IMG/VR virus record: IMGVR_UViG_3300017765_000044 | Span: 1-25,947 of that record | Direction: 5' to 3' (one strand) | From: a virus | Lineage: Duplodnaviria > Caudoviricetes | Length of the DNA: 25,947 nt | Shown here: in pieces, positions 1 to 25,947 of the stretch | Numbering within the stretch: the stretch's first letter is position 1 | Layout: each line of letters starts with the position of its first letter | The notes under the pieces: model-generated | What the model was told of the DNA's origin: nothing | What the model saw: only the letters and a program-made list of their open reading frames with translations | Databases searched by the model: none | Made by a program: the position numbers and the translations under genes

Positions 1-66
1 TAAAAGTTCATCGTGAGGAGCAGTGGACTGAGTCCACACTCCATCAATCTCTATTGCATGCGCCAT
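1..66 (-). CDS. 5' end of a further structural-module gene, truncated by the window edge (MAHAIEIDGVWTQSTAPHDELL...)
   Basis: ATG at 66, 11 bp downstream of the stop of the 2315-aa ORF, with an AT-rich spacer; the frame is open to the window edge. Confidence 0.6.
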   Translation of the reverse strand, partial: MAHAIEIDGVWTQSTAPHDELL

Positions 67-77
67 ATATTTTTATA

Positions 78-3000
78 TTAATTTCCATCATCAGGAAAGT
101 GTGTTCCCATTTCTTCTATTTTTATACTCCAATCTTTATACTCACAAGACCCATCATCAAAAGTTGCGTTTGAGTTATAATTCGTAGCTGTTGGATCAGT
201 ACAACCTCCAACCTCAAATATACACTTACATACAGCATCATAAACATCCAAGAAATTTTCTACTCCATCGGCTTGCGTGTATAGCTCCACCACTTCAGGA
301 GAAGTAGGAGGCAAGATGTTGTTAGGTGTAGGTGTTTCTCCAGCCGGCACAACCCACCCATGGAGTCCAAAGTTGTCTATATCTGGACATCCTTGTGTGT
401 TTGCCAATGGGTCATAATTAATTGCACCTTCATCCATACACCCATATATAACTGGAATGCAGCAACTATCATCATCGTCAACAGCGGCTTGCCAATTATA
501 AGAAGGTATTCCACTAGCATCAACGTTAAAATACGACTTACAAAACTCTTCTGTATCAGCTTCCGGGTCGTAATTAAAAGCGTCTGGATCCATACATCCC
601 GAGTTGTATACACACGTGTCTGCAAGTGGATTACCTTCGGTAGCTTCTGGATCATAATTAAGAGCTATGGAATCGGTACATCCCTCAACGTGAGGTACGC
701 AAGAACCATCATCTACTTGAGCTAAATAATCGTAGTTAGAAGCATTAGGATCCATACAACCATAAGCAGTGTAAGTACAACAATCAGGGCAAGGAATAGT
801 AGCGTTAACATCATAGTTGTCAGCATTCTCATCCATACAACCACGTTTTATTTCCTCTTGGAATTCGCAAGACCCATCATCAATATTTGCATTTGGATTA
901 TAATTTAATGCATCCACATCCATACATCCATAAACAGTCTCTATACAACTACCATCATCTACAGTGGCAGCATCGTTGAAATTAAACGCATTAGGGTCTG
1001 TACAACCTTCTAAGTCGTAACTACATCTGTTTGAGCTAATAGTAGCTTCGGGATCATAGTTAAATGCTAAAGGATCCATACAGCCAATAACTTGGGGTAG
1101 ATCCACTTCGCTTGCCACACCAATACCTTGCACTGTAAATTCAGAAGTGTCTAAATTATCCAAAGTGGTAGGTATACCATTAACGTTGCTAAACCACTTA
1201 CCTTCTTTATTTATAAATTCCAAAACAGAAGATTCTTGAAGATCAGTGTTAAAACTCTCTACGAACCAACCATCTTTACCATGCCAGTTGTAATACTCAC
1301 CATCTCCAATGTAGCCGAGGCTATCACCACTAGCATCTAAAGCTAAATGACCAGCATGATTCCACTCAGTTGTTTTAGCTTGATCACCCTCATAATTCAT
1401 AGCCGTGAAACCTTTTATAACTCCAGGATCCTCATTGAATAATACGTCTATGGTAGAGTTATATTGTTCACCATAAAAATTATTCGCTGGCACAGTTAGT
1501 TCTTCTACACCATTAATGGTTTGGAGTATGTCCTTATTGTGATGTGACCAAACACCACCATTAGCGGCTGTTATATACTCAGCGTTAATAGACAAGCCAG
1601 TATCTGGTACAAATGATTTAAAACTTGGCCAACCTTTAGTTTTCTCATTAAAAGACACAGTTATATCTGTTAAATTTTCGTTTGATATTAAGTATGAGTC
1701 AAAATATTTAATAGTTAAATTATACTCACCTTTTACTTCATCAAAAGTACCAATCAACTGATCAGCGTGTTTTAAGTTTTCTCTAAAATAACTTGACATA
1801 CCAACATCAGAAATAGGTGTTAAACCATCTTGTGATAACCTAAGAACTTTACCTCTTTGCTTATCTGTAAAGTATATTCTGTAAGCGTCAAAAGCTAAAG
1901 ACTCTGGGTTCGAAGATATACCATAATCCCCAGCAAACGCCTTAGCATTACCTAATACAACATTAGAAGCTGTAACATTAGAACTACCATCTGCATTATA
2001 TAGAGCGTCTTTGTTAGCTAATATTTGCAATACTTTGTCTTCGCAGAATGTGACTAAATTAGTATCTCTAGTTTTTAAAGCCTGTATAGATCCATATGAA
2101 GGATTTAAATCTTTAGTTATAGCTTCAGCCATATTAAACTCGTTAAGCTTGTTCACGCCACTTGTAGAGTTATATATACCTGACCATATTAATCCACCAC
2201 CCCTTCTTTCTCTTCTATAATCTTCAAGCCCAGTTGAAACCTTAACACCATTATCTATTTGAGGTGCGTTAAAATCGTCTCGTATTCTATCAGACTCTAA
2301 ACCATTACCAAAGGAATAGCAATTAAACCAAGGTAGAGTCGTTTTACTGTTGTAAACATTTTGATTTAATCTATAATAACCAGTCACCTCTTTGAATGTT
2401 ATATCAAAAGTACCACTTTCTAAGGTTTGCTGTTCACTGTAACCGCAATTATGCCAAAATATAGTTGTATAATAATCAGCAATATCTATACCTGGGACTC
2501 CATCTTGAATAGTTTTAGTAAAAGTTCCTTTACGGATCCCAAGATATTCACATGTTATTTCCCAAATCTTACCATCGTCACTATTGAAATCGTCAGGTAA
2601 AGCTGCCGTAGGTAGCTCTATCATACTTTGACTACTAAAATTACTAACAGTGCACTGTAACGTGTATCTTGATGACCTCTCATAAGAAGCTGGATTGAAC
2701 GGGTAAGCAACTTCCACCTCTTGAACACTGGACATCCCAAAAACATTAGAATCCTCAACCTCCATGGTTTCTATAGCCGTGTAAGCCTGTTGATTAATGT
2801 ATGATGTTATAGGTTTATAGTGGTCTATAACTTCAGCCCTAGTTACAGTGCCATCAAGTCTATTGAAACTTAATTCATCTCCAATAGCTATAGGATAACG
2901 AGTAACCTCATCCACATCATCTGCTTGACCTAGTCCCACAACATCTCTAATAGCATATCTAACCGTTGGAGTTTTAGCAACGTAATTAGGGTTAGGCATA

Positions 3001-6000
3001 GTGATATCGCTATTGAGGATACTTGATAAATCTAGCGTCATTATATAGCAGTAATCTAAAGATACCGGTGTCATTTCAGCATCTAATCTTTCAGATGTAA
3101 CTGGAGTGTTATTAGGTGCAAATGATTGTATATTAGAATTATTTAACTTTAAAGGTAAAGCACTAGTTGCTTCATAATACAAATCTAATCCTACATCTTC
3201 TTTAGGTTCGGTTTCCCATATAGCGTTACCAACACTAGTTTGTAGTACATCAGTGTTGTCATAACTAGATTGTACAATTTCTATAAAGGTCATAGTAGTA
3301 CCATCATGTCTCAAAGCTGATCTAGGATCCCAATAATCTAAATCTAAACCTCTAGTAAAGTCGTCATATCTAGAGAAGTACACTTTAAATGTACCACGTT
3401 TACACACGTTACTCCAGTTAGCGCCTTCATAACATTCATGACAATACGAGTTACCACCTGAATGTTGTCCACCGTAGTTTGATTTTGAATGTCCAAAACC
3501 ATCATCAGTGTCAATGTCTGTACCTCTAACTACGTATATAGTGGGGTCACCTGTGTACTGTCCATCACCATTACCTACTCCACCACCGGGATCAGACTTA
3601 AATCTAAACAAAGTACCTTCTTGCATTAACGTATCACGGAAAGCTAAAGTTTCTTCATCCCACTCATCATCTCTCATAGCACCAAACGCTATATGATTAA
3701 TTTCTCCTTCTCCAACAGAAAAAGGACCTTCAGTACCCATAGCATTAAGTGCACTTTCGTCACCCCAATCCCCATTAATAGCTCCACAAGGTTGATTATT
3801 TCCTTTATTCCAGTTTGCTCCATCTATAAACCACTTACGAGCACCCGCAGGGTTTACATTCCAATACCATTTCCAAAACTGTTTAGTGTTTTCAGCGCCT
3901 GCGCCACCGTGATCACGAGCCAACATATTTCCGGATTGTATATTGTGAGCGTTGAGAGCATTTGACCAATCACTAAGGGGGTTTCCACTACCCCATTCCG
4001 CACCAGCTACAGCGCATGTAGTATAGTTAATATCTGCAATACCAGCATCACCCTGACTAGCTGGCGCATAATCACCTTGGTATCTAGACCAAGACGATGG
4101 GTTGTAGCCACCATACCCACCTGACCCTGTTGAACTATCTACAAAACCAATTTTATATGAAGACACTGTTTTATAAGATGAAGTTGCTACATTAGTACCT
4201 AAAATAGTGTTAGTTAACGTAGCATCTTTAAATACTTTTACAAAGAATCTACCTTCAAACTCTGGTCTATTCTCTTCCACTGAATCTCTAACCTCTACGC
4301 TAACAGTTAAACCTGTACTAGTACCGAAGTTAATATCACCCGACATATCAGCTGTTGGACCAAAAGATCCAACAACAGTTATAGATCTATTTGCATCATG
4401 CAGTCTAGCTATTCTAACCCATTTAGAAAATCTAGTAACACCTGATAGCGTACCAACTATTCTAGCCCATCCAACGCCTTCAAATTTATAATCCTTAAAA
4501 GTATTATCGTAAGCAGTCCATGAATCACATTGGACACCTAGAGTATTACTTAGATCAACACCAGAATCACTGGATAACGCTTCAAGACCTATTATTCTGT
4601 TAGTATTCTTTATAAATCTAGGGGCTTCATTTGATATTGCTAATATCTTATATCTAGCATCTTCCTCTACAGGATCCTCACTACCATGTTTATTTTTTAA
4701 AGTTAAATATGTTTCTATATCTACTTTGTTTCTATCAGAAGATTGAAAAGATAACCATATATTACCATCTTCAGCTGGATACCATCTATCCATAACTAAA
4801 TTGTAATACTCATTACTGGTTTCTTTTATATAATATTTATAATACTCCATCCAATTTTCAGGAGTACCATCCCAATTTAGCTCAGCACTAATCTTATTTA
4901 CCTTAAATGAAACATTTTTAGGTACAGATATGCTGTCTGGAAAAGTTTGATCTCGATGGTGATTAGCTTCTTCATCTCCTAGATGAACGTAACCACTACC
5001 GCCTCTCGTACCAACAACCTTACCACCTATACCCATTACTGGTGTTTCTCTACCATACTTATCACCAAATACAACTCCAACTTTGTATCTCCTAAGAGAC
5101 TTTATAGATTTCATAGGACTCAAGTCTGTTGGATGATCGGCGGATTCAACAGTAGGATGTACAAACACCTTTCTCAGAGTATCATAGTTCTGCTCATAGT
5201 TCGCAAAAACAATTCTATTACCAGTAACCTCTTGAGCTTTAGCTGTTATTGGTACGTTATCCCAAGCTCTCAACGTTTGAGAAGATGGGAGAGTTTTGTG
5301 TATCATTTCAGTAGTTATATCTACAACCCCTGAATTTCCGCTACCCTCGACATTATCGTTCCACTCTTCGTCGTAACCTCTTCTTATGGATTTTACTACG
5401 TAAACATTTGGAGATACAGTATCTTTAAATAAAATATCAACAGCAATAACATCATCTGGTCTTTGAAAATCCTCTACAATAAAGTCTGTTATTTGCAAGC
5501 TCCTCATAATGTTTACCATACCTAAATTATAACCTTTTGTAGGTAAGTAATCAAAGTTACTAGGCATGAAAGCTAGTTCAGACCACGGCGAAAAAGAAGA
5601 GTATTCTCCATCTTGATACTTATATCTATAACCAAACCTACCAAATGTAGTTTCAAATATAGATTTCTTTTGAACAATTTCTATATCCCATTCTAAATGA
5701 GAACTGTTTATCTCGTCGTCTATTTTAATTATTTTTACTCTGTGGACTCCATTAGACATAGTAACACGCACCTCAGCTGTTACTACTAGAGGTTCGGTAG
5801 TACAAGTAAACTGTAACACTTGACCAGATGAAAATGAATCACCGTCTGCTATACAAGAGGTACCCAACGCATTTCCATTTCCATCAAAAGTATCAAGTTT
5901 AACAGTGTCATCTATGCCTGGTAAACTTTCCCCATCCTCTAAAACCCAATTAAAAACACAAGAAGACGAATAAGATTCTCCTTTTCCACCCTCAAATTGC

Positions 6001-7025
6001 GACATTATCAATTTAGGTGCGGTTCTAGGAGCTCTCCTAATAAGAGTTATATGTTCTTCTTTGTAAGAGCTATCTGTGGATTTGTCTATGTTTTGTAGTT
6101 TTACAAGACTATTTGTTGTCGTAGACGGATCATCTATATATAAATCGGAATGTATAGTAAAAGATGCTGACTGTTTTAATCTATCTAAGTTTATCTTCCT
6201 AGGCTCGTTTACGTTATCAGTCCACAGCAATAAGTTATTTATAATATTTACACCTGATATGTAGTTACTATGCTGCTTTAAACCATTTTTTGAAAATCTT
6301 AAAACTTTATTAGATTCAAGCACGAAGCAGGCAGCGTGAGTTAAGTCTCCTATAACATATCTATCAAACCAGATTGTTCTAGTGCTACGATCGAACTCTC
6401 TAACAATAACACTCCCAGGCATTCCGTTTAAAGATTCATAGAAATCTATATCTGTACCCATGATTGACTGACCAGTAGCGTTTAACACATTTATAGACAT
6501 ACCAGGCCTAACGTACTTTCCTAACGCTTCAGCCACGACTATGTGATCATAATGAGTGATTTGACTACCCATATCTTCTAAATGCACGCTACCTTCAGCA
6601 ATACCAGCACGCATTTCAACTCTAAATATATCAGTAAACACTGGAAACAACTTCTTACTGTCACTGTTATATTTTATAATCATATCTTTATAAACCCTAA
6701 CTGGTTCAGCGGGATGATCTATACTTGTAACTTTAGGTGATGCTACAAAAAAGTAAGAGTTATTAGTTTTCTCATCTGAAATAGATCCTACAAAATAACT
6801 TTTTTCACCATCACTATTTACAGTGGGTTGTATAGGGTTTTTAAGTTCATCATACGATAATCTTTCTAGATTACCATATAGATTTTGGGCAGCACCTATA
6901 TCGTTTCCATCAGAAGTTCTCACTTCTATATTTAAAGCGTCTCTATACTCACCTTGAGGAACTAGTCTTTCGTCTAGATCCTTATTCATTTTACCGGCTT
7001 GAAACGTGTGTTTAATTTCTGGCAT
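78..7025 (-). CDS. Large tail stabilisation/muzzle-like protein (P22 gp10 / crAss-like type) with C-terminal Cys-rich repeats
   Basis: 2315-aa ORF. The N-terminus MPEIKHTFQAGKMNKDLDERLVPQGEYRDALN and blocks such as LLWTDNVNEPRKIN, RFGYRYKYQDGEYS, GNRIVFANY, ESDRIRDDFN, YGISSNPES and KEGKWF are what I recognise from crAss-like/Bacteroidetes podophage stabilisation proteins. It lies directly after two ring-like genes. Confidence 0.8.
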   Translation of the reverse strand: MPEIKHTFQAGKMNKDLDERLVPQGEYRDALNIEVRTSDGNDIGAAQNLYGNLERLSYDELKNPIQPTVNSDGEKSYFVGSISDEKTNNSYFFVASPKVTSIDHPAEPVRVYKDMIIKYNSDSKKLFPVFTDIFRVEMRAGIAEGSVHLEDMGSQITHYDHIVVAEALGKYVRPGMSINVLNATGQSIMGTDIDFYESLNGMPGSVIVREFDRSTRTIWFDRYVIGDLTHAACFVLESNKVLRFSKNGLKQHSNYISGVNIINNLLLWTDNVNEPRKINLDRLKQSASFTIHSDLYIDDPSTTTNSLVKLQNIDKSTDSSYKEEHITLIRRAPRTAPKLIMSQFEGGKGESYSSSCVFNWVLEDGESLPGIDDTVKLDTFDGNGNALGTSCIADGDSFSSGQVLQFTCTTEPLVVTAEVRVTMSNGVHRVKIIKIDDEINSSHLEWDIEIVQKKSIFETTFGRFGYRYKYQDGEYSSFSPWSELAFMPSNFDYLPTKGYNLGMVNIMRSLQITDFIVEDFQRPDDVIAVDILFKDTVSPNVYVVKSIRRGYDEEWNDNVEGSGNSGVVDITTEMIHKTLPSSQTLRAWDNVPITAKAQEVTGNRIVFANYEQNYDTLRKVFVHPTVESADHPTDLSPMKSIKSLRRYKVGVVFGDKYGRETPVMGIGGKVVGTRGGSGYVHLGDEEANHHRDQTFPDSISVPKNVSFKVNKISAELNWDGTPENWMEYYKYYIKETSNEYYNLVMDRWYPAEDGNIWLSFQSSDRNKVDIETYLTLKNKHGSEDPVEEDARYKILAISNEAPRFIKNTNRIIGLEALSSDSGVDLSNTLGVQCDSWTAYDNTFKDYKFEGVGWARIVGTLSGVTRFSKWVRIARLHDANRSITVVGSFGPTADMSGDINFGTSTGLTVSVEVRDSVEENRPEFEGRFFVKVFKDATLTNTILGTNVATSSYKTVSSYKIGFVDSSTGSGGYGGYNPSSWSRYQGDYAPASQGDAGIADINYTTCAVAGAEWGSGNPLSDWSNALNAHNIQSGNMLARDHGGAGAENTKQFWKWYWNVNPAGARKWFIDGANWNKGNNQPCGAINGDWGDESALNAMGTEGPFSVGEGEINHIAFGAMRDDEWDEETLAFRDTLMQEGTLFRFKSDPGGGVGNGDGQYTGDPTIYVVRGTDIDTDDGFGHSKSNYGGQHSGGNSYCHECYEGANWSNVCKRGTFKVYFSRYDDFTRGLDLDYWDPRSALRHDGTTMTFIEIVQSSYDNTDVLQTSVGNAIWETEPKEDVGLDLYYEATSALPLKLNNSNIQSFAPNNTPVTSERLDAEMTPVSLDYCYIMTLDLSSILNSDITMPNPNYVAKTPTVRYAIRDVVGLGQADDVDEVTRYPIAIGDELSFNRLDGTVTRAEVIDHYKPITSYINQQAYTAIETMEVEDSNVFGMSSVQEVEVAYPFNPASYERSSRYTLQCTVSNFSSQSMIELPTAALPDDFNSDDGKIWEITCEYLGIRKGTFTKTIQDGVPGIDIADYYTTIFWHNCGYSEQQTLESGTFDITFKEVTGYYRLNQNVYNSKTTLPWFNCYSFGNGLESDRIRDDFNAPQIDNGVKVSTGLEDYRRERRGGGLIWSGIYNSTSGVNKLNEFNMAEAITKDLNPSYGSIQALKTRDTNLVTFCEDKVLQILANKDALYNADGSSNVTASNVVLGNAKAFAGDYGISSNPESLAFDAYRIYFTDKQRGKVLRLSQDGLTPISDVGMSSYFRENLKHADQLIGTFDEVKGEYNLTIKYFDSYLISNENLTDITVSFNEKTKGWPSFKSFVPDTGLSINAEYITAANGGVWSHHNKDILQTINGVEELTVPANNFYGEQYNSTIDVLFNEDPGVIKGFTAMNYEGDQAKTTEWNHAGHLALDASGDSLGYIGDGEYYNWHGKDGWFVESFNTDLQESSVLEFINKEGKWFSNVNGIPTTLDNLDTSEFTVQGIGVASEVDLPQVIGCMDPLAFNYDPEATISSNRCSYDLEGCTDPNAFNFNDAATVDDGSCIETVYGCMDVDALNYNPNANIDDGSCEFQEEIKRGCMDENADNYDVNATIPCPDCCTYTAYGCMDPNASNYDYLAQVDDGSCVPHVEGCTDSIALNYDPEATEGNPLADTCVYNSGCMDPDAFNYDPEADTEEFCKSYFNVDASGIPSYNWQAAVDDDDSCCIPVIYGCMDEGAINYDPLANTQGCPDIDNFGLHGWVVPAGETPTPNNILPPTSPEVVELYTQADGVENFLDVYDAVCKCIFEVGGCTDPTATNYNSNATFDDGSCEYKDWSIKIEEMGTHFPDDGN
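144..1085 (-). repeat. Nine protein-level repeats, GC[MT]Dx2AxN[YF][DN]x2A...(DDGS)C, at the tail protein C-terminus
   Basis: Units begin GCMDPLAFNYD, GCTDPNAFNFN, GCMDVDALNYN, GCMDENADNYD, GCMDPNASNYD, GCTDSIALNYD, GCMDPDAFNYD, GCMDEGAINYD, GCTDPTATNYN; four end in DDGSC. Confidence 0.95.
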
Positions 7026-7031
7026 AAACTA

Positions 7032-7937
7032 TTACTTAATAGGTTTACTAATCCCTCTTAATATTTGAGTGAACTCTTCTATTTTTATATTAGAAAGCCT
7101 TATTTTAGCTTTTCTAGTTTCAGCAAACTTTTCTCTTTTAAATCTTTGAATTACTCCTTCTGGTATTCCAACTCTATTAGAAACTAAACCATACATAATA
7201 TGCTTATACACTGCTTCTTCACAGAATTTATGCACAACCATTTCAGCATCGGTACCTAAACCGTCACTGATATACTTTAACGTTATTGTTTCCCCTGAAA
7301 GATCGGAACTGAAGTGAATGAATCCAGTGGAGTTGTCTATGTAAAACGTCCCGTTATTTTGAGCGTGTTGAGGATCAAGTCCATACCTCCTACCTCTATT
7401 ATCTAACCTGTTGTGATCTAAAGCATCGTAATCTTGATTAGAGTTAGATGATGGTATAGAATTAAATTTATCAAAAGTTCTAGATGTGTAAGGTTCGGTA
7501 GCATCAGTGTCATCACCTGTAGGATCTAAACTACCGTCCGCATTGTAAGTGTAAACACCGGTTGTAGCATTTGCATCAAGCGGAAAAGGATTTGAAGTTT
7601 TACCAGTAGGATATATAGGTTTTTCTATACCGTTAGAATCTACTCTAACTATCTTAGTATAGTTAACATAATCTTGAGGTAAAGGCATTACTAGCGTTGC
7701 CGGCACCTCTTGTTCAAAAGCTTTATGAGATCTAAGAACATCGTATGATAACTCTTGTATAGCTCTCATACCATGAAACTGGACATCAGTTTTATTCACT
7801 GTAGTTAAAATTTTACTCTCACCAACATACACAACCATAAAACCATTTATTATTTCATCTAATGAAACAAACTGATAGTTACCTTTATCCGTACCAGTGT
7901 AATAACTCTTTTGAGAAGTTCCGTCTAATAATCCCAT
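7032..7937 (-). CDS. Tail ring/tubular (head-tail connector) structural protein
   Basis: 301 aa with an LPQDYVNYTKI motif and TLKYISDGL; lies between the adaptor-like gene and the tail stabilisation gene. Confidence 0.65.
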   Translation of the reverse strand: MGLLDGTSQKSYYTGTDKGNYQFVSLDEIINGFMVVYVGESKILTTVNKTDVQFHGMRAIQELSYDVLRSHKAFEQEVPATLVMPLPQDYVNYTKIVRVDSNGIEKPIYPTGKTSNPFPLDANATTGVYTYNADGSLDPTGDDTDATEPYTSRTFDKFNSIPSSNSNQDYDALDHNRLDNRGRRYGLDPQHAQNNGTFYIDNSTGFIHFSSDLSGETITLKYISDGLGTDAEMVVHKFCEEAVYKHIMYGLVSNRVGIPEGVIQRFKREKFAETRKAKIRLSNIKIEEFTQILRGISKPIK

Positions 7938-7939
7938 AA

Positions 7940-8704
7940 TTATTTATTTTTTTCAGCTTCGTTCATTTGTTGGTTTCTCAAAGCGAGCTCAGATAGATCT
8001 GGTTTGTTAATAACTATACCTGCTAATTCTAGTATTTTATTAACTAAAGAACTTTCTTCACAAGCATGCAAATCAAAGTTATTAGAAGTAGAAGCGTTAT
8101 ACAATGCTTTACTGTTTACTACGACGTACCCCCACTTAGGATCAGATGGTTTTTTTATATAATCAATTTCTATAGTAGTTATAGAGAAGTGTGGAAAGTC
8201 CTCGGTGGCAGTCCAGTTGTTGCTTGGATATATTCTTATGTGACTAGAAAGATCACCCTCATGTGTACCTGGTCTAGTGTATACGGGGTCTTTAAAGTTC
8301 GGTTTTGTTCTAGAATTCCTTGCTGCACGGTGAAAATCTTCCACGCTTATAGGTGAAATATTTGTATGCCATGCAGATCTTGGAGCGTAATACACATTTC
8401 CTAAGAAGTATAAATCTGGTGGTAGTTTAAATTCCCAAGTATCTGAGTTGTTACCCTTTAGCACGGCTCCTTTGTATATTTTGAATGGACCTATCTTATC
8501 ATCTATTAAATCTCGTTTATTACCTAAATTAACGTCAAGCATAGGTTCTCTAGCTCCTTCTCTAATATCGCTAAAGTAAGAATTAAATATATCCATTTGA
8601 GCTGCGTATGCTAACAAATTGAACTCCTGAGGTGTTACATAACCTCTCTGTTCTTTATTAGATACAGCTAGAACTCTTTGATAAACATTATCTATACTAA
8701 CCAT
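7940..8704 (-). CDS. Head-tail adaptor/ring protein
   Basis: 254 aa; N-terminal VYQRVLAVSNKEQRGYVTPQEFN, internal LPPDLY and YIKKPSDPKWGY motifs typical of ring proteins in this phage type; gene order supports the call. Confidence 0.65.
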   Translation of the reverse strand: MVSIDNVYQRVLAVSNKEQRGYVTPQEFNLLAYAAQMDIFNSYFSDIREGAREPMLDVNLGNKRDLIDDKIGPFKIYKGAVLKGNNSDTWEFKLPPDLYFLGNVYYAPRSAWHTNISPISVEDFHRAARNSRTKPNFKDPVYTRPGTHEGDLSSHIRIYPSNNWTATEDFPHFSITTIEIDYIKKPSDPKWGYVVVNSKALYNASTSNNFDLHACEESSLVNKILELAGIVINKPDLSELALRNQQMNEAEKNK

Positions 8705-8868
8705 TATTTTTTTGAATTATAAGGAAATTGCTTATTTAACCAAGCTTTCCTTTTGTTACATCCACAGTCTTTAATACCCATAAAGCTGGAACTTAATTTC
8801 ACTAAACTATCTATCTTAGTAGCTTTAGTAAACTTCTCTATTGAGTCTCCTAATCCTTTTGATTTCAT
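8704..8868 (-). CDS. Small basic CxC protein, 54 aa (MKSKGLGDSIEKFTKATKIDSLVKLSSSFMGIKDCGCNKRKAWLNKQFPYNSKK), absent from the ORF track
   Basis: Hand-translated. ATG at 8868; its TAA overlaps the next ATG (TAATG at 8702-8706); it fills the gap after a terminator and a promoter-like motif; contains a DCGC motif. Confidence 0.8.
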   Translation of the reverse strand: MKSKGLGDSIEKFTKATKIDSLVKLSSSFMGIKDCGCNKRKAWLNKQFPYNSKK

Positions 8869-8888
8869 AACATTCTTTTTTACTTTAA

Positions 8889-8916
8889 TATAGTTACATA
8901 GTAAAGTGTAGAGTTA
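8889..8916 (-). promoter_or_regulatory. Candidate phage late promoter, TAAMT-N12-ATGTRAYTATA (copy 2)
   Basis: Minus strand reads TAACT-ctacactttact-ATGTAACTATA, with the same spacing as the copy at 24796-24823; sits just past a terminator and 20 bp before an ATG. Confidence 0.55.
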
Positions 8917-8925
8917 GTATAGGGT

Positions 8926-8957
8926 AAAAAAAATAGCCACCCGAAAGGATGGCTATT
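8926..8957 (-). terminator. Rho-independent terminator
   Basis: Minus strand AATAGCCATCC-TTTC-GGGTGGCTATT forms an 11-bp stem (one G-U pair) followed by a U-run, downstream of the 129-aa gene. Confidence 0.85.
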
Positions 8958-8978
8958 AATATTAAGTTTAATATAAAC

Positions 8979-9368
8979 TTATGAATCAAGAGTTACTACA
9001 ACACCGAAACTAGCATCGTCTTTAATAGTAGCAATATCTCCATAATATACACCATTATCTGCGTCAGCTATAGTTACTACGCCGCTAACGTGAGGACCAG
9101 AGTTTATAGCTTCCGCTATTGATCTAGCGATTAACTTAGATCTGTGATAAGAACCTGCTGTAGCATGAGTGTCCGCGTGAGTTATTTTAACAATATCTCC
9201 AACACCACCACCGCCATCAACATCACCCATTGGTGAGTCAAAGTATATATAAGTGTTAGTAGCATCATGAGGTTCTACCCCTAGAAATCTAGAAGCTGGG
9301 TACATAGCTGCTTCCGTAGTAGCATCAGCACCACCACCCTCTGCAAAGTATAAATATTTTTCTGCCAT
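8979..9368 (-). CDS. Small virion protein, possibly capsid decoration; paralogue of 9394-9732
   Basis: 129 aa; aligns by eye with the neighbouring ORF (YLYFAE/FLWFAE, EAAMYPASRFLGVEP/EAMMLPADRYLGCDP, INSGPH/MNANPH, TIADA/VVADA). Confidence 0.7.
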   Translation of the reverse strand: MAEKYLYFAEGGGADATTEAAMYPASRFLGVEPHDATNTYIYFDSPMGDVDGGGGVGDIVKITHADTHATAGSYHRSKLIARSIAEAINSGPHVSGVVTIADADNGVYYGDIATIKDDASFGVVVTLDS

Positions 9369-9393
9369 TTTAATAATTTTACAAAGTTAATGA

Positions 9394-9732
9394 TTAAGCT
9401 ATAGTACAACCAGTTACAAGACCATTAAAAGCCTTATGATAAACTGCTGATTGTCCATTTGCTACGTTAGCGTCAGCGACTACTTGAAACCCCGTTGAAT
9501 GTGGGTTCGCGTTCATGATGTCAGCTAAAGCATCTAACACAGCTTTTTGATTTCCATTTGTGCAGTTAAGGGTAACTGCTTCTCTTGTTGCAGCACCTTC
9601 GATGTCTTGAAAATACAACACTACACCACCAGAAACCGGATCACATCCTAGATAGCGATCAGCTGGTAACATCATAGCTTCGTTGGTTGTCTCAACATCA
9701 GACTCTGCAAACCATAAAAAATTTTTTGCCAT
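9394..9732 (-). CDS. Small virion protein, possibly capsid decoration; paralogue of 8979-9368
   Basis: 112 aa, downstream of the capsid gene cluster; similarity as described for the neighbouring ORF. Confidence 0.7.
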   Translation of the reverse strand: MAKNFLWFAESDVETTNEAMMLPADRYLGCDPVSGGVVLYFQDIEGAATREAVTLNCTNGNQKAVLDALADIMNANPHSTGFQVVADANVANGQSAVYHKAFNGLVTGCTIA

Positions 9733-9766
9733 TTTTTAAATGTTTAATAATTAATAAATAATTGTT

Positions 9767-9808
9767 TGTGAATTAAGGATTAAGGATTTTGGATTAGGGT
9801 TTGTGCTT
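9767..9808. repeat. Degenerate 7-bp tandem array in an intergenic leader
   Basis: Plus strand reads TGTGAAT TAAGGAT TAAGGAT TTTGGAT TAGGGTT TGTGCTT. Confidence 0.6.
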
Positions 9809-9830
9809 ATTTAGTATTAAAAAGAAACGG

Positions 9831-10676
9831 TTATGATAACCGCTTCTCTATATTAGTGTATATCTCCATACCTTCATCAGTTTTAAACCAATGGGATAAT
9901 GCAGTATATGGGTGTTCATCGAACGGAACAGTCATTAACTTTCTATCGGTAGATCCCCACATAAAGTAGCGTTGATCTGAAGATAGTTTTATAATTCCTT
10001 CTTCCGTAGCTTTAATACCAAAGTTCCTAAGTTGAACATTATCATCTGTAGCTAATTCTAAGAATAGTTTAGGATTGTTTCTAGCAAATAGTAACAAATC
10101 TCTTTTAAGCTCCTTAGAACTCATCTTAGATACTTCAGATCCAACTTCAGCTCTCATAATTGCTTCAGCCATATCTATATCTAGATTTTTAGCTAAACTC
10201 AAAGCTTCAATTTCAAACTCTAACCAATCAAGTTGATTTTCAGCTATAGCTTCTGGTTGGTATTCATAAAATATTTGATCTTTATGAGGGTGATAAAGAG
10301 ATAACATTTTTTGTAATACTGTCTTTTCTTTTGGGACGAACAGAGCACCACTTCTAAATATAATATGTGATAGCCTTTGATCTCCTTTCATTTCATCAAC
10401 AAAACAAGTTTGTTGATTTTGACAATACTTTAGTTCTCTCTCGTAACCTTTCTCTTGGTCAAACCAATAAACCCCAGTTGACTTAATCATTCTAGATAAA
10501 GGTTTTCTACCACCTTTTAAGTAGTAAACTCTATCTTTAATTGTCCAGTCAGGTTTAACAGGTTGTTTTGGGATTTCCATTTTAGTTGTTTCAACAATGG
10601 GTTGTTCCATTACTTCAACCACCTCTTGTTCTACTACAGTTTCTTTTACCGTAGCTTTCGTTTGCTTTTTAGCCAT
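9831..10676 (-). CDS. Conserved phage hypothetical protein downstream of the major capsid gene
   Basis: 281-aa ORF with a low-complexity N-terminus and a globular-looking remainder; no recognisable catalytic motif. Confidence 0.75.
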   Translation of the reverse strand: MAKKQTKATVKETVVEQEVVEVMEQPIVETTKMEIPKQPVKPDWTIKDRVYYLKGGRKPLSRMIKSTGVYWFDQEKGYERELKYCQNQQTCFVDEMKGDQRLSHIIFRSGALFVPKEKTVLQKMLSLYHPHKDQIFYEYQPEAIAENQLDWLEFEIEALSLAKNLDIDMAEAIMRAEVGSEVSKMSSKELKRDLLLFARNNPKLFLELATDDNVQLRNFGIKATEEGIIKLSSDQRYFMWGSTDRKLMTVPFDEHPYTALSHWFKTDEGMEIYTNIEKRLS

Positions 10677-10696
10677 AATATAATATAATAAAAATT

Positions 10697-10730
10697 AAAA
10701 AAATAAGGTGGGGCCGAAGCCCCAACCTAT
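10697..10730 (-). terminator. Rho-independent terminator after the major capsid gene
   Basis: Minus strand AGGTTGGGGC-TTCG-GCCCCACCT (cUUCGg tetraloop, one bulge) followed by TATTTTTTT, immediately after the capsid stop codon. Confidence 0.9.
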
Positions 10731-10731
10731 A

Positions 10732-12234
10732 TTAGTTCATTAACATAAAGTTGTTAGCACCTTGAGTAACTAAACATCTCTCTGATAACATATGCACTTG
10801 CATCGCATCTAACGCTGAAGTAGCAGCTCCAACAGAACCAGTAGTCCAAGTCTTGAACTTTCTGTTATCTGTAGCAGAAGCTCTATAACGCGTATGTAAG
10901 AAAGGACGCTTCAAGTTTTTACCAAGATTTTGGTCGTAAACTGAAGATGTTCCAGCAGGAATCATAATCCCTCTAATAGCATCAGCAGCGTTAACAGCAT
11001 TAATACCACCACGAGTAGCTAAATCATTTAAGTATCTAAAGTCAGATTTGTAGAAGTCGTAAGAACCTCTTCTGAAACCAGAGAAACCTAAGTTTAAAGC
11101 CATATCTTCGTCGTTGTCGAATACTCCGTAAGAAGTACCACCAGCTCCGTAAGAATTCATAGAGGCTAACATGTCGTCAATAGCTAGAGACGAAGCTCTA
11201 TTCATGAACATCATGTACTCTTCAATAGCACCTTGCTTATCGAACTCTGCTAAAATAGCATCAAACTCAGCTAAATCAGTAGCAGCGTTAACACCTGAGA
11301 TACCAGAAGTCATATTACCTCTAGACTCTACAGCAGCAAATAAACCTTCAGTACCAGTAGCTTTAGTAGCTGCATCAGCACCTGAACCACCTAACACATA
11401 AGCTTCTTCAGTAATATCTGTTGACTTACCACCTTTTTCACCTTCTAACATAGCCATTTCTAAGTAATCAGTAAAACGTGCACGAGTATCAGCTTCAGCC
11501 TTAACATACCACAAGTAACCTGAAGCACCTTCCTCAGAAGTAACTTCAACCCAACCAACTCTAGATGTATCAGAACCTGACACTTCGTAGTAGTCTTTTA
11601 AGATAATTGGTTTGTTGTTGTAAGTTTTGAATGCAGGTTCGTTAGCACCTCTAGAATCAGCGCTTGCATCACCAGCAGCGTTAAAGTAACTAACACCTTT
11701 ACCATATTCAGAACCGTAAACTAATAATCTACTATCCTGGTTAGCAGTAGTACCAGTAAGAGCAGCAGCTCCATATATAGCAACATCAATTCTATCAGTA
11801 GCAACTTTTACTACTATACCTTTTTTGATACCGTTAGTGCTGTCAGCTATAATAACTGTGTCATTAACTCTAACACCATGGTTACCAGAAGCAACATCAG
11901 TGTTACCATCAATATCTTTAGTAATGTCAAATTGAGCAGATGAATCTAAACCACCAGCTGTAGAATGAACATGACCTTGATATGAAAGGTGTAATCTACC
12001 TTGTTCAGACCATACAACTTGATCAGCTTGCATAGCCTCTTCAGCACCTACTTTTGATAAGAAACCTGAAATAGTTCTCGGTCCGAAAACTTCAGCTTCT
12101 TTCTCCATTAGGTCTGGAATGTATTGTTGCGCCCAGTCAGTAGTACCTGACGCTAAATCTAAATAGTTTGAGGATAGTGTTTGCTGCCCAGGAGCTGGCA
12201 CAGCGTTTAAACTACCTCCTGCAGTAATTGCCAT
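10732..12234 (-). CDS. Major capsid protein
   Basis: 500 aa, Gly/Ala-rich, with strong codon bias; follows portal and scaffold and precedes a strong terminator; motifs WSEQGRLH, LEMAMLEGE, GTEGL and FYKSDFRYLND. Confidence 0.85.
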   Translation of the reverse strand: MAITAGGSLNAVPAPGQQTLSSNYLDLASGTTDWAQQYIPDLMEKEAEVFGPRTISGFLSKVGAEEAMQADQVVWSEQGRLHLSYQGHVHSTAGGLDSSAQFDITKDIDGNTDVASGNHGVRVNDTVIIADSTNGIKKGIVVKVATDRIDVAIYGAAALTGTTANQDSRLLVYGSEYGKGVSYFNAAGDASADSRGANEPAFKTYNNKPIILKDYYEVSGSDTSRVGWVEVTSEEGASGYLWYVKAEADTRARFTDYLEMAMLEGEKGGKSTDITEEAYVLGGSGADAATKATGTEGLFAAVESRGNMTSGISGVNAATDLAEFDAILAEFDKQGAIEEYMMFMNRASSLAIDDMLASMNSYGAGGTSYGVFDNDEDMALNLGFSGFRRGSYDFYKSDFRYLNDLATRGGINAVNAADAIRGIMIPAGTSSVYDQNLGKNLKRPFLHTRYRASATDNRKFKTWTTGSVGAATSALDAMQVHMLSERCLVTQGANNFMLMN

Positions 12235-12252
12235 AACGTAATTATTTTAAAG

Positions 12253-13440
12253 TTATTTATTCTTTTTGATTTTAAATTTGAAATCAGAAGAATCATTACC
12301 TAACACTCTAACAGTTGTACCACCAATAGTTTTGCTACTGTGTGTACCTCTTGGGTTGACGTTAATATTTTTATCTTTAGCTACAGATGTTTTGACTGCG
12401 TCTGCTTTTCCTTGCTCATAGAAATGTTGAGCAATAGCATCAGCATTCATTGCTGTAAATAAAGATTTGTGGTAACCTGCAGCATCACTCATCTGATTTT
12501 TGTCATCCAAAAACTTTTGGATAAAATTGTTGAGGTCGCTTTGTGTATTCTTTACGTCTCCCACGTTTTTCACATTGTAACGATAAGTCTTATCTCCAAC
12601 CTTATAGTCAAAACCTTTGAACTGGTTGTTAAATAGATTATCAGTTTTCTTTAGAAAAACATCTTTGTTAGCTTGTGTTAGTCTTTGGGTTTCTTCAGAC
12701 TCCGCACTGTATTTATTGTAGAACTCTATAGCTTCTTGTTGCTCACCTGTAAGTTTGCTACCTGCTTTAATGTCCTGGTAATATTTAGACTTTTGCCCGT
12801 CCAAGTAGGCTTTCGCTTCAGCAACTTGCTCTTTTAAAGCGATTTTCTTTGATCTTATTGTACGCTCATCATCTACGTCTTCATCAAACCCAAAACGATC
12901 TTCTAGTAAGAAGTTTCTTTCTGATGCTGATAAGTGAGATTTTGTTGAGCGATAGTATTCATCTAAAACCTCAGAGTCATCTAGTTTGTCTAGATCTCTA
13001 TTTAAGGTTACGTAATCGTTTATATCTCCTCCAGTATCATCCATAAAGTCAACCAACTTCTGAATATTCTCTGGTAGAGGTTTACCAGTTTCTACAGCTT
13101 CAACTATTGCTTCAGCCACTTGCTCTTCTACTTGTTGAACTTGTTTTTCAACAGCTTCAACTTCTACTACCTCTTCTAATACTGGTGCTTCTGTTTCTTG
13201 TACTTCTCCTTGCGGTTGTACTTCTTCTTGTTCTTGTGGGGCATCGGGTGTTTCATCGCGTCCCACCATTCCTGCTGTGTCAGCTTCTGCTTCTGTAGTT
13301 TCATCTGGTATCTGTATTTTGTCTAGGTCTATCTTAACCACACTGTCATCACCTTCGCTCATAAACGTTGGTTCGCTTTTAGTGTTTTCAATTGGTTGTT
13401 CTGTAACCTCTTCAGTTACGTTTTCTATTTCTTCTGCCAT
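12253..13440 (-). CDS. Capsid scaffolding/assembly protein
   Basis: 395 aa with a very acidic low-complexity N-terminus, a helical middle and a basic C-terminal tip (FKFKIKKNK); lies between portal and capsid genes. Confidence 0.7.
   Translation of the reverse strand: MAEEIENVTEEVTEQPIENTKSEPTFMSEGDDSVVKIDLDKIQIPDETTEAEADTAGMVGRDETPDAPQEQEEVQPQGEVQETEAPVLEEVVEVEAVEKQVQQVEEQVAEAIVEAVETGKPLPENIQKLVDFMDDTGGDINDYVTLNRDLDKLDDSEVLDEYYRSTKSHLSASERNFLLEDRFGFDEDVDDERTIRSKKIALKEQVAEAKAYLDGQKSKYYQDIKAGSKLTGEQQEAIEFYNKYSAESEETQRLTQANKDVFLKKTDNLFNNQFKGFDYKVGDKTYRYNVKNVGDVKNTQSDLNNFIQKFLDDKNQMSDAAGYHKSLFTAMNADAIAQHFYEQGKADAVKTSVAKDKNINVNPRGTHSSKTIGGTTVRVLGNDSSDFKFKIKKNK
13176..13304 (-). CDS. Candidate overprinted 42-aa basic peptide in the +1 frame of the scaffold gene (MKLQKQKLTQQEWWDAMKHPMPHKNKKKYNRKEKYKKQKHQY), ArfA-like motif
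   Basis: Hand-translated. ATG at 13304, TAG at 13176-13178, A-rich upstream sequence, locally GC-rich codons; the HKNKKKYNRKEK motif resembles ArfA EKNKKGKGSYMRKGKH. Confidence 0.5.
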   Translation of the reverse strand: MKLQKQKLTQQEWWDAMKHPMPHKNKKKYNRKEKYKKQKHQY

Positions 13441-13461
13441 AATAAAATATTATATAATTAA

Positions 13462-15855
13462 TTATCTTGGATTAAACCTCTCTAAACCAAGGCCCCCTCC
13501 GACTATATCATTACCTGATGATTCAAATCTTTTAAGTGATTCACCCTTATTTTTTGCTTCAGCTTTAATTTTTTCACGTTGATCTAACCTATCATCTTTA
13601 CGCGAGTCTCTTCTATCTATGGTTTCGTTATCCATAGTATTAAGCTTCATGTTAATAAACATTTCATGGTTCATTAACTCCTTCTTAACGTTAGCTTCCT
13701 CTCTTAAGTAAGCCATCTTCATGTCATTTTTAGCTTGCTCTAACTGTTGATCAATCTGAGCTTTCTGTTGCGCTTTTTGCATTTCAGCTTGAGCAGCAGC
13801 TTGTTGAGCTTGTTGATTAGCCTGTGATTGAGCTTGAATATTCTCTTGCTGCATCCTCTGATCTCTCTCAAGTTTCTTTTTACGTTTTATCTTAAGAAGT
13901 TGATTAGCTAATTTAACATTTCTAATATCTCTAAGATCTATAGCATCGTCAAGATCTATCAACTTTTGAGCCAAAGCTTGCTGTATATTATTTTCAAGTA
14001 TTTGTTTTTCTTCATCATCTGGCATTAACTCTATAAATATACCAAAGTCATATAAGTGTAACTCTGCCATTTCCTCTAACGTGGCAACGTTATGAGCACC
14101 AATAGCCTGTATAAAAGCTTCTCTAGTTGGAGAGTACTCTATTATATCTGATATTCTAAGCGATAAAGCTTCAGCGTTTTCAGTAGCTAACAACAACATA
14201 GATTGAAGTATATGTCTAGTTGCAGTGTTAGAATTTGCAGCAGCTAATTTTTGTATACCAACCAAAGCATTTTTGTCTGGTGTTGAAGCGTCTCTAGATT
14301 CATTTAACCCGGTGACATCACGTATCATCTGTAGATAATAATTATAAGTCTGGATTAAACTCTGTAGTTTATTACCACCTGCTCCGTTTTGTATTTGCTG
14401 AATAGGTATTTTACCAGGATTCTGATCTCCTTCAGAAGTGAACGATCTACCTATAACCGAACCAGTTTGGAAGAACATGTTTAAAGCCTCTTGCGGTGAA
14501 TAATTAGTTCCATTGCCAAGATCAATCTCTGCCAAACCGTCAGCGTCCATATAAACACCATCAGGCACCATACGTGATAGTACTTGCTGTAGTTTTAGGT
14601 GTGTTAACTGAATCATATCAGCAAAACCAGTTATTCTACTAACTATAGATTCTATTTTACCCTTGTACATTCTAGGTGCTACAATGCTATAATTAGTTCT
14701 AACCTTAGAAAAGTTTGATTTGGTCCTTAGCATATTCTGAGCCATTTCCCATTTAAGTAATCTATCAGTACCAAGGATCAACACTCCTTCGTACAAGCAT
14801 TCAACTACTCTTTCCAACTTAGAGAAGTTCCCCTCCATGTCAGCCGGTGGATTAAAGGTATCGTCTTTCTCTATAACTCTCTCAGCACCGCTACCAGTTT
14901 CTTTTACTTTGTAAGTATTATTCTTATGTGTTTTAAAGTTGAAATATAACACGTCAACTTTATTATTATCTTTACTGTTATAGTTTCTATTATGACCTTG
15001 ATAACTTCTCATAGAGCTTCTTGGCCCACTAACAATATCCTTAATATCAGATTCAGTTAACTCAGGGAATTGTTTTACTAACTCGTTTAAAGGTATCTCT
15101 TTAACTTCACCAACGTAATATATATCATCAAAGTAAGGTGATTCAGTGTAAGAATAAACTAGATTAGCTGGATCAACATATTCGACTTTAGCACCTTCAC
15201 TCCAATCGAATGTTGTTTTAGTAGCACCAATACCTATAGTAGTTAAATCATATAAAGCTCTTCTTTTAATTAGATCAAATCTACTACCATCTAACAAAAC
15301 ATTTATAGCTTGTTCTTCAGCTAACTCAACAGCTTGTTTATAATCTAACTGCATGTGCAACGCTAACTCTTCTTCTGTATCAGGTAGTTTTTCTGGATCA
15401 TTCTCGTATAGATCCATATTTAAACCTTGCTTAGCGGCATCATTAAATTCTTTAGCTCTAATGTCCCTAAGCATAGATTCCATATACTCAGTCCTCTTAC
15501 TTACACCATATGAATCTTGAGAATAAGCTTTGACTTCGTAAGCTCTTTGAGCCATACCGTTAACAACTATGTCAACAAACTTAGGTACAATTGGTACAGG
15601 TTTCCAATCTAGATTTAAGTAGCTTAAGTCACCATTTATAGATAACTCGTCTTTGTATTTTTGTATAGGTTGTTCTCCTCTAGCGTACAACCTTAAGCTA
15701 TGAAAGTTACTTTGTTGTTTATGGTATCTATGATTGTTACCAGAAAACCACTCGTGCTCTATAGCTCTAGCTACTTTCAATCCATATTCCTTAGTCATCT
15801 TTTCTAGATCACTAACTGCTTGTGAAGGAAAATTACTTATCGCAGACTCTGCCAT
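13462..15855 (-). CDS. Portal protein
   Basis: 797 aa directly after TerL; motifs PIVPKFVDIVVNG, EYVDPANLVYS and IRDVTGLNESRD; Gln-rich coiled-coil C-terminal barrel typical of podophage portals. Confidence 0.85.
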   Translation of the reverse strand: MAESAISNFPSQAVSDLEKMTKEYGLKVARAIEHEWFSGNNHRYHKQQSNFHSLRLYARGEQPIQKYKDELSINGDLSYLNLDWKPVPIVPKFVDIVVNGMAQRAYEVKAYSQDSYGVSKRTEYMESMLRDIRAKEFNDAAKQGLNMDLYENDPEKLPDTEEELALHMQLDYKQAVELAEEQAINVLLDGSRFDLIKRRALYDLTTIGIGATKTTFDWSEGAKVEYVDPANLVYSYTESPYFDDIYYVGEVKEIPLNELVKQFPELTESDIKDIVSGPRSSMRSYQGHNRNYNSKDNNKVDVLYFNFKTHKNNTYKVKETGSGAERVIEKDDTFNPPADMEGNFSKLERVVECLYEGVLILGTDRLLKWEMAQNMLRTKSNFSKVRTNYSIVAPRMYKGKIESIVSRITGFADMIQLTHLKLQQVLSRMVPDGVYMDADGLAEIDLGNGTNYSPQEALNMFFQTGSVIGRSFTSEGDQNPGKIPIQQIQNGAGGNKLQSLIQTYNYYLQMIRDVTGLNESRDASTPDKNALVGIQKLAAANSNTATRHILQSMLLLATENAEALSLRISDIIEYSPTREAFIQAIGAHNVATLEEMAELHLYDFGIFIELMPDDEEKQILENNIQQALAQKLIDLDDAIDLRDIRNVKLANQLLKIKRKKKLERDQRMQQENIQAQSQANQQAQQAAAQAEMQKAQQKAQIDQQLEQAKNDMKMAYLREEANVKKELMNHEMFINMKLNTMDNETIDRRDSRKDDRLDQREKIKAEAKNKGESLKRFESSGNDIVGGGLGLERFNPR

Positions 15856-15858
15856 AAT

Positions 15859-18087
15859 TTACTTTTTTATTATTGTTGAATTAAAACCTGTATTTTTATA
15901 TTTGGATATTGTAAGGTTAACTGGTTGTTTTTTATGCTCTGGATTTGGTCTATATAAATGTCTATTGCAAGCCATGATAGCTAAACCGGTGCTGATAGAG
16001 GCATCATGCTTTGTTCTCTTTGTTATGTCAAATCTACTCCAATCGTTTAACGTCTCGTTAAAATACATAGTACCATAAGTACCGTCTTGAAGCAAACCAA
16101 CATGGTCGTTAATGTACATTTCAATCGCAGCAGCGTGAGCTTGTTTTATATCCTCGCTAGAGTTTGGTATACCACCTACTTCTCTTTCAGCCACAGATAA
16201 TTTATTCCAAACCTTGTCAGGCCTGTTCATACTAAAACCTCTATAACCTCTTCGCCGTAAATAATACAATAGACGAGGTTTATTATTCTCCGCGAGTATA
16301 GGCATCCCGTAGAATACTAATGCCATTAGAACATCCTCAAAGAATATCTCCGCAGTTTGTGGTCTAGCTATATACTCTAAGAAAAATGTATTAGCTGGAG
16401 CATCTTCCATACTAAACTTGCTTAGTCCATGTAATGCTCCTTTAGATCCTTTACCGTCCACAGTACCTGATATGTCGTAACTGTCACATCCAAAAGCTCC
16501 CATGTGCTCGTTTCCTGGATACTTAATACCATTCTTTATTATTACATTATTTTGTAAATTCCTACCAGGTACCCAACTAACTTTAAACCTGCCGTTTGGA
16601 TCTGGATTGAAAACTATCTGTGTGTCTTTAACTCCATTGACCCACTGAAAGTTACCAGTAGTTAATACTGAGGAATTTCTATTACCCTCGTTGTAATCAA
16701 TTTGTTCGTATATCTTGACGAGATTAAATAAAGAATTTTTCGTTTCATCTCTAAACGCGTGTTCTTCTGATCTTGGAAACTGTCTATAAAACTCATTTAA
16801 AGCGTCTTGATCTCCTTTTAATCCATCAACTTCATTCTCCCAGTAATCAACTACGCCTATATCTATTAATTCACCATGAGGTCCTCGCCTGTCATCAGTT
16901 GGTGTATCAAATACTGGAATTCCGAACTCATCAATAAATCCTTCATAGTTCCACTCCATTGGGATAAAAAGAGAATATAAACCAGATTTTGTCTGGCCAT
17001 TTCTATTTCTTCTTGATACATCTGAGTCATAAAACAATTTTTTAAAATTATCACCACCTTTATCTAAAGCGTTAGACGTTGAACCCATCATGCATTTACC
17101 TACTATTCTACCACCTAATCTTAAACAAGTTTTGGTAACTCTCCAGTTATTGAGGATGTTATCTGGTCTCTCCCATTTACCACTCTCATCATGAACTAGT
17201 AGAGAAAGTTTCTCACCATCATAACTGTTATCACCAGTATTCTTCCAGTCAATAGTAGTGTCAAGACCTTGCATGTCATCTTGCTCCTCATGCACTCCCA
17301 TTTTTCTACGGGTAAACTTCTTAGCTGGTACACGGTAAGCTAGCTCTGACTTTGGGCGATCCATACCATCTTGTATAGGTTTAAAGAAAAACGGATAGTT
17401 AATACTTATAGGTACTATCTTATCCGTAAACATTTTCTTAGCATCCGCCCCACTTTTAGATAACACTCCAAATCTACTATCACCTGCGAGAGTGGCTAAG
17501 TTAACGGTTTCAGCTGAACTCATAAACGAGAAACCAGAACGTCTGTTTTTAAGATAACACATCCCGTAGCATCTTTGATCAGCTTTACACGCTTCCCAAA
17601 ATATAAAAAATAATCTATTTGCTTCTCTAAAATCTGGGGCACCAACATCAATCTTACTCCATTGCAAATACATGTAGTAACTGCCAGGTACGTATGTTGG
17701 AGTGCCGTTATTCATAAACCAAAAACCGTTCTCTCTCCTGTCGAATTCTTGATCTATATAACCATAGTGGGATTGTTTAAATTCCTCGGGATAATCAACC
17801 CAATCAAACCTAGTTTTAATCTTTTTAAAAACCTCGGGTGTTTCAAACTTTCTCCACTTCTGCTCACTCTTCTTCTTAGAGCAACTAAATACATCTTTAG
17901 GTACTTTAGGTAAAGCTATCTTTAAACCTTGTATATCTAATATCTCACCTATCTGACCAGACTTAGATATAACAATTACATCTCCCTCTTTATCATAACC
18001 ATACTTCCACTTCTTACCTTTATTAAGTCTATTAATAGTGGTTAGTTTAACAGGTTCAATTATCCTATATAATGATTGCTCGTACAT
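15859..18087 (-). CDS. terL: Terminase large subunit
   Basis: 742 aa; Walker A-like LKNRRSGFS, Walker B LLVHDESGKW, coupling motif GSTS, nuclease motifs FGCDSYD, LAENN and HDASI. Confidence 0.92.
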   Translation of the reverse strand: MYEQSLYRIIEPVKLTTINRLNKGKKWKYGYDKEGDVIVISKSGQIGEILDIQGLKIALPKVPKDVFSCSKKKSEQKWRKFETPEVFKKIKTRFDWVDYPEEFKQSHYGYIDQEFDRRENGFWFMNNGTPTYVPGSYYMYLQWSKIDVGAPDFREANRLFFIFWEACKADQRCYGMCYLKNRRSGFSFMSSAETVNLATLAGDSRFGVLSKSGADAKKMFTDKIVPISINYPFFFKPIQDGMDRPKSELAYRVPAKKFTRRKMGVHEEQDDMQGLDTTIDWKNTGDNSYDGEKLSLLVHDESGKWERPDNILNNWRVTKTCLRLGGRIVGKCMMGSTSNALDKGGDNFKKLFYDSDVSRRNRNGQTKSGLYSLFIPMEWNYEGFIDEFGIPVFDTPTDDRRGPHGELIDIGVVDYWENEVDGLKGDQDALNEFYRQFPRSEEHAFRDETKNSLFNLVKIYEQIDYNEGNRNSSVLTTGNFQWVNGVKDTQIVFNPDPNGRFKVSWVPGRNLQNNVIIKNGIKYPGNEHMGAFGCDSYDISGTVDGKGSKGALHGLSKFSMEDAPANTFFLEYIARPQTAEIFFEDVLMALVFYGMPILAENNKPRLLYYLRRRGYRGFSMNRPDKVWNKLSVAEREVGGIPNSSEDIKQAHAAAIEMYINDHVGLLQDGTYGTMYFNETLNDWSRFDITKRTKHDASISTGLAIMACNRHLYRPNPEHKKQPVNLTISKYKNTGFNSTIIKK

Positions 18088-18368
18088 TACTTACTCCTTC
18101 CTTCAGCAAATCCCTGAAACTTAGGTTTACTATCTTTAGGTTTGTCTAAATCATTTAGTACTCTCTCTTCTTCTTCTATCCTAGTTAAAATCTCGAAAGC
18201 ATCAAATATAGCTAACTTCTTAGTAGCAGCAGCATTCTTTAATCTATCAGCAGATATATCATCGTCGGAGTCTACTATAGGTTCTTTAGCTACTTTAATT
18301 AACTCTTCTACTGCTCTCCGCCCAGCTTGGATTATACTCTTCTTCGTCTCCTTGGTATTCATATTCAA
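18087..18368 (-). CDS. Putative terminase small subunit
   Basis: 93-aa helical protein immediately upstream of terL and coupled to it by a TAATG overlap; function inferred from position only. Confidence 0.5.
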   Translation of the reverse strand: MNMNTKETKKSIIQAGRRAVEELIKVAKEPIVDSDDDISADRLKNAAATKKLAIFDAFEILTRIEEEERVLNDLDKPKDSKPKFQGFAEGRSK

Positions 18369-18897
18369 TTGTAATAAAATTATTCATAACTCTATATAAT
18401 CTCTCTCCATCCACGATAAATTCAAATTCGCTACTTGGTCTAAATCCAACTAGCTGAGTCGGAAGAAAACTCCCATCAGAGTATTTTACTACTCCAACGA
18501 GAGGTCTTTCCGGTGTGAGACTATATTTATCTTGAGATTTTATGGGCTTAACGAATGTATACCCAGGCATAGCGTTCCAGTTACCATCATTTTTACACAT
18601 GAATATTTGATCTTGAGATACTAAGTATTCGTCTTCATTTAAGAAGCTTCTACTATTTTTCTCACGACCTTTAACATCATGCCATCTTCTAAAAACATTA
18701 TGATGTACTATAACTTCGCTACCCTCGACTAAACCCATAGGATTGTATATGGGCGTAGAATTTATAATACCAACTCTATTGATATACTGGTGGTTAAATA
18801 TCTCAGTATTCAATATAAGGTCTACGTCACCTATTTTTGTAGAGTTGTTGTATCTATCACCACTAGGTTTAACTATAAAATCAGATACAGGTCTCAT
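18295..18897 (-). CDS. Tandem (two-domain) GroES-like co-chaperonin
   Basis: 200 aa with two GroES-patterned halves: MRPVSDFIVKP...LIL...VGII...EGSEVIV...EDEYLVSQDQIF and AMPGYTFVKP...GVVKY...LVGF...EFEFIVDGERLYRVMNNFI. Confidence 0.6.
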   Translation of the reverse strand: MRPVSDFIVKPSGDRYNNSTKIGDVDLILNTEIFNHQYINRVGIINSTPIYNPMGLVEGSEVIVHHNVFRRWHDVKGREKNSRSFLNEDEYLVSQDQIFMCKNDGNWNAMPGYTFVKPIKSQDKYSLTPERPLVGVVKYSDGSFLPTQLVGFRPSSEFEFIVDGERLYRVMNNFITIEYEYQGDEEEYNPSWAESSRRVN

Positions 18898-19121
18898 TAG
18901 TAATTGAGATCGTATTCAACTGATATAGCCATATTTTTATTGAAATCCTTCCAAGGGATAACAACGTCCTTCTTCCTAATATAAATAGAGTACTTCTGTT
19001 CTTCCTCTAATATATCACATATTGTATGTCCACCGTAAACGTCTTGACCAACTGAGTAATGCATGGCATCATTCTTATAGTCTTTACCTACAGTGATCTT
19101 TCTAATTACGTGGCTGTCCAT
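18897..19121 (-). CDS. Conserved small phage hypothetical protein (MDSHVIRKITVGKDYKNDAMHYSVGQ...)
   Basis: The ORF track gives 19148 as start, but ATG 19121 gives a shorter overlap and is more plausible; TAATG coupling to the next gene. Confidence 0.7.
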   Translation of the reverse strand: MDSHVIRKITVGKDYKNDAMHYSVGQDVYGGHTICDILEEEQKYSIYIRKKDVVIPWKDFNKNMAISVEYDLNY

Positions 19122-19389
19122 TCTCAGCAGGATAATTAATAGTACCATCTGCTAAGTTTATATCGAAAGTACCGTATTTTTTACTAAACTCACTTTGAGC
19201 TTCTGCTATCTGTTTCTGTATGCTAGCGTGTTTGTGCACTAGCTCATGTTTCTGAGTTTCGACAGCTCCTATCTTAAATTGAATAGCATTATTTTGATCT
19301 ACTATTCCTTGTAAGTTTTTCAACTCTTCCTCAGTAATTTTTTCTGCTTTAGGCTTTAAATCGATCACCTTTTCTTTTGTTGCTTCCAT
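19102..19389 (-). CDS. Small coiled-coil hypothetical protein
   Basis: 95 aa with a heptad-rich central helix, ending KKYGTFDINLADGTI. Confidence 0.75.
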   Translation of the reverse strand: MEATKEKVIDLKPKAEKITEEELKNLQGIVDQNNAIQFKIGAVETQKHELVHKHASIQKQIAEAQSEFSKKYGTFDINLADGTINYPAENGQPRN

Positions 19390-19402
19390 AATAATATTTA
19401 AT

Positions 19403-19795
19403 TTACTTTTTTGTTTTCTCTAGTGAACGTCCTCCGAAGTAGGCTCCTATCACTGTGATTAATACTAATTGTAACAGGTCAGTCCACTTTTGTTCTACTT
19501 CAAAAGATATAACACCAGCATCAATAAATATCATTAATACTGTTGATACAACTAGAAACATAAGAACTAGTGGTCTAACATTTTTAGATAACCAAGAGTC
19601 AGACTTCATATCAGCCTCCCACCTGTTGGTTACTTGCTTTTGTAATTCTAACTCATGGTTAGATATTAATTCCTTTATTTTTTGTTCAGCAGCTAGCTTT
19701 TCTTCTTTAGTAGTTGTTAAACTATCTATAACTCCACCTACGTCTTTTATTAGTTTACCAGCTCCACCTGAAAGTACTTTTTGAAGTATACCCAT
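19403..19795 (-). CDS. Holin-like membrane protein (GTA_holin_3TM-like)
   Basis: 130 aa; RWEADMKSDSWLSKNVRP followed by two hydrophobic segments and YFGGRSLEK, a pattern I recognise from the 3TM gene-transfer-agent holin family. Confidence 0.75.
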   Translation of the reverse strand: MGILQKVLSGGAGKLIKDVGGVIDSLTTTKEEKLAAEQKIKELISNHELELQKQVTNRWEADMKSDSWLSKNVRPLVLMFLVVSTVLMIFIDAGVISFEVEQKWTDLLQLVLITVIGAYFGGRSLEKTKK

Positions 19796-20145
19796 TATTC
19801 GTTATCTCTAGCCTTCTTCTCCCAAGGAAAGTTCATACTACCCTCTTCGCTCCACTTACCGTTGTACTTAATCTTACCATCTTTTCTATGATAAGTTTTA
19901 CCGTTATATCTAACATAATCATCTCCATAAGAAAGCTTACCAGACTGCATGTCCCTCATATGTTGCATCTCGTGGTTGATAACTTTTTTCTCTAACGCAC
20001 TTCCAGGTTTCACAGACTTATCTATATCTATAGAACCGTCGTTATTAGCTTTACCCACGACACCGTCTTCTAGTTTTTTTCTAAATATAGGTGTGTTCTT
20101 AGAGTTTCTAATTTGTCTACTTTCTCTACCTAGTTTAAATCCCAT
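19795..20145 (-). CDS. Zincin-type (HExxH) metalloprotease
   Basis: 116 aa; VINHEMQH zinc motif and downstream PWEKKA providing a candidate third ligand Glu. Confidence 0.7.
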   Translation of the reverse strand: MGFKLGRESRQIRNSKNTPIFRKKLEDGVVGKANNDGSIDIDKSVKPGSALEKKVINHEMQHMRDMQSGKLSYGDDYVRYNGKTYHRKDGKIKYNGKWSEEGSMNFPWEKKARDNE

Positions 20146-20687
20146 TATGCTAAATCGGTTTCTTTTTGTTTAGACTTGTTTGTAGCTATGTTTTTTTCTT
20201 TCTTCTTTTTTTCGCTTTCAGCTATCATCTCTTTACTCTTACCTTCAGCTACTTTTTTAGTACCTTTAACAACTGCTTTAGTTGCGTACTTTGCTGTAGT
20301 CTTAGCGGCGGCAGCCAGTGCTTTACTTCCTTTGGCCGCAGTCACACCTGCTTTAGCTAGTTTACTAGCACCCACGGCTAATCCAGCGCCAGGAACAGCA
20401 GCCGCAGCGTTTAGAGCCATAGAAGCAAGATGCTTTTTAACTCCAGTGTTATCACCAGTGTATCCAGCGTAAGCAGCTCTACCACCAGATATAGCAGTAT
20501 TAGCAGCATCAGCTATATTCCCAATACCTGGTATCATACCTGCAGCGGTTAAAGCTACTTGACCTTTATCCATTAAACTACTCCAATCGAAATTTAATGG
20601 TGAGCTACTCTTGTCTTCCGAGCTTCTCCTTGATTCTGGTTTTCCAGCTGACCTAACAGTTTTACCGTAAGCTTTGTTATATGCCAT
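20145..20687 (-). CDS. Gly/Ala-rich protein with a pre-toxin-like helical hairpin and Lys-rich tail; possible internal/ejection protein
   Basis: 180 aa; ALTAAGMIPGIGNIADAANTAIS...MALNAAAAVPGAG; SPLN at residues 29-32. Confidence 0.65.
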   Translation of the reverse strand: MAYNKAYGKTVRSAGKPESRRSSEDKSSSPLNFDWSSLMDKGQVALTAAGMIPGIGNIADAANTAISGGRAAYAGYTGDNTGVKKHLASMALNAAAAVPGAGLAVGASKLAKAGVTAAKGSKALAAAAKTTAKYATKAVVKGTKKVAEGKSKEMIAESEKKKKEKNIATNKSKQKETDLA

Positions 20688-21127
20688 TATCTGTCTTTGT
20701 CTTTAATCATATCATCTATAGCCTTGTTCATAACTTTGTCAGTATATGATTCGTTCTTATAGTAAGGATTTTTTATTGAAACAGGTATATCCTCTTCTCC
20801 AAGCAGAATCCTGTATATTCTACTTATCATATGATTACACTTAAATGACGTTTTGTAAACCGCGTACTTCATTGTGGTTCGATTTCTCTCTCTCCAAACA
20901 TCTATCCACCCATCTCTTCTCAACCGCTCCCATCTATGTTTATCCCATGAGTAAGAATAAACACCGTTAATAAACTCGTGCCTTGTAAATCTATTTAAAC
21001 AATTTAAATATATTAATAATTCTAGATCAGCATCGTTTATCTTGTTAGTTTTACATATCCATTTACGTACTATCCTGTAGTACTTAAATAACTGTATTCT
21101 CTTTATGTCATCAGACGTTATCCTCAT
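20687..21127 (-). CDS. Putative winged-helix (MarR-like) DNA-binding protein
   Basis: 146 aa; INDADLELLIYL ... WERLRRDGWI ... YKTSFKC pattern fits MarR-type wHTH spacing. Confidence 0.5.
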   Translation of the reverse strand: MRITSDDIKRIQLFKYYRIVRKWICKTNKINDADLELLIYLNCLNRFTRHEFINGVYSYSWDKHRWERLRRDGWIDVWRERNRTTMKYAVYKTSFKCNHMISRIYRILLGEEDIPVSIKNPYYKNESYTDKVMNKAIDDMIKDKDR

Positions 21128-21380
21128 CTACTAGAACTACATCTCTTAATCTAATAACTCTATACATAAGATCTTCATAGGCTATATCATGACCGGCGTG
21201 CTTATCGTACATCACTACCGTATTAACTTTTATGATGTCCGCTAAGTTTCCAACTGATACTACCTTAGCTTTCTTATATCTATTATCTGTATCCGTATCG
21301 TCTGTAAGTAGAAGACCACCTGAAGTAGTCTTCTTTTCTTTAATTCTCTCTACTACTATATAATCGTTAACTGCCTTCAT
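21111..21380 (-). CDS. groES: Co-chaperonin GroES
   Basis: 89 aa; MKAVNDYIVVE, mobile loop KTTSGGLLL, AKVVSVG, VMYDKHAG, VIRLRDVVLV; overlaps the groEL stop. Confidence 0.9.
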   Translation of the reverse strand: MKAVNDYIVVERIKEKKTTSGGLLLTDDTDTDNRYKKAKVVSVGNLADIIKVNTVVMYDKHAGHDIAYEDLMYRVIRLRDVVLVDEDNV

Positions 21381-22932
21381 TTATTCTTACGTTTGAGATT
21401 ACACAATCCGCTGACATTATTGTAAGCGCTACACTGACCGCATTCTTTAAAGCTGTCTTAGTTACTAACACTGGGTCTATAATACCAGCGTCAACCATGT
21501 CAACAGGTGTACCGGTTACTACGTCCACGCCTCTTCCGATGCCTTGTGAATTATTAGTGTTCTCATAACCTGCGTTGTTTAGTATGGTTTCATAAGGTGC
21601 TCTACAGGCTGTAAGCAATACTTCTCCGGCTTGCCCGGAGAGAATTTTTTCTGCAGCATTAAGTAGCGCAACTCCTCCTCCAGGAACTATCCCTTCTTTT
21701 AAAGCTGCCTTAGTAGCGTATATAGCATCTTCAACTCTATCTTTCTTTTCTTTTAACTCAACTTTAGAATCAGCACCAACCTTAATAACACCCACACTAC
21801 CGGATAAAGTGGCTAAACGTTGTTCTAGTTTCTTTTTAATAAAACCATTCTTTTCTTCAGCAACCATAGCCTTAACCTCTACTATTCTTTCTAGAATACT
21901 ATTCGTTGTAGCATCCATAGTTATAGTAGTATTTTTATCATCGGTAACAGCGAAATCAACTTCACCCAAATGTTCAGGTGTAATAAGATCTAAGTCATCC
22001 CCTAGTTCTTCATTAATTACTGTAGATCCAGTTAATATAGCTAAATCCTCTATAGCATCCCGTTTAGTAGGTCCAAAGCCTGGTGGATCAACGATGTTTA
22101 CTTTAATGTTACCTTTAACCTTGTTCATTAGCAACGCAGATTTAACTTGCTGAGCTACTGGTGCTACTATAAGTAATGCACGACCTTGCTTTATAACATG
22201 CTCTAGTACTCCTTGTATCTTACGTATGTTAGGTATCTCAGAGGAAACTGTCAACACATATGGATTATCTAATTCACATATATGCTTCTCATTGTTAGTG
22301 ACAAAATGAGGAGATATAAGACCACAGTCTATTTGAGCACCATCAACTATGTCTACATACGTATCCTCAGTTGGGCTCTCCTCCATAAGAACAACACCGT
22401 GCTTACCTACTTTTTCATAAGCTTCAGCTATAATTTCACCTAATTCGTTATCGTTATTACAAGATATAGCTGCGACAGCTTTAAGCATGTCACCTTCTAC
22501 ATCTAAGGATGTTGAATCTAGGTATTCAATAACCTCAACAAGGCATTGATTAACTCCATCTTTAATTTCTCTGATTGAAACGCCTGCAGCGACGGCAGTA
22601 CGTATAGAATTTATAAGGGCTTCGACTAGAACTGTAGCGGTTGTTGTTCCATCACCAGCTTCTTTAACTGTATTACGAGCAGCCTCTTTAACTAGAGTTG
22701 CCCCCATATTCTCAACCGGGTCAAATAAGACTACGCTTTCTGCAACGGTTACACCGTCTTTTGTTATGACCGGTTTGCCTCGTCCATCTTCGTAAATAAC
22801 GCATTTTCCCGATGCGCCCAATGTGGATTTAACGGCTTTTGCTAGCTTGTTTACACCAGCAATTACTCTATTCTCAGCTTCTTGGCCAAAGTTTAAGTCT
22901 TTAACCAATTCACTAGGTAAATTGTACTCCAT
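21367..22932 (-). CDS. groEL: Chaperonin GroEL (phage-encoded)
   Basis: 521 aa; ITKDGVTVA, AGDGTTTATVL, PGFG, ELKEKKDRVEDA, EGIVPGGG, GIIDPVLVTKTAL; lacks the GGM tail. Confidence 0.97.
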   Translation of the reverse strand: MEYNLPSELVKDLNFGQEAENRVIAGVNKLAKAVKSTLGASGKCVIYEDGRGKPVITKDGVTVAESVVLFDPVENMGATLVKEAARNTVKEAGDGTTTATVLVEALINSIRTAVAAGVSIREIKDGVNQCLVEVIEYLDSTSLDVEGDMLKAVAAISCNNDNELGEIIAEAYEKVGKHGVVLMEESPTEDTYVDIVDGAQIDCGLISPHFVTNNEKHICELDNPYVLTVSSEIPNIRKIQGVLEHVIKQGRALLIVAPVAQQVKSALLMNKVKGNIKVNIVDPPGFGPTKRDAIEDLAILTGSTVINEELGDDLDLITPEHLGEVDFAVTDDKNTTITMDATTNSILERIVEVKAMVAEEKNGFIKKKLEQRLATLSGSVGVIKVGADSKVELKEKKDRVEDAIYATKAALKEGIVPGGGVALLNAAEKILSGQAGEVLLTACRAPYETILNNAGYENTNNSQGIGRGVDVVTGTPVDMVDAGIIDPVLVTKTALKNAVSVALTIMSADCVISNVRINEGS

Positions 22933-22969
22933 AATGTATTGAATTGAATTTAATTAAATTGTATAATGC

Positions 22970-23269
22970 TTAAGATTCGAAGGTTTTAACTACTTTCGGT
23001 CCACTAAGGAACTCCAGTTTTTTACCAAAGTGTTCGACACTGCCATCGATAGCCGCTTCAGCTCCATCGAGAGTCTCTCTACGCGTGATGTCAACCCATT
23101 TTTCTTCGTCATTTGGGTTGTTGACTTCTGTTTGGTAGTACCCATTTGGTAATTGTGTTATTCTCCAGTTCTTTTTATCTGCTAAATGCTTCCATTCAGC
23201 AATTTTCTCTTCCGAGACGTTAGGTTTACCAGTATTTAGGGTACTGGTTTTGTAGTAATAATAGGTCAT
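22970..23269 (-). CDS. Conserved phage hypothetical protein
   Basis: 99-aa ORF in the operon (WRITQLPNGYYQTE, WVDITRRETLDGAEAAIDGS). Confidence 0.75.
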   Translation of the reverse strand: MTYYYYKTSTLNTGKPNVSEEKIAEWKHLADKKNWRITQLPNGYYQTEVNNPNDEEKWVDITRRETLDGAEAAIDGSVEHFGKKLEFLSGPKVVKTFES

Positions 23270-23297
23270 TTGTTTTTATTTTGGTTTATTGATTAAT

Positions 23298-24044
23298 TTA
23301 TTTCTTATTTTGCGGGCCAGCTGGTTTTTTCTTGTTAGCATCTGACTTCATTACACCTGTACTAGCTTTTTGAGAGTCTTTAGCTCTGTTGTAATCTTTA
23401 GCAGCTTTCTCAAACGATGCGTAATCTTTGTACTTACTCTTAACACCACCTTTATCTGCGTCCCAAGCTGCTTTATACGTTACTCCAGTACCTCTTTTTG
23501 TAGGTACTTTCTTAATAGTCTTCTTAACAACTGGTTTTGTAACGACTTTACTTTTATCAGCTTGAGGTTTTGTAGTTTGTATCTTTGTACCTGCTCTACC
23601 TTTACTATCAGTTCTTGCGTCTACAGCTTTATTGTAGTTTTTCATGCTAGCATCGTTAACAGGCATAGCTGTTGGAGCAACTTTAGTCTTACCTTTTTTA
23701 GCTTGTCTAGCAGATATTCTTGCAGCTTTCTTAACGTTACCTTTTTCAACTGCTTTTGCTATACGTTCGTCAGCGGATCTACGGTTTAAAGGGGATTGTT
23801 TATCAGATGCAGCCTTTTTCATAGACTCTTTTCTGTTACCATCTCCATCAATGTCCGGATAATCTGGCTTAGCCATCTTCATTGGTGAGTCTTTGTATTT
23901 TTTCATTGGTGACTCAGCCTTGCTTGCATGCACGGCTTTCCTTTGTGCATCTGACTTATACTTGTTTAGTGGGCTGGAAACACCTTTGTGAGCTGAAAAC
24001 CCTTTCATTTTAAAACCTCTACCTTGTTTCTTAAAGTTTGGCAT
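23298..24044 (-). CDS. Lys-rich modular protein with repeated SP[LM] motifs; putative internal/DNA-binding virion protein
   Basis: 248 aa; GFKMKGF, SPLN twice, SPMK twice, a DIDGDG EF-hand-like loop; strongly basic. Confidence 0.7.
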   Translation of the reverse strand: MPNFKKQGRGFKMKGFSAHKGVSSPLNKYKSDAQRKAVHASKAESPMKKYKDSPMKMAKPDYPDIDGDGNRKESMKKAASDKQSPLNRRSADERIAKAVEKGNVKKAARISARQAKKGKTKVAPTAMPVNDASMKNYNKAVDARTDSKGRAGTKIQTTKPQADKSKVVTKPVVKKTIKKVPTKRGTGVTYKAAWDADKGGVKSKYKDYASFEKAAKDYNRAKDSQKASTGVMKSDANKKKPAGPQNKK

Positions 24045-24050
24045 AATTAC

Positions 24051-24770
24051 TTATTTTTTATATTTTTTATTTTTACGTCCTTTAAATGGTAATGGGTTAT
24101 TACCTTTATAACTTAAAGCTTGTTTTCTACTGTAAGTCACAGGTGACTCATCAACCCAATCTAAATCTCCTTTAGGTGTAGTTGGGTTACCAACTAAGGT
24201 TGTGGATCTTCTAGCAGAGTAGTTATCTTCATAATCAGAAGGATCTCCAAACATGTCATCATATTTAGAGGAGTCATACTTAGGTTTTTCTACTACAGGT
24301 TTTTTAATAATCTTCTTTTCCTCTACAACTGGTTGCTCAACAATCTCTTCTCTAGGTCTAACAACTTGCTCACTACGTTTAAGCTCCATTTTAGGAGAAT
24401 CAGTAGGTATGGCTTTTGTATTTTTAGTATCAAGAGATATTGTTTCTTGCTGTACAGGTCTCTTTCTATCCTCTCTCTTTTTTCTATTTTCATCTCGCAG
24501 AGCTATTAACTCTTCCTCAGTCATTTTTCCTTTCTTTTCACCACTGAAAATATCTTTAATCTTATTGCTAATCTTTCTTCTTTTCTTTTTAGATATTACA
24601 GGACCTATACCAGAACCAGATTTTTTATATCTTCTTTTTCCACCACTGTAAGTCCTAAAGTTTTTGTTTTTACCAACGTTACGGACTAAACCTCTACCTC
24701 TAGGTCTCTTATTTAACGGTGATTCTTCACCGCTACTACCTTCTCCAAATCCTGGTAAGTTAAATGCCAT
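24051..24770 (-). CDS. Lys/Arg-rich protein with an SPLN motif; first gene of the minus-strand block
   Basis: 239 aa; MAFNLPG...ESPLNKR; basic N- and C-termini. Confidence 0.7.
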   Translation of the reverse strand: MAFNLPGFGEGSSGEESPLNKRPRGRGLVRNVGKNKNFRTYSGGKRRYKKSGSGIGPVISKKKRRKISNKIKDIFSGEKKGKMTEEELIALRDENRKKREDRKRPVQQETISLDTKNTKAIPTDSPKMELKRSEQVVRPREEIVEQPVVEEKKIIKKPVVEKPKYDSSKYDDMFGDPSDYEDNYSARRSTTLVGNPTTPKGDLDWVDESPVTYSRKQALSYKGNNPLPFKGRKNKKYKK

Positions 24771-24795
24771 AGCTTGTTTTTTAATTGTACTTCAT

Positions 24796-24823
24796 TATAA
24801 TCACATTGTTATAGAATTATTTA
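24796..24823 (-). promoter_or_regulatory. Candidate phage late promoter, TAAMT-N12-ATGTRAYTATA (copy 1)
   Basis: Minus strand reads TAAAT-aattctataaca-ATGTGATTATA, 25 bp upstream of the first gene of the structural block; matches 8889-8916. Confidence 0.55.
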
Positions 24824-24828
24824 CAGAG

Positions 24829-24871
24829 TGACATTAGCTAGTTACTAGTTCCTTTATATAGGCTATTGTCA
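24829..24871. repeat. Inverted repeat TGACATTAGC-N23-GCTATTGTCA
   Basis: 10-bp arms with one mismatch; an internal CTAGT-T-ACTAG palindrome at 24838-24848. Confidence 0.7.
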
Positions 24872-24894
24872 TAGTTTTCCGTATTGCAAATATT

Positions 24895-24972
24895 GGGGTG
24901 AAGTATTGCCCCCTCTCCCACCTACCTGCCCCCAAATCAAAAGTCAAATCGATTTGCCCAGCCCCACCTCCG
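24895..24972. other. GC-rich, strand-asymmetric island (C-runs on plus, G-runs on minus) with the perfect palindrome CAAATCGATTTG
   Basis: Five C-runs of 3-5 nt in an otherwise AT-rich intergenic region; palindrome at 24945-24956; CAAATC also at 24933. Confidence 0.75.
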
Positions 24973-25035
24973 TCAATCCATAATCATATATGTCTTCCCA
25001 TATATATACCATCTTACATATATTATTATAATTAA

Positions 25036-25082
25036 TACAAACTAAATACGACTATATATAGATAATATAAATGTAATTAAAA
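25036..25082 (+). promoter_or_regulatory. Candidate phage early promoter, TACAAACTAAATACGACT-N7-GATAATATA-wAyGTAAyTAAAA (copy 1)
   Basis: 18-bp and 9-bp blocks identical to the copy at 25597-25643; motif start is 77 bp before ATG 25113. Confidence 0.8.
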
Positions 25083-25112
25083 CAAACAATAATTAAACTA
25101 AATAAATTAACT

Positions 25113-25358
25113 ATGACTAATTCAACTACTAATTCAATTACTACTAAACGATTTGTTATTCGTCAATCATTAATCGGTAAGAATACTATCATTACATTCG
25201 TAACTAAGAAAGGCGATACAGTATCGTACTCACATGACGATGTATATAACGCTCATAAGTCTCGCTTCGATGCTATGAATTGCTTCGCGAAGTACAAGTC
25301 TTATACTAACTCTAATGCGATGCCAGCATTCTGTCGTAACTTACAATTAACTAAATAA
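25113..25358 (+). CDS. Small hypothetical (likely early) protein
   Basis: 81 aa; behind the repeated promoter-like motif; AATTAACTATG start context. Confidence 0.8.
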   Translation: MTNSTTNSITTKRFVIRQSLIGKNTIITFVTKKGDTVSYSHDDVYNAHKSRFDAMNCFAKYKSYTNSNAMPAFCRNLQLTK

Positions 25359-25367
25359 TAATTAACT

Positions 25368-25526
25368 ATGAGAAAGATCTTATCTTACTTACCATTCGCT
25401 TCAGTACTATGTACTAACATTAGCTTACTATTCATGTTCGCTATAACAGGTCAACTAGGTTACTTGTCGCTACTAGTCGCTGCAGTATTCGCTCTTATTA
25501 ACTCGCTAAAGTTAATTATCGAATAA
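25368..25526 (+). CDS. Small two-helix membrane protein, 52 aa (MRKILSYLPFASVLCTNISLLFMFAITGQLGYLSLLVAAVFALINSLKLIIE), absent from the ORF track
   Basis: Hand-translated; same AATTAACTATG start context as 25113; two hydrophobic segments joined by TGQLG. Confidence 0.7.
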   Translation: MRKILSYLPFASVLCTNISLLFMFAITGQLGYLSLLVAAVFALINSLKLIIE

Positions 25527-25596
25527 TTGCGAGTACAGAGAAGTTGCGGAGTACTACGAAACTATTTTCTACTTATTAATAATTAATCCACTTTAT

Positions 25597-25643
25597 TACA
25601 AACTAAATACGACTTGAATTGGATAATATATACGTAACTAAAA
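25597..25643 (+). promoter_or_regulatory. Candidate phage early promoter (copy 2)
   Basis: TACAAACTAAATACGACT-tgaattg-GATAATATA-tacgtaactaaaa; motif start is 77 bp before ATG 25674. Confidence 0.8.
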
Positions 25644-25673
25644 TAAATATAACAAACTAAAAATTAAATTCTT

Positions 25674-25931
25674 ATGTCTACTATTATTAAAACTAATTCT
25701 TCAAATAAAATTATTACTATTAATAACAATAAATATATTCCATTTCAACTTCATCAATTACCAAAATATTATCAAGAAATAGAATTAACAAGTCAATTCA
25801 AACTAAATGGCTTAATTTATATTAATATTAATTCTTTAAAAAATAGTTTTAAAACTTCTAAACAATTACTTGAAAATTATAATTCAAGATTAACTTCAAA
25901 TAAATCTATAAACTATACTCAATCAAGATAA
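25674..25931 (+). CDS. Small Asn/Ile/Lys-rich hypothetical (likely early) protein
   Basis: 85 aa, extremely AT-rich; same spacing from the promoter motif as ORF 25113. Confidence 0.65.
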   Translation: MSTIIKTNSSNKIITINNNKYIPFQLHQLPKYYQEIELTSQFKLNGLIYININSLKNSFKTSKQLLENYNSRLTSNKSINYTQSR

Positions 25932-25933
25932 TT

Positions 25934-25947
25934 ATGACTAAAGAAAA
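25934..25947 (+). CDS. Possible start of a further small gene, truncated by the window edge (MTKE...)
   Basis: ATG 2 bp after the previous stop; only 4 full codons are visible. Confidence 0.35.

Follow-up and report, generated by a model that had tools for sequence, protein, structure and literature searches.

Gene context of the nested reading frame

The stretch of DNA analysed here, called the window, comprises all 25,947 nucleotides (positions 1 to 25,947) of the IMG/VR record IMGVR_UViG_3300017765_000044, which represents a 46% complete marine phage of the Caudoviricetes. Its minus strand contains a small open reading frame (ORF), MKLQKQKLTQQEWWDAMKHPMPHKNKKKYNRKEKYKKQKHQY, with the ATG at 13304 and the TAG ending at 13176, which lies wholly within the ORF 12253..13440(-) and is read in the +1 frame relative to this host gene. 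The original prediction had placed a complete ATG-to-TAG ORF in the +1 frame of a scaffold ORF without naming the strand; it was borne out, and the strand is minus. The encoded 42-aa peptide, which together with its homologues is designated family A, contains 14 K+R residues versus 3 D+E residues and has a net charge of +11. The GC content was 36% over the whole window and 37% over the host gene, but rose to 47% in the overlap, with a maximum of 57% at 13230-13289, in agreement with the local GC enrichment described previously.

The host gene lies downstream of the terminase gene and is flanked by the portal and capsid-like genes (Table 1). Its cultured relatives belong to Flavobacterium (Elemovirus), Cellulophaga, and Maribacter phages, with identities of around 35-37% among the matches listed; their gene order is identical, and the host gene is labeled structural or hypothetical. 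The hosts of the family A phages are probably of the Bacteroidota type. The C-terminal domain of the host protein was modeled as mostly long helices. Since it had no PDB match, by sequence or by fold, and its fold matches were only uncharacterised phage proteins, such as that of Cellulophaga phage phi18:3, we infer the scaffold identity from position, acidity, and the helical model. These three properties fit the name scaffold used in the original prediction, but no match to any known scaffold was obtained. The host gene is partly covered by contigs from four RNA libraries, including one that matches 12834-13223 at approximately 96% identity; because these contigs may derive from DNA and are silent on strand, level, and translation, they were not counted as support.

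Within the peptide, L8 and W13 were invariant among 29 nested family A copies, and the structure model contained a helix at residues 10-18 and no strand, with low global confidence (pTM 0.29). In 96% of 82 relatives, folding of the start region was weaker than the average for the gene, and the base at position -3 of the internal start was mostly C. The A-richness upstream of the internal ATG follows from the host-gene codons as well. Shine-Dalgarno (SD) pairing is described as not being used by flavobacterial ribosomes (PMC7797042).

Table 1 Features of the nested locus and examples of family B
Feature	Position	Strand	Basis
Host gene, 395 aa, putative scaffold; acidic variable N-terminal ~120 aa (holding the nested gene) and conserved C-terminal domain predicted to be mostly helical	12253..13440	minus	ORF list, relatives, model
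Nested +1-frame gene, 42-aa basic peptide (family A), ATG to TAG	13176..13304	minus	ORF reading and comparison with relatives
Peptide residues 8-18, conserved L-T-x-x-E-W-x-x-A-[ML] segment, predicted helix at 10-18	13251..13283	minus	Alignment and model
Peptide residues 20-36, P-x-P-x-K-N-K-K-K-Y-x-R-K-x-K-[HY] basic tail, the part aligning with ArfA; KY at the KH position in the window copy	13197..13247	minus	Alignment
A-rich stretch 5' of the internal ATG, putative SD-less initiation region	13305..13334	minus	Inferred
Portal protein gene, directly upstream of the host gene	13462..15855	minus	phrog_6547, E 7.5e-148
Virion structural (capsid-like) gene, directly downstream of the host gene	10732..12234	minus	phrog_13704, E 2e-94; "capsid" from size and position
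Terminase large subunit gene	15859..18087	minus	phrog_6681, E 7.5e-171
Family B examples, nested in +1 within the host gene and other proteins	L047:1729-1848, L049:3050-3181, L030:2317-2469, loci L250-L328		

Elsewhere on the minus strand of the window, basic ORFs at 20145-20687, 23298-24044, and 24051-24770 contain one, four, and one copies, respectively, of an S-P-[LM]-[KN] motif, a possible cleavage or packaging signal. GroES-like and GroEL-like ORFs were recognised by eye at 21111-22932, and the adjacent small ORFs at 8979-9368 and 9394-9732 have similar N-termini and are probably paralogues. The repeats at the Cys-rich end of a 2315-aa ORF hold a 92-aa +1 ORF (377-655), possibly as a by-product.

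Selection acts on the nested frame

Taken from one genome alone, the nested ORF does not exceed chance, and it is the comparative test that decides. A +1 ATG ORF of at least 42 aa arose in 56% of 20,000 synonymous resamplings of the window's own host protein, because its residues are already shaped to permit a +1 ORF. Such an ORF appeared in 4.5% of composition-only shuffles, and the N-termini of relatives lacking the peptide contained a +1 ORF of at least 38 aa in 2.5% of cases.

Among the best 80 of at least 599 confirmed host-gene loci, the family A peptide was intact in 44 (L042 counted; L004 is identical to the window), while 5 carried an unrelated peptide, family B, 23 had no long +1 ORF, and 8 had other short +1 ORFs of 29-40 aa, which were not taken as genes. 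A 29-aa Lys-rich +1 ORF occupies the same slot in L033, L036, L038, and L077 (e.g., L077:2569-2658), which lack family A, and is either a remnant or a product of chance. In a sample of 184 distinct host proteins enriched via peptide searches, 95 contained A, 48 contained B, 16 contained B followed by A, and 25 contained neither. Among the 111 family A carriers, the peptide started with ATG in 108 cases and with GTG in two, and one copy was broken, so that 110 of them kept ATG or GTG. The conservation of the +1 start and open frame that had been proposed as a check was accordingly found.

The pN/pS values were pooled pairwise counts over related sequences, with the family A class initially chosen by its +1 motif. 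Over 34 distinct cores, pN/pS was 0.35 in the +1 frame versus 1.04 in frame 0, and amino-acid identity was 0.72 versus 0.57. With 105 distinct cores, the values were 0.31 in +1 (0.18 in close pairs) and 1.32 in frame 0. The downstream control region of the 34-core comparison showed the reverse, with 0.28 in frame 0 and 0.98 in +1, where 10% of the codons were stops. Synonymous divergence of the host frame (pS) dropped approximately fivefold, from 0.54 in the C-terminal domain to 0.104 in the overlap (166 pairs). Selection thus shifts from frame 0 to +1 over the overlap, as the dual coding postulated for this part of the scaffold requires, and neither frequent stops or ATG loss among the carriers nor a better conserved frame 0 was observed. 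The locus shows what is expected of a nested out-of-frame gene, with its open frame and start kept, purifying selection in +1, and host synonymous change suppressed.

The ORF might instead be a shadow of the host codons, or be reached only by frameshifting, with no independent gene present. Such an explanation could draw on the 56% of resamplings in which the window's host protein regenerates a long +1 ORF, and on the partial circularity of a class first chosen by its +1 motif. It does not account for the flip of selection to the +1 frame, the retention of the start codon, the existence of free-standing homologues (below), or near-identical sister genes that differ in the presence of the peptide, in which the matching host residues change along with peptide loss. 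A mere shadow is therefore largely refuted and highly improbable, and the nested family A ORF is almost certainly a real gene.

Family A has free-standing members

Used as a single query, the window peptide retrieved very little, with 1 and 15 matches and no Pfam or PHROG family. A profile built from the 29 nested copies matched 966 protein clusters, which form a large unnamed family, and more distant subfamilies also exist. The stand-alone homologues suggested as a search target were found: 18 of the 86 family A loci examined were free-standing and 68 were nested. The free-standing copies sit among non-structural genes in larger phages, and the would-be host frame holds 2-8 stops in 15 distinct copies. 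Lys was encoded by AAG in 519 of 706 codons in nested copies versus 59 of 175 in free-standing ones, a preference that arises because the acidic host frame requires AAG.

The original prediction described the gene as overprinted. Its nesting under dual coding stood, but de novo origin in the strict sense is doubtful because free-standing family members with a closed host frame and distant subfamilies exist and an unrelated peptide occupies the same slot. It is probable that an existing small gene was captured into the tolerant acidic linker and then lost repeatedly, rather than being born in place. In a quick tree of 136 host C-terminal domains, whose root rests on long outgroups, peptide-free rows were scattered among carriers, with at least nine changes forced by the starred branches, and the tandem rows (B then A) lay near the base. 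When the host gene lacked family A, the peptide was not found elsewhere in the record either (0 of 38 records, mostly fragments but including one that is 98% complete); the peptide is therefore dispensable.

No match to family A was detected in 399 of 401 Bacteroidota genomes. The two remaining matches were rejected as cellular homologues, one being a phage-like contig in a metagenome-assembled genome (MAG) and the other a weak 18-residue match. Seven genome-contig matches (L240-L246) all came from MAGs, and several of these bear the phage host gene and resemble binned phage DNA. A tblastn search with two homologues and the low-complexity filter on returned no cultured carrier of family A, which was absent from Elemovirus F, Panino, ctfjg026, PTm1, phi4:1, Calle_1, and Molly_1. 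Three further observations concern individual loci. A family A copy at L244:3001-3123 is broken by a stop codon, with an intact family B upstream; the 715-aa protein P0148 contains a family A-like segment in frame within a long acidic protein; and another Lys-rich peptide of 45-47 aa, ending in Y-[RK]-G-Q-G-K and without a Pfam match, occurs near free-standing family A at L133:2238-2375 and L205:376-519.

An unrelated peptide family shares the slot

Family B (MPFKSKAQ type) is a basic peptide unrelated to family A that occupies the same +1 slot of the host gene. It was nested in +1 at 75 of 79 loci, 66 of them in the recognised host gene and 9 in others, mostly proteins of 1100-1700 aa, and was under purifying selection, with a pN/pS of 0.38 in +1 versus 0.90 in frame 0. 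It had no Pfam match, and the nearest named Atlas cluster was DUF3008 (score 0.85). At nine loci (L263, L267, L297, L314, L320, L322, L186, L187, and L238), B is followed by A in one +1 frame, forming a hidden two-gene operon within the host gene. Family B was also present, unannotated, in the +1 frame of a 3694-aa structural gene of the cultured Elemovirus F (L368:3501-3629, MT497071.1) and of a giant structural gene of ctfjg026 (L369:3001, MW202828.1), which offers a cultured system open to test. An S/T-P/A-L/M/F-K/N/R motif of the window's basic ORFs at 20145-24770 was found in 20 of 71 family B tails versus 2 of 73 family A peptides.

Similarity of family A to ArfA

Family A resembles ArfA (PF03889; E. 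coli YhdL, 5u4i chain w) in its small size and basic character and in the order of its parts, a hydrophobic N-terminal stretch preceding K-N-K-K...Y-x-R-K-x-K-H. In profile-profile comparison with 25 ArfA sequences drawn from genomes, the free-standing family A set reached a probability of 72% (pairwise E 3.4e-5, 25 columns) and the nested set 64%, whereas the equally basic family B reached 0.2%. With an ArfA HMM, 55% of the 29 nested members scored above the 99th percentile of each sequence's own shuffles, as did 75% of the 69 free-standing members and none of 71 family B sequences. The scores of family A were all low, at 5-12 bits, and reversed ArfA once scored up to 11.6 bits against the nested profile. 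Two more distant subfamilies remained at shuffle level (0/5 each), with profile probabilities of 16% and 7%.

Searching the PDB (177,635 sequences) with the free-standing profile gave 5u4i_w (ArfA) at E 2.7 as one of only two matches at E ≤ 10; the other, PnpC (E 1.3), was discarded as surely due to chance. The nested profile found nothing in the PDB. In the Atlas, a cluster with 23% ArfA members appeared at rank 15 with a score of 0.90, which is weak evidence because its recognition was low (1964). The Pfam ArfA model PF03889, with a cut-off of 25.5 bits, recognised none of the 29 nested and 69 free-standing members and nothing in the window's record.

F25, KGKGS, and R41 were invariant in the alignment of the 25 ArfA sequences. 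Family A keeps the Y-x-R equivalent and lacks KGKGS, while F25 falls outside the aligned part. The K of the KH position was invariant, with H in at least 90%, in the 69 free-standing-looking members; among the 111 nested copies, 79 have KH and 30 have KY, as does the window copy. The P-x-P-x of family A stands in place of R-V-E, a position that we take to be that of the short beta-strand through which ArfA joins the RF2 sheet and so recruits RF2. Family A is further distinguished from ArfA by being phage-borne, with the window copy nested in another gene and bearing KY for KH, and by an ordinary stop a few codons past the tail, without the hydrophobic extension.

ArfA and BrfA are described as products of non-stop mRNA, with a hairpin or terminator 5' of the stop codon and control by tmRNA (PMC8012679). 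Nested family A copies stop a few codons past the tail while the host ORF runs on. Of the 18 free-standing loci, only L133, its duplicate L219, and L242 have a strong hairpin ahead of the stop; the others stop 3-8 codons after the tail. Non-stop regulation was therefore rejected as a family A trait, since only two distinct free-standing copies show it. In these two (L133:2498-2650 and L242:2995-3153), the stop is reached only after the frame has passed a T-rich stretch and a strong hairpin folding at -20 kcal/mol, which may represent BrfA-like non-stop regulation in a sub-branch.

Of the ArfA-like basic segment claimed originally, the likeness itself, though weak, held for the C-terminal ~17-25 residues, where it beats composition, and the PDB alignment shows the gap at GKGS as proposed; the invariant KGKGS is missing and the Pfam ArfA model does not recognise the peptide. 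Family A is hence not a member of ArfA, although it may act in a similar manner.

Proposed function and alternative explanations

As judged from sequence comparison, family A may be a rescue-type factor that binds in the mRNA channel and frees stalled host ribosomes together with a host release factor, a tentative proposal that we prefer to its rivals, although at less than even chances. Binding in the ribosomal channel of any kind, whether for rescue or as a plug, is an evenly balanced proposition. Production of the peptide would occur late in infection, through a separate start at the internal ATG of the head-gene transcript. Nesting would be cheap because Glu and Gln codons read in +1 are Lys codons, and the only cost would fall on the low-constraint acidic linker. 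The Y-x-R-K-x-K-[HY] basic tail would dock in the vacant mRNA entry channel of the host ribosome, and the Trp-bearing helix might contact the decoding center or the release factor in a way unlike that of ArfA. The host release factor would then free ribosomes stalled on broken mRNA. Being made with a normal stop codon, the peptide would stay outside tmRNA control. Two circumstantial observations favor translation control in this group of phages. A bS21 gene accompanies a free-standing copy in 2 of 12 partial virus records, in one of them at a distance of 3 kb and in the same orientation, and Cellulophaga phage Calle_1 (W06, MT732432.1), which lacks family A, encodes a full tmRNA at 42950-43311 (86.6 bits). 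Two others speak against it: bS21 was found in none of 12 records with nested copies, and no tmRNA above the cut-off was detected in 18 records.

The main rival is a small basic nucleic-acid-binding peptide of the virion or its assembly, co-translated with the head genes, that would neutralise packaged DNA or pair with the acidic scaffold region. We regard this as conceivable but somewhat unlikely. The location in the head module and the high net charge speak for it, and the presence of the unrelated family B in the same slot, in tandem with A in 16 of 184 host proteins, and in giant virion genes fits a generic basic-peptide role, as does the motif shared by family B tails and the basic ORFs of the window. 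That motif is nearly absent from family A itself, in which W, P-x-P, Y, and K-H are kept exactly, beyond what charge needs. The free-standing copies, located in non-structural regions of much larger phages, argue for a host target rather than one capsid. This target could be other than the ribosome, such as tRNA, another RNA, a defence protein, or the membrane, with the likeness to ArfA reflecting convergent basic tails. The low ArfA scores, the patchy presence, and the repeated loss typical of accessory host-interaction genes agree with such a role, which nevertheless appears unlikely, as Pfam, PHROGs, the PDB, and the Atlas yielded no positive lead beyond unnamed families.

A peptide that plugs the mRNA channel without a release factor, blocking tmRNA-SmpB or parking ribosomes for shut-off or hibernation, would agree with a match to ArfA confined to its channel-binding part and with prolines in place of the strand region. 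A synthetic SmpB-tail peptide is described as inhibiting tmRNA binding (PMC8012679), and a related subfamily has one half in common with mycobacteriophage L5 gp78, reported to be toxic (PMC5035744). A general block of translation is hard to reconcile with expression from the head-gene mRNA, however, and gp78 had no direct family A match, so that we consider a plug quite improbable.

Comparison with known systems

Release-factor-dependent rescue factors other than ArfA, namely BrfA of Bacillus and ArfT of Francisella, are small with a basic C-terminus, as is family A. Rescue factors of this type are characterised by release-factor-dependent hydrolysis of peptidyl-tRNA on non-stop ribosomes and by synthetic lethality with ssrA. 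ArfT has around 40 aa, and the K-H pair is described as common to ArfA and BrfA (PMC6881298, PMC8012679), contacting 16S U534 in both (PMC6881298). No chain of BrfA, whose structure is given as 6SZS (PMC8012679), was among the PDB matches at E ≤ 10. Over the basic tail, DUF7230 (PF23876) was matched weakly by 57 of the 69 sequences in the free-standing set and by 15 of the 29 in the nested set; the best reached 22.7 bits against a cut-off of 27 bits, which none of 20 records exceeded. PHROGs 2701, 6310, and 18092 were matched with E values down to 3.7e-5. A subfamily bridges to L5 gp78 (PF26884, Phage_L5_Gp78) at 25-26 bits via a shared half. Direct homology between family A and gp78, which is reported as toxic to M. 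smegmatis and E. coli (PMC5035744, citing Rybniker 2008), was unsupported (2.6% and 1.2 bits), and the bridge shares different halves with each. The text passages on the LeBron screen do not name the presumed homologue. DUF7230, the three PHROGs, and PF26884 carry no assigned function.

The bS21 of Bacteroidetes phages has been proposed to act on Bacteroidetes ribosomes and to be expressed with late structural genes (PMC9723584). Unlike family A, it is a recognisable ribosomal protein acting at initiation, and no sequence relation between the two was found.

Same-strand nested genes of phages include the lysis genes phiX174 E, within the scaffolding gene D, and lambda Rz1, within Rz. Like these, nested family A is a small complete gene in the +1 frame of a larger one, which for phiX174 E is a scaffolding gene. 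In contrast to them, it is an exchangeable nested unit (A, B, B then A, or none) with free-standing homologues, and family B occurs in varied host genes.

Significance

Nested phage genes and small rescue factors are already known. In searches of open-access article texts, we found no earlier description of family A or of a phage ArfA-like peptide. The gene is easily missed by gene callers: 44 of the best 80 relatives (of at least 599) carry family A, and the Elemovirus record leaves the family B equivalent unannotated. The locus illustrates a simple nesting route: an acidic disordered linker accommodates basic peptides in its +1 frame, where they come and go, replace one another, or accumulate in tandem. 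At 42 aa, the peptide is short enough for direct synthesis and testing.

Further small release-factor-recruiting proteins have been suggested to exist (PMC8012679), and an ArfA-like family A would, if true, answer this suggestion. We consider it possible, with odds leaning against it, that family A is a widespread phage family of ArfA-like rescue peptides, the fourth release-factor-recruiting type and the first viral one. In abundant marine Bacteroidota podoviruses, the acidic scaffold linker would then hide it in its +1 frame as an exchangeable operon of one or two genes. If the ArfA-like function is true, these phages would supply a virus-encoded ribosome-rescue factor to hosts for which 399 of the 401 Bacteroidota genomes searched gave no homologue.
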